59,985 nt of DNA. It comes from Bacilli bacterium (GTDB taxonomy: Bacteria > Bacillota_I > Bacilli_A > RFN20 > CAG-826). Below are positions 1-59,985 of the stretch, in pieces; position 1 is the stretch's first letter, and every line of letters starts with the position of its first letter. The notes beneath the pieces were generated by a model, which saw nothing but the letters and a program-made list of their open reading frames with translations, was not told the DNA's origin and did no database searches. Both the position numbers and the translations under genes were made by a program. Where the stretch lies: positions 1-59,985 of the forward strand of contig JAILIV010000008.1 of the NCBI GenBank assembly GCA_024695105.1. The letters are read 5' to 3'.

Positions 1-378
1 GATACGGGACTCGCCTGTTACCTCGCTAGGCTGGGCGACCCCAAAAATCTGTCCTTAAGCTATTTCGCCGGCGCTTTCTTTGAGACGTACTGCGTCAATG
101 AAATCATAAAGGGCTTTAACAACCATGGCAGGAAGGCGGAATTCTACTATTACCGCGACAACCATCAAAACGAGATCGATCTCGTGATTCTCGAAAACGG
201 AGAACTTCATCCCGTTGAAATCAAAACCACGATGAATCCCAGCTCCTCCGATGTCAAAGCGTTCGCCCAACTTGAAGGTTCTGCCTATGAAATGGGGGTT
301 GGGTACCTCGTCTGCATGGCGAATCGGCTTTCTAAACTTAAGGAAAACGCGTTCGCGCTGCCGATATCCGCGATCTAG
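1..378 (+). CDS. AAA-family ATP-binding protein, DUF4143-type C-terminus (5'-partial)
   Basis: Frame 1 is open from base 1: DTGLACYL...FETYCVNEI...YYYRD...EIDLV...PVEIK, the typical C-terminus of AAA_14/DUF4143 proteins. Confidence 0.8.
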   Translation, partial: DTGLACYLARLGDPKNLSLSYFAGAFFETYCVNEIIKGFNNHGRKAEFYYYRDNHQNEIDLVILENGELHPVEIKTTMNPSSSDVKAFAQLEGSAYEMGVGYLVCMANRLSKLKENAFALPISAI

Positions 379-502
379 AATCATTTGCCCGAAACCTGAA
401 CCTCCCTTTGCCCTTAAGCCTTCCTTCTGGACAAATCCTTTTGCTTTTGAACAAGTTTATTATTTTCCCCTTTGCTAGGATAATCCCGTCAGGAGACGAA
501 CA

Positions 503-1393
503 ATGGAGTGGCTGACTTGCGTCAAGGCATCGATCGATTACATCGAAAACCACATAAAGGAAAGCGTAAACATCGATGACGTCGCGGATCAATGCCACAT
601 CTCAAGCTACTATCTGCAGGTTGGTTTTCAGATCATGACGGGCTATTCCATCGGCGAATATATCCGAAGCCGCAAGCTATATTTGGCAGCGGTAGACCTA
701 AATAGGGGCGGCAAGGTCATCGATGCCGCTTTGGATTATGGCTATGAGACCCCTGCGTCTTTTGCCAAGGCTTTCAAAAGGTTCCATGGCGTCGCCCCGT
801 CTAGAATCAAACGAAGCCAAATCAAAAGATTCGACCCCCTGACCATAAACATCGAGATCCAAGGAGGGGAAAGACGCAATATGGATTGCAAAATCACGGA
901 CATGTTCCCAATCAAATTGATTGGTTTCGTCAAAGAATTCGACATGGAGACTTCCTATAAGGAGATTCCATTATTCTGGGATGAGATATGCGAGAAATAC
1001 TGCTATCCCCATATTTATAGAGGATTGCCCGCCGAAAATGATTACGAGCAAGCAATCGTCGATAACTGCATCGGAGAATATGGCGTTTGCATTGGATGCC
1101 ATGGGAGCACATTCAAATATTTAATAGCCGGCAGATACACAGGTGGAAAAGTGCCAGAAGGTATGATGCTTTATGAATTCCCCGCGGGCAAATGGGCAAT
1201 CTTTGATTGCATCGGTCCATGCCCGGAAAAACTGCAGGAATTGAATACCAGAATCTTCAAAGAATGGTTGCCGTTCAATAAGGATTTTGAGTTGAGGGAA
1301 GATGGCAATCTCGAGTGGTATGACTGCATTAATGGCGAAAAAACCGACCCTGATTACCACACTCAGATCTGGCTTCCGATTAAATCCGTGTGA
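503..1393 (+). CDS. AraC-family transcriptional regulator with GyrI-like effector domain
   Basis: N-terminal AraC HTH (IDYIE...YIRSRKL...ALDYGYETPASFAKAFKRFHG), C-terminal GyrI-like domain ending IWLPIK; AGGAG RBS. Confidence 0.9.
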   Translation: MEWLTCVKASIDYIENHIKESVNIDDVADQCHISSYYLQVGFQIMTGYSIGEYIRSRKLYLAAVDLNRGGKVIDAALDYGYETPASFAKAFKRFHGVAPSRIKRSQIKRFDPLTINIEIQGGERRNMDCKITDMFPIKLIGFVKEFDMETSYKEIPLFWDEICEKYCYPHIYRGLPAENDYEQAIVDNCIGEYGVCIGCHGSTFKYLIAGRYTGGKVPEGMMLYEFPAGKWAIFDCIGPCPEKLQELNTRIFKEWLPFNKDFELREDGNLEWYDCINGEKTDPDYHTQIWLPIKSV

Positions 1394-1424
1394 TTCTGAT
1401 AAAACAAAGGGATTTTGACTTACC

Positions 1425-1460
1425 AACGGGATTCGAACCTTCAGAATCCCGTTTATTTAT
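1425..1460 (+). terminator. Likely intrinsic terminator of the araC-type gene
   Basis: Perfect 10-bp inverted repeat AACGGGATTC/GAATCCCGTT followed by a T-rich run. Confidence 0.55.
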
Positions 1461-1590
1461 AAAAAGGAGTATTTACAAAGTGACTGATGCATAAAGCCAG
1501 TCAAGTAACACATTAAAGCGGGCCCTTCCTTTCCCTTTGGGATTTATCTTCCTCTCCTATAAAATAAAGGCGAAGAAGGAACAAAGAAAC

Positions 1591-2688
1591 ATGAGATCGT
1601 TTTTGCTAAAGCAGTCGATGAAGATTTACGAGAATTCCGATGAGATGGGGTTTGACCACTCCGTCATTATCTTCGCGCCCCATCGCGTCTATGAAATCAT
1701 TCCGCCTGGATACGCCACCGACATTCTCAACATTTATGTTGATGAGATGGGAGAAGATTACATCGTCTACCGTAAAGCCGATTGCAAAAGCGGCAAACCA
1801 ATAGGCAAGGCGACGAAACTTTCCGTTAAGGAACCCCTTTGGTTTTCCCATACGGGAAGAGGGTCTTCCGTCGTTGAAAAGGAGATTGTAACGGCTGGGA
1901 AACATCGTTTTGAGTTGACTCCCGTCGATTTCATGAAGGACATGGATTCGCTTGATCCCTCGATCGTGGGAAACGCGCTTCGCGGTTTGATCGAGTCCGA
2001 GGAAACCCCGCTTGAGAAAAAGAAGGAGTACTTGGAAATCCTTTCCTCACGTTTTGGTTGGCTCGACTATGCCTACAAAGTTTATGCAAAGGGCCTTTAT
2101 GGCATCGGAAAGGACGAGGGCAAAATGATGGACATCCTCTCTTCTGGAATCGGAAGGGAAAGATTGCAGAAGTGGTTGAAAGACAACGGGGAGGTTTATG
2201 ACTCCTTATTGGAAACGCTGGATCCTCTTGCCGAACGTGCGGGAGGGGAATGGCATTGGTCGCACCTTAGCCACCTAAGCGCCCTTAGGAAAATGCTTGA
2301 GATCAAGATCCTTTTCAGCGAAGGGGATGAAAGCGGCGTTGAAAAACTAGACGCCCTTTTGACGAATTCCTTCCGAGACGATTACCCGTTCATTTACGAA
2401 GAAGGTTTGCGCGAGATGGCGGAATTCGCCGCGACGCATGAAGTGAATGAGAAGAATCTAGAGACCGCGAAGAACGATTACGCCGTATACCTCGTCATCA
2501 AAGATGGGGGCGATATCGTCAAGGAGACGATGAAGTACCACATCGAGCAGAGTTGGAACGACAACACCTGCAGGCTCGAAAGCGAAGACGTGATCCCCGA
2601 AGGGTTTGACCTGGAAAAGGTGCGGAACGTCTTGCAAAGGCACGCGGATAACGGCGACTTCATTGCCCAAAGCCTTTTAGGAAAATAG
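1591..2688 (+). CDS. Hypothetical protein
   Basis: Long ORF; ATG 1591 follows an AGAAGGA RBS-like sequence; no family recognised. Confidence 0.6.
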   Translation: MRSFLLKQSMKIYENSDEMGFDHSVIIFAPHRVYEIIPPGYATDILNIYVDEMGEDYIVYRKADCKSGKPIGKATKLSVKEPLWFSHTGRGSSVVEKEIVTAGKHRFELTPVDFMKDMDSLDPSIVGNALRGLIESEETPLEKKKEYLEILSSRFGWLDYAYKVYAKGLYGIGKDEGKMMDILSSGIGRERLQKWLKDNGEVYDSLLETLDPLAERAGGEWHWSHLSHLSALRKMLEIKILFSEGDESGVEKLDALLTNSFRDDYPFIYEEGLREMAEFAATHEVNEKNLETAKNDYAVYLVIKDGGDIVKETMKYHIEQSWNDNTCRLESEDVIPEGFDLEKVRNVLQRHADNGDFIAQSLLGK

Positions 2689-2868
2689 CTCTCTCCAAAA
2701 AAGATTCTTTATTATTCGAACGCCGTCTTGACCTAGCGATTCGATTCGTTCTTCCTCCTTCGTTTTAACTTCGGCGTCTGATACCGCTTTCTTCCTTTCG
2801 ATGTGCGAAAAACCCGCTCTATTATGAGTGCGCGGGCGTATTATGAATGGGCTCGCGGAGGTGAGCTT

Positions 2869-4953
2869 ATGAAAACGAAAACCTTACTCTTGTTGCCCGT
2901 TTCGGCCATCTGCTTAATGGGCTGCCAACCTCAATCTAACGACGACAAGCCCTATCTTTACGATGGGAGCTCCCGTCTCGTCATTCAGTCGTTTGGCGAT
3001 GAAAACACGGTCCCCATGCCTACGTATCGCCTGAAGAAGACGGGCGAAGTCCCTTATAGCGACGTCGCGGATTTCTTCTACGCCAACTGCGCGATCGGCG
3101 TGGTCAAAACCAAAGTGACGCACCAAGAAGGCATCTACCTAGTCCAAGACGATTCTGGGCGCCCGTTTGCTTCCTTTGATCCCGCCAAGGACGTCTTCAC
3201 GGTCGAGAATTACGAATATTGGAACTCTTTGTCCAAGCTTAATAACGGCGTTGGGCCGGACTTGGGCGCGGTGGATGAAACGCCCCAGGGCGCGGTCCAC
3301 CCGGGTAAATCCTCGAAATACCTCGGGGAAAGGAAGAAAGAGGTCTACGAGCTTTCCAAATACAACATCGACATCGTCGAGAACGATGGCCATTGCTACG
3401 TCCCGACGGCGTTTCTTGCCAACACCTATTACCGCTGGATCGGCAACGACTTAGCCTATAACGGCCTCGACTATTACCTTTCCGGCGTCCTTGCCTCGGG
3501 CACCATTTCCGTCATCAACGCTAGCTTCTACGCCACCAAGGACCGCTTCATGGCCCTAGAAGGGGTGGACGCGGTCGCCTATGACCCCGTCGGGGAGGAA
3601 AGCTACCGCTACGCCTATCCGGTGACCAAAGAGGACAAGACCATTTACCGCATCCTCTCCTTGACCAAAGACGGCAAAGGGAAATTGTTGACCGCCTCTA
3701 GCCCCAAAGAGGCGGGGAAAGAAGAACCCATCGACGGCGTGAACGTGAGCTACGCGTGGCAAAAGAAAGAAGACGCCTTGCTCGTGAACGTCACCTATTC
3801 CATGGTCGATCCCAACACCAATCAAACTATTTCCGTTCCCAAAGGGACGCAGAAGATCCCGCTGAAGGAAGGTTTCTACAAGAGCAACCGTTCCAAACAG
3901 ATGGCGGACTTCACCTATGACCTGCTCCGTTTCCAATTCGACCATTACTATGGCCTGAAGGACGTCGCGGGTTATCAGGACTTCGACGCCTATGCTTCCT
4001 CCAAAGGCTTGAAAGATGGCCTTCATAGTTTGGATAACGACACCTATAACAAGGCTTTGGCCACGTTGCTTATGACGCATATCGACGATGGGCATACGCA
4101 ATATTCCTTGCCCTCCATCTTCTCGGGCAAGACCAAAAGCGATGGGCAAAAACTCGCCGGGGAGACCCTTGGCAATCGTTTCAAAACCTTAGGGCAAAAG
4201 CGCGCTGAATACATGGCGCTTCGCGAAAAGACGATGGGCGCCCCCGAAGGAACCAACCTGCAGGGCTATTTCACCAAGGGCAACACCGCGGTGATCCGCT
4301 TCGACGGGTTCGACGCCCCGGGCACGATCGTGGCCAACGTCAAGCCCGAGGATATGGAGACGCTAGACCCCTTAAGCTACATCGCCAACGGGGACATCCC
4401 GGCCGCCTTCGACGCCTCCTTCTACCGCATCGGCAAAAACAAGGACATCAAAAACGTGGTCATCGACCTCACCTGCAATGGCGGGGGTTCGGTCATGGTC
4501 ATTCCCTATATCGCGGCGCATTTCAGCAAAGACCCGACCATCTATTCGGAAGATATCGCCATGGGCGTGAAGAAGGAATTCCATTACGCGGTGGACCTCA
4601 ACCACGACCAAATCTACGGTGGGGAAGGGGACTCCTACGAAGGGAAATACACCTTCTACGTGCTCACCAGCGACTTCTCCTTCTCTTGTGCCTCCTTCTT
4701 GCCCGCGGTGGCCAAAAGCGCCGGCGTGAAGATCATCGGCAAGAAGTCGGGTGGCGGCGCGTGCTCGGTCGGCGCATTCTCGGATGGCTGTGGCTCGGTG
4801 TATAACATCTCCTCGCCCCAGCGCACCCTTTATAAGGTCGGCGATTCCTTCGCCCACATTGACGCGGGCGTGCCCTTAGACCATGAGCTTGACAGCGCTT
4901 CTTGGTATAATCTTGACGCGCTGAACACGTTCCTCAATAACCTCGGGAAATAG
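2869..4953 (+). CDS. S41-family peptidase lipoprotein
   Basis: Lipobox LMGC; C-terminal S41 motifs VIDLTCNGGGS, FSFSCA and IIGKKSGGG; GGAGG RBS. Confidence 0.8.
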   Translation: MKTKTLLLLPVSAICLMGCQPQSNDDKPYLYDGSSRLVIQSFGDENTVPMPTYRLKKTGEVPYSDVADFFYANCAIGVVKTKVTHQEGIYLVQDDSGRPFASFDPAKDVFTVENYEYWNSLSKLNNGVGPDLGAVDETPQGAVHPGKSSKYLGERKKEVYELSKYNIDIVENDGHCYVPTAFLANTYYRWIGNDLAYNGLDYYLSGVLASGTISVINASFYATKDRFMALEGVDAVAYDPVGEESYRYAYPVTKEDKTIYRILSLTKDGKGKLLTASSPKEAGKEEPIDGVNVSYAWQKKEDALLVNVTYSMVDPNTNQTISVPKGTQKIPLKEGFYKSNRSKQMADFTYDLLRFQFDHYYGLKDVAGYQDFDAYASSKGLKDGLHSLDNDTYNKALATLLMTHIDDGHTQYSLPSIFSGKTKSDGQKLAGETLGNRFKTLGQKRAEYMALREKTMGAPEGTNLQGYFTKGNTAVIRFDGFDAPGTIVANVKPEDMETLDPLSYIANGDIPAAFDASFYRIGKNKDIKNVVIDLTCNGGGSVMVIPYIAAHFSKDPTIYSEDIAMGVKKEFHYAVDLNHDQIYGGEGDSYEGKYTFYVLTSDFSFSCASFLPAVAKSAGVKIIGKKSGGGACSVGAFSDGCGSVYNISSPQRTLYKVGDSFAHIDAGVPLDHELDSASWYNLDALNTFLNNLGK

Positions 4954-4979
4954 GCTCAAAAGACAAAGCCAAAAGGATT

Positions 4980-5008
4980 CCCTCGGCTAGGGCCGGGGGT
5001 TTTCTTTC
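4980..5008 (+). terminator. Intrinsic terminator
   Basis: CCCTCGGC-tagg-GCCGGGGG hairpin (one G-U pair) plus T tract. Confidence 0.7.
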
Positions 5009-5068
5009 TGCGGGGTGTGGAAGTTTAATTGCATACTTTTGTGGTAAAAATATGCAATTAAATACCCG

Positions 5069-6022
5069 TTAGCGTTTCTTTTTCTTCTTACTATTGGGGT
5101 TGTAGATGATGTGCTGGGCAACCCCGTCGACGATTTCGTTTTCGGGGTGGCATTCATGGAAGGTTTTGAGGACTTCCGGATCGTTTTTGAGCTCCTCGGG
5201 CAAAAGATTGAAGGCGAGGGGACTGGTCTTCATCGCGGCCAGGATGACCTCGGGGTCTTTTTTCATTTCCTCGGAAGCGTCGGCGATGGAATAGCCATCG
5301 TGGGTCACCGCGGCAAGGACCACTTCCTTGTCGTTCCTTAGCCGTTCGCTGGCGGCGGCGAAGTTGAAGTGGGTCCATTCGCCTTGGACGGAGGCCAATA
5401 CCACTTCCTTGTCGTCTTTTAGTTCATCGGAGGTGTAGGGGAGCGCGGCGTGATAGTTGCTCACGGCGGTCAGAGTGATCTCACGGTCAAAGCGGAACTC
5501 CTGCTTGAGCTCCTCAAAGTACATGCCCGCGGTTTTCATGGCCAAGAGGCACATGTCATGGTCATCAAGGTATTTTTCTAGACCGTGAAGGAACAGGGAA
5601 GAGCCATCGTGCTTCACGGAAGCCCAGACGATATCGCGGTTGTTTCTTAGCTCGTCGGAGATGAATTGGATGGCGGACCCACCGTGGGAGACGGCTTCTA
5701 ACGCCACGTCATAATCAAACCGGATTTCCTCGGGGTAAACGTAAAACCAGTCCGCGCAATATTTGATGGTGGATAACGCGAACTTCTTGTCGTGGAGCAA
5801 TTCGCCGGACATGCAACCTGGGAAATTGCCATGTTTTAGGGCTTCCCGCACGATTTGTTTGTCGTTTTGGAATTCCTCACAGACGTATTCCAAAGCGTCG
5901 GAATCCATCTTGACGGCTTTTAGGGCGAATTCCCTGTTTTTCCATAGGGAGGGCGGGAAATCGCTTCTTCTCTTCTTAAGTTTCTTAAGGACTTCTTTTT
6001 CAATGAACGCTTTGGAACTCAT
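5069..6022 (-). CDS. DUF4116 repeat protein
   Basis: Repeated 'L..DKEVVLAAV' units (ELKDDKEVVLASV, RLRNDKEVVLAAV, MKKDPEVILAAM). Confidence 0.85.
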   Translation of the reverse strand: MSSKAFIEKEVLKKLKKRRSDFPPSLWKNREFALKAVKMDSDALEYVCEEFQNDKQIVREALKHGNFPGCMSGELLHDKKFALSTIKYCADWFYVYPEEIRFDYDVALEAVSHGGSAIQFISDELRNNRDIVWASVKHDGSSLFLHGLEKYLDDHDMCLLAMKTAGMYFEELKQEFRFDREITLTAVSNYHAALPYTSDELKDDKEVVLASVQGEWTHFNFAAASERLRNDKEVVLAAVTHDGYSIADASEEMKKDPEVILAAMKTSPLAFNLLPEELKNDPEVLKTFHECHPENEIVDGVAQHIIYNPNSKKKKKR

Positions 6023-6152
6023 ACGAATATTATCCCCCTTCGGCGATAGAGAATGGACAAAAAAAGGATACGGGCATGGACGCTTGCTTGTGCCCGATGA
6101 GGCAAATGAATTATCTTAATAACGGCCGTTATTATTTTCCTGGGAGTCTCGT

Positions 6153-7907
6153 ATGCGATTGTTTTCCAAACCAGTATGCCTATCCCTGTCCGTTCTCGTT
6201 TTGGCTTTGTCCGCTTGTTCTAGCGGGGGAGGGAAAACGAATTCAAGTTCCAGCGCGACGACGTCGGAAGCCTCGGTGACGTCGCAAACGGGCTCTTCCA
6301 GCTCCAGCGTGGCGTCATCGGAAACCTCTTCCTCCACCGGGAATGGTTCCCAAACGGAAAAGACCTACACCATCACGTGGACCAATTATGACGGCAAGGT
6401 TTTGGAAAAAGATGAGAACGTCAAGGCCGGGACGATGCCCACTTACGATGGGGATAGGCCCACCAAGCCCGAGGACGAGGAATACGCCTATTCCTTCAAG
6501 GACTGGTACCCATCGATCTATGCGGCGAACAAGGACCAAACCTACGTCGCCCAATTCGAGCGGACAAAGGTGTTCTATAAGCTCATTTACACCCTTAACG
6601 GCGGGACGAACTCCCCGAACAATCCTTCTAAGTATCGCGTGGGCACGTCCTTCACGTTTTATCCGGCGACCAAGACCGGGTATTCGTTTGAAGGCTGGTT
6701 CTGGAGCAGTGGCGTCCAGATCACGGAAATCACCCCAGAGACGACGGGGGACATCTATTTGAACGCGCGGTGGAAGGCGGTGAAGAATACCCTTTCCGTC
6801 ACCAGCGAAGACACGTCCAAAGGCACCGTGGGCATCGTGTCCGGGGAAGGCTATTCCGGGGAGTTGATCACGGTGAAGGCGACTCCGGCCCTAGGCTATA
6901 AATTCGGCGGTTGGTACAACAAGACCACGAAAGTCAGCGGCGAGGCGACCTATACGTTCACCATGCCGACGAACGATTACGCCTTGGTGGCGAAATTCGC
7001 CTTTGACGAAGAATACGCGGTGAACCATGGCATGATCCCATCTTTCTCTAGCGACCAAAAGACGGTCACGTATGGGCTATATCCCAACAAGTACGTCAGC
7101 GACGAGACGATGTTGGCCGCGTTAGGCAAACTAAAGACGCCCGAGGCCAACGGCTATTACCTGTATGATGGTGACTATTACGCGAAGACGGTGGCGAAGC
7201 CTTATAAGAGCAACTATCAGTTCAAAGACCGTACGACCATCGTGGCGGGCACGACCTATTGGTTTAAATGCGAACCCCTTCAATGGGACGTGCTGTCCAA
7301 CACTAACGGCGAGTGCTTCTTGATGGCGTCTGACATCATTGACGCGGGCTGTTACTACAATTCCCAGGAAAAAAGGATCATCGACAACTGGTGGGTTTAT
7401 CCAAACAATTACCAGTATAGCGACATTCGCGCGTGGCTTAACGGATATGACGGAAGCGACTATAGCGCGGGAGACTATGGCAACGATAACTTCGTCCGTT
7501 CGGCCTTCGGCTTAGGCGATGACTATGTGAAGACGAAAACAGTCGACAATAGCCCAGAAACCACCAATAGCCCGGCGAACTCCTTCTATTGCAACGACAC
7601 CGAAGACGCGGTTTTCCTTGGGTCCTACCAAGACTTCGTCAACACGGACTATGGGTTCCCGTCCCACTCCAACAGCGACGACTCCCGGGAATGCATACCC
7701 ACGGATTGGGCGAAGGCCCGCGGCGCCGTTTACCGTGTGAAATATTACCCTTACGCGGGAAGCTATTGGACGCGTTCGCCGGACACGTTGAAAAACGGAG
7801 AGTACACGGTTTGGGTCGTGAATGACGTCGGCGGCATTGGGTTTGACTCCACGGAATGGGACGCCAATGGCATCCGTCCGGGGATTTGTCTCAAAACCAC
7901 CAAATAA
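6153..7907 (+). CDS. Surface lipoprotein with InlB B-repeat/Flg_new-like repeats and a DUF6273-like C-terminal domain
   Basis: Lipobox LSAC, Ser/Thr-rich linker, YTITWTNYDG / FEGW / LNARW repeats, C-terminal CEPLQWDVL...YWTRSP...GIRP. Confidence 0.75.
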   Translation: MRLFSKPVCLSLSVLVLALSACSSGGGKTNSSSSATTSEASVTSQTGSSSSSVASSETSSSTGNGSQTEKTYTITWTNYDGKVLEKDENVKAGTMPTYDGDRPTKPEDEEYAYSFKDWYPSIYAANKDQTYVAQFERTKVFYKLIYTLNGGTNSPNNPSKYRVGTSFTFYPATKTGYSFEGWFWSSGVQITEITPETTGDIYLNARWKAVKNTLSVTSEDTSKGTVGIVSGEGYSGELITVKATPALGYKFGGWYNKTTKVSGEATYTFTMPTNDYALVAKFAFDEEYAVNHGMIPSFSSDQKTVTYGLYPNKYVSDETMLAALGKLKTPEANGYYLYDGDYYAKTVAKPYKSNYQFKDRTTIVAGTTYWFKCEPLQWDVLSNTNGECFLMASDIIDAGCYYNSQEKRIIDNWWVYPNNYQYSDIRAWLNGYDGSDYSAGDYGNDNFVRSAFGLGDDYVKTKTVDNSPETTNSPANSFYCNDTEDAVFLGSYQDFVNTDYGFPSHSNSDDSRECIPTDWAKARGAVYRVKYYPYAGSYWTRSPDTLKNGEYTVWVVNDVGGIGFDSTEWDANGIRPGICLKTTK

Positions 7908-7935
7908 AGATTTGCGTTAGGCGGTTCATCTTCCT

Positions 7936-8715
7936 ATGAGAAAGCAACACCTTGGTTGGATCATTGGGGTCTTCGGGATCGTGGGCACCGTCTATGGCGC
8001 GTATTTGCTTATCTATCACCACAACCATGGCAATGGGCTTTCCGTTCCCGCCTTGATATTGCTCGTCACGGGCATCGTCGCGTTGATCTTTGCCTTATCG
8101 TTAGCCATTTCCGTTTACGTCTTCGACAAGAAGAAGGCAAAAAACGTGGAATCCGTGCCCGCGGAGAAAGAACAGAAAGCGGAAGAGAAAGTGGCTGAGC
8201 CAGTCCAAGTAGAAAAGGCGAGTGCGCTTTCTGCCGAGCCTGAGCCTGAACCAGAGCCCGAACCAGATGCTGAACCGGAAGAAGAACCAGAGCAAGAAGA
8301 TGTGGAGGATGAGGTTTCGTATGAACCAATTCCCCAAAGTTCTTACAGTCATTCCTCAAGGGTTTCCTATTCCACGGCCTACGTCAAATTGGTGGGCTAC
8401 GGCCCTTTGCTTCGCGTCGAGGGACCGCGCATCTTGGACATGCGCAGCAACACCTATTACCGGATTGAGGGCGACGTTGTCATGCAAGAGGGGTATGGCA
8501 TCCGTTACGAGATACGGGGGAATCAAATCCGGGACGCTTTTGGCGGGTACCTCTACGAATATAGCGGAAGCAACATCAACAAGGTGTTCGGCGGTTTCTA
8601 TGCCTCCGTCAGCGGTAGTTACATCACCCTTTACGATTCGTCCAAAAAATACGAAGTAACGGATTCGCTGTCCAAAAAGCAGATTCTCGTCGTGGTCGCG
8701 TTGTTATTTCAATAA
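7936..8715 (+). CDS. Hypothetical membrane protein with Pro-Glu linker
   Basis: Two N-terminal TM segments, an EPEPEPEPEP tract and a Tyr/Gly-rich C-terminal domain. Confidence 0.65.
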   Translation: MRKQHLGWIIGVFGIVGTVYGAYLLIYHHNHGNGLSVPALILLVTGIVALIFALSLAISVYVFDKKKAKNVESVPAEKEQKAEEKVAEPVQVEKASALSAEPEPEPEPEPDAEPEEEPEQEDVEDEVSYEPIPQSSYSHSSRVSYSTAYVKLVGYGPLLRVEGPRILDMRSNTYYRIEGDVVMQEGYGIRYEIRGNQIRDAFGGYLYEYSGSNINKVFGGFYASVSGSYITLYDSSKKYEVTDSLSKKQILVVVALLFQ

Positions 8716-8721
8716 CGCCTT

Positions 8722-8838
8722 TTAATAAATGTCAAAGGCCGAGTCGGGAAGGGCTGCAAAGATGCGTTCTAGGGTGAGCTTTCGGGCGAGGGCGCTTCCC
8801 ATGCCTCCGCTGACGCCAGACAAAACAACGCTTCCCAT
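8722..8838 (-). pseudogene. Remnant of a short-chain dehydrogenase (N-terminal Rossmann motif only)
   Basis: Manual translation MGSVVLSGVSGGMGSALARKLTLERIFAALPDSAFDIY*; the first ~21 aa match the SDR TGxxxGxG beta1-alphaA motif and the ORF stops at 38 aa. Confidence 0.55.
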
Positions 8839-8862
8839 GTTAGGAGCATTCTAACCTATCGT

Positions 8863-9657
8863 TTAGAAAGAAAGGCAATCCAAGGCGAGCATGATCACGA
8901 AACCGAGGACGAAGGACCAAACACCAAAATGGTCGTGCCCTTGGCTGGTCATCTCCGGAATCATCTCTTCCGCCACGACGTAGATCATGCATCCTGCCGC
9001 GAAGGCCAAGGCCCAAGGCATGATCCCTTGGATCTGCATGGCCAGGAACAAGCCGATCACCGCGGCGATGGGCTCGACGGCTCCGGAAAGCATGCCGAAT
9101 AAGAACGCCTTTCCCGAGGAACCCGTCTCACTTTTGACTGGTAAGGAAACGACAGCCCCTTCGGGAATGTTCTGTAGCCCAATGCCAATGGAAAGGAGCA
9201 ATGCCCCCAGTAAAAGGGCCGCGTTATTCTGCGTCGCGAAGGCTACGCCGAAACCAATGCCGACCGATAGCCCTTCGGGGACGTTATGGATGGTCACCGC
9301 CAGAAACATCTTGGACGTTTTGGGTAAGGTTTTGGCTGGGAGTCCTTCGTCTTGGTTTTCTTTTGTATGGAAGTGGGGGACGAGTTTATCGATGCCCCAA
9401 AGGAATAGGGCGCCAAGAAGTATGGATATGGTGACGACGAGCCAGCTTGCCATATAGCTTACCTCGGTTTCCAATGCTGGTTTGATCAGTGAGAAGAACG
9501 AGGCGGAAAGCATGACCCCGGCGGCAAAGCCCGTGAAGGCTTTCCCTAGCTTTGGGGATATTTCCTTGCCTTTGAAAAGGAATACGGAAAGCGCGCCGAG
9601 GGTGGTGCAAAGGAAGATCAGCGGTATGCCTATTAACGGATACGCGTAATCGGGCAT
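8863..9657 (-). CDS. ZIP-family (ZupT/GufA) metal transporter
   Basis: Signature motifs AVTIHNVPEGLSVG, IGLQNIPEG and FAAGCMIYV. Confidence 0.93.
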   Translation of the reverse strand: MPDYAYPLIGIPLIFLCTTLGALSVFLFKGKEISPKLGKAFTGFAAGVMLSASFFSLIKPALETEVSYMASWLVVTISILLGALFLWGIDKLVPHFHTKENQDEGLPAKTLPKTSKMFLAVTIHNVPEGLSVGIGFGVAFATQNNAALLLGALLLSIGIGLQNIPEGAVVSLPVKSETGSSGKAFLFGMLSGAVEPIAAVIGLFLAMQIQGIMPWALAFAAGCMIYVVAEEMIPEMTSQGHDHFGVWSFVLGFVIMLALDCLSF

Positions 9658-9660
9658 GGG

Positions 9661-9909
9661 TTACCTCCAGCCGAACAGTCTCTTGACGGCCTCCGTCTTT
9701 TGGAAGGAAGTGACGCGATATCCCGTGGGGGCAAAGACGTTTTCGAAATCCATTTGGGACATTTCCCTTTCGGTGATGACGATCAGTTGGTTTTTGATGT
9801 GGGAGGCTTTCGCCTTCTTGACGGGCACCGCTTTGGCGACGGCTTCCTCCACATGCATTTCGCACATGCCACAGCGCATGCCGTCGATTCCTAAGATGTA
9901 TTTGTTCAT
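9661..9909 (-). CDS. Heavy-metal-associated (HMA) domain protein
   Basis: IDGMRCGMC metal-binding motif; AGGAG RBS before ATG 9909. Confidence 0.88.
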   Translation of the reverse strand: MNKYILGIDGMRCGMCEMHVEEAVAKAVPVKKAKASHIKNQLIVITEREMSQMDFENVFAPTGYRVTSFQKTEAVKRLFGWR

Positions 9910-9969
9910 GAGTAGCTCCTTATGTGTTCGAAGTGGCCATTGCAATGAGCCACCAAAGGATATTACACC

Positions 9970-9992
9970 AAAAGTTAATATAAATTAACAAT
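9970..9992 (-). promoter_or_regulatory. Putative metalloregulator operator (GTTAA-N6-TTAAC)
   Basis: Minus-strand ATTGTTAATTTATATTAACTTTT is 21/23 identical to the site upstream of feoA (42432-42454). Confidence 0.65.
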
Positions 9993-10062
9993 ATATGAAA
10001 CCAAAGGTTCGCTTGCTCTAAGATGAAAAAGAAAACGGGGCGCCTGCCCCGTGAGGATTGCC

Positions 10063-10806
10063 TTAGTGGTGGTAGAGGACTTGTACGCGGTAGGCGCCGC
10101 TTTCTTGACGCATCTCCTCTAGGAATTCCGCGTACTTGAAGGTGCCTTTTTTCGCGAGGGCACGGAAGGTGATCTGCACTTGGTCTTCACCCGCATCGAC
10201 GACTTTTTCGGTGAAAAGGTTGCTGGCGATGCATTCGTATTTTTCGCAAATCTCCAAGATTTTGGAGACCATGGGGACATTGCTGGGACCGATGAGGACG
10301 AGGGTGGGATTGCGTAAGGCGAGGCGTTGTTCGAATTTGCGGAGGCCAAGCAACACGCCCATGACGATCACGGTGGCGGAGATGGCCAAGATGAAGTTCA
10401 TCGAGCCACAGGCCAAGCCGATGGCCATGGAGAGCCAAATGGTCCCGGCGGTGGTGAGGCCTTTGGTCCCGGCGTTGCGGTAGATGATGGCGCCTGCGCC
10501 AAGGAAGCCGACGCCCGAGATGACTTGGGCCGCCAAACGGGCCACGTCGCGGGTGACGCCTTCCTGATTGGGAAAGCCATAGATGGAGATGACCATGACG
10601 ATGCAGCTACCCATGCCAACGAGTAGGTGCGTACGAAGGCCGGCGCTGCGTCCGCGGATCTCACGTTCCAAACCGATGGCGCCGCATAGCAACAAGGCAA
10701 GGAAAAGCGAGATGATGGTCAACACGAAATTTCCGATGGGCCAACCATTGATTTGCCAGGAATTGAAGATCTCGGCTATTTTTTGGTCAATCGTCGTAAA
10801 CATCAA
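10063..10806 (-). CDS. MgtC/SapB family protein
   Basis: IGLERE...AGLRTH...RLAAQVISGVGFLGAG signature. Confidence 0.93.
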   Translation of the reverse strand: MMFTTIDQKIAEIFNSWQINGWPIGNFVLTIISLFLALLLCGAIGLEREIRGRSAGLRTHLLVGMGSCIVMVISIYGFPNQEGVTRDVARLAAQVISGVGFLGAGAIIYRNAGTKGLTTAGTIWLSMAIGLACGSMNFILAISATVIVMGVLLGLRKFEQRLALRNPTLVLIGPSNVPMVSKILEICEKYECIASNLFTEKVVDAGEDQVQITFRALAKKGTFKYAEFLEEMRQESGAYRVQVLYHH

Positions 10807-10944
10807 TTCTTATGATAGTCCAAAGGGCGCTTTATTCCTAGTCACCTTTACACGTCATACGCGCGAAGGCGCAATTCCGTGTGTTCGTGTGTTTTCTAAC
10901 GCGAGCGGGAAAGATAGAATAGTTGCGTTGTAAGGAAGAAAGCC

Positions 10945-12591
10945 ATGGAAGAAATCAATAATTTTATCAAAACCATCATGGAGAAGGACTTGGAGGAAGG
11001 GCGCGTCAAGCAGATCGTCACCCGCTTCCCTCCCGAGCCCAACGCCTATTTGCATATCGGCCACGCCCGCGCCATCGTCAACGACTTCGAATTGGCTCAG
11101 GCTTTTGGCGGATATACCAATCTCCGCTTCGATGACACCAACCCCGTCAATGAAGGGGCGGAATACGTTGGCGCGATCCTCGAGGATCTGAAGTGGCTCG
11201 GTTATACGCCGAAAAACGTTTTCTTCGGCAGCGACTATTTCGAGAAGACCTACGAGAAGGCCGTTCTCCTCATCAAGAAGGGCCTTGCCTATGTGGATGA
11301 TCTTTCTCCGGAAGAGACGACCGAATACCGTGGCACTTTGACCGAGCCGGGCAAGGAATCCCCGTGGCGTAACCGTAGTGTCGAGGAGAACCTTGATTTA
11401 TTCGAGAGGATGCGCAAGGGCGAATTCGGCAATGGCGAAAAGACGCTACGCGCCAAGATCGACATGTCTTCCAGCAACATCAATATGCGCGACCCCGTCA
11501 TGTACCGCATTTTGCACGTCCCTCATCACCGTCAGGGGAACAAGTGGTGCATTTACCCCATGTATGACTTCGCCCACCCCCTTCAGGACTCTTTCGAAGG
11601 GGTGACTCATTCCCTCTGCTCGTTGGAATACGATAACCATCGTCCTTTGTACGATTGGTTCATCGAGAAGTGTGAGATGGAGCACGTCCCGCATCAGTAT
11701 GAGTGGGGCCGTCTCAACATCACCAACACGATCATGAGCAAACGCTACCTCCGTCAATTGGTGGAAGGTCATTACGTTACCGGCTATGACGATCCGCGTA
11801 TGCCGACTTTGGTGGGCTTGAAGCGCCGTGGGTTCACCGCGGAAGCCATTAAGGCCTTCATCCTTTACACCGGTTTGTCCCGTATCAACTCCACGACGGA
11901 AGCGGATAACCTCGACCATTTCCTCCGCGAAGACCAAAAGCTCAAGGCCAAGCGCCCAATGGCGGTCCTTCATCCGTTGAAGTTGGTCATCGATAACTAT
12001 CCGGAAGGCAAGGTTGAATACCTGCCCGCGCCCAATAACGTCGAAAACGAGGAACTCGGCACCCGCGAGATTGCCTTTGGACGGGAAATCTACATTGAGC
12101 GGGAAGACTTCATCGAGGTGAAACCCAACAAGAAGTGGAAGAGGCTTTGCCTTGGCGAGGAAGTCCGTTTGATGAACGCCTACTTTGTCCGCGCCGAAAG
12201 CGTGGAAAAAGACGAAGAGGGGAACATCGTCTTGGTGCATTGCACCTATGACCCCGAAACCCGTTCGGGCAATTCCTTCGAAGGCCGTAAACCGAACGGA
12301 ACGATCCACTATGTGGAAGCAAGCACCGCCTTGCCCGCGACGTTTAACCTCTATGAGCCGCTGATCTTCGATGAGACGGAAGAGACCAAGGGCCTTTCCT
12401 TCTTGGAGCGTCTTAACCCGAACTCCTGGAACAAATGCGAAGGTTTCGTGGAAGGTAGTTTGGCCTCCACTAAGCCACTAGACCACTTCCAATTCATTCG
12501 CAATGGCTACTTCTGCACCGACAAGGAATCCCAGGAAGGGCATTTGGTTTTCAATTGCACGTGTCCCTTAAAATCTTCGTTCGCGAAATAA
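10945..12591 (+). CDS. glnS: Glutamine--tRNA ligase
   Basis: TRFPPEPNAYLHIGHA, RFDDTNP, CIYPMYDFAH, MSKR and FQFIRNGYF motifs. Confidence 0.96.
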   Translation: MEEINNFIKTIMEKDLEEGRVKQIVTRFPPEPNAYLHIGHARAIVNDFELAQAFGGYTNLRFDDTNPVNEGAEYVGAILEDLKWLGYTPKNVFFGSDYFEKTYEKAVLLIKKGLAYVDDLSPEETTEYRGTLTEPGKESPWRNRSVEENLDLFERMRKGEFGNGEKTLRAKIDMSSSNINMRDPVMYRILHVPHHRQGNKWCIYPMYDFAHPLQDSFEGVTHSLCSLEYDNHRPLYDWFIEKCEMEHVPHQYEWGRLNITNTIMSKRYLRQLVEGHYVTGYDDPRMPTLVGLKRRGFTAEAIKAFILYTGLSRINSTTEADNLDHFLREDQKLKAKRPMAVLHPLKLVIDNYPEGKVEYLPAPNNVENEELGTREIAFGREIYIEREDFIEVKPNKKWKRLCLGEEVRLMNAYFVRAESVEKDEEGNIVLVHCTYDPETRSGNSFEGRKPNGTIHYVEASTALPATFNLYEPLIFDETEETKGLSFLERLNPNSWNKCEGFVEGSLASTKPLDHFQFIRNGYFCTDKESQEGHLVFNCTCPLKSSFAK

Positions 12592-13056
12592 ATGGCCGAT
12601 ACGATGCGCGACGTTTTCCTTTATTACAGCCACACCGGTTCGACCGAGGTGGTGGCGAAGAAACTAGAAGAAACAGGGGTGGAGACGCGAAAAGTCCGCC
12701 CGTTGAAAGAGTTACCCAAGTCCTTCTTTTGGAGCGTCATGACGGGTGGCTTTTTGGCCGGGCTAGGCGTGAAGTCGAAGCTTTCGGTATTCGATGACGA
12801 CCTCTCCGGATATGATCGCGTCTTCATCGGAGGGCCGATCTGGAACGATCGTTTGTCTTGCCCCATCAATGGGCTTTTGGCCCGTTTGGACTTGAAGGGC
12901 AAAAAGGTCGTTTTCCTTTTGTGCTCTGGCAGCGGTAAAGCGGGAAAGGCGACGTCTTGGATCCAAAAGCATTTCCCCGAGGCCGAGGTGTTGGTCTTCA
13001 AGGAACCGAAGAAGTACCCTGAGGAATTAGAAAAGCTCCAGGTTCTTTATGAATAA
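12592..13056 (+). CDS. Flavodoxin-like protein
   Basis: YYSHTGSTEVVA FMN-binding loop; YDRVFIGGPIW. Confidence 0.8.
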   Translation: MADTMRDVFLYYSHTGSTEVVAKKLEETGVETRKVRPLKELPKSFFWSVMTGGFLAGLGVKSKLSVFDDDLSGYDRVFIGGPIWNDRLSCPINGLLARLDLKGKKVVFLLCSGSGKAGKATSWIQKHFPEAEVLVFKEPKKYPEELEKLQVLYE

Positions 13057-13732
13057 GGACTACGAAACGTTGGCCGCGTTTTGGGACGCGGCATTCCAAG
13101 ACGATGGCTTCGAGCAGGCCTTTCCTTTGGAAAACCCCGAGGAGTTGGCCCCCTCTCCGAAACTTGCCGAGGCCTTAAAAGGGTTTCGCGATTGTAAGCG
13201 CGTTTTGGATTATGGGTGTGGCAATGGCTGGGCATCGATTATCATGGCTCGTAGCGGTGCCAAGGACATCACTTCCGTCGACGTGTCTCCCAACGCGATT
13301 ACCTTGCTACAAAAGACGGCTACCGCCTTCTCCTGCGCGGATCGAATCGAAGGGGAGGTCATCTCTCCGGATTGGCTTTGCGGCGTGGAGTCGGATACCT
13401 TTGATGGGCTCTTCAGTTCCAACGTGCTTGACGTCGTTCCGTTAGAGATGGCCGAAAAGATCATCGAGGAGTGCGCCCGGGTATGCAAAAGTGGGGCCCG
13501 CGTAGTCTTCTCCTTTAATTTTTACATGGACCCTGAAACGATGGCTAAGCGGGGATTCGAAGTGCGAGGACGCAACGTCTACTCTCAGGGCGTGTTGCGT
13601 CTGGTGGCACTCCAAGATGATGAGTGGAAACAGCGGTTTGATGGCCATTTCGTCGTGGAGTCATTGGATTATTTCGCTTGGCCGGGCGAGGCAAAAGAGA
13701 CCCGAAGGTTATTCGTTTTACGCAAGGTTTAA
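13049..13732 (+). CDS. Class I SAM-dependent methyltransferase
   Basis: VLDYGCGNG motif I; overlaps the stop of the upstream gene. Confidence 0.88.
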   Translation: MNKDYETLAAFWDAAFQDDGFEQAFPLENPEELAPSPKLAEALKGFRDCKRVLDYGCGNGWASIIMARSGAKDITSVDVSPNAITLLQKTATAFSCADRIEGEVISPDWLCGVESDTFDGLFSSNVLDVVPLEMAEKIIEECARVCKSGARVVFSFNFYMDPETMAKRGFEVRGRNVYSQGVLRLVALQDDEWKQRFDGHFVVESLDYFAWPGEAKETRRLFVLRKV

Positions 13733-13819
13733 TTGCGCATTTCGCGCCGATTTGCGAAGAAAAACGCTCTTTTTGCCATATTTTGCGCCAAAGGGGATTC
13801 GCTTTGTCAGGAAAAAACC

Positions 13820-13849
13820 TTCACGCGTGCCAGCGCCTTGCGCTATACT
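13820..13849 (+). promoter_or_regulatory. Sigma-A-type promoter for the ncRNA/RT-LRR unit
   Basis: TTCACG-18 nt-TATACT; predicted +1 at ~13856 coincides with the first base of the inverted repeat. Confidence 0.55.
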
Positions 13850-13855
13850 TTCTTT

Positions 13856-13947
13856 GGTGGTTAGCATTTCTTAATTGAAAGCCTCAGCAAGCGTCTTCGG
13901 TACGTCCTACCGCTTAGAGGTTGGGTTCTGTTTCCATAGTAACCACC
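13856..13947 (+). ncRNA. Putative retron msr-msd-like RNA
   Basis: Terminal 8-bp inverted repeat GGTGGTTA (13856-63)/TAACCACC (13940-47); unpaired G13864 in a TTAGC context and G-TAA on the 3' arm, as in retron Ec86; internal hairpins TTTC-ttaatt-GAAA and a cUUCGg loop; directly upstream of a retron-like RT. Confidence 0.6.
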
Positions 13948-13969
13948 TTTTTTTAAAGGAAGAGTGCGT

Positions 13970-16900
13970 ATGGCTGGTCATTATGCTCCCAAAAAACCAA
14001 CGGATCCGTTGGTGCGTCTGAAATCCCGTTTGGAGGGCTTCATTGACAGTCCAGACCGCTACGTATATAGCTTCGAGATTCGGGAGAAAACCCGCACTCG
14101 TAGCATTTTGACCTACAACAAGGCCAGTGATTTTGGTATGCGGTTGAGGAGGGATCACGAGCAGTTGCTCGAGGCCTTTATGGTGAATTTCGCTGCGCGG
14201 AATCCCCATTCGTTCGCCTACCATAAATCCATTTGCTGCCGCGATGCCCTTACGGATCACCTTCGTTCCACCCATTTCATCAAGTTGGACATCCATCACT
14301 TTTTCGAAAGTATCTCCCCCGAGCTTTTCTTTGCCCATTACGGCGAGCGGTTCAACCCTCTTTGGAAAGGGTTGCTCCAAGGATGCTTTTATAAAGACGC
14401 CTTGAGCATTGGCTTTGTGACTTCCCCCGCATTAAGCGATTTCTATATGGGTAAGTTCGACGAGGCGATGGAACAAAAAATCCGGAACAACCCCAGACTT
14501 CATTATTCCCGTTATTGCGACGACATCCTTCTTTCCAGCGAGGAAGAGGGGAAAGAAACCTTGGATGCCCTATTCGAGGAGACCGTCGCGTTATTGGGCG
14601 AATTTGGCCTTTCCCTGAACGAGAAGAAGACCTCCCGGGTCAGCTTGTCGCTAGAGAAACACAATTCCATCTCCTTCCTTGGGCTGAACCTTTCCAAGAA
14701 AAACGAAGTCGACAACAAAGTCACCATCTCCAAACGTTATATCCTTTTCCTCCTTTTCCTCATCGAGAAGAACCGGAGATACGATGGCGGATGCCAAGGG
14801 CTGGTGAACGAAATCAATTCGCGCGTGGCCTATTTGGCGTATAACTCGCCCGTTTCCTTCGCCCGTTTCCAAAAGAAGCATGTCAACCGTTATGGCGTTA
14901 CCTATGACTTCGTTCCCAAAGAGGCCAAGGAGCGCCATGTTTCCCATACCGCGGAGCAGATCACGGGTTGGGAGGAATACGCCAATCAGTTCAAGATGAA
15001 CATCCACGCCAACATCGTCAGTGGCGTGACGGACAAACTCATCATGCGCGATGGGATCGAAATCGAGAAATACATTGGGAAAGAGAAAGAAGTCCGCATC
15101 CCCGATTTCGTCCATAGCATCGCCAAAGGCGCCTTCGAGCGTTCTTCCGTCCGCAAGGTAATTTTGAACAAACGTCTGAAAAACATCGGCAATGATGCGT
15201 TCTCCACTTGCCCCGAGCTAGAGGAAGTGGTGATGTCGGAATCCCTTCAATCCGTGGGTATGTTGGCGTTTAGGGATTGCCCCAAACTCCGTAGGATTTC
15301 CTTCCCTGCGACGTTAAAAGAACTTGGTTCCGGGGCCTTCCGCGACTGCGATTCATTGGAATCCGTGGATTTAAGCCAAACCGCCATCGTCACGCTGGCC
15401 CATGCGTTTAAGGAATGTCCCTCCCTTAAGGAAGTGCGCCTCCCGCAAACGTTAACTTCTATCGACCTTTATTGCTTCGAACGTTGCGTCAACCTTAAGG
15501 AAATCAACCTTCCCGATTCGTTGGAACGTCTGGGCGCCTCCGTGTTTGAGGCTTGCCATAGTTTGCGTGAGGTGGCTCTTCCCGAAAAACTGCTTGGCAT
15601 GGATGACCGTGTCTTCTATGGCTGCCACCATTTGCGGAAAGTAACGGTGGGCAAAAGCCTCGTGAGCATTCCCGTCGACGCCTTCGGTTCGTGCGAAGCG
15701 TTGAGGGAACTCATCGTCAGCCCCGATAATCTCGAATACGAAGTAGTGGATCGGTGCCTTTTGGAGCGCCATAGCAAAACCCTCGTCTTCCCTCTCCCTG
15801 GCGTGGACAAGATTCCGTCGAAAGCCAAAGCCATTGGTCCTGGCGCTTTCCGCGGTCGCGCTTTGCGTTCCATCGTCGTGCCCGAGGGCGTGACATCCAT
15901 TGGGGCGAACGCCTTTTCCAGCAACCCGTTGCTTGAAAAAGTCACGCTGCCTGAATCCTTAACCCTTCTTTCCAAGCAGGCTTTCATGGATTGCGTGAGT
16001 TTAAAGGAAATTGTTTTGCCCAAAGGGATCACCTTCTTGGCCGCCTCTTTGTTCGAAGGGTGCTTCCGCCTCGCCTCGGTTCAATGCCAAGGACCCATCA
16101 CCCACATTGGCGAGCGTGTGTTCGCCGGCGCTTCTTCTTTGGAGAGTTTCGCCATTCCCGAGACGGTGGAGTTCATCGGCTACCGCGCCTTTGCCAACAC
16201 TCACCTTCGTGAAGTGCGCATCCCCGCTGGCGTGCGTGAAATCCGCCCCTTTGCCTTTGCAGGATGCCAAAATTCCATCACGCGGTTCGAAGTGGACCCG
16301 TTAAATACCATTTACGATAGCCGCGATGGCTGCAACGCCTTGATTCGGAAGAAACACACCGTGCTGCTTTTTGGCTGCGCGAAGAGTTTCATTCCAAGCG
16401 GCGTGATCACCATCGCCCCTGGCGCCTTCGCGGATTGCCATGGCTTAAAGGGGGCGGTGGAAGGATTGCACGTCACGGTTATCGGCGCCCGCGCCTTCAT
16501 GGGCTGCGATAACGTGGAGAAGATGTGGTTCCCCGAGTTGCAACGCCTAGGAGACAAAGCCTGCTATGGCATGGAGCGGTTGGAGGAATTCAACCTCTAC
16601 GATTCGCTCGTGTCCATCGGCGGCGAGTGTTTTTCCAATTGCCAGAGCCTCGCTTCCGTCCGCATTCCTTCTTCCCTTGCTTCCATCGGGGGGCAGACGT
16701 TCCAGAATTGTCGTGCTCTCACCGAGATTTCGTTGGGCAACTTCTCCATCTCCTTAGATCCAAAGCTATTCACGGGTTGCGTGAGTCTGCGGAAAATCGT
16801 TTTCGAAGGCGAGCATCCGTCCTATCTGCCCAACAACAACAACCTGTTGATCGAACGGCGTAACAAACAAGTCGTCTTCGCCGTCCACGGGGTCGAGACG

Positions 16901-19225
16901 ATTCCCGAAGGCGTGTTGGGCCTCCATCCCAAATGCTTCATCTCCGGCGCCGACATCAAACGTTTGGTCTTGCCTTCCACCCTTCAATCCTTCCCACAAC
17001 TTCGGAACCTTCGGAATCTGGAAGAGGTGGTATTCCCCGAGGAGTTGCCAGGTCTCATTTCCGGTTACGTCCTTTCTCTCGCCCATTGCGTGAGCCTGAA
17101 GCGCTTTGTCTTCCCATCATATGGGGATAAGGGTTTCTACGATGATCGGCTCATTCCGGCCCAGTGGCATCTTGGGTCGATGTTCGAAGGGTGCGTCAAC
17201 TTGGAGGAAGTCGTTCTTCCCGAGGGTATTGAGGTCATCCAAGACCGCGCATTCCAGGGATGTAGCAACCTCAAATCCATCCGCATTCCTTCCAGCGTCC
17301 GCCTAATCGGTGAACGTGCGTTCTATGACTGCGCCAACCTGGAGGAAGTCGTTTTGCCTTCTTCTTTGGAGAAAATCGGCTCCCTGGCCTTCGCGGGATG
17401 CAAAAAGTTGGCGTCCTGCGTTTTGCCCGAAACGGTGAAGGAGATCGGCAATTTCGCCTTCTTTGAGACGGCGATCCCCGAAGTCGTCATTCCCCCTAGC
17501 GTGCAGAAGTTTGGCCGCGCGGTGTTCGCGTGGGGCCAACTAAAGTCCATCAAAGTGGAACCGGGCATCGTTTCCTTCTACCATGACGTCGACGGACGTT
17601 ATCTGATCCAGGACGAAAACGGTCTATTGCTCGTTGCCTGCGGAAACGAAGTGCCCGAAGGAACCAAAGCCATTTCTTCGTTGACCTATTCCCATAACGA
17701 AAGCATCACGGAGCTTAAGGTCCCCGAGGGCGTCACGTCTATCCATTCGGACGCTTTCTCGGGATGCGAAAACCTTCGTAGCGTATCGTTGCCTTCTTCG
17801 TTGAAGACCATCGCCCCTTCCGCGTTTGCCTCTTGTGAAAAGCTGGAGGAAGTGTCCTTCGGCAATCAATTGGAGAGCATTGGACATCACGCGTTCGTGG
17901 ATTGCGCAAGCCTTAGGGAACTTCAGTTCCCAGAATCGCTTCAAAGCGTGGATGCCTCCGCCTTCTCCGGATGTTTGTCCTTGCGGAAAGCCGCCTTGCC
18001 GCGGGGCGTGCGGTATATCGGCGCGAAGGTATTCAATTCCTGCCCCTTGCAGTCTCTCTACGTTTATAAGGAGTGGGACCTTGACGTCGCGCGTTCGAAT
18101 TCCTTTGAAGGAATCGCTAACCCTGCGCGAGAGATCATCGTGGAAAAAGGCAACCCCATATACCACGATGGCAATGGCAGCAACGTTCTTTGCTTCGGAA
18201 GCAAATTGATTCTTGGTTCCGAAAAGGGAAGCATTCCCGAAGGAACCACGATCATCGGGGATTCCGCCTTTGCGGGGTGCAAGGCGATTTCCTCCATCGC
18301 CTTCCCCAAGAGCCTTGAACGGATCGCCGGTTCCGCCTTTGCGGGGACCAACCTTAAGGAAATCGTTTTGAACGAAGGGCTCTTCATGATTGGGGATAAA
18401 GCATTCGACGGTAGCCCATTGCTCACGTCGGTTTCCATACCCTCCACCGTGAAAGAGATCTCGCGTAGCGCCTTCGGCAACTGCCCAAGCTTAAAGCATC
18501 TTTCCGTGAAGGAAGGAAATCCATGGTTTTCTTCACGCAACGAGACGATTTACGGTCCCGACCAAGGGACGCTGCAACTTGGTTGCGCAGGATCGAGCAT
18601 CGACGAAAAGACGGAGCGGATTTCCCCCTGCGCCTTCCTATACGTTCCTTTGGAGGAGATCCATATCCCCTTCACCGTCGCCAAGCTTGCCGAGAATTCG
18701 TTCGACGCCCGCGCCACGAAGCGCGTCACCATCGATGCCAAGAACCCGTATTACAACAGCGTGGACGCCGAAAACGGCATCGTATCCACCCGCGAGCATA
18801 AACTTCTTTGGGCTTGCGCGGAAACCAAGATGAAGGAGGGGCTGAAAGCCATCGGCGGAAGCGCCTTCTCCAGGGTTTCCAACGCGGGAGAATTGGTCTT
18901 ACCCGCATCCGTGACTTACGTTGCGCGAGACGCGTTTGGATATGGTCCCGACATTTCCTCCATTACCGTGGAGGAGGGGAACCCCGTCTTTGATAGCCGC
19001 GATGGATGCAACGCCCTGATCATCACCCGCATCAACAAGGCGATGCTAACCTGTAAGCAGACGAAACTTCCGGAAGGGGTTGAACTTCTTTCGGAAATCG
19101 TCCAGCCGGAGGAGCCTGGTCATTCGCTGTCATTGAGTTGGAGTTTGGATGAGCGTGAGCAACTGTTCCGTAGTTTAAGCGTTGGCGGAGAACGCCTTGC
19201 CAATCCAAGCGATCTGCCATTCTAA
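13970..19225 (+). CDS. Retron-like reverse transcriptase fused to a long BspA/LRR_5 leucine-rich-repeat region
   Basis: N-terminal RT motifs SFAYHKS, DHLRSTHFIKLDIHHFFESI, LSIGFVTSP, YSRYCDD (YCDD at 14513-14524) and SFLGL; from ~15090 onward dozens of 'L..v.lP..l..Ig..AF..C' repeats; AAAGGA RBS; no signal peptide. Confidence 0.9.
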   Translation: MAGHYAPKKPTDPLVRLKSRLEGFIDSPDRYVYSFEIREKTRTRSILTYNKASDFGMRLRRDHEQLLEAFMVNFAARNPHSFAYHKSICCRDALTDHLRSTHFIKLDIHHFFESISPELFFAHYGERFNPLWKGLLQGCFYKDALSIGFVTSPALSDFYMGKFDEAMEQKIRNNPRLHYSRYCDDILLSSEEEGKETLDALFEETVALLGEFGLSLNEKKTSRVSLSLEKHNSISFLGLNLSKKNEVDNKVTISKRYILFLLFLIEKNRRYDGGCQGLVNEINSRVAYLAYNSPVSFARFQKKHVNRYGVTYDFVPKEAKERHVSHTAEQITGWEEYANQFKMNIHANIVSGVTDKLIMRDGIEIEKYIGKEKEVRIPDFVHSIAKGAFERSSVRKVILNKRLKNIGNDAFSTCPELEEVVMSESLQSVGMLAFRDCPKLRRISFPATLKELGSGAFRDCDSLESVDLSQTAIVTLAHAFKECPSLKEVRLPQTLTSIDLYCFERCVNLKEINLPDSLERLGASVFEACHSLREVALPEKLLGMDDRVFYGCHHLRKVTVGKSLVSIPVDAFGSCEALRELIVSPDNLEYEVVDRCLLERHSKTLVFPLPGVDKIPSKAKAIGPGAFRGRALRSIVVPEGVTSIGANAFSSNPLLEKVTLPESLTLLSKQAFMDCVSLKEIVLPKGITFLAASLFEGCFRLASVQCQGPITHIGERVFAGASSLESFAIPETVEFIGYRAFANTHLREVRIPAGVREIRPFAFAGCQNSITRFEVDPLNTIYDSRDGCNALIRKKHTVLLFGCAKSFIPSGVITIAPGAFADCHGLKGAVEGLHVTVIGARAFMGCDNVEKMWFPELQRLGDKACYGMERLEEFNLYDSLVSIGGECFSNCQSLASVRIPSSLASIGGQTFQNCRALTEISLGNFSISLDPKLFTGCVSLRKIVFEGEHPSYLPNNNNLLIERRNKQVVFAVHGVETIPEGVLGLHPKCFISGADIKRLVLPSTLQSFPQLRNLRNLEEVVFPEELPGLISGYVLSLAHCVSLKRFVFPSYGDKGFYDDRLIPAQWHLGSMFEGCVNLEEVVLPEGIEVIQDRAFQGCSNLKSIRIPSSVRLIGERAFYDCANLEEVVLPSSLEKIGSLAFAGCKKLASCVLPETVKEIGNFAFFETAIPEVVIPPSVQKFGRAVFAWGQLKSIKVEPGIVSFYHDVDGRYLIQDENGLLLVACGNEVPEGTKAISSLTYSHNESITELKVPEGVTSIHSDAFSGCENLRSVSLPSSLKTIAPSAFASCEKLEEVSFGNQLESIGHHAFVDCASLRELQFPESLQSVDASAFSGCLSLRKAALPRGVRYIGAKVFNSCPLQSLYVYKEWDLDVARSNSFEGIANPAREIIVEKGNPIYHDGNGSNVLCFGSKLILGSEKGSIPEGTTIIGDSAFAGCKAISSIAFPKSLERIAGSAFAGTNLKEIVLNEGLFMIGDKAFDGSPLLTSVSIPSTVKEISRSAFGNCPSLKHLSVKEGNPWFSSRNETIYGPDQGTLQLGCAGSSIDEKTERISPCAFLYVPLEEIHIPFTVAKLAENSFDARATKRVTIDAKNPYYNSVDAENGIVSTREHKLLWACAETKMKEGLKAIGGSAFSRVSNAGELVLPASVTYVARDAFGYGPDISSITVEEGNPVFDSRDGCNALIITRINKAMLTCKQTKLPEGVELLSEIVQPEEPGHSLSLSWSLDEREQLFRSLSVGGERLANPSDLPF

Positions 19226-19233
19226 CAATTATG

Positions 19234-19270
19234 AAAATAGCGGCGCTTTGCAATGAACGCCGCTTTCTTT
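19234..19270. terminator. Bidirectional terminator between RT-LRR and TIR-LRR
   Basis: AGCGGCG (19239-45)/CGCCGCT (19258-64) stem with an A-run before and a T-run after. Confidence 0.65.
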
Positions 19271-19292
19271 TTCGCCTGGTTTTGCGCTGATT

Positions 19293-20543
19293 TTAGTGTT
19301 TTTTGTTATAGGGAACTTCGTAAAGAAGGATGTCTTCGCCACTTTCCTGACGCTGGTAAAGGAATCCGTTTTTGGAATAGAAGTGGGCGTTATTCGGATC
19401 CACCTCAAACCATTGCAGGGCATAGCAACGGTCGAACGCGGCCTTGCCGATGAACGCGACTTTGGGGCCGATGTGGACCCGTTTGAGGTTATGGCAACGG
19501 TAGAATGCGCTGTTGCCGACGTGCTCGGCCTCAATATGGATTTCCTCAAGCCCTTCGCAGGTGGAGAATGCCTCATCGCCGATGTAGTCGAACTGCGCGA
19601 TGTCGATGTCCACCAAATTGGTGCAGCACATGAACACCGCGTCCCAACAGAGGATCTTATCGCTATTGGCGTTGGGCGTGTTTTTGAACGAGCGCAAGTT
19701 GGCGCAGTGATAGAAGGCGTAGTCGTTGAGCGAATGGGCGGCGACGTGGGCGGAAAGCAGGTTGGCGCAATTGGAGAAGGCGCAGCGTCCCATCGCTGTC
19801 TTCGCGTTGGGTTTTGTTTTGAAAGCATCCAAATCCTCCAGTTCGATGGATTCGATCATCGGATCGGTGGGGTAGTCCGCGTAATACCATCCCTTTTCCT
19901 TATATGAGGTCCAAATCTTGGGTAACTCCATGGTGGAGGAGCTGATTTTCTCATATCGTTGTTTGGCGTCCATGCTGACGGGCAAAAACAATACGGAAGG
20001 CGGGAAACAGGATTTAATGAATTCGGCACGCTCTGGGTCGATGGCAACGCCGTTTTCGAGAAGGATATCGACCATCTCGCAGGCCCCGAAGACCTTGCCT
20101 TTGACGCTTTGCCCTTTGTGGGTGTAGTCGGAAGTCATCGGAAGGTTCAGGGAGAAAATGGCTTTGCCATGGTTCTTGGCGTATTCGAGTTCGTCAAAGA
20201 CGGCGTCGGAAAGAAGGGAGGTCTCGGATACGTAGAACAAAACGCCACGGCATACGGCGGGTCCCATGAATTTGTTCGCGACGTCGCGCCAATCCCTGCC
20301 CGCGGGGATGCCGCGGTCATACCAAAGATTCAGCCCGTTTTCCTGTAAGGCAAAGATGTCGCGGTAGACGAGTTTGTAGTCTCTGTGGGAATAGGAAACG
20401 AAGTAATAGTCCCTCGAGTGGACGGGAGGAAGATAGGAAGGGGGAATCATCGAGAGGTCGTTGGTTTCGATGATGCCTACCTTGATCTTGGTCTGGTCGG
20501 GGACGGGGAGGCTTTGTAGTAACTCAAGCGAGATGAAATCCAT
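19293..20543 (-). CDS. TIR-domain protein with C-terminal BspA/LRR_5 repeats
   Basis: TIR motifs YFVSYSHRD, LWYDRGIPAGRDW and SDAVFDELEYA (conserved Glu); C-terminal AFSNCANL/AFYHCANL/AFSTCEGL/AFYRCHNL/AFDRCYAL repeats. Confidence 0.88.
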   Translation of the reverse strand: MDFISLELLQSLPVPDQTKIKVGIIETNDLSMIPPSYLPPVHSRDYYFVSYSHRDYKLVYRDIFALQENGLNLWYDRGIPAGRDWRDVANKFMGPAVCRGVLFYVSETSLLSDAVFDELEYAKNHGKAIFSLNLPMTSDYTHKGQSVKGKVFGACEMVDILLENGVAIDPERAEFIKSCFPPSVLFLPVSMDAKQRYEKISSSTMELPKIWTSYKEKGWYYADYPTDPMIESIELEDLDAFKTKPNAKTAMGRCAFSNCANLLSAHVAAHSLNDYAFYHCANLRSFKNTPNANSDKILCWDAVFMCCTNLVDIDIAQFDYIGDEAFSTCEGLEEIHIEAEHVGNSAFYRCHNLKRVHIGPKVAFIGKAAFDRCYALQWFEVDPNNAHFYSKNGFLYQRQESGEDILLYEVPYNKKH

Positions 20544-20549
20544 AAATTG

Positions 20550-20578
20550 ATTTTATGTAAAATTCGTGTCGCGGACAA
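20550..20578 (-). promoter_or_regulatory. Sigma-A promoter of TIR-LRR, probably giving a leaderless mRNA
   Basis: Minus strand TTGTCC-17-TAAAAT, then 6 nt to ATG 20543; no Shine-Dalgarno. Confidence 0.55.
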
Positions 20579-20673
20579 CGCCTAAGCAGGGGCGCGCCAA
20601 AGGAAAACGATGCACGTATCCTCTATGTATCGCCACTTCGTGCATTCTTTGCGGGAACCATTAATATAGGTAT

Positions 20674-21618
20674 ATGCCCGTGGTTCTCGATTTCGCTCTG
20701 AACGTTCAATATGGGAACTTCTTTTACTTCCTTCCGCTTGTTTTGACCGTGCTTTTCACCGTCATTGGTTCCATCCTTTGCGTGAAACTAGGGCAGAAGT
20801 TCACCAAGATTCTGGTGTCGGTGACGTTATGGATTAGCTTTGCGATCCATTTCTTGATGGTGTTCACCCCATATTATTGGCAAGGCGTCCCCGATAGCGC
20901 GGTGGTCATCGCCCTTCCCAATGTCTGCGCGGTCTACGTCGTCATCGCGCCGTTCGTGTTCCATTTTGGCAACGCGTATTGGAAGGACTACTTGTATTAT
21001 GGCGGCGTGCTTGCCGGGCTTCTTGCGATGGTGGTTTTCCCCACGCCGATCGTTTCCGCAGAGTCGACTAAGACGTTCGCAGACACGACGTATTTAATAG
21101 AGACAATTCGGTATTACTTAGTGCACGCCCTCATTGTTTTTGCCCCTGTGTGGATGTTGGTGGGCAAGGTGCATACGCTAAATTATCGACGCCTTTGGGC
21201 GGTTCCGCTGATGTTCACCGCGCTTCTTACCGTCACGGTCCTTAACGGTATGTTCTTCGGCATGGTGGTGAAGCACCCCTGGTTTCCCCATGAGTTCATT
21301 GGGCCGGATGGTTTGTTTAATCGATATGGCCCCCACAACGGAACGGCGAACCAATCGATGGCGTATGGCCCCGGCCCAGATAAGGACGCGGCTTTATCCT
21401 GGCTTTACCCCTACACGATCCCTTATTTGCAAACGTATTACTACGGGGACCAATTGCTGTTCGTCCCCGTGATTTGGGTTATGCCATACCTTTATTTGGG
21501 CGTGGCTTTGATGGGCATTCCGCTCGCATTGCCGTTCGATTATCGTCGCATTGGCGGGGACTTCGCTTCCTTTGGCCGAAAAGTCGGGTCTCTATTTCGA
21601 AAGAAAGAAAAAGAGTAG
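20674..21618 (+). CDS. YwaF/TMEM164-like integral membrane protein
   Basis: Multiple TM helices; LPNVC and YYLVHALI motifs resemble the family's LPLHLC and Y...H motifs. Confidence 0.55.
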   Translation: MPVVLDFALNVQYGNFFYFLPLVLTVLFTVIGSILCVKLGQKFTKILVSVTLWISFAIHFLMVFTPYYWQGVPDSAVVIALPNVCAVYVVIAPFVFHFGNAYWKDYLYYGGVLAGLLAMVVFPTPIVSAESTKTFADTTYLIETIRYYLVHALIVFAPVWMLVGKVHTLNYRRLWAVPLMFTALLTVTVLNGMFFGMVVKHPWFPHEFIGPDGLFNRYGPHNGTANQSMAYGPGPDKDAALSWLYPYTIPYLQTYYYGDQLLFVPVIWVMPYLYLGVALMGIPLALPFDYRRIGGDFASFGRKVGSLFRKKEKE

Positions 21619-21638
21619 GGGGTCGTTTCACTTGGCCC

Positions 21639-21667
21639 TTGCCCGAAATCGTGCCGAAAAGGATAAT
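21639..21667 (+). promoter_or_regulatory. Sigma-A promoter upstream of the riboswitch
   Basis: TTGCCC-17-GATAAT. Confidence 0.55.
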
Positions 21668-21670
21668 GTC

Positions 21671-21817
21671 CCCGTCCATAAAGAGAGTGGCGAGGGACAA
21701 GCCCGCTGACCCACCGGCAACCTGCCTAACGCAGACAAGGTGCCAAAGCTTGCATGATGGGAACGATAACCAAGGATGATTCGGCTCCCGTCATGACGAT
21801 GGGAGCCTTTCTTCTTT
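21671..21817 (+). promoter_or_regulatory. SAM-I-family riboswitch (P4-less, SAM-I/IV-like) with terminator expression platform
   Basis: Ordered core motifs AAGAG...GAGGGA...GCCC...GA...GGCAACC...GGTGCCAA; terminator GGCTCCCGTC/GATGGGAGCC (21783-21807) plus T tract; antiterminator CATGATGGGA (21753-62) pairs with TCCCGTCATG (21786-95). Confidence 0.75.
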
Positions 21818-21844
21818 GTGGACGAAAACCAAAGGAGAAAAGCA

Positions 21845-22693
21845 ATGCTATCTATTGATCACGGAGTGCTCCGCGCTTATCTGAAGACCGATTTTGGGTC
21901 CATGATGCGCTACGTGAGTACCCATCCAGAACTCAAACATTATGTTCGTTTTGTTCAAGTGGCGACCCATCGCCACATCAGCATCGACCGCGCTCCGGTC
22001 AAGTCCACCCTTTTCATTCATTTGGAGAGGGAGGATTTCACCATCGAGGAGTTTGACGCGTTTTACAAAACCGCGATGGTCGATGACGCGAAATGCGTGG
22101 TGGACCCCACAAGGACGCGGAGGAGTTTTTCGGATTGTTTTTTGGTTCGGTTTGAGGACGGGCATGGGAACAGGGACCCGTTGGGTAAGGTTCCAGATGG
22201 ATTGGTGTCCTATCTGAAAGGAAAAGGATTCAAATGCAAAAGCGGGTGCGGCTATTGGGGTTGCCCTTGGTATTACGTGGACATCACGCGAAGGATCTTT
22301 TACCCTGGGCGCCCCGGGGTATGTTATGCGGAAGTCATTGGGGACCGTTCCATCTCCTTTGAGGAATTTAAGGAAATCCTTTCCATCTACGAACGTTACG
22401 ATCCAGACGACCCCATTTTAGCGACGCGGAAGAAGGAACCCATCCAAGCGATCATCGAAACCTCTTCCTATGAAAAGAGAATGGTCTTGGCAGGGTTTAT
22501 AGAGGGGCGGTTCCCCTCCACCAAAACGACGTTTTTCGAAACGGAGGGGCACCACAAAGGGGCGTGTAGGGTCGTTTTTGAGGAAGGGAGGGCGTTTGGA
22601 ATCGTCGGGGCGGCGGTTTCCAAAGACCTTCTTCGCTGGGGGTATCGGCGTTTTGGAAGCGTCGAGGCTTTCGTAAACGCGTTATCGCAATGA
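21845..22693 (+). CDS. Hypothetical protein downstream of the SAM riboswitch
   Basis: AAGGAG RBS before ATG 21845; Cys-rich KCKSGCGYWGCPWYY segment; no family recognised. Confidence 0.6.
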   Translation: MLSIDHGVLRAYLKTDFGSMMRYVSTHPELKHYVRFVQVATHRHISIDRAPVKSTLFIHLEREDFTIEEFDAFYKTAMVDDAKCVVDPTRTRRSFSDCFLVRFEDGHGNRDPLGKVPDGLVSYLKGKGFKCKSGCGYWGCPWYYVDITRRIFYPGRPGVCYAEVIGDRSISFEEFKEILSIYERYDPDDPILATRKKEPIQAIIETSSYEKRMVLAGFIEGRFPSTKTTFFETEGHHKGACRVVFEEGRAFGIVGAAVSKDLLRWGYRRFGSVEAFVNALSQ

Positions 22694-22712
22694 CGCGCAG
22701 GTTGATTCCGTT

Positions 22713-22741
22713 TTGCATATGCGCTTGCGAGAGCATAGAAT
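22713..22741 (+). promoter_or_regulatory. Sigma-A promoter for the tRNA-mimic RNA / TerD-domain gene
   Basis: TTGCAT-17-TAGAAT. Confidence 0.7.
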
Positions 22742-22757
22742 GATTTCGCCGCCTGAT

Positions 22758-22925
22758 GAGGGTAGGGCGACGGGGTGGGCAACGTCCGCCCTGAGTACGA
22801 GACCATACTTATTTCTTTGGAAAATAACCTGTAGGTCGTTGGTTCGAGTCCAACCCCCGCGACCTTCGCGGGGTAGCTCAGTGGTCAGAGCGACATAGAG
22901 TTGGTCCTTCTCCACCCTCTTTTTT
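22758..22925 (+). ncRNA. Circularly permuted tRNA-mimic RNA (YrlA/Y-RNA-like)
   Basis: Variable loop AGGTC, T-arm GTTGG-TTCGAGT-CCAAC (22838-54), acceptor 3' strand CCCCGCG, ACCTT linker, acceptor 5' strand CGCGGGG, D-arm GCTC-AGTGGTCA-GAGC (22876-91); no anticodon loop; 5' and 3' ends pair (GAGGGT/ACCCTC) and are followed by a T run. Confidence 0.75.
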
Positions 22926-22944
22926 AGCAACAAGGAGGAACGCG

Positions 22945-25110
22945 ATGACCATTATTCAAAAAGTCCTTTTGGATAAGAACTTGGTTTGTCTTTCCAAAAA
23001 GAAGAACGAAGACGCCAAGAAGTGCGCGTATTTCAACGCGTTCCTTTTGACTAATTTCGGGATCGAGGTCACCAACCCCGAATTCGTGGATGAGCATACC
23101 GTCGCCTTTTTCAACGAGGTTCTTCATCTACGCGTCCCCGAGCCTTTTTACGCCAACCCGCAGGACACGAAGTACTTCGAATCCGAAGAGCTTTTGCTAG
23201 AGAAGGTGGTTTCCTATTACCTTGGCTACGGCACCGCGTTAAAGCGGGTGGAGTTATTCCAGAAAGCGTTGCCCCGTGAATACGTTATCGGCACCGAAAT
23301 CCATCCGCGGACCTACACCATCGTCGAAGAAGGGGAAGTCCGTGACGCGATCGAAGGCATCGCCTGCGACTACGCTTCCTATAAACGTCCGTTTGCCGAA
23401 GAGGAAGAAGTGATCTTCGGCTATCTTTACGAGAATGGCTATTACCCCAAGGACGGGGAAATCGCCTGTCGGGACAATATCTTTCCTCTATTGGAAAAGC
23501 ACCCTGAACTCGCAAAGCGCCTCGACAAAAAGGACCTGGTGAAACTGTCTCACATGTTCTTTGGATTGCGGTCGAAAGGCTTATCCCGTTTGTCGGAGAA
23601 TAGTCCACATTACCAAAAGAAAGTGGAGGTTCTCTCCTCTTGCCTTCCCTTTGTTCGGGATTGCTCCTTGAGCAAACGCCAGGCCAAACACTTTAATGTC
23701 ATCGTGCGCATGTGCACGGGCAAAAAAGGCAAAGAGGACCATTTGGATTCCCCCTATCGCATCTTGCACCGCCATATGCGCAAGGGACACACCGTCTCCG
23801 CCACGAAGGCCATCGCGGATAGGGGAAGCGTTTTGACGCGGAACCTCGTCTACATTCTTTCCCGCGTCAAAGATGAGAAAGAGGCCGAGGAGATCCTGTC
23901 TTTTGTAAGCGATGGCAACGAAAGCGTCTTTTTGCAGTTATACCGTCACCTGTCGGACCATGGCGAAAGAGGGGAACGCACCTTCATCTATCCCAAAATC
24001 GGTAAGGGCAAGGCTTCGTCGGGTTCGAGTTTGCTTCATGACTTTGAGTCGATCATCCAGTCTCCCGCCCCGGATGGGTTGGCGGAGATCATGGAGCGCA
24101 TGAAAGAGCGCGCGGAGCTCGCCAAACAAAGGGAGCAAACCCGCGACGAGCGGCTTTATAAGCCGGTCCTTCACGTCTATAACGAACGGGAGGACCAAGT
24201 GCGGAACCGCAAGTCGGTGCTTTCCGACGCCATGCGGAAGAAAGTGCTCTCGCTCATTTACCAGAGATTGGAAAGCCATTATTCCAAATTGCCCTCCTTA
24301 GGGAAGATTTACGTTTCCAAGGAATTCAAAAACGTGGCGGTCCCGCTAAACACTTCCCAAATGGGAAAGGGGCTCGACATTTTGCCTCCGGGAAGCCGGA
24401 TCCCGTTCACCTCTTCGTTCATCCGCGTGTTCTGCCATTGGGCGGGGATCCGCGACATTGACGCGAGCATCGTGGCCTTTAAGCCGATCCAAAAGGGAAA
24501 GAGCCGTTTCCACGTCGACGTTTTCAATTGGCGGAACTACCATAACTTCCCTTTGGGAAAGACGGTGCTTTGCTCTGGAGACGACACTTCCGAAAACGGA
24601 GTCGAGTACCAAGACCTTGATTTGGATGGGTTGGAAAGGCGCGGCATCACTTATGTCGCGGCCTGCATCAACGGTTATGGCGGTCCGTTCAACAAAGGCG
24701 AAATCTACCAAGGGCTGCAGTTGAAGGAAAACCTCGACACCGTTCCTTGGGATCCCAAGAACATCGAGTTCCAAATGCGTATCATTGGCGATACCCGCGC
24801 CTTCGTCGCCTTTGCGGTCGACCTCAAAAAGAGGGAGTTGATTATCATCAACCAGCACTGCACCGGTGGCACGATCGTTGGGGACAGCCAAATCCGGTTG
24901 GCCGAGGCCTATCTTAATGACGAGGCCATTCGTTTCAACATGCACCGCTTGCTTTCTTTGATGGGCGAAGTGGTGAAAAACCCCGAGGAGGCCGACGTCG
25001 TCTTTGACCGGGATTATGTCTCGACCAAGGAGGGTCAAACCGTGGTCCGTCCTTACGATGTGACGGCCCTAGCGGCATACGTCGTACGCAAAAACGATAA
25101 GAAGGAGTAA
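22945..25110 (+). CDS. Large helical (Rot/TROVE-like?) protein with C-terminal TerD-like domain
   Basis: C-terminal [13 protein letters not shown]...DIDAS...[14 protein letters not shown] is TerD-like; N-terminal ~450 aa is helical-looking with an [15 protein letters not shown] motif; AAGGAGG RBS. Confidence 0.6.
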
Positions 25111-25114
25111 CCGC

Positions 25115-26047
25115 ATGAACATTCATTCTTCCATCCTCGACACCGTGGGTTCCACCCCGTTAGTGGAACTTTCCAACATTCGTTCAGAACTTGGTTTATC
25201 GGCGAAAATCATCGCAAAAATCGAGTCGTTTAATCCTGGTGGCAGCGCGAAGGACCGCATCGCCAAGGCCATGGTCTTGGATGCGGAAAGCAAAGGCCTG
25301 ATTGGAAAAGGTTCTACGCTTATCGAGCCCACCAGTGGCAACACGGGCATCGGCCTTGCCATGGTGGCCGCGAGCAAGGGGATGCATTTGATTTTGACCA
25401 TGCCCGAGACCATGTCGGTGGAACGCCGTAATTTGGTGAAAGCCTATGGGGCAGAGGTTGTTTTGACTCCGGGAAGCGAAGGCATGAAAGGGGCGATCGC
25501 CAAAGCCAACGAGTTGGCCAAGGAAATCCCCGGTTCGTTTATCCCGTCCCAATTCGCCAACCCCGCCAACCCCAACGCCCATTACCTTGCCACCGGACCT
25601 GAGATTTATTCCGACGCCGAAGGTGACATCGACATCTTCGTCGCGGGGGTGGGTACCGGCGGGACCATTTCCGGCGTGGGGAAATACCTGAAGGAACAAA
25701 AGCCATCCATCCGCGTGGTGGCGGTGGAACCTGCCTCCTCCCCCGTGCTTTCCAAAGGCGTGGCGGGCCCGCATAAAATCCAAGGCATCGGCGCGGGCTT
25801 TGTTCCGGACACTTTGGACACATCCATCTATGATGAGGTTCTTCCGGTCTCCAACGAAGACGCTTTCGCCTTTGGGCGGTTATGCGCCCGAAAAGAAGGC
25901 ATCCTCATCGGCATTTCCGGCGGCGCTGCGTTAGCCGCCGCAGTGCATTTGGCCAAGCGGGAAGAAAACGTGGGGAAGACGATCGTCGTCTTGCTTCCCG
26001 ATACGGGGGAGCGTTACCTCTCTACCGCTTTGTTCCAAGAGGAATGA
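25115..26047 (+). CDS. cysK: Cysteine synthase A
   Basis: [16 protein letters not shown] (PLP Lys), [24 protein letters not shown] and [10 protein letters not shown]. Confidence 0.96.
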
Positions 26048-26144
26048 GCCATCACGAAACGAATTGGGGCTTATGCCCCTTTTCGTTTTGACCACTTTTT
26101 CATATCTTTTATAAAGATAAGGGCTTCGTGATACACTTAGGGTC

Positions 26145-26849
26145 ATGGAAAAGGCAGAACGGATTCCCAGCGTCGCAAAACATCGTGTTTTGATCGTGGA
26201 TGACGAAGACATCAACTGCGAGATCCTTTCCGTGATCCTTTCGTCTGAATTCGAGACGTTTTCCGCCCATAATGGGCAGGAGGCGCTTGATTTCTTGACT
26301 AAGCCCGATTCAAGGATTTCGGCGGTGTTGGTGGATTTATTGATACCGGTGATGGATGGCTTTACGTTTATGCGTGAGAAAGAGAAAATCGCCGCCATTC
26401 GCGGCATTCCCGTGCTCGTCTTGAGTTCGGAAGCGTCTTTGGAAGTCGAAAGTTTGCGTATGGGCGCTTTCGATTTCATCAAAAAGCCTTATGACTATCC
26501 CGAAATCATCTTGGCCCGCGTTCGCCGCATCGTTCAGCTCTACCAAGAGAGCGCGTTGATCGCCAGCACCAGCACCGATCCGCTGACGGGTTTATTCACT
26601 CAAAAGTATTTCGACCATTTCACCCTGGAGAAGGCGGAGCGAGGGGAGGATTTGGACGTCCTCGCTGCCCATTCGCTGAAGGGCGTGGCGGGGAACCTCG
26701 CCTTAACCAAACTCTATGGCGCCGCCTCCGCGCTTTGCGAGAAGACTAGAGACGCAAGCGGGGAAGCCTCGCTCGAAATCGTATCCGAGGCCAAAGAACT
26801 CTACGCCTTGCTTCGTTCCCACGTAGCCACCATCAAGGAGAATCTGTAA
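26145..26849 (+). CDS. Response regulator; apparent REC + GGDEF-start + Hpt-tail chimera
   Basis: REC domain (VLIVDD, LVDLLIP, DFIKKP), then DPLTGLF, then HSLKGVAGNL Hpt motif. Confidence 0.7.
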   Translation: MEKAERIPSVAKHRVLIVDDEDINCEILSVILSSEFETFSAHNGQEALDFLTKPDSRISAVLVDLLIPVMDGFTFMREKEKIAAIRGIPVLVLSSEASLEVESLRMGAFDFIKKPYDYPEIILARVRRIVQLYQESALIASTSTDPLTGLFTQKYFDHFTLEKAERGEDLDVLAAHSLKGVAGNLALTKLYGAASALCEKTRDASGEASLEIVSEAKELYALLRSHVATIKENL

Positions 26850-27953
26850 ATGCCTGAAGAAGCCTCTCAGCGGAAAAAAAGCGCGTTCATCCGCTTCCGC
26901 GACTATTTGATGAAAACGACGAACGGCATGGCCATCGGCCTTTTCGGCACGCTGATCATCGCCACGATTTTGGATCTTTTGGCCAAGATACCCCATATGG
27001 AGGGCGTTCTTGTTTGGACGGCCGTCTTAAAGTCCGTCATGGGCGCGGGTATTGGTCTTGGCGTCGCCCTTGCTTTAAAGAAAGATGGCGTGACCGCCGT
27101 GACGTTGATGGCTGCGGGCTTAATCGGCAATTACGCGTTCGTATGGACGCCTTACGCAGGCAATGTGGCGCAGTGGGACATCGTCCAAATGGGAGACCCT
27201 CTTTCTTGCTATGTCGCCGCGGTTTTGGCGGAAGTGGCGCTTCGTTATGTCATGCGAAAGAAGACACCCGTGGATTTACTTTTGATTCCTTTGCTTGGCA
27301 TTGGGACCGCGATGCTTTATTCCTTCTTGGCCGCCGAATGGGTCCATTACGTGACCATTGGCCTAAGTATCGTCATCGAGAAATCCTTTGCCGTCATCCC
27401 GTTCTTGATGTGTATCGTCATCTCGGTTTTGGTGGGCATGGCCCTTACCGCGCCGATTTCCTCCGTCGCCATTTGCGTGGCCATTCAGATTGGTGGCGTA
27501 CCTCTTGCGGCCGCCAGCGCGCTCATTGGATGCTGCGTTCAGATGGTGGGCTTTGCGGTCCATACCGCCCGCGACAACAAGTGGGGGTCGGTGCTGGCCG
27601 TGGGCATTGGTACCTCGATGCTTCAATTCAAAAACATCGTGCGGAAACCTATCGTGTGGCTTCCGACGATCATCGCTTCGGCCTTGCTTGGTCCATTGGC
27701 TATGCTTTTCCCGCTGGAGAACGCTACCGCGGCGACGAAATCCGCGCTTTCGGTAGGCGCTGGTATGGGTACTTCCGGGCTAGTGGGACCCATCAATTTC
27801 TTGTCGGCCCTAGGATTCGACAATTGGCTGCTTTGGGTGTTACTCGTTGCCATTATCGTAGGCGGAGGCCTATTGGTGTTTGGCCTAGATTGCGCCTTCC
27901 GCGCTTTCCACTGGATTGAGAAGGGGGATTATTCCCTGAAGTCGGAGATGTGA
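26850..27953 (+). CDS. PTS sugar transporter subunit IIC-like membrane protein
   Basis: NGMAIGLFGTLI, PISSVAI, GTSMLQ and GMGTSGLVGP motifs of the PTS_EIIC_2 family. Confidence 0.85.
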   Translation: MPEEASQRKKSAFIRFRDYLMKTTNGMAIGLFGTLIIATILDLLAKIPHMEGVLVWTAVLKSVMGAGIGLGVALALKKDGVTAVTLMAAGLIGNYAFVWTPYAGNVAQWDIVQMGDPLSCYVAAVLAEVALRYVMRKKTPVDLLLIPLLGIGTAMLYSFLAAEWVHYVTIGLSIVIEKSFAVIPFLMCIVISVLVGMALTAPISSVAICVAIQIGGVPLAAASALIGCCVQMVGFAVHTARDNKWGSVLAVGIGTSMLQFKNIVRKPIVWLPTIIASALLGPLAMLFPLENATAATKSALSVGAGMGTSGLVGPINFLSALGFDNWLLWVLLVAIIVGGGLLVFGLDCAFRAFHWIEKGDYSLKSEM

Positions 27954-27956
27954 TCG

Positions 27957-29837
27957 ATGGGCAAGGTAAAGGAAAAGTTTACCCAAACCCTCGACTCGAA
28001 GAAGGCGTTTCACCGCAACGAGATCGAGGCCAACCGCCAAATGTGCTTCGCCTGCGCCTTCATGGCGGTCGCCCTGTCCATTGCCTTCCTTCTTTACATA
28101 TTCAAAGTCTTCCCACTTCACAACTACATCCCGGTTTATATCGCGATGCCGATCATGATCCCGCTTTTGCTGTCGCCGATGTTTTATATCAAGACGGCGT
28201 TTCTTGAGAAAAGCGGGTTCAAGTATTTCATCCTTTTCCTGATTTTGCTTTTGGTGGGGTCTTTGAACGTACTGATCCCGAAGCATGCGGTGCTAGGGTA
28301 CGCGCTTGTTTTGGTGCTCGTGAACCATTATTACAGTCCCAAAGTGGGACGTATCGCCTTCTTCGCCAGCTTGGCGACCATGTTGGTTTGTCTTTACCTT
28401 GGGATGTTCTTCGGCGAATACGACCCGAACCTGCTTGGCGAGGGCAAGGTTGTGTACGACGCCACGACGGACACCTACGTCATTTTTCAACCAGAAAGCC
28501 CGCAGGAACGCTACGAATATCTGCAGGAACGTATCCATGGCGGTTCCAATCGCTTCGCCGCGGTCCTTGGGTTTTATTACTTCGCCAGGGCGATGATCCT
28601 GACGCTTATTTTCTTTGCGTGCAATGCGTTAAGCCGCCGTACGCAGAAGTTGCTTCAAAGCGAGGTGGAGTCGCAGGAGAGCAAGGCCCGCATCGATACC
28701 GAGCTTTCGGTCGCGGAGGACATTCAGCGCACCGTATTGCCGAATCCAACCTACCAGGATCCCAACGTCGAGATACTGGCCCAGCTTTTGCCAGCCCGCG
28801 AGGTGGGAGGCGATTTTTATGATTATTCCAAAATCGACGAAAACCATGTGGCGGTTTTGATCGGCGACGTTTCGGGGAAGGGAGTTCCCGCGGCCATGTT
28901 CATGATGAAGGCCCTCACTTCCTTCCGCGCCTCCTATTCGCTGGATTTAAGTCCCGCGGCCATCATCGAAAAGGTGAACCGCCTGTTGTTGGAAGGTAAT
29001 TCCGCGGGGTTATTCGCCACATGCTTCTATGGGGTTTTGGACATCGCCACGGGCGAACTTCGCTTCGCCAACGCCGGCCATTGCCCTCCGGTTCTTCGCC
29101 GTAAGGGCAAATACATGCCGCTGCCATGCGAAAGTGGGTTCCTTTTGGGCAGCGTGGAACGTCCGAAGGTCATCGATGAACGCTTCATGATGCAAAAAGG
29201 GGATGCGTTGCTTTTGTATACCGACGGGGTGACCGAGGCCGCCAACGTGAAAGGTGAACTTTATGGCCCGACGCGTTTGATTCGGTTCTTAAATTCGTTG
29301 CGTGCCTATACCCCTTTGGAATTGGGGCATGATTTGGAAGATAGCATCAGCGAGTTCTGCGAAGGGGCGCCCCAGTCCGATGACATAACCTATCTGAACT
29401 TGGTGTACCAAGGCGAAGCCATCTACTGCGCTGACAAAAGCTTCCTGGCCGACCTTGCCCAAGGCGAGGAGGTGGCGAAGTTCCTTAGGAAACAAGCAGA
29501 GATCGCCCACGTGGGTCCCAAGATTCGCGACGCATTCCTTCTGGCGATGGACGAGGTCTTCTCCAACATCGTCAAATACGGCAAGCTTCCACCTGGAGGC
29601 GAAGTGTACATTCGCTGTTCCTATTGGGTGGAACGCGGTTCGGTGTCGGTGACGGTGGTGGACCATGGTATCCCCTTCGATCCGCGCGAAGTGGAGGAGA
29701 CCACCGTGGACCAGCGACCCGATGACGCCCCCGTGGGCGGATTGGGTTGGTTGATGGTGCGTCGGCTCATGGACGAGATCGTCTATCACCGCATCAATGG
29801 CAAGAACGTCATCTCGATCTTTAAGAAACTGAAATGA
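27957..29837 (+). CDS. Membrane-bound SpoIIE/PP2C phosphatase fused to an RsbW-like HATPase
   Basis: N-terminal TMs; EVGGDFYD, DVSGKG, ANAGH, YTDGVTEA, DDIT; C-terminal DEVFSNIVKY...DHGIPFDP...GGLG. Confidence 0.88.
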   Translation: MGKVKEKFTQTLDSKKAFHRNEIEANRQMCFACAFMAVALSIAFLLYIFKVFPLHNYIPVYIAMPIMIPLLLSPMFYIKTAFLEKSGFKYFILFLILLLVGSLNVLIPKHAVLGYALVLVLVNHYYSPKVGRIAFFASLATMLVCLYLGMFFGEYDPNLLGEGKVVYDATTDTYVIFQPESPQERYEYLQERIHGGSNRFAAVLGFYYFARAMILTLIFFACNALSRRTQKLLQSEVESQESKARIDTELSVAEDIQRTVLPNPTYQDPNVEILAQLLPAREVGGDFYDYSKIDENHVAVLIGDVSGKGVPAAMFMMKALTSFRASYSLDLSPAAIIEKVNRLLLEGNSAGLFATCFYGVLDIATGELRFANAGHCPPVLRRKGKYMPLPCESGFLLGSVERPKVIDERFMMQKGDALLLYTDGVTEAANVKGELYGPTRLIRFLNSLRAYTPLELGHDLEDSISEFCEGAPQSDDITYLNLVYQGEAIYCADKSFLADLAQGEEVAKFLRKQAEIAHVGPKIRDAFLLAMDEVFSNIVKYGKLPPGGEVYIRCSYWVERGSVSVTVVDHGIPFDPREVEETTVDQRPDDAPVGGLGWLMVRRLMDEIVYHRINGKNVISIFKKLK

Positions 29838-29880
29838 CGCTTAGTGCGCAAACGATGAGAAGAAGGGATAATAGGCAACG

Positions 29881-30921
29881 ATGAACTGGGAAGAGATTTG
29901 GGGTCAGATAACGGCGTATTTCCAAAACAACGTTTGGAACATCGTGCTTTTCTTCGCCGTATTGGTCTTTGGCCTGTTGTTCATCAAGGTCATCTTGCTG
30001 GTCACGCGTTCATTGCTTCGCAAACACGGCATGGACCCCATCGCCATCCGTTTTCTTTCCGCTACGTTACGTTTCTTCTTGTTACTGGTGGAAGTGCTTG
30101 TTTTGCTAAGCATCATCGGCGTTCCCATCACGGGCCTTACCACGACGGTTTCCGCGATCGTTTTGGCGGTTGGCGTGGCATTGAAGGAGTTTCTCTCTAA
30201 CGTGGCAAGCGGCATTATCTTGGTCGGCTCGCGGAAATACAAGACGGGGGATTATATCCAGGTGGCCGGGGTGGAAGGGTCCATCGTGGACATCAATTTC
30301 CTCTTCACTACCTTGAAGACCCCAAACAGCACCCAGGTCACGCTTCCCAATTCCACGATGGTCAATAGTCCCGTCACCAATCTGGGGGCCTATGAGTCCC
30401 GCCGTGTGGCGATTACCTTCTCGGTGGCGTATGAATCTGATACGGAATTGGTCCAAAAGACGTTGCTCGACGTCATGAATTCCTGTGGCATGGTCTACCA
30501 AGACCCCGCGCCGACATGCCAGTTGAAAACCCTAGGCGCCTCTTCCATCGACTTCTTTTTGACATGCTTCTGCGATAACGCGGACTATTGGAACGTCTAT
30601 TACTACGTCATGGACTATGGTTTCAATGAGCTAAAGAAGGCGGGCATTGGTTTTCCCTTCCAGCAAGTCGAGGTCACCAATAAGCCCCCCATTCCCATGG
30701 TCATCGCGGACAAGCCCTTGCCGGAGCGCGTGGAGAAAAAGCGTACCCGTAAGTTGAGAAGATTGACGTTAGAGGAAATCGAGGACATGACTTTCGGCGG
30801 TTTTAAGAAGTACGTGCACGAGAAAGCCGAAGAGAACAAAGAGAAAAAGGCCACGAAGAAAAAGGAAAAGGCCAGCAAGAAACCATCTACCAAAAAGAAA
30901 ACGAAACAAGAAAAGAAATAA
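29881..30921 (+). CDS. mscS: Small-conductance mechanosensitive channel
   Basis: Three TMs, NVASGI, GDYI...EGSIVDINFLFTTL, LPNS; Lys-rich tail. Confidence 0.88.
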   Translation: MNWEEIWGQITAYFQNNVWNIVLFFAVLVFGLLFIKVILLVTRSLLRKHGMDPIAIRFLSATLRFFLLLVEVLVLLSIIGVPITGLTTTVSAIVLAVGVALKEFLSNVASGIILVGSRKYKTGDYIQVAGVEGSIVDINFLFTTLKTPNSTQVTLPNSTMVNSPVTNLGAYESRRVAITFSVAYESDTELVQKTLLDVMNSCGMVYQDPAPTCQLKTLGASSIDFFLTCFCDNADYWNVYYYVMDYGFNELKKAGIGFPFQQVEVTNKPPIPMVIADKPLPERVEKKRTRKLRRLTLEEIEDMTFGGFKKYVHEKAEENKEKKATKKKEKASKKPSTKKKTKQEKK

Positions 30922-30945
30922 GCGCCGGGCGGCGCTTATTCTTTC
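30917..30945. terminator. Bidirectional terminator
   Basis: AATAAGCGCC/GGCGCTTATT perfect stem between convergent genes. Confidence 0.75.
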
Positions 30946-30957
30946 TTTTGAAACGGG

Positions 30958-31527
30958 TTATTTGAGCTTGGCGACGGTGTGGTTGACCTTCTTGTCACCA
31001 CGGAGCGCGCTATAGAGGAGGTCGGGGTTTTCGAAGGTGTCATAGTCTCCGATATGAATGTTGGCCATGGGCACGCCAAGGCGACGGCATTGCATGAGGA
31101 CCAAGACGGGGACGTCCAGGAAGTCGATGCCGTCGGTGCGTTTGCAGGCGGCGCGGTAACCTTCGCCCATGAGCTGCTCGATCAGCTTGCGTTCGACCGA
31201 AGTGTGGGAGAAGGTGAGGCAAGGCCCCATGTACACCTGAATCTCGGCGGGGTTGAGGTTATATTGGGTGATCGCGGTATGGAACTTCTCACGGAAGGAA
31301 CCATCCACCGCGGACTTCAGGTCGATTTTGGCTCCGCCTAAGACGCCTTTGGCGGCGAAGAAGAGGGGGATTTCGTCATTGGAGGCAACGCATAATGACG
31401 CGCCCTTGCCGGCTTTGACCGCGAAAGGTTCCGCGATGGGGGCGTCTTTGGGGAAATCGTCGCCGATGCCAAACGTGGTTGCGACGAACAAAGGGGTTTC
31501 GAATTCAATGTGCTTCATTTGATTCAT
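30958..31527 (-). CDS. YfiH/PgeF-like (polyphenol oxidase/laccase-domain) protein, shortened
   Basis: VYMGPCL, DVPVLVLMQ..LGV..ANIH, DTFENPDLLYS..R resemble the family C-terminal half. Confidence 0.65.
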   Translation of the reverse strand: MNQMKHIEFETPLFVATTFGIGDDFPKDAPIAEPFAVKAGKGASLCVASNDEIPLFFAAKGVLGGAKIDLKSAVDGSFREKFHTAITQYNLNPAEIQVYMGPCLTFSHTSVERKLIEQLMGEGYRAACKRTDGIDFLDVPVLVLMQCRRLGVPMANIHIGDYDTFENPDLLYSALRGDKKVNHTVAKLK

Positions 31528-31608
31528 TATCTAACCTTCCTCGTCGGTAGGCAAAGTTTTGTTTCGCCACTTCTTCCTTCTCGGCCTATAAGGGGGTGGA
31601 GGTAAACC

Positions 31609-32013
31609 ATGAACGAAGAAGAAACGAATTTGAAGATCGGCCGCGTCGCGCGTTCCACGGAACGGGCGCTTGGCATTTCCTTAACGGGCGAGGTGGCCAT
31701 TTACATCGAAGCGGAAGAGCTAGACCACATCGCCCGTAAGAGGCCGACGGATTATCTGTCCTTTATCGAGGAGCTCGGCAACATCCTTCGGGAACCGGAC
31801 TTCGTGTCCTTTCAGCAAGAGAAGCAAGAGCTGCTTTATTTGAAGGCGTATTACGCCAAGGAGAGCCTCAACGTGGTGTGTTTGACGATCTGCCGTAGAG
31901 GCACGCCGCAACGTTGGTTCTTCAAAAGCCTATCGAGCGTTGGAAAGATTCCGCTTCCCATTTCAGGCAAGCACGCTTTTGCCCGCCCCATAAACAAAAA
32001 GGTTTCGCCCTAG
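31609..32013 (+). CDS. Hypothetical protein, possibly PBECR/BECR-fold nuclease-like
   Basis: LDHIARKRP..Y...I..IL.EPDFV pattern resembles PBECR domains; GGAGG RBS. Confidence 0.35.
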   Translation: MNEEETNLKIGRVARSTERALGISLTGEVAIYIEAEELDHIARKRPTDYLSFIEELGNILREPDFVSFQQEKQELLYLKAYYAKESLNVVCLTICRRGTPQRWFFKSLSSVGKIPLPISGKHAFARPINKKVSP

Positions 32014-32039
32014 CGTAGCGCGTCCTAAAATCGTCTTGG

Positions 32040-32495
32040 ATGAAACGCGCATGGATTTATGGAATCGTTTGGGCCGCTTTCACGGCTCTTATCGTCTATA
32101 CGTCCATTCGAACCGGAGCCTCTTATGAAGAGGCGGGAGGACGCATCGGGGCATGGGTCAATACCCATTTGTTCTTTAACGCGCTGACTTTGGTAGAGGT
32201 CAAAACGCTTACTCAGTTCGGGGCCAAGTTGTTTGGTCATTTCCTCCTTTTTGCCGCGGATGGGCTTTTCGCCTATTTGACTCTAAAAAGCGCAAAGGTT
32301 CCAACGATGCCATTAGTGATTGCATTGGCATGCGTTGGGCTTGTTTTGTCGTGCCTTGGCGAAATGATTCAGCTCTTCGTGGAAGATCGAAACCCCAGCG
32401 TCAACGACGTGTTGATCAACTATTCGGGATATGGGATTTTCTTGGTGACGGGATGGCTTTATCGCCGTTTGCTTAATCGGCCCGTTGCCGAATGA
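32040..32495 (+). CDS. VanZ family protein
   Basis: KLFGHF, GEMIQLFVEDRNPSVNDVLIN. Confidence 0.85.
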   Translation: MKRAWIYGIVWAAFTALIVYTSIRTGASYEEAGGRIGAWVNTHLFFNALTLVEVKTLTQFGAKLFGHFLLFAADGLFAYLTLKSAKVPTMPLVIALACVGLVLSCLGEMIQLFVEDRNPSVNDVLINYSGYGIFLVTGWLYRRLLNRPVAE

Positions 32496-33144
32496 GGCCG
32501 TATTTCCCGGCGAAAAGGTTGTTGGAGAAAATCGTTAGGGACACGATGCCCAAGGTCATCGCGAAGAACAATATGGCGTTCCAGACGATGTTGGGGTTCG
32601 TGAAATCCAAAAACGCATAGGCGTACATGTGCGTTCCATAAATCGGGGATTCGTCCCAAATCAGTGTGCGGAAATAGCCAAAGATAAAATAAAGGATGGG
32701 GTAGAGTTGGCTGGTGAAACCCGCCGCAAAACGCACCGTTCCTTTTTCGTCTAAGGCGATCCAGTCAATCAGTGGGCCGACGATCATCATGACGTGGAAA
32801 AACACCCCAAAAGTGGAAAATGGGGCGCTTCCTACGGGGATTTGCGCCGCAAAATAGAGAATTCCCGACAGAACGGAGAAGGCGTAAACGGGTAAGGCGA
32901 TGGGCATGTAAGGGCCGGCGGGGACGCCGTGGACGCCATGCCTCAAGTCGATGAGGTTGAAGATGATTTCCAGGACCGTCACCACGATTAAGACGATTCC
33001 AAGCAATACGGAGAAGGTGGACAAGGCGACTCCATACGAAGGGAATTCGGAAAGATAGCCGTTGAGAGGATAGATATAGAACACGGCCAACAAGATGCGA
33101 ATGAGGACGGCGACGAGGCGGTTGCGTAGCACCATGGCTTCCAT
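32473..33144 (-). CDS. Pr6Pr/FAR-17a-like membrane protein
   Basis: Six TMs, FHVMMIVGPLIDW and YPILY...YAYAFLD motifs; start taken at MEAMV. Confidence 0.7.
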   Translation of the reverse strand: MEAMVLRNRLVAVLIRILLAVFYIYPLNGYLSEFPSYGVALSTFSVLLGIVLIVVTVLEIIFNLIDLRHGVHGVPAGPYMPIALPVYAFSVLSGILYFAAQIPVGSAPFSTFGVFFHVMMIVGPLIDWIALDEKGTVRFAAGFTSQLYPILYFIFGYFRTLIWDESPIYGTHMYAYAFLDFTNPNIVWNAILFFAMTLGIVSLTIFSNNLFAGKYGLIRQRAD

Positions 33145-33190
33145 TGTACGCCCGTTTGTCCTCTTTGCCACGGGTGGGATGGGGCGTAAG

Positions 33191-33727
33191 ATGACAGGCA
33201 TGGAACGCTTTGCCTTCGAAGATAACCAATACCCCTTCACGGGAGTAACCCATGTTCGTGACATCGCACGGGGAATCGTGGTGGACGAGGAGGGCAACGT
33301 GGCCATTCATCGGATTTACCGCGACGATATGTTTGGCGCCCAAGGGTACTATGAGACTCCCGGGGGAGGCGTGGATGAAGGTGAGAGCTTTGAGCAGGCT
33401 TTCGTGCGGGAATGCGAAGAAGAAATCGGCTGCGAGGTGGAGATCCTCTCTCCTTTGTGCGACGTGAAGGATTTCTATAACCTCATCGGGAGAGAGAACC
33501 ACAACCGTTTCTTTTTGGCCATTAAGGTGAAGCAAACGCATAAGCACTTCGCGTCGGATGGGGACCAAATGATCCAAGAGACCTTATGGATCCCGATTCA
33601 GGAAGCCATTTCAAAATATGAGGCGCAGGAGCAAACCGGCGTCGCGGGCTTGGTACGGCAACGCGAGCTTCCCGCCTTACGGCTCGCTTACGAAGAAATG
33701 GTGCGTCAAGGTCTTTGTAAGCGATAA
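33191..33727 (+). CDS. NUDIX hydrolase
   Basis: Nudix box PGGGVDEGESFEQAFVRECEEEIG. Confidence 0.92.
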   Translation: MTGMERFAFEDNQYPFTGVTHVRDIARGIVVDEEGNVAIHRIYRDDMFGAQGYYETPGGGVDEGESFEQAFVRECEEEIGCEVEILSPLCDVKDFYNLIGRENHNRFFLAIKVKQTHKHFASDGDQMIQETLWIPIQEAISKYEAQEQTGVAGLVRQRELPALRLAYEEMVRQGLCKR

Positions 33728-33773
33728 AACCGCTTGCGTTCGCATTGGCGCGCTCGTATATTATTCAAGCCGT

Positions 33774-33850
33774 GGCGCAATTGGTGAAACGGTGAACACA
33801 CTCGGCTGTGAACCGAGCATGAACGGGTTCGACTCCCGTATTGCGCCCCA
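33774..33850 (+). tRNA. tRNA-His(GTG)
   Basis: Cloverleaf with G-1, acceptor GCGCAAT/ATTGCGC, anticodon arm CTCGG-CTGTGAA-CCGAG, encoded CCA. Confidence 0.95.
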
Positions 33851-33861
33851 GAATCGCGTAT

Positions 33862-33892
33862 AATCCCTGATGTGAATTCAGGGATTTTTTCT
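33862..33892 (+). terminator. Terminator after tRNA-His
   Basis: AATCCCTGA/TCAGGGATT stem plus T tract. Confidence 0.75.
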
Positions 33893-33948
33893 TAGACGTT
33901 TTAGAAAAACGACGAAAACGCGACTCTGACTTGTTTTATTGGGTAGAG

Positions 33949-34470
33949 ATGGGAAAGATCGACTATGGAACGTTAAAAAGGCTATGCTCCACGTCCAAAG
34001 AAGAAGTGGATGCCGCTTTTGACGTCATTTTCCAGAAGTATGCTCGGTTGGTCCGTTACGTCGCCTATGACGTCCTGAAGGACGAGGAGGAGGCGAAGGA
34101 CATCGTCAACGAGACGTTCTTGAAGATGTATGAGAAGCGTCGCACGTTCATGAAGGAATCGGGCTTAAAGTACTACCTTCTGGTCACGGCGAAGAACCTT
34201 TCCATCAACCGTTCCAAGCAACGAACCGACCATCTCGAGTATTCCGACGATTTGGAAGGAGCGAAGGAAGGGCAAAGCGTTTCGCTTTACTTGGAGCAGT
34301 TCAAGGAAACCCTGGACGAAGAAGAATACCGTTATTTGGTTCTTCACCTCCTCTACGATTTCACTTTTCGCGAAATCGCGAAGGCGAATGGGGTGACCAC
34401 CTCCACCGTCTCCTCCAAATACCGACGCGGAATCCAAAAGCTTCGGGAGCATTATGGGGGTGAACGTTAA
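33949..34470 (+). CDS. ECF RNA polymerase sigma factor
   Basis: Region 2 (AKDIVNETFLKMY...YLLVTAKN) and region 4 (TFREIA...TVSSKYRRG). Confidence 0.9.
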   Translation: MGKIDYGTLKRLCSTSKEEVDAAFDVIFQKYARLVRYVAYDVLKDEEEAKDIVNETFLKMYEKRRTFMKESGLKYYLLVTAKNLSINRSKQRTDHLEYSDDLEGAKEGQSVSLYLEQFKETLDEEEYRYLVLHLLYDFTFREIAKANGVTTSTVSSKYRRGIQKLREHYGGER

Positions 34471-35954
34471 TGGATGACATCAAACAACGTTTTCAGGAAG
34501 ATTTCGAGAAGGCCCATCGAGAGGAACTGCGTTTTGACCATAGCCAACTAACGCCGAACACCAAGAAAGATCGGCATGGAATTCGTCCTTATAAGAAGGG
34601 GCTCATCATTGCCGCTTCGGTTTTTGCCAGCGTGATCGTGACGCTTGCGATTCCTCTTTCCTTCATCTTGCTTCGCATCGAGGACAACGTCAAAACCTAC
34701 CAACGGAGCTACTCCCGGATTGAAATCGCCATGGCGGAGACCAACACGTTTAAGAAACTTAGCGAGGTTTCCTATCCGGACCTCGTCAATCCGACGCAGC
34801 AAAAGATCAGCGAGCAGGAAAAGACGGCATATGAGGGCTTCGCCAACGAAACCTATCACGCATTGTTGCAGGGGCAGAAACAGCAAAACGTTTCCTATTC
34901 GATCGCTGGCCTTTATTCGTTGGCTAATGAGCTTTCCCTTGCTTCGAGCCGCCCGGATTTAACCAATCGGTTGGATGCGCTGCTTGGGCTAGGAAAGAGC
35001 GAACGCGCCACGTTTTACAAAAAGGTGGTGGAAGCCAATTGCTATGCCCGGGAAAACGCGACCACGCAGTTGCGCAACGCCGCATTCTTTAACGACCGCT
35101 TCCCACATTCCGACGAATACGTGAACGCGTTAAAGACATTCTATTGCGAATCCTACCAACTCCATTTGGTTTCGGATGCGGGCAAAATCGTCGAGTGGGG
35201 GAACAAGGCGATGAACACGAACGGCTTCATCGACGAGGAGTTTTTGGGCATCGATGAGGAAACGGAACTATTGCTCTTTTCCACTCTGTATTTCAAAAAC
35301 GGATGGGCGACCAAATACCTGGCGCAAGATAACGAAGAGGATGTGTTCCACTGCGCGGACGGGAAGACGCCTATGGTCACCTACATGCACCATACCTACC
35401 TCACGCAGGCCTATTATGATTACGGGAACTACGTAGCCATCGAAGATCAATATAATCGTGGCAGTGCCTCCGTTACTTATCTTGTCCCGAAAAGCGTATC
35501 GGATGATATCTATGAACTTACGAAGGGCGTGAACGTGTTTTTCAACGATCCGAATAAGTACGTGAAGAATCCAAAGGGGAACCCGATCGCCGTGCATCTA
35601 AAGACGCCGAAGTTTGTGTCGAAGGCGGAAGTGGACTTCAAGGCGGCATTATTCGCCCTTGGCCTTGACGATATGTTTGATCGTACCGTGGACTCCTTTA
35701 AAAACGCCATTTTGGCTCCAGAGGAATACAAAACCTATGTCCAACAAGTGAAACAACGTAACGAAGTGGAGTTCAACGAGGATGGGTCCATCGTCAAGAG
35801 TGTGGCGATGGCGCGTATGGGCGCCGGAGGATCGGCGGGGCCCATGACGCTGGATTCCATCGACATCGCTTTGGACCAACCGTTTATCTACATCATCAAA
35901 GATGTGAATGGGACCCCTATATTCTTAGGCCACGTAGACAATCCTAACGGCTAA
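34470..35954 (+). CDS. Membrane-anchored serpin-family protein (candidate anti-sigma factor)
   Basis: N-terminal TM; serpin motifs NVSYS..LY, STLYFKNGW, LKTPKF, QRNEVEFNEDG and LDQPFIYII...FLGHVDNP; start overlaps the sigma stop. Confidence 0.82.
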   Translation: MDDIKQRFQEDFEKAHREELRFDHSQLTPNTKKDRHGIRPYKKGLIIAASVFASVIVTLAIPLSFILLRIEDNVKTYQRSYSRIEIAMAETNTFKKLSEVSYPDLVNPTQQKISEQEKTAYEGFANETYHALLQGQKQQNVSYSIAGLYSLANELSLASSRPDLTNRLDALLGLGKSERATFYKKVVEANCYARENATTQLRNAAFFNDRFPHSDEYVNALKTFYCESYQLHLVSDAGKIVEWGNKAMNTNGFIDEEFLGIDEETELLLFSTLYFKNGWATKYLAQDNEEDVFHCADGKTPMVTYMHHTYLTQAYYDYGNYVAIEDQYNRGSASVTYLVPKSVSDDIYELTKGVNVFFNDPNKYVKNPKGNPIAVHLKTPKFVSKAEVDFKAALFALGLDDMFDRTVDSFKNAILAPEEYKTYVQQVKQRNEVEFNEDGSIVKSVAMARMGAGGSAGPMTLDSIDIALDQPFIYIIKDVNGTPIFLGHVDNPNG

Positions 35955-36058
35955 CCCGTCCAACCTTGGTTCTCAGCGGGTGGGGCGCGTTGTCATAACC
36001 GTCCAATCGTAGCCGTCCTCCTTTCGGGGGCGTATGATTTTCTTGCGAGGTTATTTGT

Positions 36059-36814
36059 ATGAAAAAACGTTGGATTCCATGCGTCGCGGCCCTAGCGTGG
36101 TTGGCTTCGGGTTGCGCTGGAGTGATCGTTGTCCATGTGGGCGACTATACCTATGATCACGCCGATCAATATAAGGAATATACCAACCCACTCGTTTGGG
36201 TGACGCAAGGCAACATCACCTCCATGCACATTGGATGGCTTTCGGGGCAAATCAATGTGAAAGTGGGGGAGAACTTTTTTATTGAAGAGTATAACGCCAA
36301 GGGCAATTACCTGCCGTTATATTACTGGGTTCAGGATACGAGCATATCCATCCAGTACTGCGCTTCCGGCACCAAGGGTGGAAAACTCGAGAACTCGGAA
36401 AAGACATTAGACGTCACCATACCATCGACTTTTGGGAAGTTGGATATCGATGCCGTCAGCGCCTCCTATTCCATCAAAGCCGAGAACTTGGGGGAGCTAA
36501 ACGTCGATTCCGTTTCGGGGGATGGGGAAGTGAACGTCCAAACCATCGAGAAGGCGCGGATGGATTCGGTTTCGGGATCGTTTTCGCTTACGTGTTTCGA
36601 TTCCTCGAAGATCATGAACATCCGGACCGATTCGGTTTCCGGGAATACGGATCTGACCTTCGACGGGAAGCGCGGATACGATTTGGACTATGACACGGTT
36701 TCCGGGAAGAAAACCTGGGACTTCGTCGATGGCAGCGATCCCACGCTGTCACGGTTTTCCATCGATGTGAACAGCGTCTCGGGAAATCTGGCCATCCATA
36801 AATTGGCGGCTTAG
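36059..36814 (+). CDS. DUF4097 (beta-strand repeat) lipoprotein
   Basis: Lipobox ASGC; repeated DSVSG/DAVSA/DTVSG/NSVSG. Confidence 0.8.
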   Translation: MKKRWIPCVAALAWLASGCAGVIVVHVGDYTYDHADQYKEYTNPLVWVTQGNITSMHIGWLSGQINVKVGENFFIEEYNAKGNYLPLYYWVQDTSISIQYCASGTKGGKLENSEKTLDVTIPSTFGKLDIDAVSASYSIKAENLGELNVDSVSGDGEVNVQTIEKARMDSVSGSFSLTCFDSSKIMNIRTDSVSGNTDLTFDGKRGYDLDYDTVSGKKTWDFVDGSDPTLSRFSIDVNSVSGNLAIHKLAA

Positions 36815-36835
36815 CCCGCATAGGGAGGAATAAGT

Positions 36836-37348
36836 ATGTTAAATGAGATCAAGTGCCGTCGCAGCTGGCGCAAGTACGAAGAACGCATGCCCAGTGACGA
36901 AGAGATCGAGAAAGTGGTGCAGGCTGGCCTAATGGCCCCTAGCGCGATCAATTCCCAAAAAGGTATCGTCGTCGTCATTAAGAACAAAGAAGTGCGCGAC
37001 GCCCTGTCTAAGCTGAACGCAAGCATAATGGGAAGGCCAGGCGACCCTTTCTATGGCGCGCCCGTGGTTTTGCTGGTGGCTGTTGAGAAATGGCCGCTTG
37101 CGGATTGCGATGGGGCCGTCATGATGGAAAACATGATGTTAGAGGCCACCCATTTAGGGTTGGGCTCATGTTGGGTCCACCGCGCGAAAGAGGAACTCGA
37201 ATCCGAGGAAGGGCGGCAAATCCTGTCCGGCGCTGGTATTGATTTTTCGCGTTATCAGGGCGTTGGCCACGTGATTCTTGGTTATCCCGTCGAAGGCGGA
37301 GGACGCGATATCGCAGTGAAGCCAAACCGCTCCTTCTATATCGAATAA
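36836..37348 (+). CDS. Nitroreductase family protein
   Basis: RRSWRKY, APSAINSQ, GLGSCW. Confidence 0.9.
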   Translation: MLNEIKCRRSWRKYEERMPSDEEIEKVVQAGLMAPSAINSQKGIVVVIKNKEVRDALSKLNASIMGRPGDPFYGAPVVLLVAVEKWPLADCDGAVMMENMMLEATHLGLGSCWVHRAKEELESEEGRQILSGAGIDFSRYQGVGHVILGYPVEGGGRDIAVKPNRSFYIE

Positions 37349-37366
37349 ACCGCGTTTTTGCGTGAA

Positions 37367-37400
37367 AAAAGGCTGGATTTCATAACGAATCCAGCCTTTT
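37367..37400. terminator. Bidirectional terminator
   Basis: AAAAGGCTGGATT/AATCCAGCCTTTT perfect stem between convergent genes. Confidence 0.8.
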
Positions 37401-37405
37401 CTAGT

Positions 37406-38227
37406 TTACAGGTTGTGGATGTACTCGCTTAAGCCAAGGAGGTAGTCGCCCTGGTAGTCTTCAATCTTTCCTTGGTCACACAGGTTGGCCAAATTGGGAT
37501 CGATGGGAAGACTTGCGTAGAAGGGGATTTCGAGCCGTTTGGCTTCTTCTTTGTTCCCTTCGCCAAAGGGGTAGATTTTTTCGCCGCAGTGCGGGCATTC
37601 AAGGTAGGCCATGTTCTCCACGAGGGCAAGAACGGGGATATTCATCATGCGTGCCATGCGAACGGCTTTTTCCACAATGAGGGACACCAGGTCTTGGGGC
37701 GAGGTGACGATGATGATGCCATCGATTGGAAGCGATTGGAAGACAGTCAAAGGTACGTCTCCGGTTCCCGGGGGCATGTCGATGTAGAGCTCATCGATGT
37801 CTCCGTAGGCGACGTCGGTCCAGAATTGCTTGATGAGTCCGGCGAGGACGGGACCACGCCAAATGACGGGAGAGGCGGGGTCATCGATTAAGAGATTGAT
37901 TGAGATGGCTTCGATTCCGGTCTTGGTACGGACGGGAAAAAGGGTGGTTTCGTTCGCGGTGGCGATTCCCGAAAGCCCAAACGCTTTGGGAATGGAGGGG
38001 CCGGTGAGGTCCGCGTCGATAATTGCGGTGGCCAATCCTTTTCTGCGGGCATTGACCGCGAGTAAAGAAGTGGTGAGGGATTTGCCTACGCCGCCTTTCC
38101 CTGAGACGACGGCAATGACCTTCTTGACGTTGCTTAGGGGGTTGGCTTGGACTTTTAGGCTTTCGCCGTTGCGGCTGGGGCAGTTTTCCACGCCGCAGGC
38201 GGAACAATTGTTATCGCATTCTGCCAT
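37406..38227 (-). CDS. Mrp/NBP35 (ApbC) Fe-S cluster carrier ATPase
   Basis: N-terminal Cys cluster, SGKGGVGKS, DMPPGTGD, ENMAYLECPHC. Confidence 0.93.
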   Translation of the reverse strand: MAECDNNCSACGVENCPSRNGESLKVQANPLSNVKKVIAVVSGKGGVGKSLTTSLLAVNARRKGLATAIIDADLTGPSIPKAFGLSGIATANETTLFPVRTKTGIEAISINLLIDDPASPVIWRGPVLAGLIKQFWTDVAYGDIDELYIDMPPGTGDVPLTVFQSLPIDGIIIVTSPQDLVSLIVEKAVRMARMMNIPVLALVENMAYLECPHCGEKIYPFGEGNKEEAKRLEIPFYASLPIDPNLANLCDQGKIEDYQGDYLLGLSEYIHNL

Positions 38228-38229
38228 GG

Positions 38230-38634
38230 TTATTCTCCTTCTTTTGGGGGCATGAGGAAATTAAGGATCGCGCGGCGGGTGAGGATGCCGCGGAAGGCGC
38301 CGTTGCCATCCACCAACGGGATGTAGTTTTGGTTGACGGCGAGCTCGAAGAGGTCGGTCACTTCGGCGTCTTCGTTGCAACTGGGGACCAAACGTTCGAT
38401 GCGCACGGTCGACAAAGGTGCGGCCAACGTGGCTTTCATGTCCCCGCCGGTGACGATGCGGTGGAGGATGTCTCCGCTAGAAACGCTATAAAGGTAACGG
38501 GCGGAATTCCGTTCGATGACTGGGATCATCGAGTAATGGCACTTGTCCATTTTCTTGACCGCTTCCCCGATGGTGAAGTCGCTGTAGAGGAGTTCGACGC
38601 GCTTGGCGGGCGTCGCGAGATCTTTTGCTTTCAT
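38230..38634 (-). CDS. CBS-domain protein
   Basis: Two CBS motifs (YSMIPVI; YIPLVDGNGAFRGILTR). Confidence 0.88.
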   Translation of the reverse strand: MKAKDLATPAKRVELLYSDFTIGEAVKKMDKCHYSMIPVIERNSARYLYSVSSGDILHRIVTGGDMKATLAAPLSTVRIERLVPSCNEDAEVTDLFELAVNQNYIPLVDGNGAFRGILTRRAILNFLMPPKEGE

Positions 38635-38679
38635 AGGCCCTATTATCCGACCAATGGCGGAAGGAAGGAAGCGTTTCGC

Positions 38680-39225
38680 TTAGCGAAGCCCTTCGATGCC
38701 GGGGCGGATGGCCTCCACGGTCTTCTCGCCAAAGTAGTGGGCGACGATGGTTTTCGCGAAGGGTAGGGTATAACCCATGGAACGTCCGGTGATGATGTGC
38801 TTGGTTTCCACTACGCCCACGTCCTGCCATAGGTCGGGATTGGTCTCGAATCCGGGGAAGCAGGTGTAGGGGACGTCATTGAGGTAACCGAGTTTTCCCA
38901 AAATGCTTGGGGCGGCGCAAATCGCATGCACGTCCTTCTCGTGTTGAAGGAAATAACGGATGAGCTCCAGGACTTTTTCGTTCTTGCCAAGGTTTTCCAC
39001 GCCAAGCTTTCCGCCAGGCAAAATCAAGATGTCTTCTTCCCTTGCGTCCACTTCGTTTAATAAGGCATCGGCTTGCACGGTGACCCCATGGGAGGATCGC
39101 ACCGTCAACGAAGAAGAGACGGAAACCAAGCGGACTTGAAACATTTTGCTCCGTTGGAGAACATCGTAGGTTTGGAGGGCTTCGACGGTCTCAAAGCCGT
39201 CGGCGAGGAGTATCAATGCGTTCAT
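38680..39225 (-). CDS. DJ-1/PfpI (ThiJ/YajL) family protein
   Basis: LADGFETVE, LILPGG, AICAAP. Confidence 0.92.
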   Translation of the reverse strand: MNALILLADGFETVEALQTYDVLQRSKMFQVRLVSVSSSLTVRSSHGVTVQADALLNEVDAREEDILILPGGKLGVENLGKNEKVLELIRYFLQHEKDVHAICAAPSILGKLGYLNDVPYTCFPGFETNPDLWQDVGVVETKHIITGRSMGYTLPFAKTIVAHYFGEKTVEAIRPGIEGLR

Positions 39226-39393
39226 AAAACCTATTATAATGGCCTAGATGCCACGTTTTCGTAAGAAGTTCTGCAAGAAAAGGATCGCCGCAAGTTCGGG
39301 TAGGGGTTCGGACTACCGTGGGTATAAGAAAGAAAAGGAGGACCGGGGTCTCCGTTCCTCCTCTTTAAAGTACAAAGACGATATCGATTCCGT

Positions 39394-39939
39394 TTAAAGG
39401 GTCGCTTCGAAATACTCAATAAGGTTTTGGATGATTTCCACGTCTTCGGAGATGGGGAAATCTTTTGCTAACGGCACGTGGAGCGAGACCGAAGGGATAC
39501 CCGAGGCGCGGGCAAGGAAAGAGGCTTCGTTGCACACGAAACGTCCGGGGTCGATGGAGATGGCGATGGACGTGCCTTGGAAGGATAGATATTGCTGAAT
39601 GGAGGGGATGTCGAGCGGACAATTGAGGGATTTGGGCTTGCCGGGGAGAATGACTTCGCCCGCCATGATCTCGCCGTCTTCGTCGGCTTGGACGGAGCTC
39701 ATCTCGTTATAGGCGTATTCTTCGATCGCGGGTTCTTTGCGGAAGGGGGAAAGATTCAACGTGATGATGAAATCCGGCTTTTCTTTTGCGATGATGTCGG
39801 GGAGCTTCGCCACTTTCTCATAGCTGACGTCCAACACGACGGGAACCACGTTGGGGTTTTTGATGGCGCGGACGATTTTCTCCGACGGGTTTTCCGCGTG
39901 TCCGGCGTATTTCTTAAAGCCTACGAGCAATGTTTTCAT
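39394..39939 (-). CDS. pcp: Pyroglutamyl-peptidase I (C15)
   Basis: LVGFKKY...NPS, IEEYAYN, DPGRFVCN (Cys), LHVP (His). Confidence 0.85.
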   Translation of the reverse strand: MKTLLVGFKKYAGHAENPSEKIVRAIKNPNVVPVVLDVSYEKVAKLPDIIAKEKPDFIITLNLSPFRKEPAIEEYAYNEMSSVQADEDGEIMAGEVILPGKPKSLNCPLDIPSIQQYLSFQGTSIAISIDPGRFVCNEASFLARASGIPSVSLHVPLAKDFPISEDVEIIQNLIEYFEATL

Positions 39940-40010
39940 GGGCATTCCTCCCTCGTTCTTTTTATTTTACTCTTGCGCTTGGCCTTTGTGGCGACCCAAT
40001 TTGGAAGAGT

Positions 40011-40796
40011 CTAGATTTTGTATAGCCGCAACGCGTTTTCGCGCATCAAGAGGGAGTAGGTTCGTTCGTCTAAGTGGGCGACGTTCTCGAAATAGTCGCG
40101 GTAAATGGGGTTGTCTAGGGTATTTGCTCCGTCGATGGGGGAATCCGTGCCAAACATGACGCGATTTTCCCCAAGGGCTTCGATGGCGCATATGGCACTG
40201 GGCAAATCTACCCAAGCGGTATCGGCGTAAACGTTGGGGACGTCCTTGATGGTTTCAATCGCAAAGCGATGGTCCGAACAAAGCTCGAGATGGGCCGCGA
40301 CGAAACAAAGCTCAGGATGGGCTTTTGCCGCTGCCGCCAGATGGGTGATTTTGGAGTTTTCGTCCACGGCTGTGTGAGAAAGAATCGGGAGGCCCAGCGT
40401 GCGTGCGATTTCGTAATAGGGTTCTAAGCGGGGATCGTCTGGGGCGATTTGCTCGCAGAAGGGATGAAGCTTCAGCGCCTTGACAACGTGGAGGTTGGCC
40501 TTAATGAGACTTGCTAGTTCTAACGGTGGTTCGGGTTCGAGATGGGGGCAAACCCAAGCCGCGGCAAAGATTCTTCCTGGGTTTCTTGCCGCGAAGTCCA
40601 GGACTTCTTTCAACCCTTGGGCCGCGGTCTTATGGGCGGCATAAGGGGTGGACTCATCCGCGAAAGAGGTACAGTCGGCGTTGGACACCAGCGTCGCATC
40701 GATGCCGTGCCGGTCCATGTTGAGCAGAAGGTTTCTTTCCGCTTCGGGGACGCTATGCCAGGAGGCGATATGGGAATGGGCGTCGAACAAATGCAT
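40011..40796 (-). CDS. Amidohydrolase family protein
   Basis: DAHSH, LKLHP, ILSHT, VYADTA, VMFGTDSP. Confidence 0.9.
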   Translation of the reverse strand: MHLFDAHSHIASWHSVPEAERNLLLNMDRHGIDATLVSNADCTSFADESTPYAAHKTAAQGLKEVLDFAARNPGRIFAAAWVCPHLEPEPPLELASLIKANLHVVKALKLHPFCEQIAPDDPRLEPYYEIARTLGLPILSHTAVDENSKITHLAAAAKAHPELCFVAAHLELCSDHRFAIETIKDVPNVYADTAWVDLPSAICAIEALGENRVMFGTDSPIDGANTLDNPIYRDYFENVAHLDERTYSLLMRENALRLYKI

Positions 40797-40966
40797 GGAA
40801 AAAGCATATTCCCGGGGGAGGAAAAAGCAATGAATCGAGGTCGTTTTTGCTTATATTTCGTCAAATGGAAAGGTTTTTGCTGAGAAACAAGCGGTTTTAT
40901 GACCCTTTACCGCTTGGCAAAGCCATGGTTGACCACAAAGTAGAAATGTGTACAATTATTGCGCCT

Positions 40967-41041
40967 TGGGGTGTAGCCAAGCGGTAAGGCACGGGTCTCT
41001 GAAATCCGCATGCACTGGTTCGATCCCAGTCACCCCAGCCA
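40967..41041 (+). tRNA. tRNA-Gln(CTG)
   Basis: Acceptor TGGGGTG/CACCCCA, anticodon arm CGGGT-CTCTGAA-ATCCG, encoded CCA. Confidence 0.95.
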
Positions 41042-41076
41042 CATTGAAGACATTCCCCCGTTCTGGGGGTTTTCTT

Positions 41077-42276
41077 TTATGCCTTGAGAATGTTGATGAG
41101 GAGTTGCTTCAGGATATGGAACTCCTTCACGGACAGGTATTCAAACCTACCATGGTGGTTGTATGACCCCGTGGGGAGGTTGGGGGTGGGGACGCCCATA
41201 AAGGAGAAGCCGGCGCCATCGGTGCCGCCGCGGATCGGGCGCCACTTGGGCTCGATGCCCATTTCTTTGTAGGCTTTGGCAACCTTCTCCACGCATTCCG
41301 GGTGCTGGTCGATGACTTCCTTCATGTTGCGGTAGTCATCGCCGATGGTCAGCTCGATGGTCGCGGTGGGATATTGTTTGAGCACCGCGTCTTTGGCCGC
41401 GATGAATTCTTTCTTTTGCTCTTCGAGGAGATTCCGGTCGTGGTTGCGGATGATGTAGTGCATCTTGGCTTCGTCGACGCCAGAGACCAAGGACACGAGG
41501 TGGTTGAACCCTTCGTACCCGGAGGTGAACTGTGGGCGCTTCTTTTCGGGGAGGGCATGGTCGAAGGCAAAAGCGAGGTCACTGGCGTTGACCATTTTGC
41601 CCTTGGCTTCCCCGGGGTGGATGGAGACCCCATGGAGGATGACGTCGGCATGGGCGGCGTTGAAGGTTTCGCAAGCCACTTCGTCATAAACGCCACCGTC
41701 GATGGTGTAGGCGTATTGCGCGCCGAACTTCTTTGGATTGAAATGGTCGGGCCCGCGGCCGATTTCCTCATCGGGGGTGAAGCAGACGCAAATAGGGTGG
41801 TGTTTGATTTCGGGATGGGAGACGAAATAGTCGAGGGTCGCCATGATCAAAGCCAATCCCGCTTTGTCGTCGGCGCCTAGCAGGGTGTCGCCGGAAGTGG
41901 TGATCAACGTGTCACCGACATGCTCGCCGAGAGTAGCGAATTCTTTGGGGGACATGCGATAGCCATGGCCAAGCTCGATCACCCCGCCATCGTAGTTCTC
42001 GATGACTTGGGGCTTCACGTCGAAGTCGGAGCATTCCAAAGCGGTGTCGACATGGGCGTTTAACCCAATGGGATCGAGGTTTTCTTCGCCGGGGAGTTTG
42101 GCGTAGACAATGCCGAATTCGTCGAGTTCGGAGGAAATACCTAACTCTTTGAGATCCTCTTGGAGTTTACGCGAAAGGTTCAATTGTTTCGCGGTGCTCG
42201 GGACGCTAGAACTGGAATCGTCGGATTGGGTGTCGATTTTCACGTAATCGATGAAACGCTGGATGTCTTTTTCCAT
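41077..42276 (-). CDS. pepT: Peptidase T
   Basis: YVKIDTQSD, AHVDTA, LLGADDKAG, TPDEEIGRG, IRGGTDGA, NHHG. Confidence 0.95.
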   Translation of the reverse strand: MEKDIQRFIDYVKIDTQSDDSSSSVPSTAKQLNLSRKLQEDLKELGISSELDEFGIVYAKLPGEENLDPIGLNAHVDTALECSDFDVKPQVIENYDGGVIELGHGYRMSPKEFATLGEHVGDTLITTSGDTLLGADDKAGLALIMATLDYFVSHPEIKHHPICVCFTPDEEIGRGPDHFNPKKFGAQYAYTIDGGVYDEVACETFNAAHADVILHGVSIHPGEAKGKMVNASDLAFAFDHALPEKKRPQFTSGYEGFNHLVSLVSGVDEAKMHYIIRNHDRNLLEEQKKEFIAAKDAVLKQYPTATIELTIGDDYRNMKEVIDQHPECVEKVAKAYKEMGIEPKWRPIRGGTDGAGFSFMGVPTPNLPTGSYNHHGRFEYLSVKEFHILKQLLINILKA

Positions 42277-42431
42277 GGTTGGGCTCCTTGCTTTGCGTTG
42301 ATTCTACAACGCCTAACGATTATGGGTAGGAAAGCAAAAAATGTTAACTATAATTTACTCGAAAGGAGAGGAACGAGGATAACAAGCGAACAGAGATTGG
42401 GAAACAGCGGTGGTTTCTATGAAATAAGTAA

Positions 42432-42454
42432 ATTGTTAAGTTTTATTAACTTTT
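42432..42454 (+). promoter_or_regulatory. Putative metalloregulator operator just upstream of the feo promoter
   Basis: ATTGTTAAGTTTTATTAACTTTT adjacent to TTGAAA-16-TATGAT (42457-42484); weaker second copy GTTAA-N6-TTTAC at 42343-42358. Confidence 0.65.
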
Positions 42455-42512
42455 CCTTGAAACGCCGTGCCGCCTCGCTATGATTATGTCGTCCAAAGAG
42501 ACTGGAACCTTT

Positions 42513-42725
42513 ATGCCGATTGCCTTAGCTCCCCTCCATGAAGAAGTCACCGTGGTTCGCATCGGATGCGATCCAAAAGACCTGAGCCATTTGGCCGCCC
42601 TTGGGTTAAGCAAGGGTGCCGTGGTCACGGTCATCTCCTCCGTTTTGGGATCGGTCGTGGTTTTGGTAAAAGGCACCCGTCTTGCCTTGGACCATCAGAT
42701 TGCCGCGAAGATCTTCGTGGCGTAA
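42513..42725 (+). CDS. feoA: FeoA family protein
   Basis: LAALGLSKG...VKGTRLAL; ATG 42513 preferred because it lies downstream of the predicted promoter. Confidence 0.85.
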   Translation: MPIALAPLHEEVTVVRIGCDPKDLSHLAALGLSKGAVVTVISSVLGSVVVLVKGTRLALDHQIAAKIFVA

Positions 42726-42733
42726 GGAGAAAT

Positions 42734-42982
42734 ATGATCAAAACCTTGGACAGCCTCGCCATCGGCGAGTCAGGCACCATAGTCAAAGTCCATGGCGAAG
42801 GACGCGTCCGTCGCCGGCTCTTTGACATGGGGCTCACCCCGGGAGCTGACGTGTACCTTCGCAAGAAGGCCCCTTTAGGCGACCCGCTTGAAATCACCCT
42901 GCGTGGGTATGAGCTTTCACTCCGCAAGGACGAAGCCATCAACGTGGAGGTGGAAATGAAGGAGGGCACGGACAATGGCTGA
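42734..42982 (+). CDS. feoA: FeoA family protein
   Basis: RRRLFDMGLTPG...APLGDP...RGYELSLRK. Confidence 0.93.
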   Translation: MIKTLDSLAIGESGTIVKVHGEGRVRRRLFDMGLTPGADVYLRKKAPLGDPLEITLRGYELSLRKDEAINVEVEMKEGTDNG

Positions 42983-45251
42983 GAAGAAAACCGTCATCGC
43001 CCTCGCGGGCAACCCTAACTGTGGCAAAACCACCTTATTCAATTCGCTCACCGGCGCGACCGCCTATGTGGGCAATTGGCCGGGCGTTACCGTCGAGAAG
43101 CGGCAGGGCACCTACAAGAACCGCAAGAACAGATTGACCGCTGAGGTCGTCGACCTCCCGGGCATTTATTCGTTATCCCCCTATACCCCTGAGGAAGTCG
43201 TCTCGCGCGATTTCATCCTCAATGAGAAGCCAGACGTCGTGGTCAACATCCTCGACGCGACCAACCTGGAACGCAACCTCTACATGACCACTCAGATCAT
43301 GGAGATGGACGTCCCGATGGTCGTCGCGCTCAACATGACCGACATTTTGGAAAAAGACGGCGTCAGCATCGACGCGGACGACCTTTCCAAGAAACTTGGA
43401 TGCCCTGTCGTTTCCATCTCCGCGCTTCGTCAGAGCAACCTCGACGCTTTGATGATGGCCGCTTTAAAGGAGGCTGGGCACCCGCGCAAAGGGAAGAGCA
43501 TCTTATCCGATGGCACTTATGGAAAGGCCATTGATGAAGCCAAAGCCCTTTACGAAGAAGCCGGTATCGAGCACCCTCTCTTCCACGCGATTAAGGCGCT
43601 GGAAAACGATGAGAAGGAACTCGAGGCCAACCCGGAGTTGGTCCGCCGTTGCCAAGAGATCCTCGCCCGGGGTTCCTATGGCGATTTCGAGGCCGATTCC
43701 GCCGATCAACGTTACCAATACATCACGGGCAACTACGTCCTATCCCGGAAAGGGAAAGCCGAGGAAGGGAAGGAGAAGCTTTCCGTCTCGGACAAAGTGG
43801 ACCGCGTGCTCACCAACCGTATCGCCGCCATCCCGATCTTCTTGGTGGCTCTGTTCTTGATTTTTCATCTCACCTTCTCCGAGGATCTTCTTTACCTCGG
43901 CAAGATGGGTGTGCCTTTCTCGACGTGCTTCGAGGGCAACCCGTATTTCGAGGGCCTATTTTGGACCGATGGGGGCATTAACTCCCTCGGCGTGATCCTC
44001 GCCAATTTGCTCAATGGCATCACCGGTTGGATTTGGGGCTCAATTGAAAAAGGGCTCGCGGCGATCAACACGCCGGAATGGACGATTGGTTTGCTCGGCT
44101 CCGCGATTAACGATGGTTTCTTCGCAGTTCTCGGCTTTTTGCCGCAAATCCTTGTCCTATTCTTCTTCTTTAGCCTCTTGGAAGACTCGGGTTACATGGC
44201 CCGCGTCGCCTTCGTGTTCGACCGTATCTTCCGTAGGGCCGGGCTTTCTGGCCGCGCCTTCATCCCGATGCTGATGGGCTATGGATGTGGCGTGCCCGCC
44301 ATGGTAAACACCCGTACGCTGAACACCGAGAAGGAACGTACCGCGACGATTCGCGTCATCGCCTTCTTCTGCTGCGGCGCCAAAGTCGCCGCCGTCGCCG
44401 CCGTCGCCGCCGTCCTTGCCAGCCACTGGGGATGGAATTCCGAGTTGGTTGGTCTTTCCATGTACTTGGTTGGCTTGCTCCTTGCCGTGGCCATGGTCAT
44501 CTTGATGCACTGGACCACCCAACGCGAGAAGACCCCGCCGTTTATCATGGAGCTTCCCGCCTACCACGCCCCACAACCCCGCGCCCTTGCCATCCATATT
44601 TGGGACAAGGCCAAAGGCTTCGTGAAGAAAGCCGCGACCATCATCATCTTGGCCGCCATCTTCATTTGGGTCTTCTCCAACTTCACGCCTTCCTGGAATT
44701 ACATCCCGGCCATGGTCGACGAATTCGGCCAGCCCCTTCCCGCCTATGAAGGCTCGATCCTTAAAAACATCTGCGAGATGATCTCGCCGATCTTCTATCC
44801 GCTTGGCTTTGGTAACAACCTAGGTGGCCAGGGCTGGGCGCTTACCATGGCTTCCGCTTTGGGCCTTGTCGCCAAGGAAGCCGTCGCTGAGGCCCTTGCC
44901 TCGATTGCTGGTGGCACCGCCGGGATCGAAGCCCTGGTCGTGGGCTCGGGAATCAGCCTAGGAGGTTTGGTTGCCTTCTTGGTGTTCAACCTGACCACCG
45001 TCCCTTGCTTCGCCGCGATCGCCACCGCGAAGGCCGAACTCCCTAAAGGTCAGCTTTGGAAGACCATCCTCTTTTGGCTGGGCACCTCTTATGTCGTGGC
45101 CTTGTTCGTACGCTTGTCCTTCGACTTCGTATGGACGCTTGCCATCACCATTCCGCTGATCGTCGCCCTCTTCGTGGCCGCTTACCTTTGGTACCGTCAC
45201 GCCTGCAAAAAAGAGGAAGCCTTAGCCGCCAAGGAAGGAGGGGAAGCGTAA
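42975..45251 (+). CDS. feoB: Ferrous iron transporter B
   Basis: GNPNCGKTT, GNWPGVTVE, DLPGIYSL, LEDSGYMAR, PFIMELPAYH. Confidence 0.96.
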   Translation: MAEKKTVIALAGNPNCGKTTLFNSLTGATAYVGNWPGVTVEKRQGTYKNRKNRLTAEVVDLPGIYSLSPYTPEEVVSRDFILNEKPDVVVNILDATNLERNLYMTTQIMEMDVPMVVALNMTDILEKDGVSIDADDLSKKLGCPVVSISALRQSNLDALMMAALKEAGHPRKGKSILSDGTYGKAIDEAKALYEEAGIEHPLFHAIKALENDEKELEANPELVRRCQEILARGSYGDFEADSADQRYQYITGNYVLSRKGKAEEGKEKLSVSDKVDRVLTNRIAAIPIFLVALFLIFHLTFSEDLLYLGKMGVPFSTCFEGNPYFEGLFWTDGGINSLGVILANLLNGITGWIWGSIEKGLAAINTPEWTIGLLGSAINDGFFAVLGFLPQILVLFFFFSLLEDSGYMARVAFVFDRIFRRAGLSGRAFIPMLMGYGCGVPAMVNTRTLNTEKERTATIRVIAFFCCGAKVAAVAAVAAVLASHWGWNSELVGLSMYLVGLLLAVAMVILMHWTTQREKTPPFIMELPAYHAPQPRALAIHIWDKAKGFVKKAATIIILAAIFIWVFSNFTPSWNYIPAMVDEFGQPLPAYEGSILKNICEMISPIFYPLGFGNNLGGQGWALTMASALGLVAKEAVAEALASIAGGTAGIEALVVGSGISLGGLVAFLVFNLTTVPCFAAIATAKAELPKGQLWKTILFWLGTSYVVALFVRLSFDFVWTLAITIPLIVALFVAAYLWYRHACKKEEALAAKEGGEA

Positions 45252-45255
45252 TCCT

Positions 45256-45447
45256 ATGTGGGGAATCATCGCCGCCATCGCCATCGTGACCCTTCTGGTC
45301 GCCTACGTCATCGGGATCTTCTTCTACGATTACCGACGCAGAAAGAAAGGGATGCCCTCTATTATCTGCGACGTGTGCGAATCCGAGGGACATGGCCGAC
45401 GCTTGGTGCGCGACTACCACCGGAAATACGCGAATAAGAGAAAATGA
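45256..45447 (+). CDS. FeoB-associated small Cys-containing membrane protein
   Basis: One TM, then RRKKG...CDVC; directly after feoB. Confidence 0.7.
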   Translation: MWGIIAAIAIVTLLVAYVIGIFFYDYRRRKKGMPSIICDVCESEGHGRRLVRDYHRKYANKRK

Positions 45448-46262
45448 AACCGCTTGTTCGAAAAAGCGCCCTCGTCTTCCCGCTTCTTTCGCTGACCGCT
45501 TGCTCGGGAAACGGTTACTTCGCCTCCTCCCGCGAGGAAATCGCTTCCCAGCTTGGCGATGCTTCTACCCATCTTGTGGAAGCGTTTGAGGGCCTAGAGG
45601 CCTTCTCCGCCAAAAGCGTTTCCTACGAAGAAGACAATCCCGTCACCGTCTGCCTCAGCTGGGATAAAGATGGGCAGTTCTACTTGGAGACCACCACCGC
45701 GGAAGAGAGCCATACGTTGTGCTTTGGAATCTTCGTGAAAGGTGAGGAAGAGGAAGAAGAGGAATTCCTCGCTTACTTCGAGAACGAAGAAGGCGAACTA
45801 GAAGAAGTCGAGGAGGAGAACATCGAAGGCTACCGTGAGCTGACGCTCTCTTACGTCGCCACCATGTCCGCCTTTGGGGCGAGCAAAGTCGCCCAAGGCC
45901 TTGCCGTCCTCGACTCTTTGGACGGATATGAAGAAGCCGTCAAGGCCCAATACGAGGAAGGGGACTACGAAGTCGAGGAAGGTGACCTGTATCTCGATTT
46001 GATGGGAGAGAGGTACTTCTTAAGCGAATCTTCCTTTGGATTCGGTGTCTCCTATGCCTATGGCAACGTTGCCTCCATCGAAGAGGACGACGAAGGGGAA
46101 CTGATCATTACGTTGGACGAAGATTCCGTCGAGGGCGCGTTTGCCCTTACGATGGAGGATTTCGGGACGGGGTATCTCCCATCCTTCTACGCCGACGGGG
46201 AAGGCCAACGCTTCGAGTCGTCGCCCACGTTTGACTTCGCCTCGCCATTTGAAGAGGAATGA
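45444..46262 (+). CDS. Acidic hypothetical lipoprotein
   Basis: Lipobox LTAC; strongly Glu-rich. Confidence 0.7.
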   Translation: MKPLVRKSALVFPLLSLTACSGNGYFASSREEIASQLGDASTHLVEAFEGLEAFSAKSVSYEEDNPVTVCLSWDKDGQFYLETTTAEESHTLCFGIFVKGEEEEEEEFLAYFENEEGELEEVEEENIEGYRELTLSYVATMSAFGASKVAQGLAVLDSLDGYEEAVKAQYEEGDYEVEEGDLYLDLMGERYFLSESSFGFGVSYAYGNVASIEEDDEGELIITLDEDSVEGAFALTMEDFGTGYLPSFYADGEGQRFESSPTFDFASPFEEE

Positions 46263-46284
46263 TCAAACAGATCTCCGATAACCG

Positions 46285-46320
46285 AATAAGCGCCTGGGTA
46301 ACCGGGCGTTTATTTGTTTT
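46285..46320 (+). terminator. Intrinsic terminator of the feo operon
   Basis: AATAAGCGCCTGG-gtaa-CCGGGCGTTTATT stem plus T tract. Confidence 0.75.
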
Positions 46321-46408
46321 TTAGGGAACACGTGACGCGAAAAAAGCAATTAGGTGGAACATTTCGCGCGTTGCGCGTAAAATTGCATGTGCATTAGGAG
46401 GAACGCCC

Positions 46409-47758
46409 ATGAGCAATACGATCGAAGGGTCTTTGGACCAAGCGGCGACAAAGAAGATACTCGCCGAGTACAAAGCGGACAAAACCAACGTGGTGGTCCG
46501 TCACGCGATTTCGCGTACCACTTTAGCTAACGCCACTTACGATTCCTCCGCCGCCAGCGCGACGGGCTTGGTGTTCTCCCACGAGATCAAGACCATGCCG
46601 GTCACCAACCAAAAGAGCAGCGGCCGTTGCTGGATCTTCGCTGGTTTGAATGTCTTGCGCGAAACCATCGCGAAGAAGCTCAACATCAAAGCTGGGACGA
46701 GCTTTGAGGTCAGCCAGAATTATCTTTCCCTTTATGACAAGATCGAAAAGGCCAATTTCACTTTGGAGTCCATTATTTCCTTGGCCCAGTATTCCCCCAA
46801 CGAGCGCGTTTTCCAGTTCATTCTGGATAACCCTGTCAGCGATGGCGGACAGTGGGATATGTTCGTGAACCTGGTGAAGAAGTATGGCCTCGTCCCTAAG
46901 GATTGCTTCCCGGAGACCTTCCATTCCAACAACACCCGGGAAACCAACTTCATGATCAACGCGATCATCCGTCAGTTCGCCTACCAAGCCCATGAACTTT
47001 GCCTTAAAGGCAAGAAATCGGAAGTGCGTCCGTTGAAGGACAAGGCAATCTCCGAAATCTACCAGTTCTGCCTCAACGCCTTTGGCGTGCCACCGCAGAA
47101 ATTCGACTTCGAATGGGAAGACGCCAAGGGCAAATTCCATAAGGAAACCCATACCGCGAAATCCTTCTTCGATAAGTACGTCGGCAAAGAGATCGACGAA
47201 TACCAATCCCTGATCAATTCCCCGACCGAAGATAAGCCATATCTCCGCAATTTCACGATCGATTACCTCGGAAACGTCCTTGAAGGCAAGCCCATCAATC
47301 ACCTCAATTTGGAAATGGACGACCTCAAAGACGCGATCATCCGTCAGCTCATGGCGGGGGAAGTGGTGTGGTTTGGCTCGGACGTTGGTTTTTACCGCGA
47401 CCGCGATTCCTTCGTTTGGGATGACAAGGCCTTCGATTATCTGGGCGCCTTCAAGCACGACGTCAAGTTCGACAAAGGCGCGATGCTGGATTTCCGGCAT
47501 TCCGCGATGAACCATGCGATGGTCATCGTCGGGGTGGATATCGACGATGGAATCCCCACGAAGTGGAAGATCGAGAACTCCTGGGGCGATTCTTCCGGGG
47601 CGAAAGGCTATTACGTCATGTCGGATAGCTGGTTCGATCGCTTCGTGTACCAAGCCGTCGTCAAAAACAAGTACCTGACCAAAGAACAACAAGCCGCCGC
47701 GAAAAAGGCGCCGATTCACTTGAATCCCTGGGACCCGATGGGCACCCTTGCGGATTAA
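46409..47758 (+). CDS. pepC: Aminopeptidase C (bleomycin hydrolase family, C1B)
   Basis: NQKSSGRCW (Cys), MNHAM (His), WKIENSWG (Asn), PWDPMG. Confidence 0.96.
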   Translation: MSNTIEGSLDQAATKKILAEYKADKTNVVVRHAISRTTLANATYDSSAASATGLVFSHEIKTMPVTNQKSSGRCWIFAGLNVLRETIAKKLNIKAGTSFEVSQNYLSLYDKIEKANFTLESIISLAQYSPNERVFQFILDNPVSDGGQWDMFVNLVKKYGLVPKDCFPETFHSNNTRETNFMINAIIRQFAYQAHELCLKGKKSEVRPLKDKAISEIYQFCLNAFGVPPQKFDFEWEDAKGKFHKETHTAKSFFDKYVGKEIDEYQSLINSPTEDKPYLRNFTIDYLGNVLEGKPINHLNLEMDDLKDAIIRQLMAGEVVWFGSDVGFYRDRDSFVWDDKAFDYLGAFKHDVKFDKGAMLDFRHSAMNHAMVIVGVDIDDGIPTKWKIENSWGDSSGAKGYYVMSDSWFDRFVYQAVVKNKYLTKEQQAAAKKAPIHLNPWDPMGTLAD

Positions 47759-47794
47759 CCTACTTTAAGTAGAATAAAGAAAAGGAGTGCGACA

Positions 47795-47938
47795 ATGCCC
47801 GAAAACAAAGTTCAAAAGTACCGCTGCAAAGTCTGCGGCATGATCGTTGAGGCCAACCCCGACGGTTCTTGCCCCATCTGCGGCGCCCCCGCGGATGAGC
47901 TCGTTCCCGTCGATGAGGACGGAAACGACATCGAATAG
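47795..47938 (+). CDS. Rubredoxin-like small protein (47 aa, below the ORF-track cutoff)
   Basis: MPENKVQKYRCKVCGMIVEANPDGSCPICGAPADELVPVDEDGNDIE; two CxxCG motifs; AAGGAG RBS; hairpin terminator at 47954-47980. Confidence 0.85.
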   Translation: MPENKVQKYRCKVCGMIVEANPDGSCPICGAPADELVPVDEDGNDIE

Positions 47939-48016
47939 TCCGTTTAACAAAAGACGCGTCCGATTCGTTGGGCGCGTTTTTCGTTATAAATAGGTTCACG
48001 TGTCACGTGGATTTGC

Positions 48017-49126
48017 TTAAACGCCGATGGAATAATCTAGTAGCGCCTCGAAAATTTTCCCTTCGTAAGGGGCTAATAGATCGTGACGCGTTCCTTCGGT
48101 GGAGAGCGTCAGTTCATCGAGCCACTTGGTGGCGACTTCCTTTTCGTCCAAGTAACCTAAATAAGAGGATTTGGCTTCCTCGTAACGTGCCTTGGTGAAA
48201 TAGGTGGCGGCCACTTTGCCTTCCTTGATGGTGTCGTTATAGAAGACGCCCGCGGCCTCGATGACGTCGCCGGTGAAGTTCTCCCCATCGGGTTGCACGT
48301 AATAGACGGTTGGGAAGGCACCCGTGGAGAATCCCGCGGGATTATCTTCCGATTCCGATAAACCGTATTTGTCCTTCTTCTCTTGGTAGATGGCCATTTT
48401 CGCGTCATAGTCGGGATCGCCACGGCTAGGACGGTAGGGGTCAAAGTCCATGATGAAGAAGTTCTTGTCCACGATGGAATGGGTGTCGATGTACTGGGTT
48501 AAGCTAGTGCGTTGCAAATAGGCGCAGTCTCCACAGGTCTCGCGCGCGAAATAAATGGTGAAGGCTTCGTTCCCCAAATAGTAGGAATCCAGAATCTCCT
48601 CATTGACGTAGAAGATCTTGGGGTTGACCGTGCGCTTTTCCATCCATTCGGCGAAGTAGGGGGCGCTGGTGACGAAGGAGGAGGCTTGATCGTCGGTGCA
48701 GGCTTGGTAGGCAAGGGCGCCTTCTTTGAACACGCAGAGGGTGTCGTATCCCAAGACGCGCTTGATGCCGTAATACTCGGTGTCGGTCTCAAATTCCTCC
48801 AAGGTGATGGCGTACACCAAGAGGCGATGACGTTTCACATAGGGAGAGAAGACGGTCTCGTGCCAGGTCGTGAAGCAAGAGCAGGTGTCTTCCGAGCCAT
48901 GAAGCAGAAGAAGGAAGTTTTCTTTGTCTTGGGCGAGGCGCGCAAGGGCACTTTTCTTAATGAAACGGAGGTTCCCTAGACGAGAATAGGGGTCGCTTGC
49001 CCGATTGCCGATGAGATTGCCATAACGAAGCGGCACGGCGGTGGGGTTTTCCCCTTGCGAAGAGCAGGAAGAAACCGCTCCGAGGAGCAAAGGAAGAAAC
49101 AATAGCGGCAACGGGTTTTTCCTCAT
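48017..49126 (-). CDS. Thioredoxin-fold-like lipoprotein
   Basis: Lipobox VSSC; YFARETCGDC (CxxC) and FPTVYY. Confidence 0.6.
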   Translation of the reverse strand: MRKNPLPLLFLPLLLGAVSSCSSQGENPTAVPLRYGNLIGNRASDPYSRLGNLRFIKKSALARLAQDKENFLLLLHGSEDTCSCFTTWHETVFSPYVKRHRLLVYAITLEEFETDTEYYGIKRVLGYDTLCVFKEGALAYQACTDDQASSFVTSAPYFAEWMEKRTVNPKIFYVNEEILDSYYLGNEAFTIYFARETCGDCAYLQRTSLTQYIDTHSIVDKNFFIMDFDPYRPSRGDPDYDAKMAIYQEKKDKYGLSESEDNPAGFSTGAFPTVYYVQPDGENFTGDVIEAAGVFYNDTIKEGKVAATYFTKARYEEAKSSYLGYLDEKEVATKWLDELTLSTEGTRHDLLAPYEGKIFEALLDYSIGV

Positions 49127-49452
49127 GGCTCATTATCTTATCAGCCAAACGGAAAAGGTGGTAGGGGGAGGCGGGGGAAACAAGGGCGAGAAGGGAGTAG
49201 AAAAACAAACGCGAAAAACAAGCGCGGAAAACAAGGATATTTCCGCGAATTGAAAATGTCGGTTTTTCTTCGATGTGGCCGATAAAAAGCCACTTTTTTC
49301 TTCGCCTTGTTTTTGAATGCAAAAAAGTGAGAAAAAAACTTATTGATTTTTGTGCGGTTTACCCCATAATTCTCGCCGTTGAAAATGGACTCCTCAAACT
49401 CCGTTTCCAACGCTCTGTACGCATTGTCTTCTTCCAAGGGAGGGTAAGGTCT

Positions 49453-50982
49453 ATGGATGAGAAAACAACGATTATTTCCTTGAGCCACGTATGCAAGGTG
49501 TTCGAGGACGGGGTCACGGTCGTCGATGACTTCAATCTGGATGTGAAGGAGGGGGAGTTCATCACCATTTTAGGCCCCTCTGGCTGCGGCAAAACCACGA
49601 CGCTTCGCATGATCGCCGGCTTTGAGCTGCCTTCTTCGGGCCAGATTCTGCTTAACGGCGAGGACATTTCGCTCCTTCCGCCGTATAAGCGTCCGGTCAA
49701 CACCGTCTTCCAGCATTACGCGCTGTTCCCGCATTTGGACGTCTACGATAACGTCGCTTTCGGCCTGAAGCTTAAGCGCATTCCCGTGGAAGTCACCGAC
49801 CGCAAAGGGAACAAGAAGATCAAGATGAAGCGGCTCTCCGCCAAAGTCATCGATGAGAAGGTGCTCCGCGCCCTCCAAGTCGTCGACCTTGACGAGATGG
49901 AAGACCGCGACGTTTCCACCCTGTCTGGCGGCCAGCAGCAGCGCGTCGCCATCGCCCGCGCCATCGTCAATGAGCCGAAGGTCCTCCTTTTGGACGAGCC
50001 TCTTTCCGCTTTGGACCACAAGATGCGCAAAGACATGCAGGTCGAACTTAAGGAAATGCACCAAAAGCTCGGCATCACCTTCTTCTACGTCACCCACGAC
50101 CAGGAAGAGGCCCTTACCATGTCCGACCGCATCGTCGTCATGAAGCGCGGCGTCATCCAGCAGGTCGGCACCCCCGAGAACATCTATAACGAACCGATTA
50201 ACGCCTTCGTCGCGGACTTCATCGGCGAATCCAACATTTATAACGGCACGATGACCGCCCCCAACCGTGTGCGTTTCATCGGCTCCGTGTGGAAATGCCC
50301 CGTCGAGGAAGGCTTCACCACCAACGACATCGTCGACATCGTCATCCGTCCCGAAGACGTGGAGCTCCGCGCCAAAGGCGAAGGCATTGCCGATGGCGTC
50401 ATCGCTTCCAAAATCTTCAAGGGCGTGCATTACGAATACATCGTCAAAGTCGGCAAAAACGAAGTCCTTTGCCGCGATACCCGTAACCACGAAGTGGGCA
50501 AAGAAGTGGCCATCGCCGTCGATCCAGAGAACATCCAGCTCATGCATAAGGAACTCACCGTCAACGAATATGGCGACGCCATCATCGACAACGCCAACCG
50601 CGTCATCATCGGCGAGGATCCCTTCGAATGCGACGTCACCCAGTTGCTTAAAGGCTCCACCCTCGACGAAGAAGGCTACCTGGTCGACCCGAACTCGAAG
50701 AAGCGTTACGACCTGAAGAACGCCGCCGTCGTGGCGGAAGTGGGGTTAGACAAGATCGCCCTTTCCGACGACCTCGGATCTGGCCAAACCCAGGGCACGA
50801 TCATCTCCGCCGTGTGGATCGGCGACCACTGGCAATACATCGTCCGCACCGACGACGACGAGGATTTCGTCGTGAACTCTCCCTACACTTGGAACGAGAA
50901 TGACCTCGTGTCGGTCTCCATCGCCAAGGAAGACATCGTCTTGCGCCTAAAGAAAGGAATCGAGGACTATGCCGTCGACTGA
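49453..50982 (+). CDS. potA: Spermidine/putrescine ABC transporter ATPase with extended C-terminus
   Basis: GPSGCGKTT, NTVFQHYALFPH, LSGGQQQR, LLLDEP. Confidence 0.92.
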   Translation: MDEKTTIISLSHVCKVFEDGVTVVDDFNLDVKEGEFITILGPSGCGKTTTLRMIAGFELPSSGQILLNGEDISLLPPYKRPVNTVFQHYALFPHLDVYDNVAFGLKLKRIPVEVTDRKGNKKIKMKRLSAKVIDEKVLRALQVVDLDEMEDRDVSTLSGGQQQRVAIARAIVNEPKVLLLDEPLSALDHKMRKDMQVELKEMHQKLGITFFYVTHDQEEALTMSDRIVVMKRGVIQQVGTPENIYNEPINAFVADFIGESNIYNGTMTAPNRVRFIGSVWKCPVEEGFTTNDIVDIVIRPEDVELRAKGEGIADGVIASKIFKGVHYEYIVKVGKNEVLCRDTRNHEVGKEVAIAVDPENIQLMHKELTVNEYGDAIIDNANRVIIGEDPFECDVTQLLKGSTLDEEGYLVDPNSKKRYDLKNAAVVAEVGLDKIALSDDLGSGQTQGTIISAVWIGDHWQYIVRTDDDEDFVVNSPYTWNENDLVSVSIAKEDIVLRLKKGIEDYAVD

Positions 50983-51832
50983 GTCCAAGCGCCGCTCCGG
51001 CTCGGGTTGGGCCCAGTTCCGCCGGATCGTCTCGTTTAAGCGGAAGCACCTGTGCATCCCTTATATCCTTTTTCTGGCCCTATTCGTCATCATTCCGATC
51101 ATCATCATCTTGGTCTACGCGTTCACCCGCACGACCGAGACGGGGCAGTTGGAGTTTAGTTTTGACGCCTTGAAGGAATTCTTCTCCTCCACGACGAAGC
51201 TTAACGTCTTGCTCGTTTCCTTGTTCATCGGTTTGGTCAACACGCTCCTATGTTTGCTGATCGGCTACCCCATCGCGTATCTGCTCGCCGATAAGAGGGT
51301 GAACAAGAACTACGTCATGGTGATGCTGTTCATCATGCCGATGTGGATTAACTTCGTACTCCGTACCGGCGCGACCCGCGACGTCTTGTACATGATGGGC
51401 ATCAAAGGCGGCCAACACCCGTACTTGGCCACGTTGATCGGCCTGCTTTACAACTATCTCCCCTTCACCATCCTTCCGCTTTACACGACGATGATCAAAC
51501 TCGACAAGAGCCAGATTGAAGCGGCCAAGGATCTTGGGTGCAACCCCGCCCAAACTTTCGTCCACAGCATCCTTCCCCAGACCGTTCCGGGCATCGTCTC
51601 GGCGGCGGAGATGGTGTTCATGCCGACGATGTCGAGCTACGTCATCTCCGATACGTTGTCGGAGGGCAAGTTGACGTTATTCGGCAACTCCATCGCATCG
51701 TCGTTCAACAACTCCTTATGGAACGACGGCTCGTTCATGGCGCTCGTGATGTTGGTCCTTATCTTCTTGACCATGTTCATCACGAACCGCTTCCACAAAG
51801 ACGAGACCCAGGAGAGAGGGAGGCTTTGGTAA
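50969..51832 (+). CDS. potB: Spermidine/putrescine ABC permease
   Basis: PMWINFVLR, YLPFTILPLY, EAAKDLG. Confidence 0.9.
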   Translation: MPSTESKRRSGSGWAQFRRIVSFKRKHLCIPYILFLALFVIIPIIIILVYAFTRTTETGQLEFSFDALKEFFSSTTKLNVLLVSLFIGLVNTLLCLLIGYPIAYLLADKRVNKNYVMVMLFIMPMWINFVLRTGATRDVLYMMGIKGGQHPYLATLIGLLYNYLPFTILPLYTTMIKLDKSQIEAAKDLGCNPAQTFVHSILPQTVPGIVSAAEMVFMPTMSSYVISDTLSEGKLTLFGNSIASSFNNSLWNDGSFMALVMLVLIFLTMFITNRFHKDETQERGRLW

Positions 51833-52725
51833 TGACGCAGAATCTTACGCAAAACGAGCGGAAAATCCGCAAAAACGCCATCCTTCGCAAAACCATTGGC
51901 CAGTGCGTCATCTGGTTGGTGCTGATCGCCATGTACATCCCCATCATGGTGCTGATCGCCTATTCCTTCACCCGCGCGGCCAACATTGGCACTTGGACGG
52001 GCTTCACGTTCTTGCTTTACGCCGACTTGTTCAACGACGCCGAGATCATGGTGGCCTTAGGCAACACCGTCTTGATCGCCCTTATCTCCTCCGCGCTTTC
52101 CACGGTGCTTGGCACCTGCGGCGCGATCGGGGCCTTCTATTCCAAACGCCGTTCCCGCGAGGTCTTGGAGTCGGTGAACCAGATCCCGGTCGTCAACGCC
52201 GAGATCGTCATCGCCTTGTCCTTGACGGTCATGTTCGTCTTTTTCCAGTCCTATATCTTGGGTGGAAGCAACGTGTTCAGCTTCTGGACCCTGCTTATTG
52301 GCCACATGGTCCTTCAGGTCCCCTTCGTCTACCTTTCCGTCAAGCCGAAGCTCCAACAGATGGACCCCGCGCTTTATGAGGCCGCGTTGGACCTTGGCTG
52401 CAACCAGACGCAGGCCCTTTGGAAGGCGACCATCCCCGAAATCATGCCGGGCGTGGCTTCGGGCTTCCTCCTCTCCATCACGTTGTCGTTGGATGACTTC
52501 ATCGTCACCGCCTTCACCCGTGGCGCGGGCCTTCTTTCGGGCGACAAATCCATCGAGACCCTTTCCACGCTCGTCCAAGCCAAGATCAAGAAGGGCCCGA
52601 TCCCGCCCGAGATGCGCGCCCTGACCACGCTTATCTTCCTGACCGTGCTCGCCGTGGCGATCCTGGTCACCATCTACCGTAACCGCACGGTGAAAAAGAC
52701 CCGTAAGGGCAGAAAGGGGGCCTAA
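51832..52725 (+). CDS. potC: Spermidine/putrescine ABC permease
   Basis: MYIPI, EAALDLG, LSLDDF; ATG overlaps the potB stop. Confidence 0.9.
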   Translation: MTQNLTQNERKIRKNAILRKTIGQCVIWLVLIAMYIPIMVLIAYSFTRAANIGTWTGFTFLLYADLFNDAEIMVALGNTVLIALISSALSTVLGTCGAIGAFYSKRRSREVLESVNQIPVVNAEIVIALSLTVMFVFFQSYILGGSNVFSFWTLLIGHMVLQVPFVYLSVKPKLQQMDPALYEAALDLGCNQTQALWKATIPEIMPGVASGFLLSITLSLDDFIVTAFTRGAGLLSGDKSIETLSTLVQAKIKKGPIPPEMRALTTLIFLTVLAVAILVTIYRNRTVKKTRKGRKGA

Positions 52726-52727
52726 CC

Positions 52728-54989
52728 ATGAAAAACAATACGAAACGCACGCTTTCCGCTTTGGGCATGGGCTTGTTCTGCCTGGCCTCTTTGACGGGGT
52801 GCTCCGCTTCCGGCGCCGACATCGTCATTAAGGTCCTGAACTGCGAGGACTATATCGGCGAATCCGAGTTTGATTTCACTTACACCTATGAGGATAAAAA
52901 CGGGGAAGAGCAGGAAGTCACCGAGACGTATCCCACCGTCTTAAAAGGCTTCGAGGCCTATGAGTCCCGTTTGCTGGGCAAAAAGGTCCGCGTCATCTAT
53001 GACTGCTACGACACCAACGAGACCATGCTCTCCTCGCTACAGACCGGAAAGACCTCCTACGACCTCATCGCGGCTTCCGACTACGCCATCCAAAAGATGA
53101 TGCGGTTGGAGATGCTGCAACCCATCGACCGCGAACGCGTCCCCAATTACAACGCCTATTGCTCACGTTTCCTTTTGGACATCATGGAGAGCATCACCGC
53201 CCCGATCAACGGGGTCGAGTGCAAGATGGCGGACTATTCCGTCGGCTACATGTGGGGGACCCTTGGCATTTTGTATAACCCCGCCAAGGTAAGCCGCGAG
53301 ACCGGCGTCGACGAAGACACGGTCAAATTCGACATGCAGTCCTGGGATTCCCTGTGGGACGTGAAGTACAAAAACCAAATGTCCGTCAAGGATTCCATGC
53401 GTGATACCTACTCCGTGGGCATCATGAAACAATACGGCGACGAAATCCGCGAAGCGATGGAAAAATCGGGTTGCTTCGACATGGAGGATGGGATGTATTC
53501 CCTCCTTCCGGGCAAATACGAAGAGGCCGTCGCCACCTATAACGGCAAGCTTACCGACATCTTTAACCGCTGCGACGAAAAGCACGTTCAGGAAGTCCGT
53601 GAGGCGTTATTGTCGTTAAAGGAGAACGTCTTCGGCTTTGAGGTCGACTCCGGCAAAGACGACATGGTCAAGGGCCTCATCGGCATGAACCTTGCTTGGA
53701 GCGGCGACGCCGTCTACTCCATGGACCGCGCCGAGAACGAGGCGGGTAACACCGTCTACTATTCCGTTCCTAAGACCGGGGGCAATATCTGGTTCGACTC
53801 CTGGTCCATCCCCAAGACCAGCGACGCCGAGCATAAGGCCGTCGCGGAGGATTTCCTCAACTTCATCTCCGACCCGCAGGTCGCCGCCGCGAACATGAAC
53901 GACATCGGCTATACCTCCTTCATCGCCGGCGAGACCGTCCACACGCTGATCCGCCTTTGGTTCGATCCGCGTTCTTACGCGATGTATGTCTACCATGACG
54001 CCTCTGGAGATGAGGGGTGCACGTGGGAAGATAGCGACTTCGTCTATGGCGAGCCCGAGTACCTGCAAGAGGTCGACGAGGAGGGCAATCCTGTCTTCGA
54101 GGACCTTCTCGACGAGGAGGGCAATCCCGTCCTAGATGATGAAGGTAACCCGATTAAAGTCCCCGTTTACGTGCAGGAGACCGATGAAGATGGCAACCCC
54201 GTCTTCGAAGTCCTTTTGGACGAAAACGGCGACCCCGTGCTCGATGAGAACGGCGACCCGGTTCTTGTGCCCGTCTACGTCCGCGTGGAGGGTGACCCCG
54301 AATACGACGAGGAACTTGGCATCCAATACCAGGGTGGCTTCGACTTAGAAAACGACGACGTCACAGAGTTTGATTTCGAGCAGGGCATCCTGAACATGGC
54401 CGGCTCCACCTTCGATCAGCCCGTGGTGGATGGCAACCCCGTCACCTGGGACGAGTTCATGGAGCTTTATAACGCCAAGGCGGAACTGGTGAACGCCAAG
54501 ATCGCCGCCGCGGTGGAAAAAGGCGCCGAACTCGAGGAACTCGAACCTTATGAAGGCTGGGATGTGCGCGACTTGTCCTACATGTTCTCCGGGACGATCA
54601 ACGAAGGCGATGCCAGTAGCGAAAACCCCGAGCAAAACTACCTTCTCTTCTACACCGATGAGTTAGAAACCATTGCGGTGGAGGAGACGGAAGTCATGGT
54701 GGGCCGTCAGTTCTACGCCCAATACCCGGACCAGACGATGATCCCCAAGCTCGCGGTCATGCGCGACTATGGCGAAAACAACATCTACGTTTTGAAGATG
54801 TGGAGCGACGTCAAGTCCAACAACCTCCCCATCGTGGCCGTGGTGGTGTTTGGCATCATCATCGCCGCCGCAGCGGTGCTCATCGTGGGCTTGCTGCTCA
54901 CCAAGCGGCATTACCACAAGTTCCGCGTGGAGCGCAGGAAAGCCGTCGCCGCCGCCGCGAAGGAGAACGATTCCAAACGTACTTCTTAG
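52728..54989 (+). CDS. potD: Polyamine ABC substrate-binding lipoprotein with a large acidic insertion and C-terminal TM
   Basis: Lipobox LTGC; YDTNETM, YMWGTLGILYN, AWSGDA, NIWFDSW; C-terminal hydrophobic helix. Confidence 0.85.
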   Translation: MKNNTKRTLSALGMGLFCLASLTGCSASGADIVIKVLNCEDYIGESEFDFTYTYEDKNGEEQEVTETYPTVLKGFEAYESRLLGKKVRVIYDCYDTNETMLSSLQTGKTSYDLIAASDYAIQKMMRLEMLQPIDRERVPNYNAYCSRFLLDIMESITAPINGVECKMADYSVGYMWGTLGILYNPAKVSRETGVDEDTVKFDMQSWDSLWDVKYKNQMSVKDSMRDTYSVGIMKQYGDEIREAMEKSGCFDMEDGMYSLLPGKYEEAVATYNGKLTDIFNRCDEKHVQEVREALLSLKENVFGFEVDSGKDDMVKGLIGMNLAWSGDAVYSMDRAENEAGNTVYYSVPKTGGNIWFDSWSIPKTSDAEHKAVAEDFLNFISDPQVAAANMNDIGYTSFIAGETVHTLIRLWFDPRSYAMYVYHDASGDEGCTWEDSDFVYGEPEYLQEVDEEGNPVFEDLLDEEGNPVLDDEGNPIKVPVYVQETDEDGNPVFEVLLDENGDPVLDENGDPVLVPVYVRVEGDPEYDEELGIQYQGGFDLENDDVTEFDFEQGILNMAGSTFDQPVVDGNPVTWDEFMELYNAKAELVNAKIAAAVEKGAELEELEPYEGWDVRDLSYMFSGTINEGDASSENPEQNYLLFYTDELETIAVEETEVMVGRQFYAQYPDQTMIPKLAVMRDYGENNIYVLKMWSDVKSNNLPIVAVVVFGIIIAAAAVLIVGLLLTKRHYHKFRVERRKAVAAAAKENDSKRTS

Positions 54990-55058
54990 TCGCCCGCGCG
55001 TATGCGCATGAAATTGGCTCTTCCTTCAGGTGTGGGGCAGCGTTATAATTCCGTCGCT

Positions 55059-55132
55059 GCTTCCGTAGCCAAGTGGTAAGGCCAGTGACTGCAACTCACT
55101 TACCGTCGGTTCAAATCCGGCCGGAAGCTCCA
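55059..55132 (+). tRNA. tRNA-Cys(GCA)
   Basis: Acceptor GCTTCCG/CGGAAGC, anticodon arm AGTGA-CTGCAAC-TCACT, encoded CCA. Confidence 0.95.
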
Positions 55133-55195
55133 AATTAAAGGTTGCTTGTTGTAAACAAGTGTCCTATATTACATAGGCTGCTTCGGCAGCCATAT

Positions 55196-55272
55196 GCGCC
55201 CGTAGCTCAATTGGATAGAGTACCAGACTACGAATCTGGGGGTTACAGGTTCGAGTCCTGTCGGGCGCGCCA
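55196..55272 (+). tRNA. tRNA-Arg(ACG)
   Basis: Acceptor GCGCCCG/CGGGCGC, anticodon arm CCAGA-CTACGAA-TCTGG, encoded CCA. Confidence 0.95.
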
Positions 55273-55285
55273 CCAATGAACACAG

Positions 55286-55310
55286 CCTCGGCAAAGCGCC
55301 GAGGTTTTTC
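55286..55310 (+). terminator. Terminator after tRNA-Arg
   Basis: CCTCGGC/GCCGAGG stem plus T tract. Confidence 0.8.
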
Positions 55311-55363
55311 GTTGTGTCCTAAAGCGTTTCGCCCTTTAATAAAAGGGATTTGGAGGTAGTAGT

Positions 55364-56077
55364 ATGGCTTCACCTTTAACGAGACACTTGGATAGAAGGC
55401 CGAGGAAGGCCCGCACGTGGGATTTGCTTGGCATGGACATGCCCGCCTGTCTTTGCATGGGCGAGGCGGAGAAATGCCAGGAAGACGCAAAACAGTGGTG
55501 CTTGGATCATGACGTGATGTTCATTCCTTTGGACGCGAAGGAAATCAGCGTGGTAAGCGTAGGGCATTTTACCGCCGGGGACACGGCCATAATCACCTTC
55601 TCTCCGCTTTTGGAAGGTACCAATTTCGACTTTGAGGAATTCCTCCAGAAAGACCTAAGGGGCGTGGAGGAAGCGCCACAGGTTGCCATGGGACACAGGA
55701 CGTTTCTTTTAGGGAAAGGGAATGTCGATGAGCGCACGGAGGCCATCATTGACTTCGATGCGCTCCCGGAAACGGTCTTCATCAAAGATGACATGTGTGG
55801 GTTTGAGCCGTTGAAGATTTCCGGCGCGTTGCGTAAGAAGATCAGCGAAAATCCGTGCCTCGTCTTCGTCACCAATCTCTTTACGTTGTCCGAAGACTCC
55901 GCGGAACTTTTCTGCCGTCGATTCGTCCGTGTGGAGCGGAAGGCCGATTATCCGCGGGACAACATCCTTCATATGGTGGTGTTGAAAGAACCCGGCCAAG
56001 AGATTCCCTATTACTTACGACAAAAGAACATTTTCCTCTCATACATCCATAACGACGATAGCGGCGAGGAAGAATAG
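55364..56077 (+). CDS. Hypothetical protein
   Basis: GGAGG RBS; hairpin terminator at 56091-56114; no family recognised. Confidence 0.6.
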   Translation: MASPLTRHLDRRPRKARTWDLLGMDMPACLCMGEAEKCQEDAKQWCLDHDVMFIPLDAKEISVVSVGHFTAGDTAIITFSPLLEGTNFDFEEFLQKDLRGVEEAPQVAMGHRTFLLGKGNVDERTEAIIDFDALPETVFIKDDMCGFEPLKISGALRKKISENPCLVFVTNLFTLSEDSAELFCRRFVRVERKADYPRDNILHMVVLKEPGQEIPYYLRQKNIFLSYIHNDDSGEEE

Positions 56078-56124
56078 AAAGTAAGAAACGAAGCGTCGGC
56101 CACCGGCGCTTTTTCCTTCCCGTC

Positions 56125-56175
56125 TTGACATGCACGCGAATATTCTTACAATTCCAAATTGCGAATGATTCGCAA
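56125..56175 (+). promoter_or_regulatory. Promoter and Fur/Zur-type operator
   Basis: TTGACA-16-TACAAT followed by the perfect 8-1-8 palindrome TTGCGAAT-G-ATTCGCAA (56159-56175). Confidence 0.75.
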
Positions 56176-56178
56176 ATT

Positions 56179-56589
56179 ATGAAGAGCGCGTACCACACCC
56201 AACAACGTAAAGCCCTCGAGGAGTTTTTCGAGTCGCGCCATGACCACGCCTTTTCCGTCGAAGAGATCGTGAAGGGTCTAGGAGGCAAGGCCAGCGTTTC
56301 GGCGATTTACCGCAACCTTTCCGCTTTGGAGAAAGAAGGGAAGGTGCGCAAGACGACGGTGCCCGGAGAGCGGGAAGCCTATTTCCAATACGTTGGCTGC
56401 GTGCATTGCCACGGCCATATCCACATGACCTGCGTCGATTGTGGCGCGACGACGCATCTAGACGAGGAAGTGGCCGCCTCCATCCTTAAAAACGTATCCG
56501 CGTCCTCCTCTTTTGCCATCGATCCCACCGCGACGGTTCTTTATGGGGTGTGCCAGGAATGCGCGAAAAAGCGGGGAGGGGTGAAATGA
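56179..56589 (+). CDS. Fur-family transcriptional regulator (likely Zur)
   Basis: HTQQRKAL, SVSAIYRNL, HCHGHIHMTCVDCG, YGVCQEC; heads a Zn ABC operon. Confidence 0.9.
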   Translation: MKSAYHTQQRKALEEFFESRHDHAFSVEEIVKGLGGKASVSAIYRNLSALEKEGKVRKTTVPGEREAYFQYVGCVHCHGHIHMTCVDCGATTHLDEEVAASILKNVSASSSFAIDPTATVLYGVCQECAKKRGGVK

Positions 56590-57512
56590 TGGGAAAACAC
56601 GTTTTGGCCCTTCTTTTCCCTTTGGCGTGCCTAGTGGCTTGTTCCTCTCCAAAGCAGCAGGGGCCGTTGGTCGTTTGCTCCATATATCCCGAATACGAAT
56701 GGACCAAAGCCATCATTGGGGAGAACAAAGACATCCAACTGGCTTTGCTTCAGGATACGGGGGCGGACCTCCATTCCTTCCAACCTCGCGTTTCGGATAT
56801 CGTCACGCTTTCTAAAGCCGATGTCTTCATCTATAACGGCGGGGAATCCGACGAATGGGTCGAGAAGGCTTTGGAAAACGTGTCCAAGCCCCAAATCGAC
56901 TTGAACCTTATGGAGGAGATTGAGCCCCTTCTTTATGCAGAGGAGCATCCGGAAGGGATGCAAGGGGAGGCGGAAGAAGAGGAAGTCTATGACGAGCACA
57001 TCTGGCTTTCGCTGCGCCTTGCTTTTGCATGTTTGGAACCCATCGTCGATGCCTTAAGCACCGCCTTTCCTTCCTATGCGGATTCGTTTGAGAAGAATGC
57101 GCTTCAGTATGGCGAAGCCTTAACGGAACTGGACGCGCGTTTTGCCTCCTGCGTCAAAAACGCGAAGACGGGGACGCTTTTATTCGCGGACCGCTTTCCC
57201 TTTTTGTATTTGTCCAAAGACTATGGCCTTCATTATTTCGCCGCGTTTGCGGGCTGTTCCACCGACGCGGAGGCAAGCGTCCAAACGATCCGTTTCCTCG
57301 TGAAAATGTTGGATGAGACCGGGCTGCGCCACGTCAGCGTGCTGGAAAACTCGGACCGTCGCTTGGCGGAGACCGTGATCGATGCGAGCAAGGAAAGGAA
57401 CCAAACCATTGTGTCCTTCGATTCGATGCAATCGATGACGCTTCAACGCGGGAAGAGTTATCTCGAGGCGATGGAGCATAACCTATTTGCGTTACAGGAG
57501 GCTTTATCATGA
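56586..57512 (+). CDS. znuA: Zn/Mn ABC substrate-binding lipoprotein
   Basis: Lipobox LVAC, DLHSFQP, DEHIWLS. Confidence 0.88.
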   Translation: MMGKHVLALLFPLACLVACSSPKQQGPLVVCSIYPEYEWTKAIIGENKDIQLALLQDTGADLHSFQPRVSDIVTLSKADVFIYNGGESDEWVEKALENVSKPQIDLNLMEEIEPLLYAEEHPEGMQGEAEEEEVYDEHIWLSLRLAFACLEPIVDALSTAFPSYADSFEKNALQYGEALTELDARFASCVKNAKTGTLLFADRFPFLYLSKDYGLHYFAAFAGCSTDAEASVQTIRFLVKMLDETGLRHVSVLENSDRRLAETVIDASKERNQTIVSFDSMQSMTLQRGKSYLEAMEHNLFALQEALS

Positions 57513-58228
57513 GCGATCCCCTTATCCGATGCGAAAACCTTTCCGTAGGCTATGACGGGCAATCCGTCGCCACGGACATTGCCTTCCGTTTTTCCGTGGG
57601 AGAGTATTTGTGCGTCTTAGGCGAAAACGGAGCGGGCAAGACGACGTTGATGAAGACGCTGCTTGGCCTAACCAAACCCATCTCCGGCGCTTTGGAGATG
57701 GACCCTAAGCTCAAAAAGGGAGGGCTAGGCTATTTGCCCCAGCACACCCATATCGGCAACGATTTCCCCGCGACCGTGCTGGAAGTGGTGCTTTCTGGCG
57801 TGCCCATCTCCCCGTGGTATCGTTTCTTCCATTCGCGTAAAGATAAGGAGAAAGCGTTGCAAAACTTAGCCAAAATCGGCGCGGAAGACCTGAAAAACAA
57901 GTGTTTTAACGAGCTTTCGGGAGGGCAACGCCAACGCGTTTTGCTCGCCCGTGCCCTATGCTCTGCGGAATCGGCGTTACTGGTGGATGAGCCCGTTTCT
58001 GGCCTCGATCCTTTGGCGACCCAAAAGATGTATGAGACCTTGGATGAGCTCCACAAAGAAGGGATGGGAATTATTATGATCACCCATGACGTCAGCGACG
58101 CCCTTGCCTATGCCACCCACGTTTTGCTCATCGATAAGGAACCCTTCTTTGGCACCGTGAGCGAATTCAAGCAAAGCGGCCTAGAGGCGGCAAGCAAAGA
58201 CCACTTGGGAGGGCACGATGATGATTGA
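57509..58228 (+). CDS. znuC: Metal ABC transporter ATPase
   Basis: GENGAGKTT, LSGGQRQR, LVDEP. Confidence 0.88.
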   Translation: MSDPLIRCENLSVGYDGQSVATDIAFRFSVGEYLCVLGENGAGKTTLMKTLLGLTKPISGALEMDPKLKKGGLGYLPQHTHIGNDFPATVLEVVLSGVPISPWYRFFHSRKDKEKALQNLAKIGAEDLKNKCFNELSGGQRQRVLLARALCSAESALLVDEPVSGLDPLATQKMYETLDELHKEGMGIIMITHDVSDALAYATHVLLIDKEPFFGTVSEFKQSGLEAASKDHLGGHDDD

Positions 58229-59078
58229 GGCATTGAATCGCATCGCCGAGAGCATGCAGTTCGCCTTTGTGCGCAACGCGCTGATCGCCGTGGCGTTCGT
58301 TTCGGTATGCGCGGCGTTATTGGGCGTCGTTTTGGTCTTGAAACGGTTTTCCATGATCGGGGATGGTTTGACCCACGTGGCCTTTGGGGCGATGTGCGTC
58401 GCCGGTATCACGGGCATCACGAATAACCTCTATATCGTCCTTCCCGTCACCGTGGCGGCGGCGATCATCCTTTTGAAAACCAAAGAGAGCAAGAAGATAA
58501 AGGGCGACGCCTTAATCGCGATGATGTCGGTAGGGGCCTTGGCCATCGGCTATTTGCTCCTTTCCGTCTTCCATAAGTCCTCCAACGTGGCAGGGGACGT
58601 GTGCACTTCGCTTTTCGGGGCGATGCAACTAATGACGTTGACCCCTGTGGACGTGTGGGTGAGCGTGGGGTTAAGCGCTTCCGTCATTTTGTTCTTCGTG
58701 CTTTTCTATAACACCATCTTCTCCGTGACCTTAGATGAGAACTTCGCCCGGGCCAGCGGAACGAAAGCGGGCGCCTTTAACATCGTGCTTTCCACCGTCA
58801 TTGCCCTTGTGGTCGTGGCGGCGATGAAGTTGGTGGGGTCGCTACTTGTTTCCGCGTTGGTGATTTTCCCTGCGTTGTCCGCGATGCGGGTATGGCGTTC
58901 CTTCAAGGGTGTGAGCATCGCTTCCTCCATCATTTCCCTTGGCTGCGCTCTGCTTGGGTTCTTTGGTTCGATCGCTTTGAACCTGCCTGTTGGGCCAAGC
59001 ATCGTGGTGGTGGACATCGTGGCCTTTGGGGTTTTCTACCTAATAGGCGTGATCCGCAAGGGGAGAAGGGTTGCTTAA
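58218..59078 (+). CDS. znuB: Metal ABC transporter permease
   Basis: MIGDGLTHVAFG, MKLVGSLLVSAL. Confidence 0.88.
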   Translation: MMIEALNRIAESMQFAFVRNALIAVAFVSVCAALLGVVLVLKRFSMIGDGLTHVAFGAMCVAGITGITNNLYIVLPVTVAAAIILLKTKESKKIKGDALIAMMSVGALAIGYLLLSVFHKSSNVAGDVCTSLFGAMQLMTLTPVDVWVSVGLSASVILFFVLFYNTIFSVTLDENFARASGTKAGAFNIVLSTVIALVVVAAMKLVGSLLVSALVIFPALSAMRVWRSFKGVSIASSIISLGCALLGFFGSIALNLPVGPSIVVVDIVAFGVFYLIGVIRKGRRVA

Positions 59079-59117
59079 GCGTTGCATTTCGCGCGCACGC
59101 CTCGCACAATTATCGCC

Positions 59118-59957
59118 ATGAAGCCCATCCGCATCCTTTCCGTACAAGACATCTCCTGCTTCGGCCAGTGCTCGCTGACCGTGGCTTTGCCGATTCTTTC
59201 CGCGTTAGGCATCGAGACCGCGATATTGCCCACGGCCATCCTTTCCACGCACACTGCGGGGTTTAAGGGCTTCACGTTCCGCGATCTGAAAGAAGACGTG
59301 CCCGCCATTGCGTCCCATTGGGAGAAGGAAGGTATCTTCTTTGACGCGATTTACACGGGGTATTTGGGAAACGGTGAGGACGTGCGTAACGTCATCGACT
59401 TGGCGAAGGCGCGCAACAAGGGCCCGTTATTTGTTGACCCTGCCTTTGGGGACAACGGCAAACTCTATGGCGGGTTCGACCAATCCTATGTGGAATGCAT
59501 GAAAGAGCTTTGCTTCCAATCCGATTATCTACTTCCTAATTTGACCGAGGCCGCTTTCTTGCTAGACCGTCCCTATGAAGAGAACGTAGGGAAAGAAGAA
59601 GCGGAAGAAATCATTCAGACTTTAAGGGCCAAGGGCGCGAAAACGGTGGCGCTTAAAGGCGTGCGCTTTGAAGATGGAAAAATCGGGATCGCCGTAAGCG
59701 AAGGGGAAGGGATTTCCTATTATTCCCATTCCCGCATCCCAACGGATTTCCATGGCACGGGTGACGTGTTTGCCTCCGTGTTCGTGGCAGGATTACTCCG
59801 TGGATTAAACGCTTTGGAAACGGGGCGATTAGCGGCCGATTTCGTCCGGGGATGCATCGAGAATACGCTTGGAGAAGAAGACCATCGTTATGGGGTCTGC
59901 TTTGAGCCATTGCTCCACGATTTGGAAGAAACTCTTCGCAAGGCGCTTGGAAGATAA
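59118..59957 (+). CDS. Pyridoxamine/pyridoxal kinase
   Basis: VQDISCFGQCSL, AIYTGYL, VDPAFGD, PNLTEA, HGTGDVFAS. Confidence 0.9.
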   Translation: MKPIRILSVQDISCFGQCSLTVALPILSALGIETAILPTAILSTHTAGFKGFTFRDLKEDVPAIASHWEKEGIFFDAIYTGYLGNGEDVRNVIDLAKARNKGPLFVDPAFGDNGKLYGGFDQSYVECMKELCFQSDYLLPNLTEAAFLLDRPYEENVGKEEAEEIIQTLRAKGAKTVALKGVRFEDGKIGIAVSEGEGISYYSHSRIPTDFHGTGDVFASVFVAGLLRGLNALETGRLAADFVRGCIENTLGEEDHRYGVCFEPLLHDLEETLRKALGR

Positions 59958-59985
59958 GATTCCTCCTTGCTTTAGGCAAGGCACA

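Follow-up and report, generated by a model that had tools for sequence, protein, structure and literature searches.

Retrons are known as the combination of a reverse transcriptase (RT), an RNA and an enzymatic toxin, and RT systems that sense phage SSB include Retron-Eco8, DRT4 and DRT10. In some retrons the effector is fused to the RT, as in types I-C (RT-Toprim, Ec67/Eco2), XI (RT-protease), XII (RT-TIR) and VII-A1 (RT-DUF3800), and none of the retron types I-XIII has a leucine-rich repeat (LRR) module (Mestre et al. 2020, PMC7736814). Furthermore, the NERD-helicase effector, listed in PADLOC as RTasNERD-Hel, has been described as the partner of UG34 RTs (Mestre et al. 2022, PMC9226505). 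Bacterial SSBs, for their part, show a modular architecture in which an intrinsically disordered linker precedes the SSB-Ct tip (PMC7293020); this tip reads DDDIPF in E. coli (PMC5872125), and its biology has also been treated elsewhere (PMC10018359).

The locus analysed here lies in the window (the whole stretch of 59,985 nucleotides of Bacilli DNA under study) and is likely, with the mechanism proposed below included, to be a single-gene retron of an uncatalogued type, made up of an RT, an msr-msd-like RNA, an LRR array and an SSB-type C-terminal tip. A single uninterrupted ORF runs from the ATG at 13970 (alternative GTG at 13964) to the stop codon at 19225 and encodes 1751 aa counted from the ATG, with Pfam matches to RVT_1 (E 1.7e-20) and then to LRR_5 in 10 stretches. 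The original prediction of one intact ORF joining an RT to a long LRR part was thus confirmed, the LRR part amounting to ~1,300 aa, and the absence of a signal peptide or TM-like segment in this protein, also predicted, agrees with a Kyte-Doolittle scan in which the top 19-mer reached 1.7 and fell in an LRR strand. The same architecture is common to 45 protein clusters (clustered at 90% identity, with source assemblies from ENA, Logan, NCBI and JGI), which measure 1603-1936 aa and are colinear along their full length; at the junction, the family alignment shows F341, H346, Y368 and P378 to be conserved. The objection that the junction might be an assembly chimera was checked, and the junction is judged not to be one, because the 45 clusters sharing it come from independent assemblies. 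Between RT and repeats, the first part of the linker is modelled with a pLDDT of 61-66 and is followed by a conserved beta-hairpin ahead of the first LRR. The features of the locus are collected in Table 1.

Table 1. Features of the RT-LRR locus, with positions counted from the first letter of the window
Feature	Position	Strand	Basis or remark
Sigma-70-type promoter-like site TTCACG-N18-TATACT	13820..13849	+	sequence; homologues with TATAAT-like boxes
msr-msd-like ncRNA, 92 nt	13856..13947	+	covariance model R1, 95.4 bits, E 8e-19
P1 5' strand GGTGGTTA	13856-13863	+	closing helix of ncRNA
Invariant G, candidate branching G	13864	+	directly after P1 5' strand, 21/21 rows
P2 hairpin TTTC / loop TTAATT / GAAA	13867-13880	+	conserved UUAAUU loop in RNA
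Variable hairpin of ncRNA	13882-13920	+	column statistics
Conserved AGCAAGC	13886-13892	+	ncRNA motif
Invariant G	13939	+	ncRNA, just before P1 3' strand
P1 3' strand TAACCACC	13940-13947	+	closing helix of ncRNA
U-tract directly after closing helix	13948..13954	+	T run in 14-20 of 21 rows per column
Ribosome-binding site AAAGGAAG	13955-13962	+	after U-tract
Retron-type RT domain (fingers, palm, thumb), aa 1 to ~310	13970..14900	+	profiles, alignment, predicted fold
Region-X His (ALTDH)	14246-14260	+	RT motif
KLDI	14282-14293	+	RT motif
SIGFVTSP	14405-14428	+	RT motif
YCDD	14513-14524	+	RT active-site motif
Region-Y Gly (FLGL)	14675-14686	+	RT motif
RT-LRR linker, aa ~311-374	14901..15091	+	alignment, predicted structure
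BspA-type LRR_5 array, aa ~375-1690	15092..19039	+	Pfam LRR_5 E 5.6e-213, repeat spacing, AF2/Foldseek
C-terminal linker, aa ~1691-1747, non-conserved, predicted disordered	19040..19210	+	pLDDT 27-32, last ~40 residues
C-terminal tip D-L-P-F and stop codon	19211..19225	+	SSB C-terminal docking tip mimic
GC-rich hairpin, stem AGCGGCG...CGCCGCT, between the convergent RT-LRR and TIR-LRR genes	19239..19264	.	likely bidirectional terminator
TIR-LRR gene, convergent neighbour	19293-20543	-	TIR_2 E 1.6e-6 and LRR_5

The nearest relatives of the RT are retron RTs by profile, by sequence and by predicted fold, a placement that consists of nearest-neighbour scores. The top PADLOC profiles were those of retron types II-A (95 bits) and I-B (93 bits) and of the Ec107-like RTs (85 bits), and eight retron-RT profiles fell between 71 and 95 bits; among the NCBIfam models, retron_St85_RT scored 108 bits, against 61 for Drt3a and 49 for the group II RT. 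Retron RTs were also the best sequence matches in the PDB. Moreover, the 18 best Foldseek matches of the AF2 model of the RT (pLDDT 86) were all retron RTs, with E-values from 6e-18 to 2e-13, while the group II, DGR, DRT2 and DRT9 folds matched at 1e-11 or worse. The original prediction had left room for an RT clustering outside the retrons; by this nearest-neighbour placement it does not. An identity as a UG/Abi (DRT) RT was considered and rejected, as the Drt3a (73 bits) and UG17 (51 bits) PADLOC profiles lie below the eight retron profiles and the DRT2 and DRT9 folds below all retron RTs. UG34 was rejected as well: no profile of that group appeared among the best 25 PADLOC matches, all of them at ~50 bits or more. 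Within the retrons, the RT fits none of types I-XIII, the best type profile reaching 95 bits and the St85 family 108 bits against a cut-off of 235.

The RT motifs noticed originally, including H-x9-D, SIGFVTSP and YCDD, are all present and are conserved in a 16-member family alignment, where D107 (in KLDI), S152-P153 (in SIGFVTSP) and Y182-x-D184-D185 are invariant; most members carry YSDD in place of the YCDD of the window. The active site of the RT is intact. Region X takes the form D92-A93-x3-H97 in the family, so that the Asn of the retron NAxxH is replaced and the spacing is longer by one residue, and H97 is followed by the catalytic Asp at the same H-x9-D spacing as in retron Ec83 (HMMER alignment). 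In region Y, [FY]-L-G aligns with the VTG of Ec83, and L237, G238 and L239 are invariant. H97 and G238 correspond to the most conserved residues of the two retron regions and are both invariant in the family. The signature motifs as such diverge from the retron norm (DAxxxH vs NAxxH, FLG vs VTG).

Upstream of the gene, the promoter that had been predicted corresponds to a promoter-like site (Table 1), and homologues have TATAAT-like -10 boxes 6-8 nt ahead of the closing helix of the RNA. Judged from this site, transcription is predicted to start near the first base of that helix, and one promoter is predicted to serve first the 92-nt RNA and then the RT-LRR gene. The retron-like ncRNA proposed originally was recovered as a conserved, covarying element: the covariance model R1 has this one match in the window and no other in the entire genome, and in all 21 loci with upstream DNA, distant clade members included, it matches once per locus, on the strand of the gene and directly upstream of it. 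Covariation was found in 12 of the 12 modelled pairs, with 97.6% of cells paired; slid controls gave 38-77%, and none of 500 shuffles reached the observed values. The variable inner hairpins are on average stabler than shuffles (mean z -1.7; 12 of 20 below -1.5), the window's own being no stabler (z +0.26). The whole 237-nt intergenic region folds no better than shuffles (z -0.01); the RNA signal is visible for the 92-nt element alone and through comparison alone.

With its terminal inverted repeats, msr hairpin and variable stem-loop, the element has the layout by which msr-msd RNAs are defined, where one to three msr hairpins are allowed (Mestre et al. 2020), and the G that follows the 5' inverted repeat, a putative branch point, is conserved in 21 of 21 aligned RNAs. 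Like Retron-Eco1 (Ec86) and other canonical msr-msd RNAs, it has a closing helix formed by inverted repeats, an unpaired G directly behind the 5' strand of that helix and a variable stem-loop preceded by an msr hairpin. The UUAG...GUAA junction at the closing helix is the same in Ec86. Unlike the canonical RNAs, the element is much shorter (92 nt), has a single msr hairpin and motifs of its own (the UUAAUU loop, AGCAAGC), and is separated from the gene by a U-tract or terminator in some relatives; a scan of positions 13000-20000 against Rfam at E up to 10 returned chance matches only and no family for it. A cis-regulatory leader (an attenuator or protein-binding RNA), with the RT using some other substrate, would accommodate the lack of an Rfam match, the U-tract after the closing helix and the full terminator hairpin that stands between RNA and gene in two distant relatives (L041 and L046). 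It is nevertheless very improbable, given the msr-msd layout, the need of retron RTs for such an RNA and the co-occurrence of the element with this RT clade across different fusions and stand-alone forms, whatever stands downstream. The U-tract suggests that the RNA could also act as an attenuator.

The LRR array has a 23-residue period arranged in ~8-9 blocks and is modelled with a pLDDT of 80; its Foldseek matches are LRR proteins only, with TLRs following the BspA-type proteins, and neither Foldseek nor PADLOC matched an enzymatic domain in it. Among homologues, the LRR part shows 28% identity vs 56% for the RT, and thus evolves about twice as fast. From this fast evolution and the lack of an enzymatic domain, we infer that the LRR may sense phage components. 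As in immune LRR sensors (TLRs, plant and animal NLRs, bacterial NLR-like proteins), a long LRR solenoid is the variable part of a conflict-type gene; unlike them, the protein has no NACHT/STAND ATPase, its repeats belong to the bacterial BspA/LRR_5 class and its recognition role is putative. Retron type XIII (Mx162, Mx65, Sa163) likewise combines a retron with a large solenoid repeat protein offering a wide interaction surface, but there the HEAT/ARM repeat protein is alpha-helical, is encoded by a separate gene and accompanies a nuclease-like protein, whereas the present repeats are of the LRR kind, belong to the RT polypeptide itself and lack an enzymatic partner. The high variability of the LRR part between homologues would also suit a diversity-generating retroelement (DGR), whose RT would introduce variation by writing a template repeat into the part of the gene that encodes the LRRs. 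This has virtually no probability: no part of the RNA has a second copy in gene, window or genome (the best chance matches are of 11 nt), and in the fold search every retron RT comes ahead of the DGR RT (6e-18 at best vs 2e-11). As far as sequence can tell, the absence of a template/variable repeat pair from the genome refutes it.

The family ends in D-D-[LM]-P-F-COOH behind a disordered linker of varying sequence and length, an ending that corresponds to the SSB C-terminal docking tip. Among the 45 clusters, F occupies position -1 in all, P position -2 in 38, L, M or F position -3 in 43 and D position -4 in 39. The original prediction had missed this tip, which in the window reads NPSDLPF and is less acidic than most family tips. 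The SSB of the same genome ends in DSDDVPF, and these two proteins are the only ones in the genome with the motif. That the tip might be a general C-terminal tag of the lineage was considered and rejected, since among the real ORFs of three genomes it occurs only on SSB and, in two of them (G000 and G075), on the RT-LRR protein. As in bacterial SSBs, a disordered, non-conserved linker leads to a stretch of acidic residues and a terminal [LIM]-P-F; unlike them, the protein has no OB fold and no SSB homology, and its single-stranded DNA would be the product of its own RT instead of being bound from the cell. Mimicry of the SSB tip is probably central to the action of the protein. The same tip is found on two other RT fusion architectures of the clade and, without an RT, on repeat proteins adjoining RT-LRR genes in two metagenome contigs (L031 and L033).

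Compared with the fused-effector retrons, the locus is alike in joining an N-terminal retron RT and, where the effector would be, a C-terminal module within a single polypeptide, with an ncRNA immediately upstream on the same strand and no requirement for another gene. It differs in that the module is a non-enzymatic LRR_5 array of ~1,300 aa with an SSB-type tip, and the RT, at only ~50-53 bits against the type profiles of those retrons, is not a member. The stop codon lies 67 bp from a convergent TIR-LRR gene, which could make up a two-gene system in which the TIR-LRR protein is the true effector, its NAD-consuming TIR being held in check or activated by the RT-LRR/msDNA complex; the TIR_2 domain, the LRR_5 repeats of the same class, the short distance and the existence of RT-TIR fusions (retron type XII) speak for it. 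We regard this as decidedly unlikely: their convergent orientation means that the two genes are not co-transcribed, and tblastn found no TIR homologue in the other fetched loci, ~20 of which have an RT-LRR gene, the TIR-LRR gene being specific to the window. The TIR-LRR protein has no PADLOC match, and its PDB sequence search returned LRR matches only. Nor do the neighbourhoods of homologues have any gene in common; the candidates considered (TIR, ADP-ribosyl glycohydrolase, PARG, DUF4116 and an LRR protein of 489/619 aa) recur in a few loci apiece.

A different alternative is a retron-derived but non-immune element, in which the SSB tip would recruit a particle of RT and cDNA to complexes of replication or repair, in a housekeeping or host-association role. 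The hosts are rumen Bacilli whose small genomes encode many repeat proteins (LRR_5, DUF4116, Sel1, FNIP), there are no obvious defence islands around the RT-LRR loci, no toxic domain is present, and tips also occur on RT-less repeat proteins beside the gene in the two contigs mentioned. Such a role is unlikely, however, as the distribution is too patchy for housekeeping (4 of 201 genomes of the family, none of nine sampled same-genus genomes) and the LRR part diverges fast. Furthermore, sister RTs (40-47% identity) carry the same upstream RNA together with a separate, translationally coupled NERD-helicase effector of the defence-catalogue type, and one of them adjoins a type I restriction enzyme, an HNH protein and a MoxR-like ATPase. 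These stand-alone sisters belong to the same RT clade, and differ in having a separate enzymatic effector and in lacking both the LRR and the SSB tip. Within the genus the flanks show no synteny, the GlnRS gene being found in 3 of 13 genomes and with differing neighbours, so that the borders of an insertion are not definable. Phage and plasmid collections contained no close relatives, only retron RTs at ~30% identity. Public records name the RT-LRR proteins only 'leucine-rich repeat protein' and no PADLOC system is called for them, which makes the family invisible to current defence-finding tools. Literature searches found no description of a retron with an LRR, BspA or SSB tail. The original reading, a retron-type RT joined to an LRR array and accompanied by an msr-msd-like RNA in an architecture not described before, is supported.

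The RT-LRR retron is probably anti-phage. By analogy with characterised retrons, the RT would bind the P2 hairpin and the AGCAAGC motif, prime from the 2'-OH of the invariant G after the closing helix and copy the 3' part of the RNA into a single-stranded msDNA of ~50-60 nt that would stay protein-bound. The usual place of the toxic effector would be taken by a non-enzymatic module, namely the LRR solenoid, the disordered linker and the D-D-L-P-F tip. The resulting RT-msDNA-LRR particle would show single-stranded DNA together with an SSB-type tip and, because both are presented together, may plug into, or compete for, SSB-docking proteins, while the LRR surface would recognise a phage protein. 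Protection might then arise in one of two ways, with replication or recombination proteins of the phage being trapped, or with SSB partners being blocked so that replication stalls in the infected cell; this killing or blocking step is conjecture, as no catalytic effector was found.

A more specific version, which we put forward as speculative and rather doubtful, is that the particle mimics SSB-coated single-stranded DNA and confers decoy immunity, possibly abortive infection, without an enzymatic effector. Retron-made single-stranded DNA would be displayed beside the docking tip on its flexible tether; phage proteins seeking SSB-ssDNA (annealases, helicase loaders, nucleases, SSB-binding hijackers) would be drawn to this bait, where the hypervariable LRR would read them. 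Once engaged, the particle would release its tip, which would then fill the docking pockets of host SSB partners to saturation and stall replication. If true, the tips on other RT fusions and on neighbouring repeat proteins would mark a wider family of SSB-tip decoys.

In the RT-LRR family, a giant LRR array with an SSB docking peptide appears to stand in for the retron toxin. If anti-phage, the system would represent a reverse transcriptase coupled to a bacterial LRR 'receptor', with its output passing through mimicry of a replication hub protein instead of an enzyme, and would be linked to the growing list of phage-SSB-sensing RT systems (Retron-Eco8, DRT4, DRT10). Finally, at 92 nt the ncRNA is short for a retron, and as a template it would be among the most compact of retron RNAs; such compactness is of practical interest where retrons are used to produce DNA.

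The RT-LRR frame, coding for an N-terminal reverse transcriptase (RT) followed by an array of LRR_5 repeats, is unbroken from either possible start codon (Table), its GC content is even along the gene (~52%), and an identical 1751-aa product is present in the public protein collection. Pfam assigns to it one RVT_1 domain (E 1.7e-20) and then BspA-type LRR_5 repeats (E 5.6e-213, ten stretches). The motifs SFAYH, ALTDH, KLDI, SIGFVTSP, YCDD and FLG were all located where the original prediction had placed them, and neither a hydrophobic N-terminus nor a TM-like segment was found in the protein, so that the proposed single RT plus LRR_5 ORF, its RT motifs and the lack of a signal peptide or TM segment all hold.

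Searching with residues 1-380 only, and clustering proteins at 90% identity, retrieved 45 clusters of 1603-1936 aa from ENA, Logan, JGI and NCBI assemblies, with RVT_1 and LRR_5 in every one. The suggestion that the RT-LRR junction could be an assembly chimera is contradicted by this repeated architecture in independent assemblies; judged by sequence, RT-LRR is a family. The RT parts of the homologues are 49-60% identical to that of the window (mean 56%), and their LRR parts are colinear with it over ~1,300 residues at only ~28% identity. In an alignment of 16 family N-termini, the invariant positions include KLDI's catalytic Asp, SP in motif B, Y-x-D-D and several residues of the RT-LRR junction. 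According to the genome records, the hosts are rumen and gut 'Erysipelotrichaceae' and 'Bacilli' MAGs, and the sole public name for these proteins is 'leucine-rich repeat protein'. The genome of the window, a 1.48-Mb MAG (85% complete), has a single RT and a single copy of the RNA element described below. Of 201 genomes from the same taxonomic family, 4 carry an RT-LRR family member, and none of nine sampled genomes of the same genus does.

Regarding the identity of the RT, the best PADLOC profiles are those of retron types II-A (95 bits), I-B (93), Ec107-like (85) and I-A (74), followed by Drt3a (73) and UG17 (51), while the fused retron types, from which the window RT is thereby set apart, reach only ~50 bits. 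Among NCBIfam models, retron_St85_RT scores 108 bits, well short of its cut-off of 235, ahead of Drt3a (61) and group II RT (49). A sequence search of the PDB gave Ec83, a type I-A RT, Ec86, Ec78, the St85 family and Eco8 at the top, with one group II maturase far lower. The AlphaFold2 model of residues 1-400 (mean pLDDT 86) has retron RTs as its best 18 Foldseek matches in the PDB (E 6e-18 to 2e-13), in alignments of ~300-325 columns that cover the whole RT, thumb included; group II, DGR, DRT9 and DRT2 RTs come later, with E-values no better than 1e-11. H97 and G238 are invariant in the family, but the motifs that hold them, DAxxxH and [FY]LG, diverge from NAxxH and VTG. Since its nearest profile, sequence and predicted-fold neighbours are all retron RTs, the window RT can be called retron-like, as had been proposed, by every nearest-neighbour test, and it is too divergent for any of the 13 retron types.

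The upstream promoter and retron-like ncRNA foreseen in the original prediction are both borne out. P1, the closing helix of the RNA element, begins six bases after the promoter-like site, and the upstream DNA of six genome loci, when inspected, showed the same element in each case, with compensatory P1 changes among them (e.g. GGCGGTA/TACCGCC and TTGGTTA/TAACCAA). A covariance model built on seven copies and searched in ~455 kb of fetched loci gave one match per locus, on the strand of the gene and just 5' of every RT-LRR gene with upstream DNA. Most copies score 55-99 bits, and that of a stand-alone relative (L024) 40; matches upstream of distant clade members are weak but correctly placed (L043 40, L041 26, L044 25 and L046 19 bits). 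Over 21 distinct rows, 97.6% of the cells are paired and 12 of the 12 modelled pairs show double changes; none of 500 shuffles reached any of these measures, and slid registers pair only 38-77%. An unpaired G lies directly 3' of the P1 5' strand, and another directly 5' of the P1 3' strand, in 21/21 rows, and the loop UUAAUU of the P2 hairpin and the motif AGCAAGC are also conserved unpaired. The inner region is unalignable between copies; its hairpins beat shuffles in most (mean z -1.7, 12/20 below -1.5), that of the window being unremarkable (z +0.26). The element has no Rfam match and shows the msr-msd layout of the retron literature in a very compact form.

A U-tract follows the closing helix in most copies, and two distant relatives (L041, L046) carry a full GC-rich terminator hairpin with a U-tract between the RNA and the RT start codon, an arrangement hinting that most of the RNA is produced as a short transcript of its own. 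Through partial termination, therefore, the RNA may be in excess over the mRNA. The public gene call of one homologue, P0013, starts within the element (RNA at L032 7948-8058, called start 8001), its first ~25 residues as annotated probably being a mis-annotation.

Features of the RT-LRR locus and of related loci (window positions unless a locus is named)
Feature	Position	Strand	Description
Promoter-like site	13820-13849	+	TTCACG-N18-TATACT, promoter scan
P1	13856-13863, 13940-13947		8-bp inverted repeat, GGTGGTTA and TAACCACC, enclosing 76 nt
RT-LRR	13970-19225	+	ATG 13970 or GTG 13964; 1751 aa from ATG
TIR-LRR	19293-20543	-	416 aa, soluble; N-terminal TIR_2 (E 1.6e-6, just past the Pfam cut-off), C-terminal LRR_5; convergent on RT-LRR
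Glutaminyl-tRNA synthetase	10945-12591	+	upstream of RT-LRR
DUF4116-like ORF	5069-6022	-	317 aa
Terminator regions	L041:3377-3400, L046:4965-4990		between RNA and RT start codon
RT clade fusions	L043:5001-7622, L041:3446-6757		same upstream RNA, DDLPF end
Tip-bearing repeat proteins	L031:4592-5371, L031:13052-14389, L033:5902-7761		two DUF4116, one LRR_5
ADP-ribosyl glycohydrolase/PARG-type genes	L031:920-1774, L041:8253-9053, L033:14112-15668		few kb from RT-LRR-type genes

No neighbour gene of RT-LRR is conserved across the homologue loci. Downstream of the stand-alone RTs of this clade, and overlapping with them, comes a gene for NERD plus an SF1 helicase, which matches PADLOC 'RTasNERD-Hel', a described partner of UG34 RTs (PMC9226505); RT-LRR has the LRR array instead. 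One stand-alone RT adjoins a type I restriction subunit, a MoxR-like pair and an HNH protein. Because RTs sharing the RNA carry differing modules, the clade resembles retrons in general, with a constant RT-RNA core and exchangeable effector modules. None of the 13 retron types has an LRR module, the literature search returned no description of a retron or other RT defence system that is fused to LRRs or bears a mimic of the SSB tip (the C-terminal docking peptide of SSB, the protein that binds single-stranded DNA), and current defence catalogues do not detect the system, in agreement with the claim of an architecture outside described types. The locus probably represents an RT-RNA element of the retron type whose non-enzymatic module is new.

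That module, with a repeat period of 23 residues from about residue 375 to 1690, is a non-enzymatic, fast-evolving array: Foldseek and PADLOC revealed no catalytic domain behind the RT, PADLOC gave no match to the LRR module, and Foldseek returned LRR proteins only, BspA-type surface proteins first and TLRs next. The last 1000 residues, modelled with AlphaFold2 (pLDDT 80), are all short strands and coils, in blocks parted by low-confidence joints, with the final 44 predicted to be disordered (pLDDT ~30).

A feature overlooked in the original prediction lies at this end. The C-termini of the 45 homologues consist of a variable low-complexity stretch and a fixed tip, with Phe last (45/45), preceded by Pro at -2 (38/45), Leu/Met/Phe at -3 (43/45) and Asp at -4 (39/45) and -5 (26/45), which by its residues bears the signature of the SSB tip. 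In E. coli SSB this hexapeptide is DDDIPF (PMC5872125); it recruits at least 17 proteins (PMC10018359) and caps an intrinsically disordered linker (PMC7293020). In the genome of the window, SSB ends in DSDDVPF and RT-LRR in NPSDLPF; the only further ORF of at least 100 aa with a D-[LMIVF]-P-F end is a 100-aa frame that is probably spurious. In two related genomes with RT-LRR genes, no real ORF but SSB (ending DDDLPF) shares the motif with RT-LRR. The tip also occurs in two further types of fusion protein within the RT clade: four proteins of ~860 aa, with an unassigned middle region plus degenerate LRRs, and a 1103-aa protein in which an RT is joined to LRR_5 repeats and an extension. It is absent from the stand-alone RTs. 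Furthermore, repeat proteins adjoining RT-LRR in two metagenome contigs bear it (DDDDLPF and EDDLPF on DUF4116 proteins, DDEDFPF on the LRR_5 one); 'repeat scaffold plus SSB tip' proteins may thus form a wider class.

The components present in this patchily distributed, single-gene organisation are a promoter, a conserved RNA of retron geometry, an RT with an intact active site, the LRR array and a disordered SSB-tipped tail. In the proposed mechanism, the RT would prime on G13864 and copy the RNA toward AGCAAGC, starting just ahead of the 3' helix strand and yielding an msDNA of ~50-60 nt that would contain the variable hairpin. The particle would display ssDNA beside the SSB docking peptide, the LRR surface would bind a phage protein, and the tip would link the particle to proteins docking on SSB. 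Phage proteins seeking SSB-ssDNA might thus become trapped, phage annealases being dependent on the host SSB tail (PMC13490951); alternatively, competition with SSB for host partners could halt replication in infected cells, or nucleases that process the msDNA could be recruited. A link between ssDNA-making RTs and SSB has precedent, since Retron-Eco8 (10.1101/2025.11.11.687766), DRT4 (10.64898/2026.10.21.760695) and DRT10 (10.64898/2026.04.29.721553) respond to phage SSB. Action as an SSB-mimic decoy is considered rather unlikely.

As to the remaining surroundings, TIR-LRR has no PADLOC match and no counterpart beside RT-LRR in any other fetched locus, and may be an independent defence gene using the same LRR class as sensor. 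ADP-ribosyl glycohydrolase/PARG-type genes lie near RT-LRR-type genes at three loci; together with the TIR gene they may reflect a recurring ADP-ribose/NAD theme, or chance. The DUF4116-like ORF of the window resembles repeat proteins near RT-LRR elsewhere (29% identity to an L031 protein) and has no SSB tip. The glutaminyl-tRNA synthetase gene is found in 3 of 13 sampled genus genomes (86-88% identity) with different neighbours in each, the chromosome region around it being variable. Finally, another uncharacterised RT system of the same bacterial family (L063, G099:C1:305000-313000) comprises a 648-aa protein in which a retron-like RT forms the C-terminal part, after an N-terminal extension of ~340 aa; beside it lie a P-loop ATPase gene and a nucleotidyltransferase-like one.

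What the first reader, a model, noticed from the sequence alone, without database searches (positions are those of the whole stretch)
13856..13954. Compact msr-msd-like RNA with retron a1/a2 and branching-G signature
Seen: the predicted +1 (6 nt after TATACT) starts an 8-bp inverted repeat, GGTGGTTA...TAACCACC, enclosing 76 nt and followed by T7. Both arms reproduce the Ec86 junction context: TTA-G-C on the 5' arm and G-TAA on the 3' arm. Inside are a TTTC/GAAA hairpin and either a cUUCGg hairpin (13891-13905) or a longer imperfect stem CCTC..AAGCG/CGCTT..GAGG (13882-13920). Inference: G13864 is the 2'-OH priming nucleotide and ~13900-13939 is the template, which would give an unusually short msDNA. 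It could instead be a cis-acting attenuator.
Basis: partly seen in the sequence, partly recalled or inferred. Interest (0 to 1): 0.8.

Follow-up and report, generated by a model that had tools for sequence, protein, structure and literature searches.

The report
Compact retron-like RNA before RT-LRR gene
A conserved, structured RNA of about 95 bases lies directly in front of a reverse transcriptase fused to a giant leucine-rich-repeat array; it has the anatomy of a retron template RNA, and I found no description of this retron-like system in the literature I could search.

Summary
Window 13856-13954 carries an 8-bp terminal stem (a1 13856-63 / a2 13940-47), a TTTC/GAAA hairpin, a weak central hairpin and a T7 run. 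It sits 15 nt before the ATG of a 1751-aa RT-LRR protein.

An 8-bp inverted repeat alone means little: the window holds 115. The same element precedes all 28 distinct relatives examined. Ten of 12 pairs in the terminal stem and hairpin show compensatory changes (97% of cells paired; 0 of 500 shuffles match). The G after a1 and the G before a2 are invariant. A -10 box sits at fixed distance upstream and a T-run follows, so this is a promoter-to-terminator unit.

The inner junction (UUA-G / G-UAA) is identical to Ec86, which I verified in E. coli. The RT domain is closest to retron RTs by sequence and by predicted fold. Among 400 genomes of the class, the RNA occurs only where this RT clade occurs.

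Stand-alone RT relatives in defence islands carry the same RNA with long perfect msd-like stems. Best reading (about 0.6): a retron-type msr-msd RNA primed at G13864. msDNA itself could not be tested. The T-run terminator, the variant NAxxH and VTG motifs and the LRR fusion are departures. Neither retron/UG survey mentions an LRR fusion.

The parts
13820..13849 (+). Sigma-70-type promoter (TTCACG, 18-nt spacer, TATACT). The predicted transcription start is at or next to the first base of a1.
   Evidence: A -10-like box lies 11-16 nt upstream of the invariant G in 24 of 28 homologous leaders, with a mode of 14 nt.
13856..13863 (+). a1, the 5' arm of the terminal stem P1 (GGTGGTTA).
   Evidence: Pairs with 13940-13947. 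Six of 8 pairs show compensatory changes across 28 sequences, and 96% of cells are paired.
13864..13864 (+). Invariant unpaired G directly 3' of a1; the candidate 2'-OH priming (branching) guanosine.
   Evidence: Invariant in all 25 aligned sequences and in the three further stand-alone relatives. It occupies the same position as the G that directly follows a1 in Ec86, which from my knowledge of Ec86 is the branching G.
13867..13880 (+). P2, an msr-like hairpin. The stem is TTTC/GAAA and the loop is the conserved TTAATT.
   Evidence: All 4 pairs show compensatory changes, and 99% of cells are paired. The loop consensus is UUAAnU.
13885..13892 (+). Conserved box CAGCAAGC at the base of the central hairpin.
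   Evidence: Conserved columns in alignment A3. In stand-alone relatives the AGCAA or AGUAA sits in the loop of a small extra hairpin.
13881..13921 (+). P3, the variable central hairpin and msd-like template candidate: CCUC/GAGG plus AAGCG/CGCUU with a 17-nt loop.
   Evidence: The central regions of the 28 relatives fold better than dinucleotide shuffles (mean z = -2.0; 20 of 28 below -1). The window's own copy is weak (z = -0.37). Stand-alone relatives have perfect 10-16 bp stems. No conserved register was found, and a helix-search test did not beat shuffles.
13935..13939 (+). Conserved CAUAG box with invariant G13939 directly 5' of a2. By analogy with Ec86, this is the first templated bases, and the G itself is not copied.
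   Evidence: G invariant, CAU(A/G/U)G conserved. The Ec86 sequence shows an unpaired G directly 5' of a2; that Ec86 does not copy this G is from my knowledge of its msDNA.
13940..13947 (+). a2, the 3' arm of P1 (TAACCACC).
13948..13954 (+). T7 run, the likely intrinsic-terminator tail that ends a discrete RNA of about 95-100 nt. The RT gene must be reached by read-through.
   Evidence: A T-run directly follows a2 in 27 of 28 relatives. In L006 a canonical terminator hairpin plus T-run follows a2 instead. Only 8-25 nt separate the T-run from the ATG, which leaves no room for a second promoter.
13955..13964 (+). Ribosome-binding region (AAAGGAAGAG) of the RT-LRR gene.
   Evidence: Read directly from the sequence. 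GGAG-like motifs occur at the same place in the relatives.
13970..15004 (+). Retron-type reverse transcriptase domain (aa 1-345) of the RT-LRR protein, with an intact YCDD motif.
   Evidence: Pfam RVT_1, E = 1.7e-20. Best PADLOC hits are retron RT_II-A, RT_I-B and Ec107-like. Best NCBIfam hit is retron_St85_RT at 108 bits. The top 11 PDB sequence hits are retron RTs. An AlphaFold2 model (pLDDT 80.6) has retron RTs as its top 18 Foldseek hits.
15005..19225 (+). About 1400 aa of BspA-type leucine-rich repeats fused to the RT, ending in an SSB-like tip, ...SDLPF (19211-19222).
   Evidence: Pfam LRR_5, E = 5.5e-213. 37 of 45 homologues end in [DE][LMVF]PF. The host SSB ends in DDVPF.

Best explanation
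The element is the non-coding RNA partner (msr-msd type) of a retron-like reverse transcriptase.

Transcription and structure. The RNA is transcribed from its own promoter, starting at or next to the first base of a1 (about 13856). It ends at the T7 run (13948-13954) as a discrete RNA of about 95 nt. Occasional read-through gives the mRNA for the 1751-aa RT-LRR protein, whose ATG lies 15 nt further on. The RNA folds into a junction with four elements:
- the covarying terminal stem a1/a2, which closes the structure;
- a short conserved hairpin, P2 (loop UUAAUU), plus the AGCAAGC box, which form the msr-like recognition part;
- a sequence-variable central hairpin, which is the msd-like part;
- a conserved CAUAG box abutting a2.

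Inferred mechanism, by analogy with Ec86. The RT domain binds the conserved 5' part. It uses the 2'-OH of the invariant G13864 as primer. It copies the RNA starting at A13938, just 5' of the unpaired G13939, and runs back through the central hairpin. This would give a short branched msDNA of roughly 40-55 nt.

Biological role. The LRR array, with its SSB-like C-terminal tip, is inferred to be the sensor or effector part of an anti-phage system.

Shown here: the RNA's conservation, its covariation, its promoter and terminator boundaries, its exclusive co-occurrence with this RT clade, and the retron-type nature of the RT. Inferred: priming at G13864, the template extent, msDNA production and a defence role.
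For: 1. Conservation and covariation. The same element precedes every homologue examined. On 28 distinct sequences, 97% of cells in P1 and P2 are paired and 10 of 12 pairs carry compensatory changes. No shuffle out of 500 reaches the observed values, and slid controls reach only 34-64% paired. The independent MAFFT alignment gives the same result.

2. Junction. The G after a1 and the G before a2 are invariant. The inner junction UUA-G...G-UAA is identical to that of Ec86, read from E. coli C.

3. The RT is retron-type.
- The PDB profile search returns retron RTs as its top 11 hits (Ec83, Ec78, Ec86, Kva2; E = 4e-16 to 3.5e-12), against 8e-7 or weaker for group II intron RTs.
- Foldseek returns retron RTs as its top 18 hits, with target-normalised TM up to 0.73 over the full length of the retron RT. 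DGR, group II, DRT9 and DRT2 RTs score about 1e-10.
- The best PADLOC and NCBIfam models are retron RTs.
- The catalytic D and the YxDD motif are invariant.

4. Exclusivity. A covariance model of the RNA finds one copy in the window. Across 400 genomes of the class it hits only the 3 genomes (4 loci) that encode this RT clade. Two further weak hits have no RT nearby and are taken as chance.

5. Retron-like pattern of variation. The 5' part and the 3' box are conserved, while the central hairpin is hypervariable in sequence and length. Its folding z-score averages -2.0 over 28 sequences. Stand-alone RT relatives (39-47% identity) have perfect 10-16 bp central stems.

6. Context of relatives. 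The stand-alone RT versions lie in defence islands with McrBC, a restriction-modification gene, AbiTii and a TIR protein. They are followed by effector-like genes (a NERD-helicase, DUF2130) and by LRR_5 proteins.

7. Boundaries. A -10 box sits at a fixed distance upstream of a1 in 24 of 28 loci.
Against: - No direct evidence for msDNA or a 2'-5' branch.
- A conserved T-run, or in L006 a canonical terminator, separates the RNA from the RT gene. To my knowledge, described retrons co-transcribe ncRNA and RT without a terminator.
- The literal retron motifs are altered. Region X is (D)A-x-x-x-H instead of NAxxH, and region Y is FLG instead of VTG. Only the H and the G are kept.
- RT scores are far below the retron family cut-offs (108 vs 235 bits).
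- The Rfam msr model and all other Rfam families give no hit.
- The window's own central hairpin is thermodynamically unremarkable (z = -0.37). No conserved P3 register could be demonstrated.
- The RNA is much shorter than characterised retron ncRNAs (about 92 nt against 171 nt for Ec86).
- No recognisable toxin or effector domain, and no conserved partner gene, accompanies the RT-LRR form.
Confidence: 0.6

Rival explanations
1. The RNA is a dedicated partner of this RT, as scaffold and/or template, but it does not work as a retron. DNA synthesis would be primed by protein or by a 3'-OH rather than by the 2'-OH of G13864. It might copy a different segment, for example the 3' U-tract, to give a homopolymer as in DRT9. 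It might also make a repetitive product as in DRT2.
For: - The U-run is conserved in 27 of 28 loci. DRT9 uses a conserved U-tract as template for poly-dA (PMC12483538).
- The literal retron motifs NAxxH and VTG are not kept.
- The partner of the stand-alone relative in L055 matches a PADLOC model filed under DRT systems (RTasNERD-Hel, E = 1.6e-41).
- No toxin-type effector is present, so the DNA product could itself be the effector.
Against: - By sequence and by fold the RT is clearly nearer to retron RTs than to DRT9, DRT2 or Abi RTs.
- The a1/a2 stem with an invariant G at its inner end is the specific retron priming geometry, and it matches Ec86 base for base at the junction.
- In DRT9 the templating U-tract is in an internal loop, and the 3'-terminal U-rich region was dispensable.
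- In L006 the U-run is displaced behind a canonical terminator hairpin. That fits termination rather than templating.
Confidence: 0.2
2. The element is a cis-acting leader or attenuator of the RT-LRR gene. The a1/a2 stem plus the U-run would terminate transcription before the gene. Binding of the RT or another factor, or an alternative fold, would set the level of read-through. The RNA would not be reverse transcribed.
For: - The promoter, structured leader, T-run, RBS and ATG are arranged like an attenuator, and the RT can only be expressed by read-through.
- L006 carries a canonical terminator at the same place.
- A semi-conserved internal UGGUU motif (13920-13924) resembles a1 and could pair with a2 as an alternative (read; not resolved).
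Against: - No conserved antiterminator could be defined.
- No Rfam riboswitch or leader family matches.
- The RNA is strictly tied to one clade of catalytically intact RTs across fused and stand-alone gene architectures, as is known for template RNAs of retron and DRT RTs.
- The invariant unpaired Gs and the hypervariable central hairpin have no obvious role in an attenuator.
- A terminator at the end of a trans-acting RNA gene is equally compatible with the retron reading.
Confidence: 0.15
3. The inverted repeat is a chance feature or a plain terminator of the upstream methyltransferase gene, with no link to the RT.
For: 8-bp inverted repeats of this spacing are common: 115 in the window. The single-sequence fold has z = -0.93.
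Against: - The element is conserved with compensatory changes in 28 loci whose upstream genes differ.
- A promoter lies between the upstream gene and the element.
- The element co-occurs only with the RT clade.
Confidence: 0.02

Closest known systems
Retron-Eco1 (Ec86) msr-msd ncRNA and RT, type II-A (Mestre et al. 2020, PMC7736814)
   Same: - The ncRNA lies directly upstream of the RT on the same strand, and a2 ends a few nt before the ATG.
- Terminal inverted repeats a1/a2 close the fold.
- The inner junction is identical (UUA-G on the 5' side, G-UAA on the 3' side).
- There are short conserved hairpin(s) 5' and a variable stem-loop 3'.
- The RT fold and sequence are closest to retron RTs.
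   Different: - The RNA is about 92 nt from a1 to a2, against 171 nt in Ec86.
- It has one msr hairpin instead of two, and a weak msd stem in the window's copy.
- A conserved T-run terminator lies between the RNA and the RT.
- The RT carries (D)AxxxH and FLG instead of NAxxH and VTG.
- The RT is fused to about 1400 aa of BspA-type LRR with an SSB-like tip.
- There is no NDT-type effector gene.
- The covariance model of this RNA does not hit the Ec86 locus.
Single-gene retrons with the effector fused to the RT: type I-C (RT-Toprim), XI (RT-protease), XII (RT-TIR)
   Same: One polypeptide combines an N-terminal retron-type RT with a C-terminal non-RT module. The ncRNA lies upstream.
   Different: The fused module here is a giant LRR array with no recognisable catalytic domain. 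PADLOC scores for those RT models are lower than for II-A, I-B and Ec107-like.
DRT9 (UG28) and DRT2 ncRNA-RT systems
   Same: A structured ncRNA is encoded upstream of a defence RT and serves as scaffold and template. A conserved U-tract is present.
   Different: The RT here is nearer to retron RTs (Foldseek 6e-16 against about 3e-10). The DRT9 U-tract is in an internal loop, not after a closing stem. Those ncRNAs are not described as having a retron-type a1/a2 priming geometry.
Earlier notes of this scan on RT-LRR loci in other genomes (e1-4642456, e1-4433232)
   Same: The same kind of compact a1/a2 RNA before an RT-LRR gene, and the same SSB-like C-terminal tail.
   Different: These are unpublished AI notes on other genomes. 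They are not independent evidence. The SSB-tail claim was re-tested here.

Membership tests
Retron (ncRNA msr-msd + retron RT) | The RT belongs to the retron RT lineage. | tested here: met
   Retron RTs are the best hits in four searches: PDB sequence (E = 4e-16 to 3.5e-12), Foldseek (top 18 hits), PADLOC and NCBIfam. No tree was built against a reference retron set, so placement inside or beside the 13 described types is open.
Retron (ncRNA msr-msd + retron RT) | [quoted passage not shown] | tested here: inconclusive
   Aligned with Ec86 NNATPH, the family has R/x-D-A-L-x-D-H. The H is invariant, the N is replaced and the spacing is one residue longer.
Retron (ncRNA msr-msd + retron RT) | [quoted passage not shown] | tested here: inconclusive
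   The family has S-F/Y-L-G-L where Ec86 has V-T-G-L. The G is invariant; V and T are not kept.
Retron (ncRNA msr-msd + retron RT) | The ncRNA gene is contiguous with the RT gene and on the same strand. | tested here: met
   The element ends 8-25 nt before the RT start codon in all 28 loci.
Retron (ncRNA msr-msd + retron RT) | Terminal inverted repeats a1/a2 hybridise and enclose the msr and msd structures. | tested here: met
   The 8-bp P1 has 6 pairs with compensatory changes and 96% of cells paired. No shuffle out of 500 matches.
Retron (ncRNA msr-msd + retron RT) | A conserved branching G lies at the 3' end of a1. | tested here: met
   The G directly after a1 is invariant in 28 of 28 loci, and the junction is the same as in Ec86. 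Its priming function is not testable here.
Retron (ncRNA msr-msd + retron RT) | The msr has 1-3 short hairpins and the msd has a long stable stem-loop. | tested here: inconclusive
   The P2 hairpin is proven by covariation. The central hairpin is strong in stand-alone relatives (z = -3.6 to -5.8) but weak in the window (z = -0.37). No common register was found.
Retron (ncRNA msr-msd + retron RT) | Production of msDNA joined to the RNA by a 2'-5' bond. | not testable with these tools
This needs an experiment.
Retron (ncRNA msr-msd + retron RT) | An associated effector, making a tripartite system. | tested here: inconclusive
   The RT-LRR form has no conserved neighbour gene in the 11 other RT-LRR loci inspected and no catalytic domain besides the RT. 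Stand-alone relatives have a NERD-helicase or DUF2130 plus LRR_5 genes.
Rfam msr (retron msr RNA) and all other Rfam families | A match to the covariance model. | tested here: not met
   No Rfam hit overlaps 13856-13954, even at E <= 10.
NCBIfam retron_St85_RT (NF038233) | A score above the curated cut-off of 235 bits. | tested here: not met
   It is the best hit but scores only 108.5 bits.
DRT9-type U-tract-templated RT system | A UG28-class RT and an internal-loop U-tract template. | tested here: not met
   DRT9 RT structures rank below all retron RTs. The U-run here is 3' of the closing stem and is replaced by a terminator hairpin in L006.
Transcription attenuator / riboswitch leader | A terminator plus a mutually exclusive conserved antiterminator or ligand pocket. 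| tested here: inconclusive
   A terminator-like T-run is conserved. No conserved alternative fold was established. An internal UGGUU motif is only a lead.

The most novel reading that the evidence does not exclude
This is an undescribed retron type. A retron-lineage RT is fused to, or in relatives encoded next to, BspA-type LRR proteins, and it carries a C-terminal mimic of the SSB docking tip. Its ncRNA is an independent promoter-to-terminator gene of only about 80-100 nt. That would make it among the smallest msr-msd RNAs known, and the RT would be expressed only by terminator read-through. The LRR array would be the phage sensor, and the SSB-like tail would link the RT-msDNA complex to the cell's SSB-client proteins.
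Probability: 0.45. Interest if true: 0.75.

Novelty: new variant of a known kind. Interest (0 to 1): 0.66.

Why it matters
If it is a working retron, it adds a new architecture to retron biology: an LRR fusion, an SSB-tail mimic and an ncRNA with its own terminator. None of the papers I searched describes an RT-LRR retron, and neither systematic survey mentions LRR or leucine (PMC7736814, PMC9226505).

It would also link LRR sensing, the hallmark of eukaryotic innate immune receptors, to reverse-transcriptase-based bacterial defence.

On the practical side, the stand-alone relatives pair a 295-340 aa RT with an ncRNA of about 80-150 nt. They would be compact candidates for retron-based DNA production, and they give a clean system for asking what minimal RNA a retron RT needs.

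Tried and rejected
- Rfam scan at E <= 10: nothing overlaps the element.
- Single-sequence folding of the window element: not better than shuffles.
- RNAalifold on MAFFT alignments: recovers only P1 and P2, and the central region is not alignable.
- A helix-search test for a P3 base next to P2: shuffles do as well (5.8 vs 5.5 bp), so no claim is made from it.
- A conserved partner gene for RT-LRR: none in the 11 other RT-LRR loci inspected. The convergent TIR-LRR gene of the window (19293-20543) is not conserved there. The TIR protein near the stand-alone RT in L055 is unrelated apart from the TIR fold.
- The covariance model on the Ec86 locus and on remoter RT loci (24-33% identity): no hits.
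- Two weak covariance-model hits in other genomes (G184, G308): no RT nearby, taken as chance.
- Horizontal-transfer signal: GC content is uniform at 0.50-0.56 across 8-24 kb.
- Literature: the two retron/UG surveys, a 2026 metagenome retron survey and a 2026 RT-mining preprint do not mention LRR or leucine.

Full report
**What is at the coordinates.**
- GGTGGTTA (13856-13863) and TAACCACC (13940-13947) enclose 76 nt and are followed by seven T (13948-13954).
- G13864 follows the 5' arm, and G13939 precedes the 3' arm.
- Inside lie a TTTC/GAAA hairpin (13867-13880, loop TTAATT) and an imperfect stem, CCTC..AAGCG / CGCTT..GAGG (13882-13920).
- A promoter-like site, TTCACG-18-TATACT, ends at 13849.
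- Fifteen nt after the T-run begins a 1751-aa ORF (13970-19225). Its first ~330 residues form a reverse transcriptase (RVT_1, E = 1.7e-20). The rest is about 1400 residues of BspA-type LRR_5 repeats (E = 5.5e-213).

**Is it more than chance?** Not on its own. The window holds 115 perfect 8-bp inverted repeats with a 40-120 nt gap, against 57-100 in shuffles. This is the only one followed by a T-run. The fold of the single sequence is unremarkable (z = -0.93). The case rests on comparison with relatives.

**Relatives.** The RT-LRR protein has 44 full-length homologues, 51-63% identical in the RT part. They come mostly from rumen and gut Erysipelotrichaceae/Bacilli metagenome-assembled genomes. 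I fetched the loci of 24 distinct ones.

Every one carries the same element directly before the start codon. Its order is: GUGGUUA - G - a 4-5 bp hairpin with loop UUAAnU - YAGCAAGC - a variable region of 55-80 nt - CAU(A/G/U)G - UAACCAC - a T-run.

**Covariation.** On a MAFFT alignment of 25 sequences, 11 of 13 proposed pairs show compensatory changes, and 0 of 500 column shuffles reach the observed values. On the model-based alignment of 28 sequences:
- 97% of cells are paired;
- 10 of 12 pairs have compensatory changes;
- partners slid by 1-3 columns drop to 34-64% paired.

Examples for a1/a2 are GGUGGUUA/UAACCACC, GGCGGUA/UACCGCC, GUGGCUA/UAGCCAC, UGGUUG/CAACCA and AGAGGUUA/UAACCUCU. The G after a1 and the G before a2 never change.

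**Boundaries.** A -10-like box lies 11-16 nt upstream of the invariant G in 24 of 28 leaders, often with a TG extension or a TTGACA at the right spacing. Transcription should therefore start at or next to the first base of a1.

A T-run directly follows a2 in 27 of 28. In L006 a canonical GC-rich terminator hairpin plus T-run follows a2 instead. That argues the T-run's role is termination. Only 8-25 nt separate the T-run from the ATG, so the RT gene can only be expressed by read-through. The element is therefore a promoter-to-terminator RNA gene of about 95 nt that doubles as the leader of the RT gene.

**The enzyme.** Several searches place the RT domain closest to retron RTs.
- A profile of the RT domain finds retron RTs as its top 11 PDB hits (Ec83, Ec78/Eco7, Ec86, Kva2; E = 4e-16 to 3.5e-12). 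The DGR RT scores 2e-7 and group II intron RTs score 8e-7 or weaker (8ub7 is identified as a DGR RT).
- An AlphaFold2 model (pLDDT 80.6) has retron RTs as its top 18 Foldseek hits. These cover the whole length of the ~310-residue retron RTs, with target-normalised TM up to 0.73. DGR, group II, DRT9, DRT2, G2L4 and Abi-P2 RTs follow at 1e-10 or weaker.
- The best PADLOC models are retron RT_II-A, RT_I-B and Ec107-like at about 90 bits.
- The best NCBIfam model is retron_St85_RT at 108 bits, well under its 235-bit cut-off.
- The catalytic aspartates and YxDD are invariant.

The literal retron signatures are altered. Where Ec86 has NNATPH and VTGL, this family has DALxDH and FLGL. It keeps only the H and the G, which Mestre et al. 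call the most conserved residues (PMC7736814; alignment).

**Comparison with a real retron RNA.** I located Ec86 in E. coli C and read it. Its a1 is UGCGCACCCUUA, followed by G-C. Its a2 is UAAGGGUGCGCA, preceded by C-G. Its a2 ends 5 nt before the RT ATG. The three inner base pairs and the two flanking unpaired Gs are the same as here.

Ec86 measures 171 nt from a1 to a2, against 92 nt here. The covariance model of the new RNA does not hit the Ec86 locus, and Rfam finds nothing. This is resemblance of geometry, not sequence homology of the RNAs.

**Exclusivity.** Among 400 genomes of the same class, the RT clade (E <= 1e-48) occurs in three genomes at four loci. The RNA model hits exactly those four places. 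Two further weak hits have no RT nearby. In the window the model hits once.

**Stand-alone relatives.** RTs of 295-340 aa, 39-47% identical and without LRR, carry the same RNA upstream. Their central regions are clean, long hairpins. Examples are a 16-bp stem in L055, a 14-bp perfect palindrome in L045 and a 10-bp one in L053 (z = -3.6 to -4.6). A small extra hairpin presents AGCAA in its loop. This is the textbook msr/msd picture.

These loci lie in defence islands:
- L055: McrBC, an LRR_5-SWIM protein, then RNA-RT, a NERD-helicase (PADLOC RTasNERD-Hel, E = 1.6e-41), a 578-aa protein and a TIR protein.
- L057: a restriction-modification gene and AbiTii, then RNA-RT, DUF2130, an LRR_5 protein and McrBC.

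The link between this RT/RNA and LRR_5 proteins therefore recurs in fused and unfused form. By contrast, the RT-LRR form has no conserved neighbour. The window's convergent TIR-LRR gene is not a conserved partner.

**The central hairpin.** Across 28 sequences the region between P2 and a2 folds better than dinucleotide shuffles (mean z = -2.0; 20 of 28 below -1). The window's own copy does not (z = -0.37). I could not define a common register or show covariation for it. The cUUCGg hairpin is not conserved. The longer stem matches the family's habit of starting a long hairpin within a few nt of P2.

**Most likely mechanism (confidence about 0.6).** The RNA is a retron-type msr-msd RNA. The RT domain recognises the conserved 5' part (P2 loop, AGCAAGC box). 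It primes on the 2'-OH of G13864. It copies from A13938 back through the central hairpin, giving a branched msDNA of roughly 40-55 nt.
- Shown: structure, boundaries, co-occurrence and RT type.
- Inferred: priming, template extent, msDNA and a defence role.

**Rivals.**
- A non-retron use of the RNA by the RT, for example protein priming or U-tract templating as in DRT9: 0.2.
- A pure attenuator: 0.15.
- Chance: 0.02, refuted.

**Novelty.** The two systematic surveys of retrons and UG/Abi RTs contain no mention of LRR or leucine. Neither do a 2026 metagenome retron survey or a 2026 RT-mining preprint. Full-text searches for retron plus LRR returned only incidental hits.

Earlier AI notes of this scan describe the same kind of RNA before RT-LRR genes in other genomes. 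They are leads, not evidence. Their claim of an SSB-like tail was re-tested and holds:
- 37 of 45 homologues end in [DE][LMVF]PF after an unconserved linker;
- the window protein ends in SDLPF;
- the host SSB ends in DDVPF.

I rate this a new variant of a known kind, a retron-like system, with interest of about 0.66.

Noticed in passing
window 19211-19222 (C-terminus of the RT-LRR ORF): The protein ends in ...NPSDLPF. Of 45 homologues, 37 end in [DE][LMVF]PF after a non-conserved stretch of about 40 aa. This resembles the C-terminal docking tip of bacterial SSB. The host's own SSB (G000:C49, L065 824-1288, minus strand) ends in ...DSDDVPF.
   Followed up: partly
L032 10052-11389: The DUF4116 protein encoded directly downstream of an RT-LRR gene also ends in EDDLPF. 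DUF4116 proteins recur near RT-LRR genes (L032, L036).
   Followed up: no
window 19293-20543 (- strand): A 416-aa TIR_2 + LRR_5 protein is convergent with the RT-LRR gene. No such gene is present next to the RT-LRR gene in the 11 other loci inspected. The TIR protein near the stand-alone RT in L055 shares only the TIR fold.
   Followed up: partly
L055 4169-10345; L057 (G372:C5) 3476-8853: Stand-alone RT relatives with the same RNA sit in defence islands. L055 has an LRR_5-SWIM protein, then the RNA and RT, a NERD-helicase and a 578-aa protein. L057 has the RNA and RT, then DUF2130, an LRR_5 protein and McrBC. A DUF2130 gene also lies immediately upstream of the RT-LRR gene in L032 (3281-4690).
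   Followed up: partly
L006 1682-1727: In this relative, a2 is followed by a canonical terminator hairpin (GGCTAAGG...CCTTTAGCC plus TTTT) instead of a direct T-run.
   Followed up: no
window 13920-13924: A semi-conserved internal UGGUU motif resembles the a1 arm. It could pair with a2 (UAACC) as an alternative to the a1/a2 stem. In L003, where a1 has lost one U, the internal motif is UGGUA. This could be a switch or only the 3' strand of the central hairpin.
   Followed up: no
L034 10864-11718; L035 6059-6862; L041 10112-11668: ADP-ribosylglycohydrolase genes (in two loci) and a PARG-like gene (in one locus) lie close downstream of RT-LRR genes. This is not a consistent pattern.
   Followed up: no
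L058 (G372:C12) 8659-9585 (- strand): The second stand-alone RT copy in the same genome was reported with two in-frame TAA codons in the aligned span. It may be a decaying paralogue. Its upstream RNA is the shortest seen: 87 nt including the T-run.
   Followed up: no
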